Assembly (NCBI GenBank): GCA_951406725.2
Contig: OX597817.1
Location: 78,926,001 to 78,990,000, forward strand
From: Octopus vulgaris
Taxonomy: Eukaryota
Direction: 5' to 3'
DNA length: 64,000 nucleotides
Positions within the stretch are counted from its first letter, which is position 1. The number at the start of each line of letters is the position of its first letter. Positions 1-64,000 of this stretch are shown one piece after another. The notes below the pieces were generated by a model. The model had not been told where the DNA came from. It worked only from the letters and a program-made list of their open reading frames with translations, and searched no databases. The position numbers and the translations under genes are program-made.

Positions 1-317
1 ATTCCGGGTGAGGTCGCACCATAGCTGTATAAAGCACATTAAATAACATCTTCCTACTGCTTCATTTTTGTATCTGGTATGCAAGATTCTTTATGTGAAT
101 TCATGTGATTAGGGACATAATGATTCTCACTAGACACAACAAAAATGTTGTCCAACTTGCCTTTAAAAAGTCTGGTTGGATATGGTTCGAAATGCTTTGA
201 TTATAGGTCTGTTCAGTCAAGGTTGACCAGGGGACCAGCAACAATAGCAATAACAACAGCATTTTTCTTAAGGAGAAAGATAGAAACTATCCTCTACTTT
301 AATATACTGTGTGACTA

Positions 318-518
318 GGACAGCAAGTTGGCAGAACCATAAGCATGCTGGGTAAAATGCTTCGTCTGTATGATCCGAGTTCAAATTCCACCTAGGTCAA
401 ATTTACATTTTATCCTTTCAGGATTGGTAAAATATGTACCAGTTAAGCACTATGGTTGATGTAATCAACTTACCCACTCCCTGGAGTTGCTGGCCTTCGG
501 TCAAAATTTGAAACCAAT
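318..518 (+). mobile_element. Degenerate tRNA-derived SINE, family A
   Basis: Matches the better copy at 4108-4338: gcaagttggcagaa head, B-box-like gagttcaaattcc, cctttcaggattggtaaaatatgtaccagt body. Confidence 0.7.
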
Positions 519-1167
519 CTATTGTATGCCTGAAGCACAATTTCCATGAATGGACAACAAGGGAACAGAGGGGGAGATAAATCTCAGCCCTATCTATATG
601 GAATGCATTGTGGTATCCACAATAGACTACCTCACAGATATGTTAACTGATAGTCAGACATTAATGAAATAAGCCAGAATGGTCAGCCAATGTCCTGAGA
701 TTAACTAAAGAGTTATTTCCAAGATAACAAAATTATATGACAAAATTCTAAGTTCTTGTTTCCTCTCCACTCATAAAAGTGATAGATTCTGATCAAGAAC
801 CAACATTATTCTGACAGAATTGTCTCACAAGAGGATCGTGGGGATGGAAAAATGCAGGTTGTTAACTACTATTGAGTCTACCATTTGGGACACTTCAATG
901 AAGTAGATAATATATGTACATTTACTCTATCTATCTATCACTCTATTTATCTATTTATCACTCTATCTATCTATTTATATATATATATGTAAATACATAC
1001 ATATTCACACACACACATATATATGTATGTATATGTATGCATATGAGTATATATATATATATATGCTTCTATATCTATGTGTATGTGAGTTGTTGTATCT
1101 GTATACTTTGAGATAAACCGAACATAGTTAACCATTAATTATATTTGTATTTGATCACTATCACCCT

Positions 1168-1168
<1 letters not shown>

Positions 1169-1236
<68 letters not shown>

Positions 1237-1239
1237 CAT
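1169..1239. repeat. (CAT)n microsatellite
   Basis: Directly visible; explains the poly-Ile ORF 1145-1390. Confidence 0.95.
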
Positions 1240-1289
1240 TAAAAAAACAAAAAAGAAAAAACAAACCCAAAATGTCTGTTGCAATGCAG

Positions 1290-1490
1290 TAGTGTTCAGT
1301 TCCTCTGTGGTGTTATTTCATGTTCCTCAAGTTCACTCAGCTGTAGAAATGAGTTACAATGTCACTGGTGCCAAGCTGTATCAGCCTTAGCCTTTCTCTT
1401 GGATAACATCGATAGCATGAAGAAGAGAGGCTGGCATGCATGGGTGACTGCTGGCCTTCCACAAAAACAACCTTTCCTGGGCTTCCCGGT
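1290..1490 (+). mobile_element. Partial SINE, same family as 14368-14696
   Basis: Shares gttcactcagctgtagaaatgagtt...gtcactggtgccaagctgtatc...ctgctggccttcca with the reverse complement of 14368-14696. Confidence 0.75.
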
Positions 1491-1729
1491 GATGTGATAC
1501 TATGCAGTAATCCCTTGACTATTGCGGGTGATGCGTTCCAAAACACCTCTATTCTGCCTCTTGCTTTTCTTTTACCTCATCTTTCAAGCGGCAACAACCA
1601 AGAAACGCCACACCAGGAATCACAGTCCACTATCAGCTTTGGTAAATCCTCAGTTTCAAGCTGTATAGCTTTGCCAATGACATCAATGTACAGGAGGGTG
1701 TTGAAAAATTCCTGGCTTTAAGGGTACCC

Positions 1730-2290
1730 AGGCATTCTTGATCCATTGTCTCTCTCTCCCCACCACTGATCACCCTCGATGCATTTCAACAACACTTTTC
1801 CTACACTAACCACTTATTTCCAATCCTCCTTCCCCACAACTTCAACCCTCTGGAATCTCCTTTCTTTTCATGTCTTTCCAATGATTGTTGAATAATTCAC
1901 TTAACGACCACTGTTGCTTGGAGCTAGTTGGTTTTGTATCTCTAACCACTATTTCTTATCCTTCTTCCCCACAACATCAACCCTCTGGAATCTCTTCTCT
2001 ATTCATGCTTCTCCAGTGGTTGTGAAATCCCTACCATAATGCTCATTGTTGCTTGGAGCTGATTTGTCTTATATAACCATCATTAAGGCATTCTTGATCA
2101 TTGTATCTCATTCTCCACTTCTGATCATCCTTGATGCATTTCAACCCCAATTTTTCTGCACTAACAACTAATTTCAATCCTTCTTCCCCTACAACATCGA
2201 CCCTCTGGAATCCCTTCTCTATTCATGTGTCTTTCCAGTAGTTGTTGAATCATTACCATAATGATCACTGATGCTTGGTCCTGGCTGGTC
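1730..2290 (+). repeat. Locally amplified LINE-like 3' end (A-B-B-A-B array)
   Basis: Three ~130 bp units containing ccctctggaatc and two ~75 bp units starting aggcattcttgatc. Unit B reads SFFPTTSTLWNL, like CR1/Zenon-type ORF2 C-termini. Confidence 0.65.
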
Positions 2291-2707
2291 TCTAGAATCT
2301 CATCCCATATTGATGTCTTTCCAGGAGTCATTGTTCTGCAACCATTTAAACCAAACATTATCAGTACCAATCCCATTAGTTTCAAAGGGCCTGCCAAGGG
2401 TCATGGGTTCTACCCCTTTCTCCAGAATCAACAAGTCAAAAAATAAAAAAACAGAAAGAGAAAAAAAAATGAATGAATAAAGTTTGCAGCCTTTTTGTAT
2501 TTCTATAATGGTAACTACTACTTTTGATGGTTTCATTCTATCATCTAACTTGCAAAATTTGCTGCTGGAATCTTTTTCCATTAACTCTATGCTATTCTGA
2601 TTCTGATATACTTTTTAAACAAAACTCTATGTGTGTATGTTTATATATATATATATATGTGTGTGTGTCTATATATATGTATATATGTATGTATATATGT
2701 GTGTATG

Positions 2708-2757
<50 letters not shown>

Positions 2758-3719
2758 TATTTATATACTTATACATTCATATACATGTGTCTGTGTATGT
2801 GTGTGTATTTATATATGTATGTAGGTCTCATACTTATTCTATCAACTCCACTCCGCTCCTCTCCACCCTCCTCTGCTATAGATGAGAGAATAGAAGAGAA
2901 GTGAAAGCAAAGAAAGGATTTGAAGTAACAAACATTGGATACCATAAATCATCTTATCTAGTTTTTACTCTCGGCACTAACTCTACCAGACTGAAAAAAA
3001 TCCATAGCAACTGATCTCTCTCTCTCTGACTTCTGCCTGTCTGTCTGCTTGTCTGTCTTTCTATCTCTCTGTCGGTCTGTCTGTCTCTGTCTCTCCCCCC
3101 TCTCTCTCTCTCTTTCATTTAGCCTACTTTCTACTTTGTTTGTATACAATAAAGGAAAGGAGATATGATGCACCACATATTGCTTTTGTAGTATGGTAAA
3201 TGAAATATTTATTCTAATATATATATATATATGTAGGCATATACATATATATACATACACATATATAAATATATATATATATATATGTAGATAGAGAGAA
3301 AGAGAGAGTGAGAAAGATGTAAATACATATACATATATAGATATATATGTATGTATAGTGTTTCATTTTTAATGCATTATACAGACATTTTGAGATCGAT
3401 GACTTCGCAGACTAAATATCATGCAGGATTTTATTTCCTCATTTTTGAGTTCAAATCACCCAACAATTGACTCCCTCTCATCACATGCAGGCAAGTAAAT
3501 TAACTGAATACCAGTAATATAATGTGTCAATAAAATTTCTACATTCATTTTCAACAAATCAGTGACCAATAATAACTTGTTATCAAGATTATTGAAATAC
3601 CAGAGTGCTACCCATTATATATTGCAGGTGAAAATGAAAGTATATTTTTAGCAACATGGATAAATATATCAGAAAATATGTCATACATGTAATAATCATA
3701 ATTAAACAGAGAGAACATG

Positions 3720-4080
3720 TGGAAAAAGTAAACCCAGTAAGTGGTGGGATGAAGTGGTGAGAAAGGATCTTTGGGCCTCCCGGATGGGATGTCAGGGAAC
3801 CAAGACTGTAGGCAGTTTGCTGTGCTTGTGAAAACACATCAAGCTAAGTGAAACTGTGGTTGTCTTTTCATACAAGCATGTCACCTGCATCCCTCTCCAA
3901 CTGAGCATTTCTAATCATCCAGGCTCGTGGGTGCCGATACCATGTAAAAATCACCCATACCAGTGTCATGTAAATGCACCTGTGCCAGTGCTGCACAAAG
4001 ACATCTAGTACAAACTGTAAAGAGGTTTGCATTGGGAAGGTATCCAATTGTAGAAACCATGCTAAAACATACATGGAGCC
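3720..4080 (+). mobile_element. Old RTE-like LINE 3' fragment
   Basis: tgggatgaagtggtgagaaaggatctt = WDEVVRKDL, compare TWDEVVKHDL near 6915; followed by a degenerate 3'UTR motif gcattgggaaggtatccaattgtagaaac. Confidence 0.55.
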
Positions 4081-4107
4081 TTAATATAAACAGAATTCAT
4101 ACCAAAA

Positions 4108-4338
4108 GGCGGTGAGCTGGCAGAAACATTAGCATGCCGGGCAAAATGTTTAGTGGTATTTCATCTGCCATTACGTTCTGAGTTTGAATTCTACTGAGGT
4201 CGACTTTGCCTTCCATCTTTTCGGGGTCGATAAATTAAGTACGAGTTATGCACTGGAGTCGATGCAATCGACTTAATCCCTTTGTCTGTCTTTGTTTGTC
4301 GCCTCTATGTTTAGCCCTCTGTGGGCAACAAAGAAATA
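4108..4338 (+). mobile_element. Full-length tRNA-derived SINE, family A, with 16-bp TSD
   Basis: TSD agaattcataccaaaa at 4092-4107 and 4339-4354; ggcggtgagctggcagaa head, B-box-like gagtttgaattc, tail aaagaaata. Confidence 0.9.
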
Positions 4339-4645
4339 AGAATTCATACCAAAAATTTTAGTACAAAAAAATGTAATGAACAGGCTTTATTTCAAATCCC
4401 AAGAGTTGTTTCTGCTGGAATTGCTGAGAGTTACATATACACACATTGTTCCATTGATATGATTCAACAATAGCTGTGCATTTGCATGTCTTCAGAGAAG
4501 TGGGTTTAAGAGCATTGCTATATCATATTTATGCAAAAATGTGTATAATATGAACAACACTCAGCAATTACTAATGCACTGAGGCAGTTGTTGTGATTTG
4601 AATTAAAGCCTGTTCATTCCATCTTCTCGTATTAAAATTCTTTCA

Positions 4646-5060
4646 CATCATCATCATCATTTAGCATCCGCTTTCCATGCTAGCATGGGTTGGACGGTTC
4701 AACTGGGGTCTGTGAAGCCAGAAGGCTGCATCAGGCCCAGTCTGATCTGGCAGTGTTTCTACGGCTGGATGCCCTTCCTAACGCCAACCACTCCGTGAGT
4801 GTAGTGGGTGCTTTTTACGTGCCACCCACACAAGTGCCAGACGGAGCTGGCAAACGGCCACGGACGGATGGTGCTTTTTACGTGCCACCGGCACGGGGCC
4901 AGGCGAGGCTGGCAACAGCCACGAACAGATGGTACTTTTTACGTGCCACCGGCACGAGGCCAGTCTGGGTGGCACTGGCAACGGCCACATTCGGATGGTT
5001 CTCTTATGTGCCACCGGCACTGGTAACTCAGCTGCAATTTCCATTGATCGATTTCAATTC
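4646..5060 (-). mobile_element. 5'-truncated RTE 3'UTR copy (or RTE-tailed SINE)
   Basis: Reverse-complement homologue of ~7130-7540, with (GAT)n tail and four GTGCCGGTGGCACGTAAAAAGCACC-type units. Confidence 0.85.
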
Positions 5061-5450
5061 TGATTCTGATTCACATATAAGTATATATATATTTACTTTT
5101 GATGTAGGATAAAATTTTTTTCAAAAAATTTCATCAGTGGCCAGTATATTAAAATACCTTTTCAGGTGAAAATTATAAACAATTATAAGAGGGCAAAAGA
5201 AAAAAAAAAAGGGGATAGAAATTTTTTTTGCTCTTATTTATAAATATATATATGTGGGTATGTATGTGTTGTGATTTTATGTAATTATGTAGATTGTAGA
5301 AAGGCTTTCTGGTGTATTCTATAGTTCTCAGATACAGCCATTTGATTACCTAAAATAGCCATAGAATTTGAACTCGTTTCATACGACTTTGTACATCTAA
5401 ATTATAATAAAGCGTTACTGGAAAGTAAAAATGAGTGAATTCAATACTAT

Positions 5451-5497
<47 letters not shown>

Positions 5498-5501
<4 letters not shown>

Positions 5502-7543
5502 AGTAGACAAAGCCATTAGTGCAAAGAAACAGGCCTGGAAAGCCTGGAGGGATGGGGATAGCAGGGAACTGTACCAGGTAGCCAAAAGGGAGGCTGGGCG
5601 GCAGGTATACATAGTCAAAGATGTAGCAGAAAAGAAGAAGTTTGCCAATGTCCAGCGACGTGAGGACCAAAGAACTGAGGTATTTTGGATTGGTAGACAG
5701 TGTGTGAGAGAAAATAGTGATGTTACAGGAGAGAAATGTGTCCGCATGGATGATGGTGCACTTGCTTTTAATGATGGTGAGAAGAAAGAGGCTTGGAGAA
5801 GCCATTATGAAAGACTGCTGAATGTGGAGAATGAATGGGAAGAGGAGAGCCAGCCAAATGTTGACCCAGTAGATGGACCAGCTATCTGAATAGACAGCTC
5901 CCTTGTAGTTAAGGCAATTAAGGGTATGAAACCAGGTAAAGCCCCCGGCCCATCAGGAATCACTACTGAAGTAGGTGTACACCAAGGTTCAGCCCTCAGT
6001 TCCCTTTTATTCATCATAGTCCTCCAGGCAATAACAGAGGAATTCAAAACAGGTTGCCCCTGGGAGTTCCTCTATGCTGATGACCTGACTCTCATAGCAG
6101 AATCACTACTGGAACTAGAAAAGAAACTTCGGGTGTGGAAGCAAGGGTTAGAATCAAAGGGCCTTAGAGTAAATGTAGCAAAGACCAAAGTTATAGTAAG
6201 CAGAAAGGTGAACTCAGCACACACCCCCTCGGGCAGGTGGCCCTGCTCGATCTGCAGGAAAGGTGTAGGTAAAAACTCCATAAGATGTACCCAGTGTAAG
6301 CTATGGACGCATAAGAGGTGCAGCAACATCAAAGGGAAATTAACTGATAAGATAGCTTTCATGTGCGGCAGATGCACAGGGACAATAGACACCACAGACA
6401 CACAAGAAACAAATTCCATCACACTCCAGAGGGAGAAATTAGAAGTAGTTGATAGTTTCCGCTATCTGGGTGACCAAGTTAGTAGGGGAGGTGGATGCTC
6501 AGAGAGTGTCACCACTAGAATACGAATAGCCTGGGCAAAGTTCAGAAAGCTCCTACCCCTACTGGCGACAAAGGGTCTCTTACTCAGAGTGAAAGGTAGA
6601 TTGTATGATGCACGTGTGTGAACTGCCGTGCTTCACGGTAGTGAAACATGGGCTGTGACTGCAGAGGACATGCATAGACTTGAAAGAAATGAAGCTAACA
6701 TGATCCACTGGATGTGTAATGACAGTGTGCATGCACGACAGAGTGTAAGCACCCTGAGAGAAATGCTGGACATAAGAAGCATCAGATGTGGTGTGCAAGA
6801 GCGAAGCTTGTGATGGTATGGTCATGTACTGCAGATGGACGAGGAGAGATGCGTGAAGAAGTGCCGCTCCCAAACAGTTGAAGGTATCAGGGGGAGAGGT
6901 AGACCCAGGAAGACATGGGATGAGGTAGTCAAGCATGACCTCAAAGTGTTGGGCCTCACAGAGGCAATGACGAAGGACCAAGATCTCTGGAGATATGCTG
7001 TGACTGCAAAGACCCAGGCTGCTTCCTGCACCAGTTCCGCATAGTCCCTGCCCATTCAAAGTACCTTGGATTTCAGAACAACCCGCTGTGCTTGAGGAGA
7101 CCTATTGAGACATGAACATCGAAATAAATATCAATGGAAATAGTAGTTGTGCCGGCGGCACATAAAAAGCACCATCCGAACGTGGCTGATGCCAGCGCCA
7201 CCTCGACTGGCTTCTGTGCCGGTGGCATGTAAGAAGCACCATCCGAACGTGGCCGATGCCAGCGCCGCCCTGACTGACTTCTGTGCCGGTGGCACGTTAA
7301 AAGCACCAACTGATCGTGGTCGCTGCCAGACTCTCCTGGCACCTGTGCTGGTGGCATGTAAAAAGCACCCACTACACTCGTGGAGTGGTTGGCATTAGGA
7401 AGAGCATCCAGCTGTAAAAACACTGCCAGATCAGACTGGAGCCTGGTGCAGCCTCCAGGCTTCCCAGACCCCAGTCGAACCGTCCAACCTGTGCTAGTGC
7501 GGAAAACAGATGTTAAAAGATGATGATGATGATGATGATGATG
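5498..7543 (+). mobile_element. RTE-clade LINE retrotransposon; 5'-truncated, internally deleted, with nonsense stops
   Basis: ORF pieces KAPGPSGI, GVHQGSALSSLLF, LYADD (6070-6084), FRYLG, LHGSETW, RGRPRKTWDEVV are diagnostic of RTE RT and C-terminus. Stops at 5887, 6619 and 6811. 3'UTR 7045-7517 followed by a (GAT)n tail. Confidence 0.93.
5926..6621 (+). pseudogene. Reverse transcriptase fragment of the RTE LINE with embedded C4HC3 (PHD-like) finger
   Basis: QG and YADD motifs present; CSIC...CTQC...HKRC...CGRC at 6244-6375. Confidence 0.88.
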
Positions 7544-7548
7544 ATATA

Positions 7549-7916
7549 TGTCATCGTGGCACTCCGTCAATTGCGATGATGAGGGTTCCAGTTAATCCAA
7601 TTAACGGAACAGCCTGCTCATGATATTAACATGACATGCAAGTGGCTGAGCACTCCACAGACACATATACTTTTAATGTAGTTCTCAGCATGACACAGTG
7701 TGTGACAAGGCTGGCCCTTTGAAATACAGGTACAATAGAAACAGGAGTGAGAGAAATTTGTGATGAAAGAGTACAACAGGGTTGTTGTTGCTGGAGCCCT
7801 GTGGAGTTTTAGGTGTTTTCATTCACTAAACACTCACAACACCCGGTCTGGGAATCGAAACCATGATCCTACAACCATGAGTCCACTGCCCTAACTACTG
7901 AGACATTGTGCCTCCA
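7549..7916 (-). mobile_element. tRNA-derived SINE, family C
   Basis: Minus strand begins ggaggcacaatgtctcagtagttagggcagtggactc...ggtttcgattcccagaccggg, homologous to 52012 and 55783. Confidence 0.8.
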
Positions 7917-7927
7917 CACACACAAAT

Positions 7928-7978
<51 letters not shown>

Positions 7979-8819
7979 CCAAACACACATGCACATACAC
8001 ACACCCATATATATAAACAGATAGACACTCACACATATATGTATGTATGTATATATATATATATGTATTTAGTCAAGGAACTAAAATCCTTTAAGGGATG
8101 CTAGCATCCTAGTTCACTGATTTATACCAGCGTTCAGTGAAAACCAAATATATTAGTTTATCATTGAAACATATAGATATTTTAAAAACTTTAAGAATGA
8201 GAAAATGAAGAAATTAGAAAAAATTGACATAATGACGTTGATTGGATTCAAATACAAGAATTTGAATTTTTTCTGTAATCAAATTGATTGGATTTCGAAA
8301 CAGCTGTAGGCAGGAATTTTTGTACATGGATTTGAATGTCTTTAAATAAATAAAGTCTGTACATCAATTTTTTCTATTTTCTTCATTTTCTCATTCTTAA
8401 ATATATATGTATGTATATATATATATCAGCCCAAGGTTACACTCAGACTTAACCTTGAGTTGAGCTGGCAGACTAGCACAATCACTAGAGCATCTTTCTT
8501 TCGAGTCTTTACATTCCGAGTTCAAATCCTGCTGTGATCAATTTTGTAGTGTAAATTTTACCCCGCTGCCTAAATTAGCATCATTCCTATAAATAGATTG
8601 CTGAATAAACAAATAAACAAACAATAAATAAATAAATAGGTAAATGAATTGGAACCGTTTTTATGAGGGTGTCAGTCGATATTAGGGGTTACTGGATATC
8701 ATTGAAATCTCAATGGTGTGGGTCCTAAATAGTCAATAACTGCTAGAAGATATCTTGTTTAGATATCTTATCACTGAACCAAGCTACATATAATAAGGGT
8801 ATTAGAGGTGATGATGCTA

Positions 8820-9540
8820 GATTGGTAGTGGTGGTAGTGATGTCAGTGGGCTGATGCTGGTGGTGGTGGTGATGAGTGTGGTTGTGGTGGTGGTAGTTGT
8901 GGTGATGGTGATGGTATTGGTGATGGAGGTAATGACAATGAGTAATCTTATTCTGAGGAACATGATGTTAGCAGTATTGATACTAGTAGTGGTGGTGGTG
9001 GCGGTGTTGGTGGCAGAAATGGTGGTGGCAGCAGTGAGAGCAGTGGCACAGTGGTGGTGTTCGAGGCAGCAATGGCACAGTGGTGACAGTCATGGCGGCA
9101 GTCATGTGGTAGTGATGGTGTTAGTGCTATGGTTGCTGGTGATCATGGTGATGGTGGTGGTGGTAGTGGTGGGTGTGGTGGTGGTGGTGGTGGTACTGCT
9201 GCTGCTGGTGGTAATGATACTTATGATGGTGATGGTAGTAGTGGCGAAGGTAGTGTTGGTGATAGTGGTAGTAGTGGCATTAATGATGGTGGCGACAGTA
9301 GTGGTCATGGTTGTGATGACAGTAGATATGGTGATGGTGGTGCTGTTGGCAGTGATGATGGTGATGGTGGAGGAGGTGATGGCGTTCGTATCAGTGGTGG
9401 TGGTGGTAGTGGTGACAGCGGTAAGAGTAGCAGCTATAACATGGATTCTTATTGTTGAGGCAGTGTTGATGTTAATTTTGTTGTTGTTGTTGTTGTTGCT
9501 GCTGCTGGTAGTGGTGGTGGTGGTTTGTTATTGTTGTAAG
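8820..9540. repeat. GGT/GAT/GTA trinucleotide low-complexity tract
   Basis: Directly visible; yields spurious poly-Val, poly-Gly and poly-Thr ORFs. Confidence 0.9.
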
Positions 9541-9749
9541 TTATACTCAATCGTTCCTGCAACAGCTGCGATCATATTGCCTCATTAGTCGACAACAGCG
9601 CCACCTACGGTGAAAACAACAACAGTAACACTAATATATAAGTTTGCAAAGCAATTGAGAGTTACTGTCTATATAATCACTCACTTGACCTGTTAAATAT
9701 AGCAGTGAAATAATTGTCAAGAAGGAAAACACAAACATGTAACATACAG

Positions 9750-10072
9750 AGAGCACTCCGTCAGTTATGACGACGTGGGTCCCAGCTGATATGATCAACG
9801 GAGCAGCTTGCTTGTGAAATTAAAGTGCAAGTGGCTGAGCACTCCACAGACATGTGTACCCTTAATATAGTTCTCAAGGAGATTGAGTGTGACACTGAGT
9901 GGGACAAGGCTGGCCCTTTGAAATACAGGTACTACTCATTTTTGCCAGCTGAGTGGACTGGAGCAACATGAAATAAACTGTCTTGTTCAAGGACTCAATA
10001 TATTGCTAGGAATTGAACTCATGACCTTTTGATCTTGAGCGGAATGCCCTAACCACTCAACCATGTGCCTTC
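9750..10072 (-). mobile_element. SINE sharing the family C 3' body
   Basis: gtgcaagtggctgagcactccacagaca...gacaaggctggccctttgaaatacaggtac is shared with ~7635-7733; tRNA-like head at the right end on the minus strand. Confidence 0.7.
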
Positions 10073-10089
10073 ACTGCAACATATATACA

Positions 10090-10154
<65 letters not shown>

Positions 10155-10343
10155 TTCAAATGTTTGCACAAGGCCAGTAATTTCAGGGGAATGGGTAAGT
10201 CATTTGAATTGACCCCAGTGCTCAACTGGTACTCATTTTATCAACCCCAAAATGATGAAAAGCAAAATCGACCTCAGCAGAATTTGAATTCAAATCATAA
10301 AGACGGACAAACTGCTGTTCAGATATTAATATTCGGATATATA

Positions 10344-10563
10344 CAAGAGGGTGCTGAAAAGTTCCTGGCTTTGGATAAAAGAAAATACAGGAGGATCAGT
10401 TAATTATGATTTTATTTAAACATATTCCCCTCTCAAATTCACACACTCATTGCAGTGGTCCTTCAGTTTTTCTAAGCCCTGTAAAAGAACTCAGAAGTTT
10501 GGGCCTCCGATGAGGCTTTTCACAATACCATTAAAGATAGAAACTTTCCAGCAAACCCTCATG
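10344..10563. mobile_element. Mariner-type MITE
   Basis: TA then caagagggtgctgaaaagttcctggcttt, with the imperfect inverted end aaagatagaaactttccagcaaaccctcatg. A lone matching end lies at ~1691-1720. Confidence 0.7.
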
Positions 10564-10823
10564 TTTGTGTATATATGCATGTATTTATCTATGTATGTCA
10601 AAGTAGATGAATAGATAGATACATAGATTAATTGAAAATTGAAAGCTAGCTAACTAGATAGGCTGATACAGATATACTTAAGATCTGACAATAATCGCTA
10701 AATGATTACTCTTCATAGGCAAGCATAATAGACTAAGTAATTTATGTAAATTTAACATAAAAACAGTGATACTCAGTAACAAGGATATTTTTATGTCATT
10801 TCAATATGAGTAAGAAGTTTAAG

Positions 10824-11030
10824 TCAGCAAGCTGGCAGAATTGCCAGCATGCCAGGCAAAATATTTACCAGCATGTCATCCATCTTTATGTTCGGGATTC
10901 AAATTTTGCCAAGGTCGACTTTGCCTTTCATTCTTGTCAATGAATTAAGTACCAGTTAAGTACTGGTGTCGCTGTGATTGACTTACCCCTCCCACTAAAT
11001 TACAGGCCTTGTGACAAAATTTGAAACCAA
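10824..11030 (+). mobile_element. SINE family A, degenerate
   Basis: gcaagctggcagaa...attcaaattttgccaaggtcgactttgcctttcat...aagtaccagtt. Confidence 0.7.
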
Positions 11031-11181
11031 TATAAATAAGCTGTTTGCTTCCCAACCACACGGTCTTGGTTTCAGTCTATCTGTGCAATACATTGGGAAA
11101 GTGTCTTCTATTATTGCCTCAGGCTAACCAAAGCCTTGTAAATGAATTCGGTAGGTGAGAGGTCAGTCATGCATATATATA

Positions 11182-11590
11182 TCATCATCATTATCATCAT
11201 CGTTGAAAGTCTGCTTTCCATGCTGGCATGGGTCGGATGGTCTGGCTGAGAACTGGCAAGCTAGAAGGCTGCACCAGGCTCCAATCTGATTTGGCAAGAT
11301 TTCTACAGCTTGATGCCCTTCTTAATGCTAACCACTCTGAGAGTATAGTGGGTGCTTTTATGTGCCACCAGCATGGGAGTCAGTCAGGTTGCACTGGCAT
11401 TGGCTATGCTTAAATGGTGATTTTTTTACATACCACTGGCACAGGTGCCAGTCAAGTGGCATAAGCATTGTCTATGCTCAAATGGTGATTTTTACGTGCC
11501 ACTGGCACTGATGCCAGTCAGGTGGTACTGGCATTGGCTATGCTCAAATGGTGTTTTTTACATGTCACTGGCACAGGTGCCACCCAGGTG
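11182..11590 (-). mobile_element. Older RTE 3'UTR copy with four hairpin units
   Basis: (CAT)n, ctttccatgctggcatggg, gatgcccttcttaatgctaaccactc, then repeated tttttacgtgccactggcac-like units. Confidence 0.75.
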
Positions 11591-11854
11591 ACTTGTGCCT
11601 ACTTTGGCAATGATGACAACCTATCTCTCTTGAAATTATATTGCATATTCAAAATTATACAAGAAAGCCATTTTGGGGGAAGATAGTAAGTAGATATCCT
11701 TGACCAACACCCTATTTGACTGGTACTTTCAAGCTCATTTGAACTCAGAACATAAAGATAAATGAACTGCTGCTAAGCATTTTCTTTTGGCATGTTAATG
11801 ATTCAGCCAGCTTGCCACTTCATAAAAATAATAATAATAATAATAATAATGTCT

Positions 11855-12328
11855 TGGTATAAAAGATGGGCTACAGCAAATATTCTGCTCAATACCACAG
11901 ATTTGCTTGTCATTTATTTGACCGTAACCAGTTGAGCATGTCCCTTAGTGGCTGACGATATGTGCATCTCTGATCACGTGCAGAAGTAGTGGGGGAGCAT
12001 CATAGCCATGTGTTGAGAGGGATTCTTTGGGGTTTGAATAATTCACCTCTGGAAACATAGGTGTTTCGTTCAACATCCTTAAACAACCGTTAATCAGGGA
12101 CCTTTTAAGTGGGATGAGTTACTCAACCAGAAGAAAATTCTAACTGGGCCCTACCTGCAAGGTCATGTGCTGTTTATCTTGATATGAGATCACCATGTTG
12201 TGCACATATGGTTGTGATGCATGTGCCTGGTGTACCCTTAAAAGACAAGTAGTCATGATGTGTATACTGGGCTTCAAATATTTTACCCCAGTGTCATTTT
12301 GATGGCATGCACTGCTCTCTCATTCAAT
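11855..12328. mobile_element. Interspersed repeat, family D (unclassified, next to (AAT)n)
   Basis: Its right part recurs at 38575-38760, and its left end recurs inverted at ~62350-62425. Confidence 0.7.
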
Positions 12329-12497
12329 AACAATAATAATAATAATAATAATGTTAATAATAATAATAATGATAATAATAATAATAATAATGATAATAAT
12401 AATAATAATAATGATGATATTAATAATAATAATGATAATAATAATAATAATAATGATGATATTAATAATAATAATGATAATAATAATAATAATGATG

Positions 12498-12571
<74 letters not shown>
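12325..12571. repeat. (AAT)n/(GAT) microsatellite
   Basis: Directly visible; explains poly-Asn and poly-Ile ORFs. Confidence 0.95.
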
Positions 12572-13344
12572 CCTTTCTGCTAAATGCACAAGGTCTGAAA
12601 TTTGGGAGAGGGCGATAGTCAATTACATCAACCCCAGTACGTAACTAGTACTTATTTCATTGATTCCCATAAGGACAAAAGGCGAAGTGACCTCAGTGGA
12701 ATTTGAACTCAAGATGTAAGGAATGTTGAAATACTACTAAGCATTTTGCCCGGTGTGCTAACAATTCTGTCAGTTTGCCACCTTAATGATAACAACAACA
12801 ACAATAACAATAACAACAAAAACAACCACAAAAACAATAACAATACTAATAATGATTGTGATGATGATGATAACGAATATATCAATACTATAATGACACT
12901 AAAGATATCTCGGCAGTAATACGAGATTTATTACTTAAGTACTTGCTGCCAATTATTACTTGTAAGCAATCTTAGACATCTGGGATCATATTTTGGTTAG
13001 TCTTTCTGAGTTCTATATTTATTTTACATTTTTTTTATATTTGTTCATTTTATTGCAATTAAAGACAGAACACTTTCACTCCCTTCTCTTTTTCTTTCTT
13101 TTTTCTTTTCTTTTCTTTTTTTTTTGTCACACCACCCTTCGTAAAAGGATTTTGAAATCTCTTGATGAAATAAATTAAGCAAGTACTTAAGAATTGATAA
13201 GTTTATTTGCAAGTAAATATAATGTATCTTTTGTGTATGTGTGTGTGTGTGTGTAAGTATATATATATATACATATATATGTACATACATACATACACAT
13301 ATATATATGTAAGTGTGTGTGAGTGTATACAGTGAAATTCTTTT

Positions 13345-13375
<31 letters not shown>

Positions 13376-13423
13376 CTACATGTATGCTTGCGTGTGTGAA
13401 TATATACAAATGAAATTCTTTTT

Positions 13424-13467
<44 letters not shown>

Positions 13468-13475
13468 AGTGAGAG

Positions 13476-13602
13476 AGAGTGGTTGTATACTGTCAACATA
13501 ATGTGGCAGTCCCGTAAAGGAATTACACCACCGCTGTTTAGCCCTAGTGGTGTAATTCCCTTACGGGACTGTCACGTTATGTTGACAGTATATAACCACT
13601 CT
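13476..13602. repeat. Inverted repeat with 56-bp arms and a 15-nt loop, between (TA)n tracts
   Basis: agagtggttgtatactgtcaacataatgtggcagtcccgtaaaggaattacaccac (13476-13531) versus its near reverse complement at 13547-13602. Confidence 0.92.
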
Positions 13603-13651
13603 ATCACTCCACCACCGCTCATGTCTCTTTGAGACATTTAGAAATTCAATA

Positions 13652-13708
<57 letters not shown>

Positions 13709-13710
13709 AG

Positions 13711-13762
<52 letters not shown>

Positions 13763-13791
13763 GTATATATATATATATATATATATGTAAG

Positions 13792-13826
<35 letters not shown>

Positions 13827-13888
13827 ATGCGCATGCATATATACATAAATATACATATGTATAAACATTTATGTGTGTGTTAATAAGT

Positions 13889-14130
13889 GGAGGCCGATGG
13901 CTTTGTGGATAGAGTGTCAGACTCATGATCCTAAGATTGTGGTTCAGATTCCTGGACCAGGTGATGCTTTGTGTTCTTGAGCAAAACACTTCATTTCACA
14001 TCACTCCAGTCCACTCACCTGTCAAAAATAAGGAATTCTGCAACAGACTGGCATCCTGTCCAGGTGGGGAATATACATCTCACAAAACAGGGAAAACAGC
14101 CACATGAGTCTATGTGAATGAGGATGGAGC
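13889..14130 (+). mobile_element. tRNA-derived SINE, degenerate
   Basis: ggaggccgatggctttgtggatagagtgtcagactc...ggttcagattcctggacc head, then gtgttcttgagcaaaacact. Confidence 0.65.
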
Positions 14131-14367
14131 TTTATTCTTTTACATGTGTGTATGTATGTATCTATCTAGCCATATCTGAAACTCTGATGAAGATATAAGG
14201 TGTTACTCAGGCATTTAACTATGACACCATTGCATTATAGAGCAGAAACATCTGTAAGATAATTAAGTTCATATGATAATTGTCTATTCTTTTGTCATCT
14301 CACTTCTTTTCTTATTACCATTCTATCTCATCTAAGAATTTGTTCTGAAACATAGGTATATTGAGTA

Positions 14368-14696
14368 AAAGACCCCCTTCGGTCATGAATGACCATTGGA
14401 TTGCACCTAGAAAGTTACCCTCCTAGACACAAGTCCGGGCAAGGTTATTTATGGAAGGCCAGCAGTCGCCCATGCATACCAGCCTCCCTCTCCACGCCAC
14501 CAGTGTTATCCAAGGGAAAGACAAAGGTCGATACAGCTTGGCACCAGTGACGTCGCAACTCATTTCTACAGCTGAGTGAACTGGAGCAACGTGAAATAAA
14601 GTGCCTTGCTCGAGAACACAACACGCAGCCCGGTCCGGGATTCGAGCTCACAACCTCACGATCGTAAGCTCGATGCTCTAACCACTGAGCCATGCG
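14368..14696 (-). mobile_element. tRNA-derived SINE, well preserved
   Basis: Minus strand: gcatggctcagtggttagagc (A box)...gagctcgaatcccggacc (B box), then a CORE-like gtgttctcgagcaaggcactt segment. Confidence 0.85.
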
Positions 14697-14697
14697 A

Positions 14698-14733
<36 letters not shown>

Positions 14734-14995
14734 AATTTGAGGATGTAATTTTCTCTTTAGGAATTATAAAATCCTGAGATCAACTGGTGTTATCAATGAT
14801 ATATTGAGAGAATTTTCACAATATATAGAGATAAACAGTCTAATTTATAGTTATATTTACATAAGAAAATAAGTATCCACTATATATTTTCCTCTCCATT
14901 TTCTTATTTATATATAACTATATATATATGTATATATTGTACTATTTTGGGATCATCATTTTTTTTAACCATATACATATATATATACATATATA

Positions 14996-15590
14996 AAATT
15001 TTAAAATAGGATAAAATTTTTATAAGAATTTATCAAGTAGTCAGTGTGAAAAAACCTCATAAGGGAAAAATTTATCATTATTCCCTTTAAATATATTCGT
15101 ATTGAGGGCATGATAATACCTCATGATATGAGGGACTCTTAAAGTCAAAACTATCATAATAAATACAGTGTACCGAACACAAGGAAATGCAACTCTTGAA
15201 GCGAGCTCCTAAAAACAGATTTAGCTGCAAATCATATGATTTCATAGTTAGTGCACAAAATGCACTTTCTAATTGTCAGTGCAGGCATAATCAAGACATA
15301 AAAATGAGAAAAATATCAACATACCAGATCACCACCAAATGTATCCAGCATAGTATATAGAATTGTTCACACTTATATATCTATGTAAGAGACGTGCTTT
15401 TAGAATTGCATCTCGGTACACGTATTTATTCAGAATAATTCAGCACTGAATATATTCCAGTTAAGTTAAAACTTTAAAACAGTATAAAATCTTTTATAAG
15501 AATTTATCAATTAGTAATGCCCTTAATATAAATGAATATTTTCAAAAGGAATGATTATAAATTTTTCCCTTTTGAGGTTTTTTCATGCTG
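14996..15590 (-). mobile_element. Terminally redundant non-coding element (~473-bp unit) with inverted segment; Penelope pLTR/retrozyme-like
   Basis: Direct repeat 14996-15041 / 15469-15515; 15517-15590 is an inverted copy of 15042-15111; internal hammerhead-like motif. Confidence 0.65.
15225..15284 (-). ncRNA. Type I hammerhead ribozyme-like motif with one core mismatch
   Basis: Minus strand CTGCA-CTGACAA-TTAGAAAGTGCATTTTGTGCACTAACTAT-GAA-ATCATATGAT-T-TGCAG: stem I CTGCA/TGCAG, stem II AGTGCA/TGCACT, palindromic stem III; G8 is replaced by A. Confidence 0.6.
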
Positions 15591-15591
15591 A

Positions 15592-15890
15592 AAGAAGAAG
15601 AAAAATAATCAAGTGGAAATACAAAGGTTGTGGTCAATGAGGAGAGTAGAGATGATACCAATAGTAATTGGTGCACTTGGAAGTATCAGCACTTAACTAC
15701 CAGCATGACTGGAAAAGACTGGTGCAAGTGTGAAGTAGGACACCAACAAAAATCAGCATTGCTTGGAACTGCAAGAATTCTTCGCTGGGTTCATGAAGCA
15801 TGACTTGTAAACAAGTGTCACCTTAGTCTGCTGGCTATGGACCGCTGACACTTTCCATCATACCCAGCAAAATAAGCTGTGAGGTTTCAT
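15592..15890 (+). mobile_element. R4/Dong-like (RLE) LINE 3' end
   Basis: Translates to EIQRLWSMRRVEMIPIVIGALGS...QKSALLGTARILR, typical of RLE-element C-termini; compare 63300-63370. Confidence 0.8.
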
Positions 15891-17402
15891 TGCAGTTATT
15901 CCATGTTTTTAATGCCAGGTAAAATCTAAGCCAGTAAATTTATAACCAGAGGCTTTCATATTTTTTTTCCTATCAGATATTATGGAAAAGAAGGCTTTAA
16001 AATGATGATAATGATGATGATGACGACGACGATGATGATACCTGAATGATAAATAAAAAAAAGTGTCATTTGTATGGTCAATGTACTTGCTAGAAACAGT
16101 AGCCAAATTTCTCTTAACCCTTTGAATACAAAACCCACCTAAGACTGCCTCTGATTCTATGACACAAACCTCATTTAAAGTGATCTAAATTGCAACTTAT
16201 CAAAATTCTATGTCAGTTTATGTTTCAAGTACCAGCTTAATAACGACAAAGTTATTTTACTAAATTCTTCATTATTTTCAATAATTAATATACACAAAAG
16301 CAGTATTTCAACAGAAGTGTGGTGACAAAAAAGCAAAGTCAATTCCTACCATCTGAAAGAAAGAAATGAGTTGTTGTTTTACATTTTGTTAAGTCCTAAT
16401 GGTCAAAGACATTCCAGTCATAGCCATCCCATTCTTTCTTTCTTTTTTTTTGATGCCCCAGCATGGCCACAGTCTAATGACTGAAACAAATAAAAGGATG
16501 TGACATAAAGGAAATTTTACTTCTTGGAGTTTCAGTAACATCATGCATGTCCCATTCTTGAAAGATTAATGGATACCAGTTATACACTGAGTGGACTCAA
16601 TCTACATACATACACTCCACAAAAAATATTGGCCATTTACCAATTCTAAAAATAAATATTTTTATAAATTATAACCCACAATCAAGGCAACACAAAATAA
16701 TTTTTTTTAATATTGAAAAGAAAAAAAACTTGAATAACAGCAGACATATGATACATATGGTAGTCATATTTTTACTGGTCTTTTTTAAAGAAAATCTTTA
16801 CTTTAAATTCATAGTTCTGACAACATTCTCAAAAAATAAGAGAAAATAATGGTTAATTCAGGCTTTATTTTTTATGAGTTATGGAATTTTGGTAATCTCT
16901 TGGAATGCTTAACTGGAAAAGAATTGCATGTATTTAGAGAAAATGAAAAATGGTTTTGAAATAACCTTTGTAAACAATGAAATGAAATTTACAAAGAGAA
17001 GCTATTCTGACAAGACTTTTTAATTAATATTAATGGAAAGATGTCATAATTTTGTGAGTGTATGTGTAAGCATGTCTGTGTCTGTGTTTGTGGATGTGTA
17101 TGTGTGTGTATGCATGCTTATGTGTGTGAGTGTCATTGGGATAGAGAAAGAGTAGTTTCTACAGATTTAAGACTGAAAGTATATACATAAACACACATAC
17201 ATACATACATACATATAAACGCACCATACTACACAATATATCTATAGATGTATAGAGAGTTATAAGCATTTTATTTGTATACAATACCACTCTGTAGACT
17301 CCAAGAGGGATCACCAGTAACATTAATATGTATATGTGTATATATATATAAACATATATACATATGTACATATATGTATATATATGTGTGTATATATATA
17401 TA

Positions 17403-17434
<32 letters not shown>

Positions 17435-17699
17435 AAAATTGAGGGAGATAAATTAATATTAATTTTAATATCAATTTAAAACCAGTAGTCCAGCATTCAA
17501 AAAATCTGAGGAGTCAGAGAAAATTCAAATATATGTGTATATTGGCAGGGCTGGCCTGCTAGGTAGCCGGCCAGAATGCTAGAAGAAGATCATCAACGAT
17601 CAAACTACAAGGGAAATTCTCTAGAGGAAGAATTCAGCGAACACCAGAACCAACTTTGGCGGGCAGGACATATGAAAAATTAAATAAATAACAGACTTA

Positions 17700-17775
17700 A
17701 ATGCATACCTCGGTTTCGGTCTTAACAAAAGAATTACTTGCATAATTCAAGTGTCCGTGACTTCTTCAGTACATT
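17700..17775 (-). ncRNA. Minimal type I hammerhead ribozyme motif (left arm)
   Basis: Mirror image of 18318-18393. Confidence 0.7.
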
Positions 17776-18317
17776 CGGTCCTCGTGATGCAAACTACAAG
17801 ACTAACCCCAGCTCTCTGTGTCAAGACAGACACGTGCTTAGTCTTACTGATTACATCGGGAATAAAATTTCAAATGCCTTGGTTCTGGCGCGCTGAGAGA
17901 CTCCTGAAGCGAAGGACTGCAGTGAATAATTCAATGCGGATAGTGCTTACAACTAGGGAACGTATTTATTTAAATATTTAAAAATTGAGGGAGATAAATT
18001 AATATTAATTTTAATATCAATTTAAAACCAGTAGTCCAGCATTCAAAAAATCTGAGGACTACTGGTTTTAAATTGATATTAAAATTAATATTAATTTATC
18101 TCCCTCAATTTTTAAATATTTAAATAAATACGTTCCCTAGTTGTAAGCACTATCCGCAGTGAATTATTCACTGCAGTCCTTCGCTTCAGGAGTCTCTCAG
18201 CGCGCCAGAACCAAGACATTTGAAATTTTATTCCCGATGTAATCAGTAAGACTAAGCACGTGTCTGTCTTGACACAGAGAGCTGGGGTTAGTCTTGTAGT
18301 TTGCATCACGAGGACCG

Positions 18318-18393
18318 AATGTACTGAAGAAGTCACGGACACTTGAATTATGCAAGTAATTCTTTTGTTAAGACCGAAACCGAGGTATGCATT
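18318..18393 (+). ncRNA. Minimal type I hammerhead ribozyme motif (right arm)
   Basis: AATGTA-CTGAAGA-AGTC...(ACTTG/CAAGT hairpin)...GACC-GAAAC-CGAG-GTA-TGCATT; stem I 6 bp with one G-U; predicted cut after 18387. Confidence 0.7.
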
Positions 18394-18549
18394 TAAGTCT
18401 GTTATTTATTTAATTTTTCATATGTCCTGCCCGCCAAAGTTGGTTCTGGTGTTCGCTGAATTCTTCCTCTAGAGAATTTCCCTTGTAGTTTGATCGTTGA
18501 TGATCTTCTTCTAGCATTCTGCGGCTACCTAGCAGGCCAGCCTGAATAT

Positions 18550-18595
<46 letters not shown>

Positions 18596-18637
18596 ATATA
18601 TATATGTATATATATATGTATATATATGTATATATAA

Positions 18638-18680
<43 letters not shown>

Positions 18681-18693
18681 GATGTTCATATAT

Positions 18694-18820
18694 ATCATCA
18701 TCATCATCATCATTGCCAGATCAGACTGGGCCTGGTGCAGCCTTCTGGCTTCCCAGATCCCAGTTGAACCGTCCAACCCATGCTAGCATGGAAAGCAGAC
18801 GCTAAATGATGATGATGATG
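18694..18820 (+). mobile_element. Short RTE 3'UTR terminal fragment
   Basis: tgccagatcagactgggcctggtgcagcc...catgctagcatggaaagcagacgctaaat(gat)n. Confidence 0.8.
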
Positions 18821-18964
18821 ATAGATACATATATATATACATATATATATTCATATATATATACACATATATATATATATATATACATATATATATGTGT
18901 GTATATATGTTTAAATATTTGTTGTGCAAGATTTTTTATGTGATGTCGTGTGTTGAAACAGATA

Positions 18965-19410
18965 TTGTTGTATTTAGGAATGGTCATTTTGCCAGTTTAG
19001 CCAATGAAAACACACGCACTATATATTTGGTGTTACTTTGCTTCAGTGTTATTTATTTTTTACATTAATCTTTATCTTATTTCGGCCACAGTTCTTTCGT
19101 CACACTCCTGTGACCGCATCAGTGGTCCTTTGTTTTCTTCTTACTTATTTGTGTCTCTCCTTATTAACCGTCAGCCATTTTGCATTTCTACAAAATGGCT
19201 GACGGTTAGTAAGGAGAGACACAAATAAGTAAGAAGAAAACAAAGGACCACTGATGCGGTCACAGGAGTGTGACAAAAGAGCTCTGGCCAAAACAAGATT
19301 AAGATTAATGTAAAAAATAAATAACACTGAAGCAAAGTAACACCAAATATATAGTGTGTGTGTGTTTTTATTGGCTAAACTGGCAAAATGACCATTCCTA
19401 AATACAACAA
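18965..19410. mobile_element. Fold-back element, ~218-bp arms with 8-nt loop; Penelope pLTR-like family
   Basis: Arms 18965-19182 / 19191-19410; related sequence at 49063-49130 and 52330-52850; hammerhead-like motif in each arm. Confidence 0.85.
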
Positions 19411-19415
19411 AAAAA

Positions 19416-19450
<35 letters not shown>

Positions 19451-19453
<3 letters not shown>

Positions 19454-19869
19454 CTCTTTACTCTTTTACTCTTTTACTTGTTTCAGTCATTTGACTGCGG
19501 CCATGCTGGAGCACCGCCTTTAGTCGAGCAACTCAACCCCGGGACTTATTCTTTGTAAGCCCAGTACTTATTCTATCGGACTCTTTTACCGAATCGCTAA
19601 GTTACGGGGATGCAAACACACCAGCATCGGTTGTCAAGCAATGCTATGGGGATAAACACAGACACACAAACATACACACTCATTCATATATATATATACA
19701 TATATACGACAGGCTTCTTTCAGTTTCCGTCTACCAAATCCACTCACAAGGCATTGGTCGGCCAGAGGCTATAGTAGGAGACACTTGCCTAAGATGCCAC
19801 GCAGTGGGACTGAACCCGGAACCATGTGGTTGGTAAGCAAGCTACTTACCACACAGCCACTCCTGCGCT
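19451..19869 (-). mobile_element. Full-length tRNA/CORE-like SINE, family B
   Basis: Minus strand gcgcaggagtggctgtgtggtaag...gggttcagtccc...aggcaagtgtc, internal TA/TG tract, 3' body ending gactgaaacaagtaaaagagtaaaagag. Confidence 0.88.
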
Positions 19870-19884
19870 ATATATAAATATTAT

Positions 19885-20245
19885 TTGTTTCAGGCATTTG
19901 ACTGTGGCCATGCTAGAGCACCACTTTCAAGGCTTTTAGTCAAACAAATCAACACCAGGACTTATTTTTTTATCGTAGCACTTTAATCTCTTTTTCTAAA
20001 CTGCTAGGCTATGAGCCGATAAAGACACCAGCACTCGTTGGCATGCAGTGATAGGTGGACAAACCAAAGACACACTCACATACATATATGCAAATATATA
20101 TGACAGGTTTCTTTCAGTTTCCATCTAACCAAATCCATTCACAAGGCTTTGGTCAGCCTGAGAATACAGTAGAAGATACTTGCTCAAGGTGCTTCACAGT
20201 GGGACTAAAGCCAGAACCATGAGCTTGGGAAGTTTCTTACCACAC
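19885..20245 (-). mobile_element. SINE family B, older copy
   Basis: Collinear with 19451-19869. Confidence 0.8.
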
Positions 20246-20281
20246 ACACACAAATATCTACATGCATGCACAAACACACAC

Positions 20282-20316
<35 letters not shown>

Positions 20317-22077
20317 ATGCACTGTTCTGTGATGGTATAATGTAAGATCAACAAAAAATGTTGTCCATCTGGTGAGAGACAAATATTATTTAATAGCCAC
20401 AATACATATTTTTATGTGAAACTAAAAGTTTCATATGTTAAGGAAGAATATGCATAAAATATGGAGGCGAAAAACAAAAAAAGAGAAGAAAAAGTAAAGA
20501 GTAAAAATGGTAAAAGATATGATATATATCATTATCATCATCATCATCGTCATCATCAACACCATCATAAGCAGCAGCATCATTATTCTATTTATCTACA
20601 CTTTCCATATTGGCATTGGTTGGATGGGCCATCATGATCAAACCCATTAGTTATTGAGAGCCACTGTTCCCATATACCGGCGCTAGCATATGTCCTCTGG
20701 CCTATTTTATATTGCTGGATGCCCTTCCTATCACCAACCACTTCACACATGTACTGGCTACATTTTCTGATGGAATCAACATTAGGCAGATTGTATGGTC
20801 CTTCATAAGGCAAGATGCCTACAGATACCTCACTGTCCTATACTTTCTTTCCACATTTGTCAACCACTTCAAGTGTGTACAGGATGCAGTTTTCCATGGA
20901 ACCATCACTATAAAGACATCATTCTCATTTTCATCAGTCCCTTTAAATGTGGTACAGTTTGATGATTTTCTGTTTCCACACAAGTACAGAAACAAGGAGG
21001 AAAGTTGCCTTGGATCAGGTGATGCAGAGAGTACTAAGTAACCTAATAAGTGGACCAAGATGTAGGAGGTTAAATGAGAGAGTATCTTGACTGCAACATG
21101 GCCTAAAATAGGTGGAAGAAAGATGAGTGTAAGAGTAGCATGTATATTAGTTCAAATAATCAAAGTGGGGATTGGGAGGGAAAGCACAATCACATCAGAT
21201 GAACCAGAATGAGTGAGTGAGAGAAGAGGGAATATGATGTAAGAAGCAGGGTTCTTTGAGGAGTAGTGAGGAGATGTGTGATTGACAATAACCGAGGGGA
21301 TCAAGGATAAGAAAGTGTGATGAGATAAAAGGTTAGGTGGGTGATGAGTGGCAACAGAAGTGATCATAAAAGGAAAGAGTGTTAAAAGCAGAAATCTACC
21401 ACACTACATAAAGTAAATGAACTGACAATAAATGTATATTGGCCAGACTGGAATTTCATCATCAAAATGTATGTGAATATACCTGCAACAGATTTGAGAA
21501 CTTCACGTCTGAGCGATACATTTAGGTAGCCATTTAGAGAGATGCGACAATAGCAACTGTTTAATAGTACGTAAGAATGACTTTATAGTATATTGAGAAG
21601 AGGGATCAGAGTGATCCCACACAGTCACTTATAAATAAACTATGAAAGGTAAGAGAATCAAGCAGATGAGGAGTAATGAGAATGGGAAATGGGGAGGGTG
21701 TTATGATAATGACAACAGACAGAAATGCTAAGAGCAGAAGATTGTAAGCTTGGTAGGATGTAGAGATAGATTCATAGATACATATATAAGTATATAAATT
21801 GAGAAAAAGGAGGCAGTCAGAATTTTAGATGCATAATTCTTTATTAGCACTTTCGTGCATTTTTCAAACTCATTCAGACAAAATCAAAATCAAAATGGTA
21901 AAAACAGAACATTTCATTGTTTATTTATATGAATCGGATGGTTTTTTGCTTTGTTTAGAAGAGGAGAATATTGATTTTGCTTTTCTGGAAAAAGGGGGAA
22001 TGAGGGAAAGAAAAGCAAAGAAGGGGGAACAGAGAGAAAGAGAGAGGTTTCAGGACAATTAACAATGTATATATATG

Positions 22078-22124
<47 letters not shown>

Positions 22125-22439
22125 GTATAAATATATATATATGTATGTGTATATATATATGTATATATATATATATATATAAGTGTGTATATATGTATAT
22201 ATATATGCAAGTTTAAATGAAGGTTAAAATAACCACCTTAAAGGATAGAAAATATCCAATGAATTATTGGTTTGTTACCTACTAGTTTATTGTGAATAAT
22301 AATATTCCTACAATAATAGATTTCAGTATAAAACTTTGTTTATAAATATTCAAATTAAAACCTGGAAAATGGAGAAGTTGTGTTTCCAATTTGAATATTA
22401 ATTTGCATTTTAATTTGAACATGTGTGTGTGCATGTATG

Positions 22440-22471
<32 letters not shown>

Positions 22472-22483
22472 TACATATATATA

Positions 22484-22523
<40 letters not shown>

Positions 22524-22525
<2 letters not shown>

Positions 22526-22997
22526 TTATCGCCATACTAATATGGCATTCTTATAAAAATAAGAATAAAGCTGACCGCTCATTAGCTCCATGAGGCCATC
22601 GCCTTAAGTTAGCTATTTGATACACAAACTGTATCCATATAACCTTTGAACAAGGGAGGTCAGTCGCTCCACACTACTTGGCCGGCAGCTACAGACGCGT
22701 TTCGGGGTATTGCCCCTTTTCAATGCAGCATAGCCAAACCAGTAGGTGTCGCTTCTGACAATCTCTGTTCAAAGGTTTTATTTACCTAGCTTCGGTGGAA
22801 TACATCCACTTGTTTTCAATAATAGAAATATTAAAATTACTAAGTCTCTCTAAAAGAGAACAACGGCAGCATTCCCGGAAAATATTAGTTATCGCCATAC
22901 TAATATGGCATTCTTATAAAAATAAGAATAAAGCTGACCGATCATTAGCTCCATGAGGCCATCGCCTTAAGTTAGCTATTTGATACACAAACTGTAT
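22524..22997 (-). mobile_element. 363-bp terminally redundant element with hammerhead; retrozyme/Penelope pLTR-like
   Basis: 111-bp direct repeat 22524-22634 / 22887-22997 (one mismatch seen), (TA)n flanks, no ORF in the track, extensive internal self-complementarity. Confidence 0.85.
22688..22729 (-). ncRNA. Minimal type I hammerhead ribozyme, U3-A8 core variant
   Basis: Minus strand GCTGCA-TTGAAAA-GGGG-CAATA-CCCC-GAAAC-GC-GTC-TGTAGC; stems I and II pair, stem III is the palindrome ACGCGT; predicted cut between 22694 and 22693. Confidence 0.8.
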
Positions 22998-23004
22998 ATA
23001 TATA

Positions 23005-23225
23005 TATGTGTATGTGTCTGTGTCTGTGTGTTTGTCCCCCTAGCATTGCTTGACAACCGATGCTGCTGTGTTTACGTCCCCGTCACTTAGCGGTTCGGCA
23101 AAAGAGTCCGATAGAATAAGTACTGGGCTTTCAAAGAATAAGTCCCGGGGTCGATTTGCTTGACTAAAGGTGGTGCTCCAGCATGGCCGCAGTCAAATGA
23201 CTGAAACAAGTAAAAGAATAAAGAG
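23005..23225 (+). mobile_element. SINE family B, 3' half
   Basis: tttgtccccctagcattgcttgacaaccgatg...gctccagcatggccgcagtcaaatgactgaaacaagtaaaag. Confidence 0.85.
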
Positions 23226-23394
23226 AGACTGACAGATAAATGTGCACAACACACACACACACACACATGTGTGTGTGTGTGTGTATAATATTGCTATTTT
23301 TATACAAGAAAGTTGTTAATAGTGACTTCGAAATTTCGACCAGCTAACTGAACATAAAAACAAACATTGATATATACATATATATATATATATA

Positions 23395-23500
23395 TATAAT
23401 ATAATATAATATAATATAATATAATATAATATAATATAATAATATAATATAATATAATATAATATAATATAATATAATATAATATAATATAATATAATAT
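23395..23500. repeat. (ATAAT)n pentanucleotide microsatellite
   Basis: Directly visible. Confidence 0.95.
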
Positions 23501-24797
23501 GATATACATATATATTATATAGATATGTATCTCTTTATACAAATATATATGCATAAATGTATGCACACACATACACATATAGATTGATAGATACATATAT
23601 ACATACAGATATACATACATCCACACATACATACATACATATATATATATACACACACATACATCCACACATACATACATACATATATACATACATACAT
23701 ACCTGCATGCATACATACATGCAAGCATGTATATGCACACATATACACCCAAAACACACACACACACACATGTGGAATCCCTACCACACTGTCAATCAAA
23801 ATTGAAATCTTTATCTATGTTTTACATCCTGAAGACTAATTAAATGGTATAGTGGGTTTGGGTAGCTTGTAATTCTTGCTGCTATAAGAAATTGGTAGTT
23901 CTTAGATTCATATCTCTACTTACAGGATATATAAGTAGGAAATAAGATCTGAGAGATATTCATTAAGAGAGAAATGTGAGGTCTTGGAGTGTGGATTAAC
24001 TGTGTCATATAGGTAAGCATATACTTATGTGTATATGTGTGTGTGTGTGTGTATGAATAATCTACAGTTTGTGTGTATAAGTGTGGGTCGTTGTGAGTGT
24101 ATGTGTGTGCTTTGTATAAAAATGTGTACATGATTTTGCGTGTGTATGTTCATGCTTAACATGTATGTAGTTGATTAAATTTGTACATCTTTCAATTGAT
24201 CTTTGGAATATATATATATATAATTATGTCAATATGTATATATATATACAATATATGTGTATGCGTGTGTGTATGTATGTGTATATATATATAAATATAT
24301 ACACATGCAATGAATGTGTGTATGTGAACGTATGTGTGCACAAAGGTGAGTGTGAATGTATGTGCGTGTGAATATATGTGCGTGTGAATATATGTGCGTG
24401 TGAATATATGTGCGTGTGCATGTGTGATGTAGTGCATATATATTTTTACCTGCGTTTTCTGTTTAATCACTTTTATTTTTATTTTATGTGCACACATGCA
24501 GCACACTCATGCACATATGTACACACACACATACACACACATATATACATACATACATATACACACATATATATATATTTATATATATACACATACACAC
24601 ACACACACACATATATATACACATCATCAACATCATACATATATAACGTATGCATATATATGTATGTATGTATTTATATATTTATATATATATATGCATA
24701 TATATATATATATGCATATATATATAGATATAGATATGTATATATATATATGTATATACGTATTTATATATATCTATATACATATACACCTCATCAT

Positions 24798-24830
<33 letters not shown>

Positions 24831-25248
24831 ATGTATGTGTGTGTGCATGTATGTGTGTGCGCGCGCATGTGTATGTGTGTGTTTAAAAAGACAATTGATT
24901 TTTCACACCAACACCCCTCGGCTTAAAAGAATAATTAGAACTTTGGTAAATTCTAAAAAAGAATTTATAAAACCAGATCCTTTATTTCAGTTACATTTTA
25001 ATTGCAAAATACAAATAAATTTAAAACATCAAATCATTTATTCTGGTTATATTTAAAAATAAAGAATAAACTTTTTTAAGTTGAATCATGATTACTCTAT
25101 CTAAGAATATTATCTCTTTTGTTCTTTAAGTCATTTTAATCAATTGAATGTGGCTATGCTGGAGTACCTATCTTTGCAAGTTTAAGACATAAATCGGACC
25201 CAGTGCTTATCTACTCTTTAAGTCTGCTTCCTACTTTGCTGACATATA

Positions 25249-25804
25249 GACAGACATGTAGGAAGTAAATAGACACGTGTAATTTTCAAAACCTTTTATT
25301 TGATATTAATTGATTGAAGGAGAGGTTTTCTTCTAGCTGTTCATCCATAATACCCAGGCTTATGCAGATATGTAACACACGTTTTTGACTAACTTCAAGC
25401 TGTTTTGCAATGTCAGAAGCTTTCGAACGGGGTTCATTTTCTACAATTCTCTTCAAACAGCAAAGCTTCAATTCTAAGGGCCCAAGTTGGCTGGGATGAG
25501 AATCTGATGATTCTTTTCCTTGGCTTTTGAATTGCACTGTAATTCTATAAACAGTAACAAGAGAAATTTGAAGTTTTTCAGCAATTTTTCACTGGCTAAG
25601 ATCAGCCTCAGATACGATATGACCTCTTTGAAGATCTGACAGTTCTGAATTTTTTGTGTGGCATGGTTACTCTTCACAAAGGTTTAATATAATGGCAAAA
25701 AGAATAATTACCTCGTAAATTCTACACAGCTGAAAACATATTAAGATGCTCAGATCAGAAATTTTGAAAATTAAAGGTGTCTATTTACTTCCTGCTTGTC
25801 TGTG
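25249..25804 (-). mobile_element. Tc1-like non-autonomous DNA transposon
   Basis: 28-bp TIRs 25249-25276 / 25777-25804 (3 mismatches), TA on both sides; minus-strand LKRIVENEPRSKASDIAKQLEVSQKRV resembles a Tc1/Tc3 HTH. Confidence 0.8.
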
Positions 25805-25833
25805 TATATAATGTACCACTAAGTTATGAGATA

Positions 25834-26043
25834 CAGTGGGCGACAGAAATACCTTCCACATTTAAAAGGTTGACAAAAGGAAAAAGAAACAACATTTATG
25901 AAAAATTAATTTTACTGTTGTTTAAACAAAAGATTACAGTTTTTGTTTGTTAGCTAAATAAAAACATCATGGCACTTGCAGGAGTTCGTTAGCAACACAT
26001 AGGTGAAAACTTAAAATGTGGGAGGTGTTTCTGCCGCACCCTG
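25834..26043. mobile_element. Tc1/mariner-type MITE
   Basis: TA-cagtgggcgacagaaataccttccacatttaa ... ttaaaatgtgggaggtgtttctgccgcaccctg-TA. Confidence 0.8.
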
Positions 26044-26261
26044 TATAAATGTTGATAACATATTTTTTTAATTTCAAGATGTATTGCATGTAAAGACCAA
26101 CTCGTACAAATATATACAGACACACACGCACACATGCACATACACACACATGCACATACACACTGCACGTAGATGCTTTCATATACAGATAGTCATCTGC
26201 CTATCAACAATGTAAAGACACTTACTTATATACATATATATATACTTCTATACATATATAT

Positions 26262-26300
<39 letters not shown>

Positions 26301-26669
26301 CAGAATAACATAATATACATATGTATATACACACGCACACTCATATACATTTATACACATATATATATATATAGAGAGAGACAACCACACACACACACAC
26401 ACTCAATCACATACTTAAACACATTTGCTTCATTACACCCGTGTCTATCGATAGATATAATATATCTAAACTTTGACCTTTCTTGCTACTAATTTAGGTA
26501 AAAGAATGCATAAAAGTATGAAAGAATGAATAAAGGAGATGAAATGAAATATTGACATAAAACCCCCATACACACAACCACAACCATACATACACAGACA
26601 TGTATACACATAGAGAGATACATCGATAAAGATACTGATATAGATAAATAGTAACATTGATATATATGC

Positions 26670-26678
26670 ACACACAGA

Positions 26679-26713
<35 letters not shown>

Positions 26714-26862
26714 GTATATACATACATACATACATATATATATATATATTTATTTACATACATACATACATTCATACATACATATATATATATATTTATT
26801 TACATACATACATACATTCATACATACATATATATATATATTTATTACATACATACATATAC

Positions 26863-26893
<31 letters not shown>

Positions 26894-26894
26894 C

Positions 26895-26942
<48 letters not shown>

Positions 26943-27002
26943 CATACATACATACATAATAATAAATAATATATATATATATATATACACATACATATAT
27001 AC

Positions 27003-27043
<41 letters not shown>

Positions 27044-27061
27044 ACATACATATATACATAC

Positions 27062-27112
<51 letters not shown>

Positions 27113-27117
27113 TATAC

Positions 27118-27162
<45 letters not shown>

Positions 27163-27222
27163 CATACATACATACATACATCTATATATATATTTATATA
27201 CATACATACATATATACATACA

Positions 27223-27258
<36 letters not shown>

Positions 27259-27418
27259 TATATTTATATACATACATACATACATCTATATATATATATT
27301 ATATACATACATATATATATACATACATATATACATACATACATACATACATATATACATATATATATATATTTTATAATATACATACATACATATATAT
27401 ATATAATATATTATATAT

Positions 27419-27467
<49 letters not shown>

Positions 27468-27530
27468 AATATTTATATACATACATACATATATATATAT
27501 ATATATTTATATACATACATACATATATAT
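26670..27530. repeat. Compound (TA)n/(TACA)n microsatellite block
   Basis: Directly visible. Confidence 0.95.
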
Positions 27531-27662
27531 AAAGAAAGAGAGAGAGAGAGAGAGACAGAAAAACAGTTATATCTGTATTTATCTATCTATCAATCTATCT
27601 ATCGATATATATATGTAAATATATAGAGAGACCAAAGTGTACGTACACTGCTATTTATATAT

Positions 27663-27698
<36 letters not shown>

Positions 27699-28318
27699 TT
27701 GTGTGTGTGTGTATGTGTGTGCATGTCTGTGTGTGTATGCGTCTTTATGTGTATGTTTGTCCCCTACCACTACTTGAGAATTGGTGGGTTCACATCCCCA
27801 TAACATAGCAGTTTGGCAAAAGAAACCAATAAACTAAGTACCAGACTTAACAAAAAAAAAAGTACTGAGGTCAGTTCATTCAACTAGAAATTCTTCAAGG
27901 TGGTGCCCCAGCATGGCCACAGTCTGATGGCAGAAACAATTCATTATAACATTTAACTGTAGAAATATAAAGTGATTTTAAAAAAATAATCTAATGGCAA
28001 GAAGGGTCCATCCAAAAAGAAGATGAATCAAAAGAGTCCATAGGCAAAAAAATAATGGTTGAGAAACCCTGCTTTAGTTAATCTATTTTTGATTGCTTTA
28101 CCCTGGGTGGCACTTAACTTAATTGTAATTCCCAAATAAGGAAAAATAAATTTTGGATTATGGCTAGTCACTTATGCTTGATTGCATTGGAAAATATGAA
28201 ATGTGTAGGTGTTTCACACTCCTCTTTTCCTTAGGGTTTGGTGAATTATTTTAATTCAACCTAAACCCTGAGTAAAGGAAATAAGTAAAAGAATCTTTCA
28301 GTCATTATATACATGTGT

Positions 28319-28371
<53 letters not shown>

Positions 28372-28817
28372 GGTGTGTGTTTGTGTGTTTGTGTGTGTGT
28401 GTGAACACATGGATAATAATACGTTCACATATAAATCCATACACATATATAGATATGTACATATACATAGCTAGCTAGATAGATATTTTTGTAAGCCTCT
28501 TGACTTTTAAAAGTTTCAGTATGTACATACATCATACATACATCATACATACATACATACACACATATGTCCCCTGTAACTTAGTAGTTCAGCAAAAAGA
28601 GACTGATAAAATAAGTAGTAGGCTTACAAAGAATAAGTCCTGGGGTTGATTTGTTTAACTAAAAAAGGTGGTGCTCCAGCATGGCCTCAGTCAAATGGCT
28701 GAAACAAGTAAAAGAATATTCATATACATATGCACACATGATGAACTTCTTTCATGTGTTCCTCCCAGGGCACAGTTAATTACACAAGATCACCTGTCTG
28801 ATAGAATTTGAGACCAC

Positions 28818-29226
28818 GGGATTGCAGAAGTGTTAGCACGCCAGGTGAAATGCTTAGTGGTATTTTGTCTGCTGCTACATTCTGAGTTCAAATTCCGCCA
28901 AGGTCGACTTAGCCTTTCATCCTTTCGGGGTTGATAAATTAAGTACCAGTTTTGCCCTGGGGTCGATGTAATCGACTTAATCCCTTTGTCTGTCCTTGTT
29001 TGTCCCCTCTATGTTTAGCCTCTTGTAGGCAATAAAGAAATAGGTATTTCGTCTGCTGCTACATTCTGAGTTCAAATTCCGCCAAGGTTGACTTAGCATT
29101 TCATCCTTTCGGGATTGATAAATTAAGTACCAGTTATGCACTGGGGTCGATGTAATCGACTTAATCCCTTTGTCTGTCCTTGTTTGTCCCCTCTATGTTT
29201 AACCCCTTGTAGGCAGCAAAGAAATA
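28818..29226 (+). mobile_element. SINE family A with internal tandem duplication inside one 15-bp TSD
   Basis: TSD agaatttgagaccac at 28803-28817 and 29227-29241; body ~28859-29042 repeated at ~29043-29226. Confidence 0.88.
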
Positions 29227-29554
29227 AGAATTTGAGACCACTATCTTTTATCTGTAAGGTTTTATTTGTTTCAGTCATTGGACTGTGACCAGGCTAGAAC
29301 ACACAGCCCAGAAGAATTTTAACCAACTGAATTGATCTCAGTACTTATTTTCTTAAAGCCTGGTACATATTGTACTGGTCTCTTTTGCTGAATTGCTAAG
29401 TTTGGGGATGTAAACAAACCAACACCAATTGTCACGTGGTGGTAGAGGACAAACACACATATATGCTCAGACATGAGAGAAGTAAGCAGACATTCCATAA
29501 AACATCGTTTTAAGTTTATTTTAACTTAAAAAGGTTTATATTTTCTTATTAAGT

Positions 29555-29950
29555 GACCTATTGAGTCAAGTACGTCAACACCAACATCAAAATAAAAATC
29601 AAATGGAAATTGTAGTTAAGATACCCGTGCCAGTCTCACATAAAAATCACCGTATGAACATGACAGATGACAGCACCTCCTGACTGGCACTCGTATCAGT
29701 GACACACGTAAAAGCACCAACCGATCGTGGCCATTTGCCAGCCTCCTCTGGGCTCTGTGCCGGTGGCACGTAAAAACCACCCACTACACTCATGGAGTGG
29801 TTGGCATTAGGAAGGGCATCCAGCTGTAGAACCACTGCCAGATCAGACTGGAGCCTGGTGCAGCCTCCTGACTTCCCAAACCCCAGTCGAACCGTCCAAC
29901 CTATGCTAGCATGGAAAACAGATGTTAAATGATGATGATGATGATGATGA
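29555..29950 (+). mobile_element. RTE 3'UTR copy with three hairpin units
   Basis: gacctattgag...aaatggaaattgtagtt...ggagtggttggcattaggaagggcatccagctgtag...(gat)n, collinear with 7098-7543. Confidence 0.85.
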
Positions 29951-29997
29951 TTAATTGACATTTTTATATTTCAGGTTCTATATGTGACTGCTTAACC

Positions 29998-30080
29998 ATG
30001 CCACATACAAAAGATACCTTGGAACTGTGCGAATTTCAAAGAGGCCATATTGTAGATCAATCTGAAGGTGGACTTAGAAT
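29998..30080 (+). mobile_element. Tc1-like transposase N-terminal fragment
   Basis: MPHTKDTLELCEFQRGHIVDQSEGGL resembles the ELSEFERGRIV-type start of Tc1 transposases. Confidence 0.5.
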
Positions 30081-30219
30081 ATATTTCTAATTACATTATC
30101 CAAAATAATTTTTAAAAAGAAACCCCACCAAAAATGACAAGGTGTGATTCGAAGAAAATTTGGCTGCTATTTCTAGGAGACTGAACAACCATGAAATGGA
30201 TGATCCTTTGTTGGCTTAT

Positions 30220-30350
30220 AGTAGTAGTAGTGGTGGTGGTATGTGGGTAGGTAGTGTAATGGTACATGTGACACTGGTTGTAATAGAAGTGAGGGCAATT
30301 GATACCTATGTCTATGATTTTAGTTGTTTTGTAGTAGTAGCAGTAGTAGT

Positions 30351-30427
<77 letters not shown>

Positions 30428-31060
30428 AAGCAATAGTAGTAGTAGTAGTAATTGCAGAGAGGTGTATAAGCTATAAAAGTGGTGGTAGTGAAGGTGATAG
30501 TGGTGGGGGTAGGGTTAGGGGTAGAGGAGTGGTGGAGGTGGTGGTCAGGGCTTTGGTGGTAGTGGCTGTGATGATAGTGGTGGTGATGGTGATGTCGCAG
30601 GCAGTTGTGATGGTGACAGTTATGGTGGTTGTTGTTGCTGTTGTTGTTGTGGTGATGGTGGTGATGTGGTGGTGCTGACGATGGTGGTGGTAGGGAGGTC
30701 TGTGGTAGAGGTGGTAGTTCTCGTGATGATGAAGACTATGGCGAAGGTGGTGCTGGCTATGAAGATGATGGGGGTGGTGGTGGCAATGATGGTGGTGGCG
30801 ATAGTGGTGGTGGTGATGGTGGTGGCGATGATGGTGCTGGCGAAGGTGGTGCTGGCTATGATGATAATGGCTGTGGTGGTGGCGATGGTGGTGATGGTGG
30901 TGGTGGTGATGTCGGTGGTGGTGGTGGTGGTGGCGGCATTGGTGGTGGCTATGATGACGATGGCGGTGGTGATGGTGGTGGTGGTGATGATGATGGTGGT
31001 GGTGATGGTGGTGGTGGTGGTGATGGTTGCAGCGGCGACGGCGGTGGTGGTTGTGCCGTA
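30220..31060. repeat. GTA/GCA/GGT/GAT trinucleotide low-complexity tract
   Basis: Directly visible; yields poly-Ala and poly-Val ORFs. Confidence 0.9.
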
Positions 31061-31649
31061 GGCAAAAAGGATATTAAAAAAAAAAGAATTAAAAAAAAAA
31101 CTTAAGCTGAAGAATGAAACTTCCCATGTAATATTACCTCTAAAAAAAGATGCGTCTAACTTTACTTATTTGGTTTGTAAATTGCATTGATGTATCAATG
31201 CTGGCTAATTAGTGTGTGACTGGGAATGGGGGAGAGACAGAGCATTATGGTGCAGTAGGAGGGGGGGGACAAAGAATGCAATGTAAGCATCCGGGAGATG
31301 GGAAGGGGAAAAAGATGAGGGAACAGCAAGCTGGGATTATAAAATGGTAGAGGGATAACTTGGTTGGTTTTTACAGTGGAGAGCTAGAGATGGATAGCTA
31401 AGCGTGTGTATGTGTGTAAGAGTGTGTGTGTGTGTGTATGTGTGTGTTGGAGGTAAGGAGATGGGAGAATGTGAAGGAGAATTTAGGGAGAGAAAGAGAA
31501 AAGGGGACAAAGAAGTTAGGATGAGAGAGAGAGAGGGGGTAGGGGAAGGCAGAAGGAGAGTAAAGTTGGAAAGAGCTAAAGAAGGTCCTGTTTGGAAAGG
31601 AAGAGAGCTGAGTTTTGAGACCTTGATAGAAAATTACAGGAATTATTAG

Positions 31650-31738
31650 AGAGTGCCAGAGAGAGAGGGGGGGGGCGAGAAATTGCGAAAAAGATAAAAA
31701 TTGAGAGAGAGTGAGCCGAGGAATTGTGAAAAGGATTG

Positions 31739-31814
<76 letters not shown>

Positions 31815-32558
31815 AGCAGAGGAATTGTGAAAAGGATAAAAATTGAGAGAGAAAGCGAGATAGGGGAGGAATTATGGAAAGGATAAAATTGAGAGAGCAA
31901 GGGGGGGGGATTGTGAAAAAGATAAGAATTGAGAGAGAGAGAGAGAGTTAGAGAAAGAATTGTGAAAAGGATAAAAATTGAGAGAGAGAGAGAGGGGTGT
32001 GGAATTGTGAAAAGGATAAAAATTGAGAGAGAGAGAGGTAGGGGAAGAATTGTGAAAAAGATAAAAATGAGAGAGAGAGAGAGAGTTAGAGGAAGAATTG
32101 GGAGAGAGAGACACTGGGAGAGACAGAGAGAGACTGGGAGTGAAAGAGACGTTAAGAGAGAGATTTAGTGAGAGAGATTGGGATAGAGAGAGATAGGCAT
32201 AGAGAGAGACTGTGAAAGAAAGAGACTGTGAAAGAAAGAGACTGTGAAAGAAAGAGATTGTGAGAGAAAGAGAATGAGAGAGAGAGAGAGAGAATGTGGG
32301 AGAGAGATTGGGAGAAAGAAATTGAGAAAGAGAGAAACTGAGAGAGAAAGAGAGAAATTGAGAGAGAGATTGAAGGAAAGAGAGAGAGTGAGAGAGAGTG
32401 GAGGTATGATTGTGTGACAAAGTGAGTAATTATTTATGGAGAATTAAAGGCAGAGGAACACTGAAAAAATTTCGGCAAAAAGAAAGAATATTTACAATAT
32501 AAGAAATGTGAAAATAGATAAGAAATCATAAAAGAAAACAAAACACGGAATGGAGAAA

Positions 32559-32615
<57 letters not shown>
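31650..32615. repeat. (GA)n-rich block containing a minisatellite
   Basis: About eight copies of gaattgtgaaaaggataaaaattg separated by GA-rich linkers at 31679-32075. Confidence 0.9.
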
Positions 32616-32618
<3 letters not shown>

Positions 32619-33166
32619 AATGGTAAAGAGAGTTAGATAAAGAATGGATACAGACAGCTTGAGTGAGGGTGGATGAGAAGAGAAATATGTAATTGGAACA
32701 GATAGAAGGAAATTCTATGTAAAAAGGACTGAAGTTGGAATTAAAGCGCGATATACATGTACATTTATTGAAAGTCTTCATGTAAGGTGGCAGCTAGTTT
32801 GTGACAAAGATACAATGTTCTGTCATTAGAATGTGGGTAACAAAAACAATATCACATTTCAAACTTGAGAAAAGTCTTACACAATTTTACCATTCCACTT
32901 AAAAATTGTATTTGTAATGTGTAAGTTGATTAATTTTTTTTTTCTTCCTTTCTGAAAACCTTAGCTTATCCACAATGTTACTTAGGAATTTACTTACAAA
33001 AACCAAGTGCACAAATTATTATTGGTATAAATGTGAATTTATAATCTGGACATAGAAGCTGGAGGTTACGAAGTAGTTGTCCATAGTTATCATCCTCTTT
33101 CTCCTTGATTTTTACAGAGATATTGACATCAGCAGGACAGCTGACCTCTATGACAGTACATGCTTT

Positions 33167-33655
33167 TTCTTATTTCTTTATTGCCCACAAGGGGCTAAAC
33201 ATAGAGGGGACAAACAAGGACAGATAAACGGATTAAGTCGATTACATCGACCCCAGTGCCTAACTGGTACTTAATTTATTGACTACCAAGGCAGCGAGCT
33301 GGCAGAAGCATTAGCACGCCGGCCGAAATGCTTAGTGGTATTTTGTGTGCCATTACGTTGTGAGTTCAAATTCCGCCGAGGTCAACTTTGCCTTTCATCC
33401 TTTCAGGGTCGATAAATTAAGTACCAGTTATGCACTGGGGTCAATGTAATCGACTTAATACCTATGTCTGTCCTTGTTTGTTCCCACTGTTTAGCCCCCT
33501 GTGGGTAATAAAGAAATAGGTACTTAATTTATTGACCCTGAAAGAATGAAAGGCAAAGTCGATCTCAGTGGAATTTGAACTCAGAACATAACAACAGACG
33601 AAATGCTGCTAAGCATTTTGCCCCACGTGCTAACGTTTCTGCCAGCTCATCACCT
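33167..33655. mobile_element. Nested SINE A pair: plus-strand copy (33290-33518) inside a minus-strand copy
   Basis: 18-bp TSD ggtacttaatttattgac at 33266-33283 and 33519-33536; the outer halves join into one antisense copy. Confidence 0.9.
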
Positions 33656-34156
33656 TCTTTTTATTGTCTGTCTCAAACAACAATATTTGGTCTGTTATGT
33701 TTACTTTTGACAGATGTTTTGATGAGAATGCTCTGCCAGTATTCCTGATGATGATGATGACGACGAGGAGGAGGAGGAGGAGAGCTTAAATGACAGAGTA
33801 ATTATGGGTAGGGTTTGAATTTTGCAAAGATAGATTTCTTTTGATAGGGTGGACTGCAATTATGTGGATAAAATTTTCAAAAAATAGTAGCATTTATTTA
33901 TTGCAAATTTACAAATGAGAAATTTGTTTTATTTAATTGTATTTTATGGTAATAAATATTGTTTTGAAAATTAACATTTATTTTATCATCTTGTATAATC
34001 ATTGACAAATTTGATAATAATTAAATTCTAATAATTATGTGCATGCCATATTTCTCAAAATTACACAGGGCAGTAAAAGTATGCTATCAAAGTTACCACT
34101 TATATGAAGGGTAACACACTAGTAACTATATTATATATATATGTATGTATGTATAT

Positions 34157-34211
<55 letters not shown>

Positions 34212-35469
34212 GAGAGAGAGAAGGGGGAGAAAGACAGGGTTAGAGAGAAAGAAATGAAGAGAAAAATAAGGCAGAGACCATGAGAAAGAGAGGGGAGATT
34301 TTGTAATATAAAGAAGGAGAAGGAAAATGAGATAGTTTGAAAGAGGAGTGAGTGAGCTATAGAGGATCCTAGAGAATAAAGTTCAAGACTAAAAAATAGG
34401 GAGAGTAAGATAGTTAGAGATTAATGACAAAGGTTTTGGTAGAAATTAAGGAACATCTAAAAACAGGGAAAGGGGTAGAAATGTATAGAGATATTTGGTG
34501 GCAGTTGTTTAACCTTAAGGAATTCCTATTTAAGTTGGTCTATAATCAAAGACATTCAAACCATGACCATCCCATCTTCTTTCAAGTATTATGTACCCCA
34601 AACTACATTATCAAACATGTCCTTTTTTATTTGCATTTTCAGAGACTGTTCAGTTGAGGTTTGAGGAAGGAATTGAGATAGGGGCCAATATAGAAATATT
34701 AGCCTAAATTATAAGTGTGGTTAAAGACTATGGGATAGAGAGAATAAAATAATTTGAGATCAACATTATATATATATTTGGGGAAAGTTAGGAAATTGTT
34801 AACAGGGAGAGAAAGTTAAAGAGACACAAAGAGAAAGTTGAAGAGAAAACAAGAAAAGAGAGGATGAAATAGATTTCAGTTGAGGAGATATTTAAAGTGT
34901 TTTGAGATCCAAAACTTGAAGTAGAAAATGGAAGCGCCACTTTGAAAAGGTGGGGTAGAAGATGTAGAAGATGTATAAATAAACAGAATAGAGTAAGAAA
35001 CCATGGAACAGGAAGATTCAACGTGATATGATTAAAGAAGAGGAGTAGAAGGAAATATAAGAGGGGCAAAAATACGATAAAAATGCTGGGGTGGCAATAT
35101 AAATTGCATAAAAGAAAAGGATAATGTGTTTAAGTCATAAACAAGATGAAGAAAGGTAGTGACAGGAAAAAGAAACAGACAGACAGAAAAGTATTCTCTG
35201 CTTAATACAGATTTAGATGTGCAAAGCTAAATTGAAAAAATAATTCAAAAAGGTGGCATAAGAGGCAATTAAGACATTAGGGAAGAGTTTAATATAAGGG
35301 TGGGTTAGTTAGTTGGGGGAAAATTATAGCCTTGGAGAAGAGAAAGCAGGATAGTGCTTTTTTTTCACACAAACTCACACACACACAAACACATACACAC
35401 ACACACACACAAATATATACATATACATATACATACATACATACATACATATATACATATATATGTATG

Positions 35470-35502
<33 letters not shown>

Positions 35503-35874
35503 ATATTTATATACATTCATCTCGCTCTCTCTCACTCCATATGTGTATGTGTGCATGAGTGAGTATACATATACATTATCATCATTGTTTAACGTCCGTT
35601 CTCCATGCTGGCATGGGTTGGACGGTTTGACTGGGGACTGGCAAGCCAGGAGGCTGCACCAGGCTTCAATCTAATCATCTATATATATATATATATAGTA
35701 CAAAGTAAGATAGGGGTTATGAAAGTAACCCACTATATGTGTATATATATATATGTTTGTACATATTCATGTATGTATGTGTGTACGTATATATACATAG
35801 GTGTACATGTAGGCATAAACATATGCACACACATATGTATATGCATACATAATATCTACATATATATATATATA

Positions 35875-36265
35875 TCATCATCATCATTTAGCATCCGTTT
35901 TCCATGCTAGTATGGGTTGGACGGTTCAATTGGGGTCTGTGAAGCCAGAAGGCTGCATCAGGCCCAGTCTGATCTGGCAGTGTTTCTACGGCTGGATGCC
36001 CTTCCTAACGCCAACCACTCCGCGAGTGTAGTGGGTGCTTTTTACGTGCCACCCGCACAGGTGCCAGACGGAGCTGGCAAACGGCCACGAACGGATGGTG
36101 CTTTTTACGTGCCACTGGCACGGGGGCCAGGCGAGGCTGGCAACGAACACGAATGGATGGTGCTTTTACGTGCCACCAGCACGGAGGCCAGTCGGGGCAG
36201 CGCTGGCAACGGCCACGAACGGATGGTGCTTTTTACGTGCCACCGGCACGGGGGCCAGGCGAGAC
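35875..36265 (-). mobile_element. RTE 3'UTR copy nearly identical to 4646-4930
   Basis: ORF-track translations 4690-5112 and 35917-36348 are almost identical over ~65 codons; four hairpin units. Confidence 0.88.
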
Positions 36266-36296
<31 letters not shown>

Positions 36297-36849
36297 TATG
36301 TATGAATGTATGTATGTATGTATGTATTTATTTATATACTTGAACTAACCTTAGATGAAAATACCACTGTGTATAGCATTTACATTCTGTATACAAAAGT
36401 AAAACGGAGCTACCTATAATATTTTATCACAAAGAATCTCCCCCAAAAGTCTTCTCTATAAAAACCAAAAGGCTTTGCTCAGAACAGGGGATGATTGCCA
36501 GACACAGTGTTTTGATCTGATTTGGATTGAACAGGGTTTTTTTTTGTTGCTGTCTTTCATGGGTCCCAGAACCACCTTTCATTTGTATCATTTTGGGTTT
36601 TTTTTTCTATTGCTGGACACTCTTTCTCTATCACCAATTACTTTACAGAGGGTACCTAGTGTGTATTTTTGCAAGGCACAAATACTAGAGAGATGGTTAA
36701 CTTTTTGACAAGACTAAATGAACATTTGCAAACCTGACACTTAACAGTGAATGCATGGATGAATTTTATTGGACCAACAACAGTAGTTGAGAGGAAATGG
36801 CTGAGTTCATGATATATGGGAAGAGGTTGAGATGAATGCCAAGGGTGAA

Positions 36850-37081
36850 TAAAACATCATCATCATTATTATCGTTGTCTTTGTTGTCGTTGTTCATCAT
36901 CATCACTGACATCATTATGATCATTATCATCATCGTCACCATCACCATCAGCTTCATCATCATCATCATCATCAACATCACTATCATCATCATCATTGTC
37001 ACCATGACCAACATAGTCATCATCATCATCTTTGTCATCTTGAACATGATCGTGGTCATCATCATCATCATCATCATCACC

Positions 37082-37112
<31 letters not shown>

Positions 37113-37115
37113 CCA
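36850..37115. repeat. (CAT)n-rich low-complexity tract
   Basis: Directly visible. Confidence 0.9.
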
Positions 37116-38324
37116 GTTAATGTCCGTTTTTCCACGCTTGCATGCACTAAATGGTGTTGGAGGCCGTTCATCTTCTTCAGTTGAATGTTCTCCCTGTTAC
37201 TCAACCCTGACCTGTTTCTGAATGTCTTGATTTACAGACAGATGAATGATATAGGGATGATGTGCAATACAAGGGACGAGTAAAAGAAAGGTGAGTAAAA
37301 CATATAAGAGGCTGATGAAGAAGCATCTTTGATTCCCTTTCATATATATGGGTCCATATTTACACACACACACACACATGCATTAGCCACTCACCACTTG
37401 GTTTAAGCTACCTCTCTCTGTTACAACCTGAGTTGATTGAGGGTGTTTCCTCTTGTGTTGTGAGCAACTTGCTGACCTCACTAGTGACAATGACACTCCC
37501 CCCCCACACACACACGTACATACACCAGAAAAGAAGCACCCAGTACACTCTGTAGAGTGGTTGGCATTTCAGATCCAACGGAAAATCCGGCTTTTTGGAT
37601 ACTGTCAAACCATCAAACCCATGTCGGCATACAAGGCAGATGTGAAATAACGAGGAGGATGATGACAGCGAGGGTGATAATGGTGATGGTATTGATGATG
37701 ATGATGATGATGGTGGTGATGGTGGTAGTGAGGAAGTTGCTGATGATGAAGATGATGATGACGATGACAAAGACGGCAATGATGAAGGAGGGAAGGAAGA
37801 GGAGAGGGGAATGAGGACAAGGAGGTGAGGAAGAGAAGAGGAGGGGAAGGAGGAGGGGGAGGAGAGGAGGAGGACGATGACAACGATGACAACAACAAAA
37901 GACATAGACATGAAAAGTAAACTGAAGTTGATAATAGAAATGGCGATATACAGAAGAAATATGGGCAGAAGGAGAAAGGGTTGTTGGGGGAGAGAAAGAG
38001 CTAAGGAGGAAGAGAGAGAGAGACAGACAGACAGAAAGATAGGCAACCAAGCAACCAGGTAGATACTGTAGACAAAGAACAGATCAAATTATTGAGACTG
38101 AATTAATTACTAATGTTGTTGTTGTTGGAGGTGTTGTTGTTGATAATATCGTTGCTGTTGCTGATCTTGTTCTTGCTGTAGTTCGTGTCAGCAAAAGATG
38201 GTGCTTGCAAAGGAAAAGATAAAAACGCGATCAATTTTTTTAATATGTAAGATAACCATAAGATAATAATAATAAAAATAATAATAATAATGATAATGAT
38301 GATGATATTAATAATAATAATTAT

Positions 38325-38520
38325 TTCTACTATAGGCACAGAGACTAGGATTTGAGGGGACAGGGGACAAGCGATCACATCACCCCCCGCACTTGACTGG
38401 TATGTATTTTATTGACCCTGAAAGGATGAAAGGCAAAGTTGACCTTGTAAGAATCGGAACTCAGAACATAGCGACAGACAAAATACCATTAAGCATTTCG
38501 CCCGTCATGCTAACTGACTT
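38325..38520 (-). mobile_element. SINE family A-related copy
   Basis: attgaccctgaaaggatgaaaggcaaagttgacc...aactcagaacatagcgacagac. Confidence 0.7.
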
Positions 38521-38536
38521 GATGATGATGATAATC

Positions 38537-38575
<39 letters not shown>

Positions 38576-39534
38576 TGGGCCCCACCTGCAAGGTCATGGG
38601 CTGTTTATCTTGATATGAAATCACCATGCCATGCACATATGGTTGTGATGCATGTGCCTGGTGTACCCTTATCAGACTGGTAGTCATGATGGGTATACTG
38701 GGCTTCGTATATTTGTACCCCAGTGTCACTTTGATGGTATGCGTTGCTCTGTCATTCAATAATAATCATAATAATCATAATAATAATAATAATAATCATC
38801 ATTATCATCATCGTTATGATGCTGATAATGATAATGATAATAATGATGATGAAACTGTTGATGGTAGTGGTCGTTGTGGTGATAATGAGGATGATAATGA
38901 TGATGATGATGATGATGATGATGATAATAATAATAATGATAGGTAATAAAAAAAATCAAAACAAAACTACTATAAAAATCTTAAAAAATAAATATAGAAG
39001 TCAGCAGGAAATGAAATAAAAAGACAGAAATCTATCACTCACACTGCCACCATCACCATCATCACCACAACCACTTCTGTCACCACCACCACTACCACCA
39101 CCACCACTACCACCAGCAGCAACATCAATGAATAAACACATGTAAGAAAGCTAGAGTGATTCAAGTGTGATAATTAATATCTTGGAATTGCCATTAAAGT
39201 ATTCGATTCAGTTAAATGTGCAACTTTATAGCTGATAGAGTATGCAGCGTTAGGAGATGTGTGTCAGATTGAGAGAATGAGTAAATAATTTGTTTTTTTT
39301 TTTGTTGTTGTTGTTGCTTTTTTTTTTTCGTTTTTTTTTTTTGGAGGGGTTGGGCAGGGATTCATGTCTTAAGAATTATATTCATGAGACAATGAGATAT
39401 TAGACAGTCTCCTCAAATGAGTGAAAAATGAGTTAGAAAAATAAGAAAAAAAGGAAAAAAAGCAACGTTTTCTGAGGGTTGACAAATTTAGAATTTAGAG
39501 GAAAAATAGAGAATATATAGATGCTATATATATA

Positions 39535-39664
<130 letters not shown>

Positions 39665-40034
39665 ATATAGATATATATATATAATGTGTGTGTGTGTACG
39701 TACTTGTGTGTGTAAATCTATGCACACAAACTCACACACACATACACACATAGATACATACATACATACATCAATACATACCTACATATATATATAGATA
39801 GATATACATTATGCCTATATATTCAATATACATATGTATTAACATATGTAAATATATATATGTATGTATGTATGCATGTGTGTGTGTATGTTTGATTAAG
39901 CCCAGGTGTGACTGAGTGGTATGAAGTTTTCTTCCTAAACCACATGGCTCTGGGTTCAGTCCCACTATATGACATCTTGGGCAAATATCTTCTACTATAG
40001 CCTCAAAAGCTTTATGAGTGGATTTGGTAGACAT

Positions 40035-40095
<61 letters not shown>

Positions 40096-40267
40096 ACATA
40101 TACATATATATATACATATATATGTATGTATGTATACATATACATATATATATACATGTACATATACATATAATTTATATATATATATATATAAAATTAT
40201 ATATATACATATACATATATATATATACACAATGTATATATATATATATGCATATACATATATATAC

Positions 40268-40312
<45 letters not shown>

Positions 40313-40589
40313 TACATAGGCACACACACACACATATCTCTTTTGATATTAACCTGCCCACACGAATACTGGTCCTATGACACAACACAAACTTACTGTT
40401 TCTAAATGATCTAAATTAAAACCTTCCATCTCAATTTCACATTAATTTCAATTCCAAACTCCAGTTTAATAATGAAAAATTTATGTTATTAAAATACTTC
40501 ATTATTTTCAAAATATTTTATATTTTTTAATTTCATGCATGTACATTGTTTTTCTCATTTTTTTGATTTTGTTGACTACACAGGATAGT

Positions 40590-41332
40590 AGATCAGTTGG
40601 GCACTGTCTATGAGGAAAACAGCTCTGTGATACAATTCACTCTGCCAGAAATTTGGAAGCAACATGCTGTACTGATTGACATTCATGCCAGAAGCACTAA
40701 TATGAACATTTCAGAGTGTTTGGGTGTCAATTTGCGGACATGTACCAATAGTGATAAAAATCAAACATCCAGTCAACATTATGGTGCTTGAAGTGAACAC
40801 TAGTGATGGTAACGTTATGCCTCCATTCATCTTCCCACAGATGCCTACATTAAGTGCCTGGAGGAAATAGAGCTGCCCTGGACCAAGAGGTTAGCTACTG
40901 GAAGACCCTATATCTGGCAACAGGACTCTGCACTATGTCACACAAGCAGGAGAACCCAGTCATGGCTGTCAGCCTATTTCTGTGACCATATCACTCCTAA
41001 CATCTGGCCACCTAACTCCCCACATTGCAAACCCCTTGATTATTGTGTGGGGTACAGTTGAGTGAGAGACCAACAAAACTCCTTGTAACACTAAAGATGA
41101 ACTGAAGGCAAGGATTATGGCAACCTTGGCCAACTTAAACAAGGAGACTGAGACTGTTCAGAAGAGTTACAGGAAAGACGCTTGAAAGCCATGTTTGAAG
41201 CCATCATGGAATAATTTTACTCTTTAGTATTTCAAGATAATTTTATGTAATTTTGGTTAATATATATGTTAAAATGTCAGTGTTATTTTCATTTTTGCAT
41301 AATTTAGACGACAGTTTATTCACTGAACTCTG
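40590..41332 (+). mobile_element. DD37D (maT-like) Tc1/mariner transposon remnant
   Basis: 40915-41043 reads WQQDSALCH...WPPNSPHCKPLDY with 37 residues between the two Asp; right end ...cactgaactctg-TA. Confidence 0.82.
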
Positions 41333-41443
41333 TATATATATATATATATATATAAATAAATATAATAATAATATGAGAGAATATTATTCCAAACTTACAG
41401 GGAAAAATTTAATTTAGAAATACTAAATCAAATTTCGCAAATA

Positions 41444-41476
<33 letters not shown>

Positions 41477-41699
41477 TTGACATCAACTCTTTTATTCATC
41501 ACAATGATCTGCTCATGTAAAAAGAAGTGGAATTGAATCCATTCATATCTTCGCTACCGTCACTTTTACCACACCACTTATCTTGCCCGCTATGAAACCT
41601 ATATATAAGAGAAAGCATTGTATCCGTTAGTATATGATGTTCTCTTCAAACAAATGTATAACGAATGGGCATATATTTCCTCCAGCGTTAATGAATGTT

Positions 41700-42085
41700 T
41701 TGAGATGTAAGTATTCCCAACAAAAGACAAGATAGTCCTGCTTTGATTGCCTTCGATTCTTGAACATGAAAAAGGCTGGTCTGGAGAGCTTAACAACAAC
41801 AGTAACCTTTTTACATGCATAAACACATATAATGAGTAGATGTGTACTTTGTTCAACAACAATGTAAACCTTGAGCTGTAAATATCCTCACCAAAAGACA
41901 GGATAGTCACGGGTGGAATGCCTTTGATCACTGGACTACTTGATCAGAGCTGACCTGAAGTTTAACAACAACTGTGACAACAGCAATTTTCTTATATGTA
42001 TAGCCATGTGGTTGTGTATTTTTTGTATTTCCTCCAGTTTCAGTGCCAACATTGAGATGTAAACATTCCCCAAAAGATCGTACTT
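41700..42085. repeat. Diverged tandem array, ~170-185 bp period
   Basis: tgagatgtaa...caaaaga recurs at ~41701, ~41872 and ~42054; the first two units contain ttaacaacaac. Confidence 0.55.
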
Positions 42086-42798
42086 AATGCCATCAAGCAT
42101 TTGTAATAAAACTCTTAGATCTGCATACTGTAACTTCTCAAGAGACAACTTAATTTTGATTATTAGCAATTCCAAAAAGGAAATGTATTTCTAAACATAA
42201 TTTTCTTACCAATTTCAAATTCAGCATTAGATAAACCGGCTGCCTTTTCAAATTAGGAATTCACTGACTGTCTTATAATTTAAGGCTTCCACTGAAATAC
42301 AACACCGTTTCTGCCACCCATCACCAATTCAGTTATGGAATCCCTACATTATCAACATTATTTTTCAAATGCTGAAAGAATAAAAAAGAAAAAAAAGAAA
42401 AAATTAAATATTAAATTGGAAATGGTTTGCTGGAATCTAAGTTTCATATTTTACATCAAGCTGCAAATTATTATCATTGTTGTTGTTGCTGCTGCTGTTA
42501 TTTTCATTTCTATTTATTTGTAATTTTAGAATTCTCAGGTACTTCCTCCTTATCCAAACAATTTTGTTTTTTTTTAAAGAAAGGAGGTAAAACTATCAAT
42601 ATATTCTCTACACTTACCCTTATTTCATTATTATTTTTATATTATTATCATCATCATCATCATCATCATTATTGACGAGCTGGCAGAATCATTAGCATAA
42701 TGAACGACATGCTTAGCAGTATTTCACCCCTCGCTATGTTGTGAGTTCAAATTCCACTGAGGTTGACTTTGCCTTTCATCTTTTTGGGGCTATATATA

Positions 42799-43310
42799 CC
42801 AAAAATCCTCGAGTATAATCCGCATTTTTTTCCCAAAATTTAAAGGTCAAAATCCCTGGTGTGTACTATATATGAGGTTAAAAATGAAGGTTATTTTCCA
42901 AGCAATGTCCGAGTCTCTATTTGTTGTCCGGCAATGTTTATTCCGATGCATTTTGTGATGTAGAGTGCAAAAATACCTTAAGCTAAGCCTGAAAGCAATG
43001 AAATCATAAAAGAATCATCCATAACTTGCAATAAGCAACATTTATTAAACGTTATTACCGTTATTTCTTTATTTTCTGCAAACAAAATGCACAAAAAAGC
43101 TACACATTTGCATTATGTTATATATACAATAATAATAAAGGACGTTACCGTATACAGTTTTACAAACCAAAGACGTTATATAGACCTCCTTGACTCAAGT
43201 TAGAGAAGGGGTGCGTATTATACACAAGGTTTAGGTTTTTCAGGAGTACAGCCCCCTAAAAATCCCCTGCAAATTATACTCAAGGGCGGACTATACTCGA
43301 GGGTTTATGG
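42799..43310. mobile_element. pogo/Tigger-like MITE
   Basis: TA-ccaaaaatcctcgagtataatccgc ... gcggactatactcgagggtttatgg-TA; subterminal tgcgtattatac-like repeats; it truncates a SINE A copy at ~42675-42790. Confidence 0.8.
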
Positions 43311-43611
43311 TATGCATGTGTACACACACACATATTAGCAACAGAGGCAGTATTAATACTTAGAGGTAATATTTATCTCCACTTAAAATGTGGACGTTCT
43401 GTTAGAACAAACTATACTGTGGTAAATAACATGAGAGAAACTCTCATATTGGCTTTTAGTGCAAAATGTACACATGTTTATATCACTACAGTCATCCTCT
43501 GTGCCAACACCACCAGATCATGTGATTTCAACCTTCCTTGGCTTTGTAAATGATGGATGCTTAAATGCTGGACATAGTAAATTGCTAAATAAAAAAAAGA
43601 TACATATATAT

Positions 43612-43873
43612 CATCATCATCGTTTAACATCTGCTTTCCATGCTAGCATGGGTTGGACGATTTGACTGAGGTCTGGCAAACCAGATGTCTGCACCAGACT
43701 CCAATCTGATCTGGCAGAGTTTCTACAGCTGGATGCCCCTCCTAATGCCAACCACTCCAAGCGTTTATGTACCACTGGCACAAGGGCCAGTCAAGCGGTA
43801 CTGGCAGTGGCCACTCTCAAATAGTACTTTTTATGTGTCACCTGCACAGGAGCCAGTCCAGCGGCACTGGCAA
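43612..43873 (-). mobile_element. RTE 3'UTR copy, degenerate
   Basis: catcatcgtttaacatctgctttccatgctagcatgggttggacg...ggatgcccctcctaatgccaaccactcc. Confidence 0.8.
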
Positions 43874-43879
43874 TGAGCG

Positions 43880-43966
<87 letters not shown>

Positions 43967-44459
43967 ACATGGCAAATCAACCTATCTCTGCATAGAAAGG
44001 AAAAATGACGAACAGGCTCGATCATTTTCCAAACCTTGTCGGGTTCCCATTTGAAGTATCTACATCAATTTAAGATGTTCCCATAGAAGCAGGTAGCCAA
44101 TATGTTTCTATAGTCAACAAATTCAGTAATTATAAAGAGAGCTGAAGCTTCTAATTTCCATACCATAGTGTGTTTAACACTTTATTAATATCACCAGCCT
44201 GTCATATATGAACTTTAGATTAGGTAAAATATGTTTGCGACATATTTTATTTTCTAAAGGCAAATTCAGTGTAGTTACCATTCAGGAAAAATTGTCTCTT
44301 ATGGTATAAGATGTAAAAACACTAATTCTGCCCAGTGCTTCTCTACATCAGATTCCTAGGTAACTGCATGAATTTGCCTTTAGAAGTTAAAATATGTCAC
44401 ACATATATTAACTAACCTGAACTGCATTATTGCTAATCACTTTTTGGGGCTAATGCCGC

Positions 44460-44495
<36 letters not shown>

Positions 44496-44570
44496 CATAC
44501 ACACATATATATATACATACATACACACATATATATATACATACATACATATACACACACACACACACAC

Positions 44571-44654
<84 letters not shown>

Positions 44655-44761
44655 GAAGAGAGATAATATATATTTATATGTGTGTGTTATCTAACATAGG
44701 GGCTTTATATATATGTTTAAATTATTTATATTATGTATTTTTAAGTATTGAACATATCATT

Positions 44762-45035
44762 AAATCTATTGTATATAAGGCAGAAGTTACTGCAATACTA
44801 AATAATAATACAAGAGATAAGAAGACCTGTATTGGATTTTGTGAAGGAGAATTTAAAAAGCACTATCACATAGCCTCCTTCTAACATAAGGACAAAAACA
44901 AAGCTACTAAGTTGGCTAGCTACGTATGAAGTTTGAAAGAAAACAAAACACCACGTGATTAATTGGAAAATAATTGGGAAATCCATACCCTATGTTAATG
45001 GATTGAATAAATATAGACTTTGTTTAGCTGAAATG
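44762..45035 (+). pseudogene. Penelope-like element GIY-YIG endonuclease remnant
   Basis: SIVYKAEV...KTCIGFCEGEFKKHY...SF*HKDKNKATKLASYV*SLKE...INWKII...PYVNG...RLCLAE matches the IVYKA/YIG/WxI/CxLCLxEK pattern of PLE endonucleases; contains stops and a frameshift. Confidence 0.75.
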
Positions 45036-45483
45036 TGTGTATGTAATACACAAGTATATATACTAAATAATCAGCACTACTACTATTATCATCAACTTCA
45101 CTCTCATATTATATACTTGTGCTCATTAATTTTCTAAGTATTTGAAAGATTTTGCCTATACAGGTTTCGCCTCTTAACAGAAAGGTGGATTATACCATGT
45201 AATATTCTTTTGCTTTTTCCTTTTCTTTACCTATCTATAGATTATTGACTTAACAATTAGAGTCTACCTTAGTTTCTATGTTGCAATGTCCCTTAAGAGT
45301 TTATGCCTATGTACATACAATGTTAGAATATCACCAGTCATATTTTTCCTACGATTATTTATAATGCATGTAGTTGTACACATATTATTCATGTTCATGC
45401 TGTCATGTGAGGCATCATTAATACAATGACAATAGCCTAAATTTTCCGTCTGTGAATACACAGTAAATTATACCGACTGCAAT

Positions 45484-45517
<34 letters not shown>

Positions 45518-45523
45518 TATGAA

Positions 45524-45894
45524 ACATAAATAGCTATTTTAATCTAATTCTGCTCCTGTTGCACATGAGGAATTTTAATTAAGCTAATTGCAACTTCAGT
45601 GACATTTTAATCACTGCTTTCTTTTTTGTTATTATCAATGGATTTTGTCTTAGAATACAGTTGGCTCTATGTACATATTACTGACAAAGCTCAACATGAT
45701 AGAAATGCTCTGCTACAATACCATCAGATGATTTTCATATCCTACTGATGCATTTGAGATTGTTAAAACCAGTAGGTCCATAAGAGATATTATCCTTGGA
45801 CAAATATAGCAGTAAATTTGCCTAACGTAATGTATTTACATTGAATATGATACATAAATGGGCATTTTAATCTAATATTGCTTCTGTTGCACAT
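45524..45894 (+). mobile_element. Old terminally redundant element, 328-bp unit
   Basis: ~43-bp imperfect direct repeat 45524-45566 / 45852-45894 between TA-rich tracts; decayed ccta-CTGATGC...AAAAC...tagg at 45741-45776. Confidence 0.45.
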
Positions 45895-45916
45895 AAAATA
45901 TGTGTGCATTTAAATA

Positions 45917-45948
<32 letters not shown>

Positions 45949-46844
45949 CATATAGACATGAATACACTTTTTGCATACATATACACACACAGTCACACTA
46001 ATACAGACACATACATATATATGTGTATATATATATATATAAATATATGCATATATATATTTATGCATATATATGCATATATATATTTATGCATATATAT
46101 ACATATGTATACATATATATATATGTATACACATACATAAGGTATATGTGTGTATTTATGTGCGTCTCTGTATATACACACACACATGCACACACACACA
46201 CAAACACATACACACACATATATATATATTTATATATACATGCATACACACACATAATTATTTTTTTTATATTTATTATATGGTGGACTGCATGTGTATT
46301 CTCTTGATATTACCAAAGAATTGGAAATATTTTTAGAAAGAGTAAATTGTTCCTGTTAAAAATAAAGAATTCATAGGAAATTAAAGATAAGTTAGCCAGC
46401 ATATATCTCCTGCATTGCATAGATGCATTTTTATGATTTTCTATGTGCATTTGTGAATACATATATCTGTCTCTTCCCCAGTGGATTCGTCTGTGTTAAT
46501 AAGTATTTAGCAGGTATACATATGTGTGTGTGTGTATGTGTGCATCTGGCCGGCATTGTATGAAAAGTGTTTCAGACATGTGTGTATATGTGTGTATGTA
46601 TTATGAGTGTGTGTATGCGTGCATCTCATATGTCATGCATTAATGTTTGTGGTTGCATATGTGCATTCATTGACAAAGAAGTAATATTTTTTGCATCTTT
46701 TTAATGTGCGTGTGTGTGTGCATGAGTGCAAGAATGCATATGTCTATGTATGTGTATGTGTGTGCGAAGTCTATAGCTAAATGGATTAGATTTTTAATAT
46801 ATATATAAATATCTGCACATACATATATACACACACATACGTAC

Positions 46845-46877
<33 letters not shown>

Positions 46878-47894
46878 CGCAAACACACATACATACACAT
46901 ACATATGCACGTACTTTCAGGAATATGTAAGTAGGTATATGCTCATGTAAATCCATATGTGTGTGCAGGTGTGTGTGTGTGTGTGTGCATATGAATTTAT
47001 ATGTATATATGCATGTTTGTGTATATATATACATATATATGCCTATATATGTTTCATATATATGTTGCTGTGTGTATATACATAAGCGTATATGTATGCA
47101 TGCAATTATACATACATATGTATATATGTGGGTATACATTTACACATACATATAAGATATATTTATACACGCACACATATATACTTACATATGTGTGGGT
47201 ACGTATGTGTGGCTATGTGTGTGTGTGTGTATATGTGTGTGCATATACACATGTGTAAGTACGTATATACAAACATACATGCAGAAATGAAATGCATATA
47301 TCTACTCTATATGAAAAAAAATCTATATACATGTAAAGGGATACAAAAGACAAATCAGAAATGAAGATGATATGATATAAATCAATAAATATGAATTTTA
47401 TTTCAAATCAATACACACGCATACATATGTTATATATACATGTAAACATACACCCACATTCATGCAGACAAATGTATGTCGAAAGTAAATTGCTCTACAA
47501 TCCTTAGATTAAACTACATAATGGTTTCAAAGTAATGTCTGGAGATCCATACAAGTACTTTGGTTTGGTTAAACTGTCACTTAACTATGCAAAAATCCCC
47601 AGGATTCTTTGACTATCCTCAGAATAATGTAATTCTGCTTTGAACATATATATACAGAACAGGTCTTCGGACTGCTGGCAATTCAATATCTTGATGCACG
47701 ACTTATCCCTTTTCCTCCACTACCACCACCACTCTCACCATCACTGCCTTTACAACTACAATCATTATCATCATTATCATGTTCATCATCATCATCATTA
47801 TCATCATCATCATCATCCACTTTCTAAGCTGGCATTGGTTGGACACTTTGACAAGATTCATTGGGCCAGAGGAATATCGTAGCTTCAAAACTCA

Positions 47895-48715
47895 AGCTAG
47901 AACATTAAAACTTAGTGTGTATGTACAGCAGAGTTCAAGGTGAATATTTGCCAACTGGCTTCACTCTGCTGTACATGCACCTTAAGTTTTAATGTTCTAG
48001 CTCAATTCTGCTGTTTACAGCAGTGCTTGGAAGGAAGGTGTGTAGCATGTGATCATCGCATTGACCATGATACAGAAAGTTGTTATGGTGATACCTGCTT
48101 AGAAGCCTATGCAAAGCTGCAGAAAGTGTATGGAGAGGAGTGTATGAGCCACACACAAATGTACAAGTGGTTCAGACGTTTCCAAGATGGCGGAAAAATG
48201 TTGATATTGACGAATGTTCTGGGAGACACGAAACCAACAGAACTTAGAAAAACATTGCAGATGTGCATGCAACTGTGTGGGGAAATCGTTGAATCCCCAT
48301 CTGTGAGTTATCACAGGATGTGTAGATTAGTTACAGTTTAGTTCAGCCCATTATCACTGAAGATTTGTATACGAGAGACATGTCTGCCAAGTTTGTGCCA
48401 AAACTGCCTTCAGCTCACCAAACAGACGCTCAGGTTTCAGTTTCATAAGATCTCTTGATTGTGTTGAGAACGAGGAAAACTCTTTGAAAACATTTTGTAG
48501 GCCTCTGAGCAGTTATTGCCAAGCTTTTGGCAAAATTTGATGCAAATTCTCTGCTCATCTTTCTCTGTCATTGTTAATGCAACGGTCACATGCTACACAC
48601 CTTCCTTCCAAGCACTGCTGTAAGCAGCAGAAGTGAGGTAGAATGTTAAATCTTACTGCACATGCACAACAGAGTTCAAGGTCAATTCTATGCCAAGCAG
48701 CTTTACTCTGCATGC
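47895..48715 (+). mobile_element. Mariner-derived non-autonomous element with long inverted ends
   Basis: EAYAKLQKVYGEECMSHTQMYKWFRRFQDG (mariner HTH) and SAKFVPKL (WVPxxL-type motif); ~110-bp inverted repeats at ~47963-48077 / ~48560-48675. Confidence 0.85.
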
Positions 48716-48825
48716 TTTAGCTTCGTTACTATAACAACAGTCCGGATACTTATTGATCAAACCACGTATATGTATGTATATATACACACACATACAAACA
48801 TTCATACATATATACATGGATATCT

Positions 48826-48862
<37 letters not shown>

Positions 48863-48884
48863 CATATAGATTGATAGATAGATA

Positions 48885-49022
48885 GCGACTTTGCGTTTCA
48901 TCCTTTCGGGATCAATTAAATAAGTACCAATTATGCACTGAGGTCGATATAATCGACTTAATCTGTTTGTCTGTCCTTGTTTGTCCCCTCTGTGTGTAGC
49001 CCCTTGTGGGCAGTAAAGAAAT

Positions 49023-49025
<3 letters not shown>
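48885..49025 (+). mobile_element. SINE family A, 3' half
   Basis: cgactttgcgtttcatcctttcggg...gccccttgtgggcagtaaagaaataag. Confidence 0.85.
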
Positions 49026-49062
<37 letters not shown>

Positions 49063-49064
<2 letters not shown>

Positions 49065-50001
49065 TTGTTATATTTCAGAATGGTCATTATTGTTTTTCCG
49101 AATAAACACACTATATTTGTTCATCACTTCAGATACTTTATTTTCCTTACTTTGTCTCAAAATCTTTCATCATACATCGTGTCCTTCTTTAGCAACTTTG
49201 CATTCTACATGGCAACTGCTCTGTTTAGTCCATTCAGCTTTCTATGGTGCATATCGTAATCTGTACGTGTGTTTGCAGCTGTATCTGTGTGTGTGTGTGT
49301 ATGGGTTTGCTTACTATAGTGCATGTTCCATGTCCTTCAGTTTTTTTTTCATTTATGTACTTATCTGTTATCCCTCATTACATCTCAGAAGTGTGTATGT
49401 GTGCCTTTTGTGTGTGTGTGTGTGTGTGTGTGTTTGTATACGTGTTTATGCATTATATTGTTTGTACATGTGTCCTTGCTTCTCTCATTCTGTCTCTAGT
49501 CATTATGTTGTGTAATGTTTAGGCGGGCAGTTATTGTTCCATTTGTATTTTCTGTTGAGGCTCGATCTGTCTATTACTATATGTATGGCCTCTGCAATAA
49601 ATCTTAGTGTTGTGCCTGCTCTTTGTTATTAACTGAGCCTCTATTAATTGAGCATGTTGGTAGAGCACTGACAAGCTTTTCTCCTTGAGCTTCAGCCAGT
49701 ATTCATCTTGCCGCTCACCTATGCTATGTGCTGTCTCCTCAATGTAATTTGTTGTGTTGTTTTTGTTTCTGTACCATCCCTCAGTACACTGCATGCTATA
49801 GACAACATTCCTAATATTACAGTTAATCTGTGGGCTCATCCTACATGCTATACAATTGTTCTTCATACACAGGGTCCTTTTGAATGGCTTTGTTCTACAG
49901 ATTAAGGATTTTATGGGGGTTCCTAGCCTTTCTACTACTTTAATCTGTAGATTTGCTTTATCAAGTGTTTTCCTTGAAAATCTTGGTTTGTTAATGGATT
50001 G
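49063..50001 (-). mobile_element. Penelope-like element 3' remnant (GIY-YIG plus pLTR-like sequence)
   Basis: Minus ORF 49531-49866: CIAC...NCNIRNVVYSMQC...YIEETAHSIGERQDEY (Cys-rich linker plus GIY-YIG pattern); downstream 49063-49130 matches the 18965 family. Confidence 0.78.
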
Positions 50002-50033
50002 GATGTGTATGAAGGTATATATATATATGTATA

Positions 50034-50074
<41 letters not shown>

Positions 50075-50185
50075 ATATATATATATATACTGGAGTAAGC
50101 ACATAAAGCCGAACCAAAGTGGAAAAAATAGTACTTGAATACCAGAGGTAGAGTAATATGCTTTATTGAAAAGCAGCAAAAACTT

Positions 50186-50302
50186 TATCACAAAAACTTT
50201 CACGCTCCCGTTCATTAGAGAGTTTTGTTTCGAATGGGCCATTCTAAACAAAACTATCCAATGAACGGGAACGTGAAACTCTGAGTAACAGATTTTGTGA
50301 TA
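50186..50302. repeat. Fold-back with ~40-bp arms inside a (TA)n-flanked insert
   Basis: Arms 50198-50237 / 50239-50278, extended by tatcacaaaa / ttttgtgata. Confidence 0.85.
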
Positions 50303-50442
50303 TATATATATATGTGTGTGTGTGTACTTCTGTATACATATACCTTCATATTTTTAGGCTCGCACATGTATACAGTACACACGTACATAATCAATTCATT
50401 AACAAACCAAGATTTTCCAGAATCTCATTTATTAGTACATCA

Positions 50443-50490
<48 letters not shown>

Positions 50491-50646
50491 ATATATATAT
50501 ATATATATATTACAATTACAATTTTAAAATTATATTACAATTTGGAAATCTTCAAATTTTTAAATCTTTGGATTTTTTTTTTTAATATGCTAGACTACAG
50601 GTTTAAATTGATGTTAATTGAATGATATCAATTTCTACCCTCATTA

Positions 50647-50686
<40 letters not shown>

Positions 50687-51146
50687 TATACATACCTACA
50701 TACATATACATTATGTATATGCCTATTTATAGCTGGGTGTGTGTATGTACATACACACACATATGTACATATAACAAATACACACACGCATGCCCGTACA
50801 CTCATACATACACACATTTAAGGATAATTGGTTCCAAAATTACAATCAAGGCATAATGACTTGCATCCCAAATGTGTTTTTAAAAATTAATATAATGCAA
50901 ATTATCAATAAATACTTAAACCTATGTAATAAAAGCTATTTTGTAGCTGTTTAATAAGATAATAAATTAGGAACATAAACGAGCAGAAAGATTACATTAA
51001 TAAATGGATAATCTACATGTCAACTAAGTGATCTCCTTCCTATGAAGATGCAAAATTTAAAAGCTAACAGATATTAGAATAAACATTTATATAATATATA
51101 GATATGTGGTACTAAATAGTAAATATCCAAAATAATATGTATAAAT

Positions 51147-51556
51147 TCATCATCATCCCGTTTTCCATGCTAGCATGGGTTGGACGGCTCGGCCGGGGTC
51201 TGGGAAGCCAGGTGGCTGCACCAGTCTCCAACCTGATCTGGCAGTATTTTTACAGCTGGATGCCCTTCCTAACGCCAACCACTGCATGATTGTAGTGGGT
51301 GCTTTTTACGTGTCACCGGCACAGGTGCCAGGGGATGCTGGTAGTTGTCACGATCAGTTGGTGCTTTTTACATGCCACAGGCATGGAATCCAGTCAAGGT
51401 GGCACTAGCATTGGTCACGTTTGGATGGTGCATTTTATGTGCCACTGGCACAGGTGTCACAACTATAATTTCCATTTGATTTTTATTTTGATGTTGATGT
51501 TGATGTACTTGGCTCAATAGGTCCCCTCAAACACAGCAGATTGCCCTACGATCCAA
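51147..51556 (-). mobile_element. RTE 3'UTR copy with three hairpin units
   Basis: Reverse-complement homologue of ~7065-7540. Confidence 0.85.
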
Positions 51557-52011
51557 ATTGAAGAAAGTAATTCATTAAAATGATATTAATGAATCATCAT
51601 CATCGTTATTGTCATTATCATTGTCATTGTCATTTTAACCTCCACATTGCCATGCTCACATGGCTTAGGCAGATTTTGTATGGCTGGATGCCCTTCCTGT
51701 TACCAACCCTAACTTGTTTCTGAGTAAGGTAATATTTTCCCATGGCCAGACATGTTTTCACAGAAGATGGGAAATGAAGGATTCTGTTTGCCTTATATAA
51801 TGCTGACACTCATTTAAAACAATCAGATGATATCAGTTCTCATCTACTAAATTCAGTCTCAGCACTTTGGTCAACTGGGGCTACAGTAGATGACATACGT
51901 CCAAGGTGCCATACTGTGGGGCTGAACCCAATTTCCAGAACCACACATCCAAACAGCCTCATATGCAAATATTGAACAACACATTATAATCATAATAATT
52001 AATAATGTTGT

Positions 52012-52322
52012 GGAGGCGCAATGGCCCAGTGGTTAGGGCAGCGGACTCACAGTCGGAGGATCGTAGTTTTGATTCCCAGACCAGGTGTTGTGTGTGTTTA
52101 TTGAGCGAAAACACCTAAAAGCCCCATGAGGCTCCAGCAGGAGGTGGTGGTGACCCCTGTTGTACTCTTCCACCACAACTTTCTCTTACTTTCTCTTCCT
52201 GTTTCTTGTGTAACGCTGCGATGGACTGGCACCCCGTCCAGCTGGGGGAAACACATACACCACAGAAACTGGGAAACCGGGCCCATGAGCCTGGCTAGTC
52301 TTGAAAAGGGCGACGTTTATCC
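52012..52322 (+). mobile_element. tRNA-derived SINE, family C
   Basis: ggaggcgcaatggcccagtggttagggcagcggactc (A box)...tttgattcccagacc (B-box-like). Confidence 0.85.
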
Positions 52323-52329
52323 TTATTAG

Positions 52330-52850
52330 TAATGTTATATTCAGGAATGATCATTTTGCCAATAAACACATGCACTATTTATTTGATTTTTCACTTTACC
52401 TTTATTATTATTAACTATTGTTTATTTGTTAGGGTTCTTTTGTCACACATTCTATGAAACCTTCAATGACTATCTGTTCTTCTTCTCTGTGTCTCCTTTT
52501 CTCTTAGGCCTTGTTCTGTTCATTCCATCTTATCTTTCTTTGGTATGTATCTCTATTTTCACATGCATTTGCTTCTGTGTCTCTGTGTGTGTCTATATGT
52601 TTAGCATCTATATATGTGTATCTTGCATGCATATGTATAGATTTGTATATAACATTGTTATATATCTGCATGAACAGATAGAGATACATTCCACAGAAAG
52701 ATAAAATGAAATAGAGAAGACATGAGGAGACATGGAGAAGAACAGAGTCAGTTAAGGGTTCACAAAATGTGTGACGAAAGAACTCTGATAAATAAACAAA
52801 ACCTGTTTCAACACACAATTTCCCATCAAGAATCTCGCAAAACAAATACA
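52330..52850. mobile_element. Two inverted, decayed copies of the 18965 pLTR-like family
   Basis: 52330-52500 matches the left arm; 52715-52850 is in the opposite orientation, containing gtgtgacgaaagaactctga. Confidence 0.6.
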
Positions 52851-54439
52851 TAAACTTAATAATAATCAGTCATTTAATTAAACTAATGGCTAGTTTCAAC
52901 ATTCAGTTGGATACATATCTTTGAAGGGAAGTAATTCTACATGACATTTAGTCTTCATGTAACTACACATATACTTATGGACACATAATTATATTTTAAC
53001 CCTTCTGATATCAACGCACCTAAGGCTGCTGTTGGTTCTATGATACAAACCTTATGTTTTAAGCTGATCTCTATGAAAACCTGCCACCAAAATTCCATAT
53101 TAATTAATATTCCAATCACAAGCTTAATAATAACCAAGATATTTTACCTCAAAGTAGATAAAGCTATAAATAATAATATGTCAATATTGGGTTAAAATTC
53201 CTTTTATATAGAAAAATTCAAAGGCAGTTTGTGAAGCCAGTTATTTTGACAAGAGGTATAGGCTTGTGCACCATGGGAAGCCTACTACATTTTTTATCCA
53301 AAAGCATCTTCAAACCAAATATTTACATGCTATTTATTTATAGCTTATCTGCTTCAAGATCCAACATTCCAGAAAGAATTATTGCATATTCTCTTGAAGT
53401 TTATAAATTCTTATGACCTTAACAATAACTAAGTTATTTTACTAAATTTATTATTATTATCAAAATTAATTGAAATAGAGGCAATGTATCTCAAAAGAAA
53501 AATGGTATCAAAGGGGTTAAAAAGCATATTAAAAATTCAAAGAATGAAAAATTAAAAATTAGCAATTGAAAATCCTATAAAAGAAGACTTGAGTTTGGCA
53601 AGCTGCTTAACTAAAGTGAAGGGCAGCACTGTGCTAAAGAAGAGGAAAATTATTGTGCAGAAAGACAGGCCATCTTTTCTAAATCTCTGATGAGAATTAC
53701 TTTCTGCAGCAAGAAAATCATCTGAATCATTTGGTATCAAAAAAAAAAAAAATAACAGAAGTAGAAGGATTTAAAGAAATAATCCAGATTGTTGCAGCCT
53801 GTTCTTTTGAACAGTTCACAAAATATTACAACACTTGTAAAAAGGTAATGGTTCACCCCTTTAAAATGGTTCAGCATCCTTTAGAATAAGCTGATACATG
53901 CTTACAATGTCTTTCAGCTCATGGAAAAACTCAATCAGCGCTTCTCTGATATGGTTCATTTTCCCATTTAGATTTTTTGCATTCTCTCCTGATGACCCAA
54001 TAAACTTGCTAGCATCTGGTATGCAGAGATTTCAACTAGTAGCACTTGCATACTCTTTACTCTTTTAGTTGTTTCAGTCATTTGACTGTGGCCATGCTGG
54101 AGTACCACCTTTAGTCGAGCATTCATCTCCTGGTCCGTAGAAATATACAAACATACAATTTCCTCAACAATAAGCTCTTGATGCAAAACATTTCAAAATC
54201 CATTGAAGAGAAAAGATTAGGTGACAATACTCTTCAAGAAAACGGCAAGCCTCACTTTACATCTAGACCACTTTAATTTCAGCATTAAATATTATACTTA
54301 GCATCTGTAGTTGTGGAGTGATTACTCCAAAACTCTTTTAACATCAAATCACTAAACAAAGTCACTTCAAAACTAACCCTGATTAGATGGATTGTATAAA
54401 CTTTCTTAAAACATTCTATGACTTGCTGAACCATAAACT

Positions 54440-54720
54440 GTTGAAGAAAAACTGAAAGAAGCCCGTCATATATATGTATATATATATATATATGTATATA
54501 TGTGTGTGTGTATATGTTTGTGTGTCTGTGTTTGTCCCCCTAACATCACTTAATAACTGATGTTGGTGTGCTTACGTCCCCGTAACTTAGCAGTTTAGCA
54601 AAAGAGACTGATAGAATAAGTGCTAGGCTTACAAGGAATAAGTCCTGGGGTCGATTTGCTCGACTAAAGGCGGTGCTCCAGCATGGCCACAGTCAAATGA
54701 CTGAAACAAGAGTAAAGAGT
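54440..54720 (+). mobile_element. SINE family B, 3' two-thirds
   Basis: aaactgaaagaagcccgtc...ggcggtgctccagcatggccacagtcaaatgactgaaacaagagtaaagag. Confidence 0.85.
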
Positions 54721-55624
54721 ATACTATGGATAACCTTGTTTTCATATGGATATCTGATCAAATTATAGACACAGTAAGGCATTACTTTTCCTTTAAAGTC
54801 ACATTACTTGATAATGTAAAACACTCATCAGGTATCTAATATACTCATTGTATCAGCTCTAGGTTTTGTCTAATTTTTCATTAACAAATAGCAAGCAAGT
54901 TAATTTAGCTAACACTAATACACCTCCATATGACTATAGGTGGAATTATAAATCAAAGACATTGATTCCTAGGAAGAAATTCAATATTCATTCTCAAATT
55001 ATTTATACATCACATTAGATGAGAAGAGTGAGTTGCGCAACTACCCAAAAATTCTGATGAGTTGAAGGTCATTCAGTGAAGATGTCGTTGAACTGAAGAT
55101 CCATACATTTTTAATTAGTTGCAAAAATAAAATTCAAAAATGAAGTAGAAAAAAACATCTTAATAAAAATTATATATATTTAATAAGCCTGCAGATATTG
55201 GAGTGCACTTAAGCAAGTATTAGTGCAGTTGTTGATGGCATTTAACAATGTAAATCGGAAGTGTCTAGAATATCAGGAAAAATGTCACCAGTTTGCTAAG
55301 AAGATGCCTTCTCATAGAAAATCTTATTCATTGGTTTATCAATAAGCACACATATAAGCAATAAGCAAATAAGTAATAAATAGGTATGAACGTACATATG
55401 TATATATTTATGCTTGTATGTATGTGCATATACTGTACACACACACACATACATATGTAGGCATATATAATATATATATATGAATACATTTATACATGAA
55501 TACATTTACACACAAGCAGACTCCCTAACACATATATGTAAATATGTACACATATGTTTATATGTATGTATATATATATATGCATATATACATGTATGTA
55601 TATATATATATATACATACACATG

Positions 55625-55687
<63 letters not shown>

Positions 55688-55690
55688 CAC

Positions 55691-55725
<35 letters not shown>

Positions 55726-55782
55726 CACATGTATATATATATATATACATACACATATATATATATATATATATACACATGT

Positions 55783-56162
55783 GGAGGTGCAATGGCCCAG
55801 TGGTTAGGGCAGCGGACTTGCAGTCATAGGAGCATGGTTTCGATTCCCAGACTGGGTGTTGTGAGTGCTTATTGAGTGAAAGCACCTGAAGTTCCATGAG
55901 GCTCTGGCAGGGGATGGTGGCAAACCCTGCTGTACTCTTTCACCACAACTTTCTCTCACTCTCTATTCCTGTTTCTGTTGTGCCTGTAATTCAAAGGGCT
56001 AGCCTTGTCACTCTCTCTGTCACGCTGAATATCCCCAATAACGTTAAGGGTACATGACTCTGTGGAGTACTCAGCCACTTGCATGTTAATTTCATGAGCA
56101 GGTTGTTCTGTTGATCAGATCAACTGGAACCCTTGTCGTCGTAAGCGATGGAATGCCAACAA
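55783..56162 (+). mobile_element. tRNA-derived SINE, family C, long form
   Basis: ggaggtgcaatggcccagtggttagggcagcggac...ggtttcgattcccagac; 3' body as in 7549-7740. Confidence 0.85.
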
Positions 56163-56526
56163 CAATATACATGCACATATTTCATTAACATCTGAAGAAT
56201 CTTGAATCGAAATTCTGAATTCTAACATTCCAAATGCTCAAATGTGTGTATCTGGAAGCAACATGAAAATGTATGAACAAAAGTTTTCACAAAAATATTG
56301 AAATATGAATAGTTAAAAGCACATCAAAATTTGATTGGTCAGCTAGACTACTCAAAGATATACAATTCCAGCAGACAAATAGAAAAGGGAGGTGTAGAAC
56401 CCACACCTGGTTGGCCAGCTTGGGGCTGTAGTAGAAGACACTTGTCCAAGGACTGAACTTAGAACCAAGTTGTTGGGAACCAAGCTTCTTACTACACAGC
56501 CACCCCAGTATATATATATATATACT

Positions 56527-56670
56527 GTTGGCATTAGGAAGGGCATCCAGCAGTAGAAACACTGCCAGATCAGACTGGAGCCTGGTGCAGCCTCCTGGCT
56601 TCCCAGACCCTGGTCAAACAGTCCAACCCGTGCTAGCATGGATAATGGACGTTAAACGATGATGATGATG
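56527..56670 (+). mobile_element. RTE 3'UTR terminal fragment
   Basis: gttggcattaggaagggcatccagc...ggacgttaaac(gat)n. Confidence 0.85.
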
Positions 56671-57592
56671 AATGTACATATCTATCTCACAGTCTATCTC
56701 CCACTCCTTCTCTTTCTCCTCCTCTCTCTCCCCTGTGTGTGTATTGATGGATTTATGTTTGGATGTATGTATTCAATGCATGAATAATTGAATAGAAAAT
56801 ACTACTTATAAAAACATTATAGTTACATAATGTCGCAAAGGTTAGAGATTAGCATTGTGATGACACAATAGATTAACCTGTTTTATACATGACTGATATG
56901 ATTGACTGATGAAGCAAAGATTTATAATTCACAGAATAACAAGTACTTGTTGAGATTTTTAAAAGAATAAATCAACGAAGCAAGCCAGCCCATAATGAAT
57001 GAGAATGACAACTTTAATATCATTTGTTCATATTATTTAACCCCAAGTCAACTTTTATTGAGCTTGCTAAAGACAGTTATATCATGTACATTTTTTTATT
57101 TTTATTATTATTTTTGTTGACTTTTTTGTTTTTGGAAATATTGTACTTGGGACAAAATTATGTAATGTCCTGTCTGAAGACATTACAATAAAGAATTAGC
57201 TGTTATTTCTAGCAAGCCAAAGACTCCTTTAAATAACACATTCCTTGGCTCATATGATGTGCATCGCAGGTCTGTATGGAATATATTAGTTACCATTCTT
57301 TTTTTCTACAAGACACATAATGTCTGAAATTTGCTAAGGAAAGGGCTAGCTGGTTATTACATTGACTGATATATATCTATCAACCCTAAAAGGATGAAAG
57401 GCAAAGTAGACCACAGCAGAATTTGAACTCAGAACATAAAGATGGACAAAATGATGGTTCACATTTTCTGCTAACAATTCTGCCAGCTTGACCCTCGGAA
57501 CATATCACACACACACTCACATATTGGCTGTACTACACTATTATTTGAAACCTCCTCTGATATGTAGCATTTTATGATGCTACTGCCCTCAT

Positions 57593-58400
57593 CTATGTTT
57601 CCTGCTGTGAAGTAGGCTCAGCTGCAATCCTTGACAGGAGGAGATCCAGTTTTGTTTTGAAGACACCTACATCAACACCATGCAGGTCTCTCAGGCATTT
57701 TGGAAGGATATTGAAGAGCTGTGGGACCCTGAAACACAAGGTGTTGCAGTATCTAGTCCTGTATTTTGATGGTGATGCTGTGATCTTTGGTACTATGCCT
57801 TCCAAGATTTTCCCAATGTATATCACTGCATATTTTCCTCCATATGTTCTAGGGAGAAGAGTTTTAACTCTTTCAGTCTTTCCCAGTAGCTGGTATGTTG
57901 TATTGAGATGATTTTCTTTGTGTAGCTTCATTGGATCACTTCGAGTTCTGCCATTAATTTTGTATTGTGTGGTGACCATAGTTGGGACCAGTAGTCCAAG
58001 TGGCTGAGGACATATGCCATCCAAAGGACCATCATTGTCTCATTTTCTCTCACTTTGAAAGTTTGGAGAATCCATCCAGCTAGTCGTCTGCATTTTATTA
58101 TCAAATTAATAATATGCACCTGGAAAGATGCATCATTGCGCATGCCAATGCCCAAGTCATGCACTGATTTTGGTTATGCGATTGCAGTTCCTCCTATGCC
58201 AGCGTATCCTGTTTGCATGTCGTTGAGCTTTGTGTACTGGTAGTGCAGGGCTTGGAATTTTCCTGCATTAAACTACATGTTGTTGTCCTCAGCCGACCTG
58301 TGTATTGTATCCAACTTCTGTTACAGATGTGCAATATTTCCTGGATTTTGTATTGTATGAGAGACTTTTTTGTTATATGTATATGCTCCCATTTCTAAAA
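57593..58400 (-). mobile_element. CR1-clade (Zenon-like) LINE ORF2 C-terminal remnant
   Basis: DLGI...HIINLIIKCRRLAGWILQTF...LDYWSQLWSP...LEVIQ and FNILPKCLRDL...FKTKLDLLLSRI, in shifted frames. Confidence 0.82.
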
Positions 58401-58739
58401 GCTGCAGGTGCTATTTTGCAATTTTCTTTATGAATTTTCACTTTTTGGTTTGAATTGCTATAGCCACCTATATTATAATGTATTTAATATATCATTATAT
58501 ATTAATTTACTAACATAATATATCATTATATATATATATATATATATAGTTGGAATTTACAGAAAACAAGATGAATACACGTGGGTAAACGACAAACAGG
58601 TGTATTAGTTTAATGCTTGGGAAGGTGAGAAAGTCTTTTATGCTTCAAGCCTAAGCTCTTCAACAGAAAGGATCATGAGAAAATAAACATAGAGAGAATA
58701 AAAAAGCTTTAGTAGCTAGCGGTCAATCATGTATATATG

Positions 58740-58950
58740 TGTATATGTTTGTGTGTCTGTGTTTGTCCTCCCACCATCGCTTGACAACTGATGTTGATAT
58801 GTTTACATCCCATCCCTGTAACTTAGTGGTTCAGCAAAGGAAACAATAGAATAAGTTCTAAGCTTACAAATAATAAGTCCTGGGGGCGGTTTCTTTGACT
58901 AAAAAGCAGTGCTCCAGCATGGCCGCAGTCAAATGGCAAACAAATAAAAG
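58740..58950 (+). mobile_element. SINE family B, 3' half
   Basis: ccaccatcgcttgacaactgatg...gctccagcatggccgcagtcaaatg. Confidence 0.8.
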
Positions 58951-60702
58951 ATTGCATATATCTATCTGTCTATGTGTGTGTGTATGTGTATGTGCATGTG
59001 TGTGTGTGAATGTAAATAGATAGATATAGATATTGGTATAGATAGATAGATATATTATATATATATATATATATATGTATGTACATAGGTATATGTATAG
59101 GTGTGTGTGTGTGTATAGGTATGTGTATACATGAATGTGTGCATGCTAGTATCTGTGTTTCACTAGTATTTGTAATTTTGATCTTTAGTAAGTTTTTTTA
59201 TTTTGTGAATATATTCGTTATTTAAGCTTATTTTTGCTATATTTTTGTAATTGAAAAATGAAGGAAAAAAACGACCGAAATAAATGAAAATCAATGCATT
59301 TCTACTTTATTTTATTGGAATCTATTCCATTGCTTGAAGAGGCCAATTTATCCATATCTCGCATTCTATCCCTTCTTTCTCATTCTCCTTCTCTGTCTGA
59401 CTGTCTGTCTGTCTGTCTCTCTCTCTCTTTCTTGCTGTTTCTCTGTCTATGTATATCCAGACTGAACACCTTACACATATCACATATATGCTACTCTGAA
59501 TTTGGATACATACACAAAAGCACAAAGACATACACATGCACACAGCAAACACAAACACACACACACGTATTTCTCCCAAATCCCAAATACATACATAGAT
59601 GACTAACACACAACATAGATAGACGTACACAAACCAAAACTCCCATAAGCACACCGCAGATACACAGACATAACGGTGTTTGTAATTAAACCTCTGGCCA
59701 AATTCCAAATAAGAAAGGGTAAAAAATAAACAAATAAATAAATAAATAATAAAAAAAATTTTTGAATAAGGTAAAATGAAAAAAAAATAGAAAAAATTTT
59801 TTAACTTCCAAAAAAAAAAAAAAATGAAAGAAATCTGTGTTTGTTATTTGCTGACAACAACAAATATAAATGAAGGATAACTTTACGAAAGTAAAAAAGA
59901 GAAGAAACCTTCATGTGCATGCAAAAACACACACTCACACACACATACACACAAATACATCCATGCACACACATTTTCTCACTTACAGTTTAGTTTTTTG
60001 TGGGTTTTTTTCCATTTTTCTTTTTGTCTTGTTGTTAATGATTTTCATTGAAAATGGTTATATTGAAGAATTTGGCATCGAACGACTTTCTTGAGACTGT
60101 GGATTGATTCCTTTTGTTTTTGTTAATGTATTGTAACAGTGAAAGGGCAGTTTTAAAAACGGCGTATAGAGCCAAGTGCTGGGTGATAAATATATTATAG
60201 TATTTAAGTCTCGTGCCACTTTGATCCTAAGATCAAATTCCACTTGGGGTCAGCTTCGAGGTCTAATACAACCCAAACATGAATTGGCATAGTTGTTAGA
60301 GCAGCATATTGAATACCTTGTACTATTTGCTCTGAATATCTGTGCACTGAGATCAAATCTTACAAGGGTCAACTTTGCCTTTCATCTTTTTGAGTCGGTT
60401 AAATTGTTACTGAACCTGTTGAGTGGTTGTGTAGCTCAGAATTTTGCTTCACAGCTTCATGGTTCCATGTTCAATCTCACTGTGTGACACCTTGGGTGTG
60501 TGTCTTCTACTATAGCTCTAGGAATTTGCTAGTAGGTAGAAACTGAAAGAAGCCTGTCGTGTATACACACACACACATGCACATACATATATGTATGTAT
60601 ATATATGTTTATGTACACATGTATATATACATATATATACATACATATATGTTTATGTACGCATGTATATATACATATATATATACATACATATATATAC
60701 TT

Positions 60703-60747
<45 letters not shown>

Positions 60748-60818
60748 CATATATCGTTGGCGATTTTCTTTCTCCATCTTCCCTTCTTTGGACTTTTTCT
60801 ATATATCTGATAAAGAGG

Positions 60819-60852
<34 letters not shown>

Positions 60853-62858
60853 AATAAAAACTTACTTGGAGGATAAGAAACGACATATAATAACAATTTA
60901 ACAAATAAAACATATACATACATCCATATATGTACATACCTACATCTATATGTATGTATACATGCATATATATATATATATGAGTACAGGACACCACAAA
61001 TAAACGTAGAACACAACGAGAAACGAAAACATAAAAACAAACAAGGAAACAGAGAAACGAAAATATAAAAACAAACAAGGAAACGGACTTTTTTTAATAA
61101 CGAAAAAACAGAGTACAAGACAAACAATACAAGGAATATTCCCATTCATCAGCTGCCCCTGGTTCGACTCAATGTGTGTTTCAAAGGTAAGGGCAGAACA
61201 CGATCCAGCCGAAGCAGTCCTTCCTGCAAAATGAATTAAATAAAATTCTTTTGCAGAGGGGTAAAAAAAGAAAAAAAATGACAAGAACAGGACGTAAAAG
61301 CAATACAAATAAAAATACAGTACACATAAAGAATAAAAACAGGATAAGGAAACCAACATTGAGGGCTTTTTTAAGCCTAGACGGTGGAAAAATTCGCTGG
61401 AGTGCAATTCAGAAAATCGACTTGCTAGAGACAGAAGAAAATAGAATTTTTGATATATATATATATACATATATTATTGTGTCTGGGGAGAGTCATTCTC
61501 TTTTTGTGCCTTATTACTTAACACTGGTTCGATTGTGCCTTATTACTCACTGGTTTGATTTCCACTCATTTACTTATCTATTTTTTCTAAAATTTTCATT
61601 GTTTTGCTACCTCTTCAATAGCGGTACTCCAGCATGGCCAAAGTCAAATGACTGAAACAAGTAAAACAGTAAAAGAGATATGAAAGTTTCCACCTTTTGC
61701 TTTCTCTCGTTCTGCATATATACATATTTTGTATTTGATTTATTTAATATATTAAACGTTTGATGTGTCTAATTTGTTTATATGATGACTGTGTGGTTTG
61801 GGGTTCAGTCGTAGTGTGTGGTACTTTGAGCAAGCATCTTTTACAGGAGCCCTGAACCAGCCAAAGCATTGTGAGTGGATTTCTTAAATGAGAACTGAAA
61901 GGAGTCCATCGAATATATATGTGCATATGTGTGTATATGTGTATTCATATGTGCTTGTATGTGTGAGTGTATGTGTTTCTGTTTGTCTTTTGTAGCATCA
62001 TGTGGAAGTTGAAAATGATTATCACCATCATGCAATCAGTGTTGTTCATTTCCATTGTACTGCAAAAACATGTCTGGCCATGGGGAAATATAACCTTACT
62101 TGGAAACAGGTAAGAGGTAAGGAAACATAAATGACATCCAGCCATAGCAAAATTCAGCTTCAATAAATTCTGTTTGACCCATGTGTGCTAAGGAAAATGG
62201 ATGCTAGAACAATGATGTAAGATGCTCAGATCAGATTCCTTGCAGCATTCTTTTACAGCTTTCTTTGTTCTGTGTTAAATTCTACCTCAGTTCTTTCTGA
62301 ATTTATCTACTACTTCCACTCATAGTCAGTGATGCACATATCATTATCCATTTAGGGACATGCTCAACTGGTTACGGTCAAGCAATAGACAAGCAAATAT
62401 GTGGTATTGAGCAGAATATTTACAGAGTAAAAATAGAATGCTTTTGGCAGGCAGAGATACAAAATAAAAAAAAAGACAAAAAAACAAACAAACACTCAAA
62501 ACATGACTGAAACTGTAGAAGAATTCAAAGAGAAAAGGTAAAACAACAGAATGGACAAATGGAAAAAAATAAAAGTGCATTGCCAATTTATGAAACAAAT
62601 GAAAAATATTGGAAGTGAAGCCCACTGGCTTTGGTCTGAGAAACATCATCATCGTTTAACATCTGCTTTCCAGGCTCCAGTCTGATCTGGCATGGTTTCT
62701 ACTGCTGGGTGCCCTTTCTGACACCAATCACTCTGAGAGTATAGTGGATGTTTTTATGTGTGACTGGTACGAGGGCCGGTCTGGTGGTACTGGCATTGAC
62801 CATGCTTGAATGATGCTTTTTATGTGCCACCAGTATGGGAGCAAGTCAGGTGGCACTT

Positions 62859-63790
62859 GCTGCTCAGGAACAAATCTGCTAAAGGCAAAGATTGACAAAA
62901 CTTAGTCAAACAACGAATGTAGAATTTGCAGGAAAGGAGACGAAACCATCAATCACATTTTGAATGATTGCAGTACACTATCACAAAAGGAGTATAAGCG
63001 CAGACATGACTGTGTACGCAAAAGAGTGTAATTGGATGTTAGTCAAGTATGTGGCTTCAAAACAACAGAAAAATGATATGATCACCAACCAGAGGTTGTG
63101 ACAGAAAAAGGGAATTACTGGATATTGTGGGACATCACCATAAAGACTGCCCATACTGTTGTGGCAAGGAGATCAAACATGATTATAGAGGACAAAATAA
63201 ACAAACAGTGTATGTTCAAAGATGCTGCAATCCAATATGATGGCAGAGTTGATACCAAAGGAATTGAAAAACCTGAGAAATACCAGGAACTAGCCAGAGA
63301 GTTGATGAGCCTGTGGAAGATCAAGACAATGATTATTCCTGTAGTAATAGGTACACTAGGCACAACACACTAAGTGCTATCTAAAAGACTGAAAGAAAGT
63401 GGGATTGAAACACATTGTCAACCTCCAGAAAAGTACATCCTATACTTTTTACTCTTTTATTTGTTTCAGTCATTTGACTGTGGCCATGCTGGCATACCAC
63501 CTTTCATCGAGGAAATCAACCCCATGACTTATTCTTTGTAAGCCTAGTACTCTTTTTGCCGAACCACTAAGTTACAGGGACGTAAACACACCAGCATCAT
63601 TTGTCAAGCGATTTGGGGGGGAATAAACACAGACACACTCAAAGTTTTGGTCAGCCCGAGGTTATAGTAGAAGACACTTGCCCAAGGTGCTATGCAGAAG
63701 ACTGAACCCAGAACCATGTGTTTGGCAAGTAAGTTACTTACCACACAACCACTCCTAGAATCTTAAGAAAAATTCTTGAGATTTGAGGAG
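62859..63790 (+). mobile_element. R4/Dong-like LINE 3' part (CCHC knuckle plus restriction-like endonuclease), interrupted by a SINE
   Basis: AAQEQ; CRICRKGDETINHILNDC...YKRRHD; ILWDITIKT...RRSNMII...EKYQELARELMSLWK...IIPVVIGTLG; resumes as RILRK after 63757. Confidence 0.88.
63445..63756 (-). mobile_element. SINE family B inserted in the R4/Dong remnant
   Basis: Collinear with 19451-19869, with an internal deletion. Confidence 0.85.
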
Positions 63791-64000
63791 ACATACACTA
63801 GTGTAATAATAATAGTTTCAAATTTAGGCACAAAGCCAGCAACATTAAGAGAAAGGTTTAAGGGTTACTATTGGCCCCAGTCTTTTACTTTATTTTATAG
63901 GCCACAGAATGATTAAGTTGACCTCAGCAGGACTCGAAATCAGAGCATAAAGAGCCAGAAGAAATGTCACCTACTCGCTCACAATTCTGCTACTCCAGCG

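Follow-up and report, generated by a model that had tools for sequence, protein, structure and literature searches.

Three of the four neighbouring insertions that lie between positions 14994 and 22997 of the window, a stretch of 64,000 nucleotides from Octopus vulgaris, are non-LTR retrozymes or non-autonomous Penelope-like elements (PLEs), a known class for which the concept has already been published. These three, E1, E2 and E4, are protein-less and likely mobilised in trans by a PLE, with a ribozyme-made circle as the likely template, and the remaining insertion, E3, is a truncated PLE end. On balance, this combined reading is favoured; the identity of the elements and their PLE-type insertion are held with high confidence. 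The initial annotation had described all four as a candidate retrozyme/Penelope-satellite system, which applies to E1, E2 and E4 as tandem, ORF-less elements with conserved hammerhead and PLE-type ends and does not apply to E3. The families may already be catalogued (Dfam, Repbase). From each search, the 40 candidates with the highest scores were used as loci, which biases the sample to young, similar copies.

Architecture of the four elements

All four are genuine elements, each from a dispersed multi-copy family, and they are mutually unrelated: in agreement with the absence of shared primary sequence noted in the initial annotation, none of the pairwise unit comparisons reached significance (lowest E about 0.09). 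E1 (14994..15515, minus strand) comprises a 474-nt unit and a 49-nt partial second unit, its 3' end with tail lying at 14994; the terminal redundancy of 49 nt is 90% identical at a spacing of about 474 nt. A short inverted arm (15517..15591, plus strand) corresponds to unit positions 48-118. The E1 family is old, ORF-less and tandem, with other copies being 80-89% identical. The first arm of E2 (17433..18058, minus strand) contains a 546-nt unit plus 80 nt and begins at the tail-including 3' end (tail at 17433-17528, minus strand), and its second, inverted arm (18056..18559, plus strand) begins at the tail-less 3' end at unit position 97. E4 (22524..22997, minus strand) features a 363-nt unit plus about 111-118 nt and a tail-less 3' end at 22524, the tail sequence (22819-22886, minus strand) being located inside the unit. 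Its family is very young, ORF-less and tandem, the best copies being 98-99% identical. The more-than-unit lengths originally reported for these three elements were thereby recovered. E3, in turn, was correctly recognised as a fold-back form: a first arm (18914..19186, minus strand), which is the 3' pLTR end of an autonomous-type PLE and carries a tail of 49 nt (18914-18962, minus strand), faces a second, inverted and tail-less arm (19191..19412, plus strand) as fold-back partner. Its start, formerly placed at 18965, was corrected to 18914.

Hammerhead motifs and their conservation

A strict type I scan gave three matches in 14996-22997, compared with 0.02 on average for 50 shuffled versions. 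These are the E2 motif 17769..17706 on the minus strand, its inverted copy and the E4 motif 22723..22694 on the minus strand, so that two of the four annotated hammerheads are strict matches in the window copies of their elements and those of E1 and E3 fail the scan. The E2 type I hammerhead (17699..17776, minus strand; predicted cut after 17706) has a long stem II and recurs within the inverted arm (18317-18394, plus strand). The minimal type I hammerhead of E4 (22688..22729, minus strand; predicted cut after 22694), the only motif of the window copy, shows a palindromic stem III and a U3-A8 core, a variant that has been described before (PMC4209133). The E1 window copy likewise holds a single motif (15224..15285, minus strand; predicted cut after 15230), the core of which is broken by a G8A exchange. 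In the atypical E3 hammerhead (19084-19128, minus strand, in the first arm), the family carries C at position 9, and the window arms differ from each other, one having G17 and the other A12.

Within the families, the core is intact in 69 of 71 E4, 66 of 70 E2 and 23 of 35 E1 segments. The only common core variation concerns N7 (36 A to 34 U in E2), and N17 was never G across the E1 family. The comparison with Rfam, which the initial annotation had proposed, yielded no match to a hammerhead model, neither at the gathering score nor among the 113 matches at E<=10. As to stem covariation, the lack of which, together with a lack of cleavage, would have refuted the ribozyme reading according to the initial annotation, older sister families diverged by 22-35% retain the E2 and E4 hammerheads, and changes in their stems are compensatory. 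These include three double changes in stem I of the E2 sister and the replacement of the first stem II pair, G-C, by A-U in the E4 relatives, where the motif could be parsed in 26 of 29 sequences. The hammerhead thus appears to be under selection. Moreover, the units of the three tandem families (GC 0.40, 0.39 and 0.31) are predicted to fold far more stably than shuffled sequences (z -7.5, -3.1 and -5.4). Assembled contigs from runs presumed to be RNA cover E4 fully and E2 largely, a type of record that is silent on ends, strand, circles and expression.

Ends, arms and arrays

The marks of PLE-type insertion, i.e., a tail at one end, an inverted head-to-head arm, 5' truncation and a (TA)n target, occur in all four families. 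The TA-rich flanks described initially were confirmed for 3' ends in 56 of 63 (E4), 56 of 70 (E2) and 18 of 40 cases (E1), compared with 4.5% of random positions. Each family features two fixed 3' ends which differ by the PLE tail. Circularly permuted ends, suggested in the initial annotation as support for a circular template, were rejected, the copy ends being fixed at these two sites. The test is not diagnostic of a circle, since internal initiation by PLEs gives fixed ends on a circular as well as on a linear template (PMC11167929). Two-armed inserts combine one tail-bearing and one tail-less end in 25 of 27 E4 (p 3e-6), 16 of 17 E2 (p 1e-4), 5 of 6 E1 and 10 of 10 E3 classifiable events. 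Which of the arms reaches further 5' varies (10:15 in E4, 7:9 in E2), and the two arms of an insert usually have the same alleles, with neither being nested in the other. This combination suggests that both target strands were primed. As a general rule, the derivation of one arm by copy-back from its partner was rejected because of the missing nesting; likewise, in the non-tandem E3 loci L099 and L104, neither arm copies the other, as each holds sequence that the other lacks. Head-to-head junctions mostly lie over 2-6 nt of microhomology.

Arms extend up to 4.3 units in E4, 2.9 in E2 and 1.9 in E1. Read-through at the cut site is seamless, with indels in 1 of 73 and 0 of 78 cases, and 5' ends coincide with the predicted cut in 1 of 63, 2 of 70 and 0 of 40 cases in the E4, E2 and E1 families (1.9, 1.4 and 0.9 expected). 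A linear cut-to-cut monomer as template was rejected for lack of a 5'-end pile-up at the cut. Subfamily alleles are mostly array-wide: three mixed array-site cases were observed in E4 versus about 38 expected for independent units, and E4 divergence amounts to 0.54% within arms and 1.27% between arrays. Seamless arrays of up to 4.3 units with array-wide alleles fit a circular template. Several arrays are not homogeneous, comprising a period-2 alternation (L013), mosaics (L029, L135) and arms from different subfamilies (L162), and at site 365 of E2, mixed states occur in 6 of 16 arrays, which indicates that more than one template unit is used at times.

Coding content and the autonomous partner

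The search for ORFs covered flanks of 1.5 kb with protein probes from two PLE families. No attached PLE ORF was found in 34 E4, 48 E2 and 29 E1 events (111 distinct), nor at the sister-family loci (30+20 for E2, 30 for E4), and no PLE protein match was found inside the E1, E2 and E4 arrays. Two unlinked ORF pieces lie nearby at L006 and L081. Of the frames with at least 90 aa, only one lies within a unit; it is found in E2, runs from stop to stop over 97 aa and is antisense to the hammerhead. None of these elements has an LTR pair. Accordingly, the claim that the four lack a credible ORF stands for E1, E2 and E4; it does not for E3, as 9 of 30 loci of this family run into an RT/GIY-YIG ORF within 1.5 kb. 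In this family, hammerhead and ORF are on the same strand and each fixed end is a 3' end, which anchors the orientation. By Pfam, the ORF matches RVT_1 (E 8e-5) and GIY-YIG (E 8e-4), both below the curated cut-offs, and its Atlas neighbours carry RVT_1 and HTH_animal. The ORF copies are frameshifted or truncated, and a PDB sequence search with the RT piece gave a best E of only 0.095. A CX2-5CxxC motif, which upstream of GIY-YIG is one criterion of the Neptune/Nematis clade beside RT phylogeny (PMC8557442), is visible in the E3-family translation. What the window holds of this family, E3, is a truncated and folded-back 3' terminus of a PLE that encodes RT and GIY-YIG.

The GIY-YIG remnants at 44762 and 49531, named initially as a possible mobilising partner, are indeed PLE pieces. 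The latter is 52% identical to the E3-family endonuclease, and the former belongs to a different PLE family with its own pLTR hammerhead (20 loci). The pLTR of the 44762 family did not match E2, E3 or E4; three weak E1 matches at loci of this family were not traced to the pLTR. An autonomous PLE with the E1, E2 or E4 tail was found by none of three routes, namely the 44762 family, tail-sharing relatives and an older E4 relative. Two tail-sharing relatives, suggested by loose contig ends, led to an E2 sister family (155 exact matches), which is ORF-less, and to one short E4-like copy; the older E4 relative is ORF-less as well.

Proposed mechanism

A tandem copy would be transcribed and cut by its hammerheads, and a host ligase would close the monomer, steps shown only for retrozymes of other animals. 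The PLE protein would then nick both strands of a (TA)n target, in keeping with the observed TA-rich ends. Reverse transcription would begin internally at two fixed positions separated by 49-121 nt, each serving one of the target strands; the fixed ends and their pairing are observed, and the strand assignment is presumed. Each cDNA would proceed through the cut site to a variable stop, the observed arms measuring 0.06-4.3 units, and the two cDNAs would join head to head, probably by annealing over the microhomology present at most junctions. The four copies landed independently in a TA-rich stretch.

Tentatively, all of this may be condensed into a single event, in which a dimer of the RT/endonuclease nicks both (TA)n strands and makes two cDNAs on one circular RNA, with one subunit on each side of the tail; the copies of these families would then be a record of how PLEs integrate. 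In repeated waves, ORF-less circles would subsequently have hijacked PLEs, while selection preserved the ribozyme. If true, the one event would yield tail asymmetry, head-to-head inversion and more-than-unit tandems, and the very young E4 family with its 363-nt unit would lend itself to proving circle-templated TPRT.

Alternative explanations

Against the proposed mechanism stand results on the one PLE reconstituted in vitro, for which hammerhead mutants were without effect on insertion, uncut RNA was the main substrate and the start site was the same on both strands (PMC11167929). In Xenopus, 8 of 9 retrozyme dimers were uncleaved (bioRxiv 10.64898/2026.07.22.740005). The same elements and enzyme could use an uncut linear read-through of a multi-unit array, or jump between linear RNAs, which equally predicts that 3' ends are fixed, that read-through is seamless and that 5' stops are random, accounts for mosaic and period-2 arrays and could draw on the multi-unit source arrays that exist in the genome. 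This explanation is nevertheless regarded as rather unlikely. Many subfamilies have alleles fixed in all units, including non-CpG alleles confined to one sampled array (3 in E4, 11 in E2), which requires repeated passage through a single unit; moreover, the arrays showed no upstream flank in common, and the retention of hammerheads with compensatory changes in ORF-less lineages would be left unexplained. Insertion of monomers that later became tandem by unequal crossover or slippage in a satellite-like manner, as discussed elsewhere (bioRxiv 10.64898/2026.07.22.740005), would yield homogeneous arrays and period-2 patterns as well. It is very improbable, since dispersed arrays of about 99% identity with two fixed 3' starts and arbitrary 5' stops, and insertions in which both arms can be multi-unit, bear the signature of reverse transcription.

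A little less probable still is a reading of all four as pLTRs from autonomous PLEs, either solo or truncated, with the redundancy being the usual partial tandem. The initial annotation had named fixed ends attached to PLE ORFs as the mark of ordinary pLTRs, and this is what was found for E3; in addition, the flanks and probes searched were confined to the scope given above. Copies of E1, E2 and E4 that exceed one unit, however, enter another unit and never a common new sequence, and the sister families behave alike. Finally, a single functional cluster or system made up of these neighbours has a next to negligible probability, although four in 8 kb are more than the background predicts (rough Poisson estimate of 8e-4 for an 8-kb tile). 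The families are unrelated, differ in age and have dispersed other copies, and among the loci fetched all four were never seen together elsewhere. With about 21 intact-motif loci in 600 kb of arbitrary DNA, i.e., about one per 30 kb and by extrapolation tens of thousands of motifs genome-wide, some hundreds of such tiles are to be expected, and the stretch holds 23 (TA)5+ tracts versus a mean of 8.9. The supposed system is a moderate local excess, not one unit: the cluster consists of independent insertions into (TA)n-rich DNA.

Comparison with known systems

Two questions are stated to be open, namely in what way PLEs give rise to their tandem or inverted copies and whether the templates are indeed circles of retrozymes (PMC8557442; bioRxiv 10.64898/2026.07.22.740005). 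The octopus elements offer a test case here, as near-strict start-site pairing, alleles common to both arms and alleles that span whole arrays provide countable predictions and E4 is young enough for an assay. The non-autonomous elements of Chlamys, e.g., MRC1, are likewise ORF-less PLE derivatives with pLTRs and multicopy head-to-tail insertions; they differ in having no canonical hammerhead and in 3' ends that match known autonomous partners, none of which was matched for E1, E2 and E4 (PMC8557442). Canonical EN+ PLEs (PMC4209133, PMC3846280, PMC8557442, PMC11167929), the pLTR of which bears a minimal hammerhead and a tail, agree with the octopus elements in having two fixed 3' ends, a tail restricted to one of the inverted arms, 5' truncation, an inversion that is head to head and (TA)n targets. 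Unlike these PLEs, E1, E2 and E4 are without ORF, and the tails measure 49-121 nt compared with the 30-40 nt described. Metazoan non-LTR retrozymes (PMC7229834; bioRxiv 10.64898/2026.07.22.740005) resemble E1, E2 and E4 in that they lack ORFs and consist of tandem units which measure a few hundred nt and each contain a single type I hammerhead; GC below 50%, strong self-pairing, coexistence with PLEs and mostly short arrays are further common features. The 546 nt of E2 exceed the range of 150-450 nt given in 2020 (PMC7229834) but fall within the more recent one of 51-972 nt (bioRxiv 10.64898/2026.07.22.740005). In contrast to published retrozymes, the hammerheads described here are of the minimal PLE kind with U3-A8 core and long stem II, and the genomic copies show PLE tails and head-to-head arms.

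Four elements and their families

In the 2.8-Gb host genome, self-comparison of the window resolved E1 at 14994-15515 (a 474-nt unit plus 49 nt, with an inverted piece at 15517-15591), E2 at 17433-18058 (546 plus 80 nt, then an inverted arm to 18559), E3 at 18914-19412 (a fold-back) and E4 at 22524-22997 (363 plus about 111-118 nt). Their structure upheld the view of the initial annotation that they are of more than unit length or folded back, and comparison of the four with each other found no significant sequence similarity, in line with its view that they are mutually unrelated. Searches of the same genome gave 855 (E4), 1460 (E2), 1799 (E1) and 1150 (E3) first-look candidates, totals which are not copy numbers; the best 40 were scored per search, the scored loci being biased to similar copies, and two extra short-query searches reduced the length bias. 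Removal of overlapping loci left 34 distinct events for E4, 48 for E2 and 29 for E1, and in none of these was an ORF of a Penelope-like element (PLE) attached to the copies. Two ORF hits in flanks (loci L006 and L081) are separated from the arrays by some hundreds of bases. Copies exceeding one unit run into another unit, with up to 4.3 units per arm. E3 is the truncated 3' terminal repeat (pLTR) of an ordinary PLE, and its family sets the orientation: hammerheads lie on the sense strand, and the ends that stay fixed are the 3' ones. The proposed retrozyme or PLE-satellite identity thus holds for the ORF-less E1, E2 and E4 and fails for E3; the elements are real: three add new members to an already published class, the fourth is the end of an ordinary PLE, and there is no new system. 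A long, frameshifted PLE of the E3 family (L121 3878-5549; G000:C5:90020553-90024256) carries inverted pLTR arms 3.5 kb apart.

Hammerhead motifs

The hammerheads ascribed to all four elements were recovered by a strict type I scan in E4 and both E2 arms (3 hits vs 0.02 in shuffles) and missed in the E1 and E3 copies of the window; Rfam, suggested as a check, gave no hammerhead match. The E4 motif, with palindromic stem III and the U3-A8 core variant reported for PLEs (PMC4209133), is intact in 69/71 segments, and that of E2, with a long stem II, in 66/70, common core variation being confined to free position 7 (36 A, 34 U). For the E1 family the count is 23 of 35; N17 varies among C, U and A and is never G. 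The E1 copy in the window carries G8A in its core. Members of the E3 family have C at position 9 and are identical across the motif in 23 of 30 copies; each window arm adds one further core change. Since the fold is kept in older, ORF-less tandem sister families of E2 and E4 despite double changes, the motif is probably under selection, cleavage being predicted from sequence. The E2 sister (about 65-70% identical; motif parsed 23 times in 30 loci) differs in stem II and by three double changes in stem I, and the relatives of E4, at 87% and 78%, show A-U in place of G-C as the first pair of stem II and vary at N7 (26/29 parsed). At L034 2206-2740 (G000:C5:16624080-16624613), an 86%-identical unit of an E2 subfamily adjoins a young E2 array in tandem; stem II of its hammerhead has an A-U pair at the base.

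Fixed ends and the template

Instead of the circularly permuted ends for which a check had been suggested, each family has two fixed 3' ends, spaced 68 nt (E4), 96 nt (E2), about 121 nt (E1) and 49 nt (E3) apart and set away from the predicted cut, 115-273 nt downstream. The stretch between them is the PLE tail, shown to lie between two internal RT start sites (PMC11167929). Where both ends of a two-armed insert could be classified, a tail end was paired with a tail-less one in 25/27 cases for E4 (2 more unclassifiable), 16/17 for E2 (6 more unclassifiable, 1 cut by the locus edge), 5/6 for E1 (5 more unclassifiable) and 10/10 for E3 (1 more unclassifiable). A tail on only one inverted arm was noted earlier in qualitative terms (PMC3846280; PMC8557442). 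A decayed fold-back at 52330-52858, 70-80% identical to E3, likewise has the tail on one arm only.

The 5' stops show no accumulation at the cut (1/63 in E4, 2/70 in E2, 0/40 in E1), which is read through scar-free, with indels in 1/73 and 0/78 cases for E4 and E2 and 4/36 in old E1; the template was thus either an uncut multimer or a circle closed by ligation. Alleles are mostly array-wide (in E4, 3 mixed cases vs about 38 expected), and divergence within arms is below that between arrays (0.54% vs 1.27% in E4, 0.94% vs 1.75% in E2), which implies repeated single-unit bottlenecks such as a circle would give. From these patterns a circle is favoured with moderate confidence. Linear read-through of an uncut multimer is less probable. 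L013, L029, L135 and L162 speak against a pure monomer circle. At L013 (G000:C16:8589180-8590945), an E4 array of period 2, the allele switches from each unit to the next in both arms, a pattern expected of a circle that is dimeric or of an ABAB source. At E2 unit positions 363-365 (window 17795-17797), inside an imperfect inverted repeat, one and the same change is seen repeatedly in isolated units across many arrays, likely marking a mutation hot spot.

Genomic background

Sixty arbitrary 10-kb stretches contained 27 intact motifs, which by hand count make up 21 loci from many families, vs 3 in shuffles. Just two of the four window elements carry an intact motif, and the probability of at least two per 8 kb is 0.03; four elements of any state are expected in about 8e-4 of 8-kb tiles by a rough rate, or some hundreds of tiles genome-wide. 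The 8-kb stretch holds 23 (TA)5+ tracts vs a mean of 8.9; the count of 23 is equalled in 6/60 background stretches. Given this background rate, the TA-tract excess and the unequal ages of the families, independent insertion into a favoured target is the best reading of the cluster, and the idea of four neighbours forming one system was abandoned. In 600 kb of arbitrary genome there are at least a dozen more hammerhead families (L253-L312), and many of these show inverted pairs and a stem III that is palindromic.

Among further remnants, a second PLE family, also abundant (150 scored matches of 1904 candidates), is represented at 44753-45100 (+) by a decayed GIY-YIG end; copies of this family bear a pLTR hammerhead of their own about 600 nt downstream. 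A short piece at 20310-20445 (-) matches the 3' end of this pLTR at 74% and is the fifth PLE-derived piece within the 8-kb stretch. An older relative of the E3 family lies at 49060-49983 (-), where a GIY-YIG piece of 52% identity precedes the decayed end of a pLTR, and LINE-type reverse transcriptase remnants were recognized by eye from translations at 5401-7101 (+) and 57561-58039 (-). Elsewhere, five GIY-YIG hits of the second family within 37 kb (G000:C1:206266433-206302986), including two pairs about 1.8 kb apart, possibly form a tandem cluster.

Proposed insertion mechanism and relation to known systems

Which arm is longer varies (10:15 in E4, 7:9 in E2, 5:0 in E1), and at E3 loci L099 and L104 each arm holds sequence absent from its partner. 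Arm junctions mostly overlap by 2-6 nt, an overlap being present in 25/29 E4 and 14/23 E2 cases. Arms agree at subfamily sites in 6/6 informative E4 events; for E2, 4/8 are fully concordant, two differ only at recurrent site 365 and two (L041, L162) are discordant. Probably two cDNAs were made, each primed on a different target strand, and then joined through microhomology. A possible alternative, put forward in PMC3846280, is that the element primes itself on an antisense template. Under two-strand priming, we tentatively suggest, as an account that is rather doubtful as a whole, that one dimer nicks both (TA)n strands and primes two cDNAs on one circular RNA, which would yield tail asymmetry, inversion and tandems, and that ORF-less circles would persist through successive PLE waves, the ribozyme being kept by selection. 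Two by-products are worth keeping: counts of how the two start sites are paired, and a family of very recent origin with which circle-templated insertion could be tested.

Minimal PLE hammerheads have been described and circular templates proposed (PMC4209133; one of its two supplementary files has no octopus entry). Non-LTR retrozymes were defined in PMC7229834, with circles shown in coral, mussel and axolotl, and have been argued to be non-autonomous PLEs (bioRxiv 10.64898/2026.07.22.740005). The accessible part of the octopus repeat annotation (PMC13282606) lists Penelope families and lacks the word 'ribozyme'. Searches on octopus retrozymes and cephalopod hammerheads yielded nothing about these families, and those on PLE tails and inversion no tally of how often the two start sites are used as a pair, the coverage being mostly outside subscription journals and, for the former, outside Dfam and Repbase. 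Opposite-strand priming agrees with the both-strand nicking and predicted dimer of the PLE described in PMC11167929; no difference in start site between the strands was seen there, unlike the strand-paired start sites suggested here.
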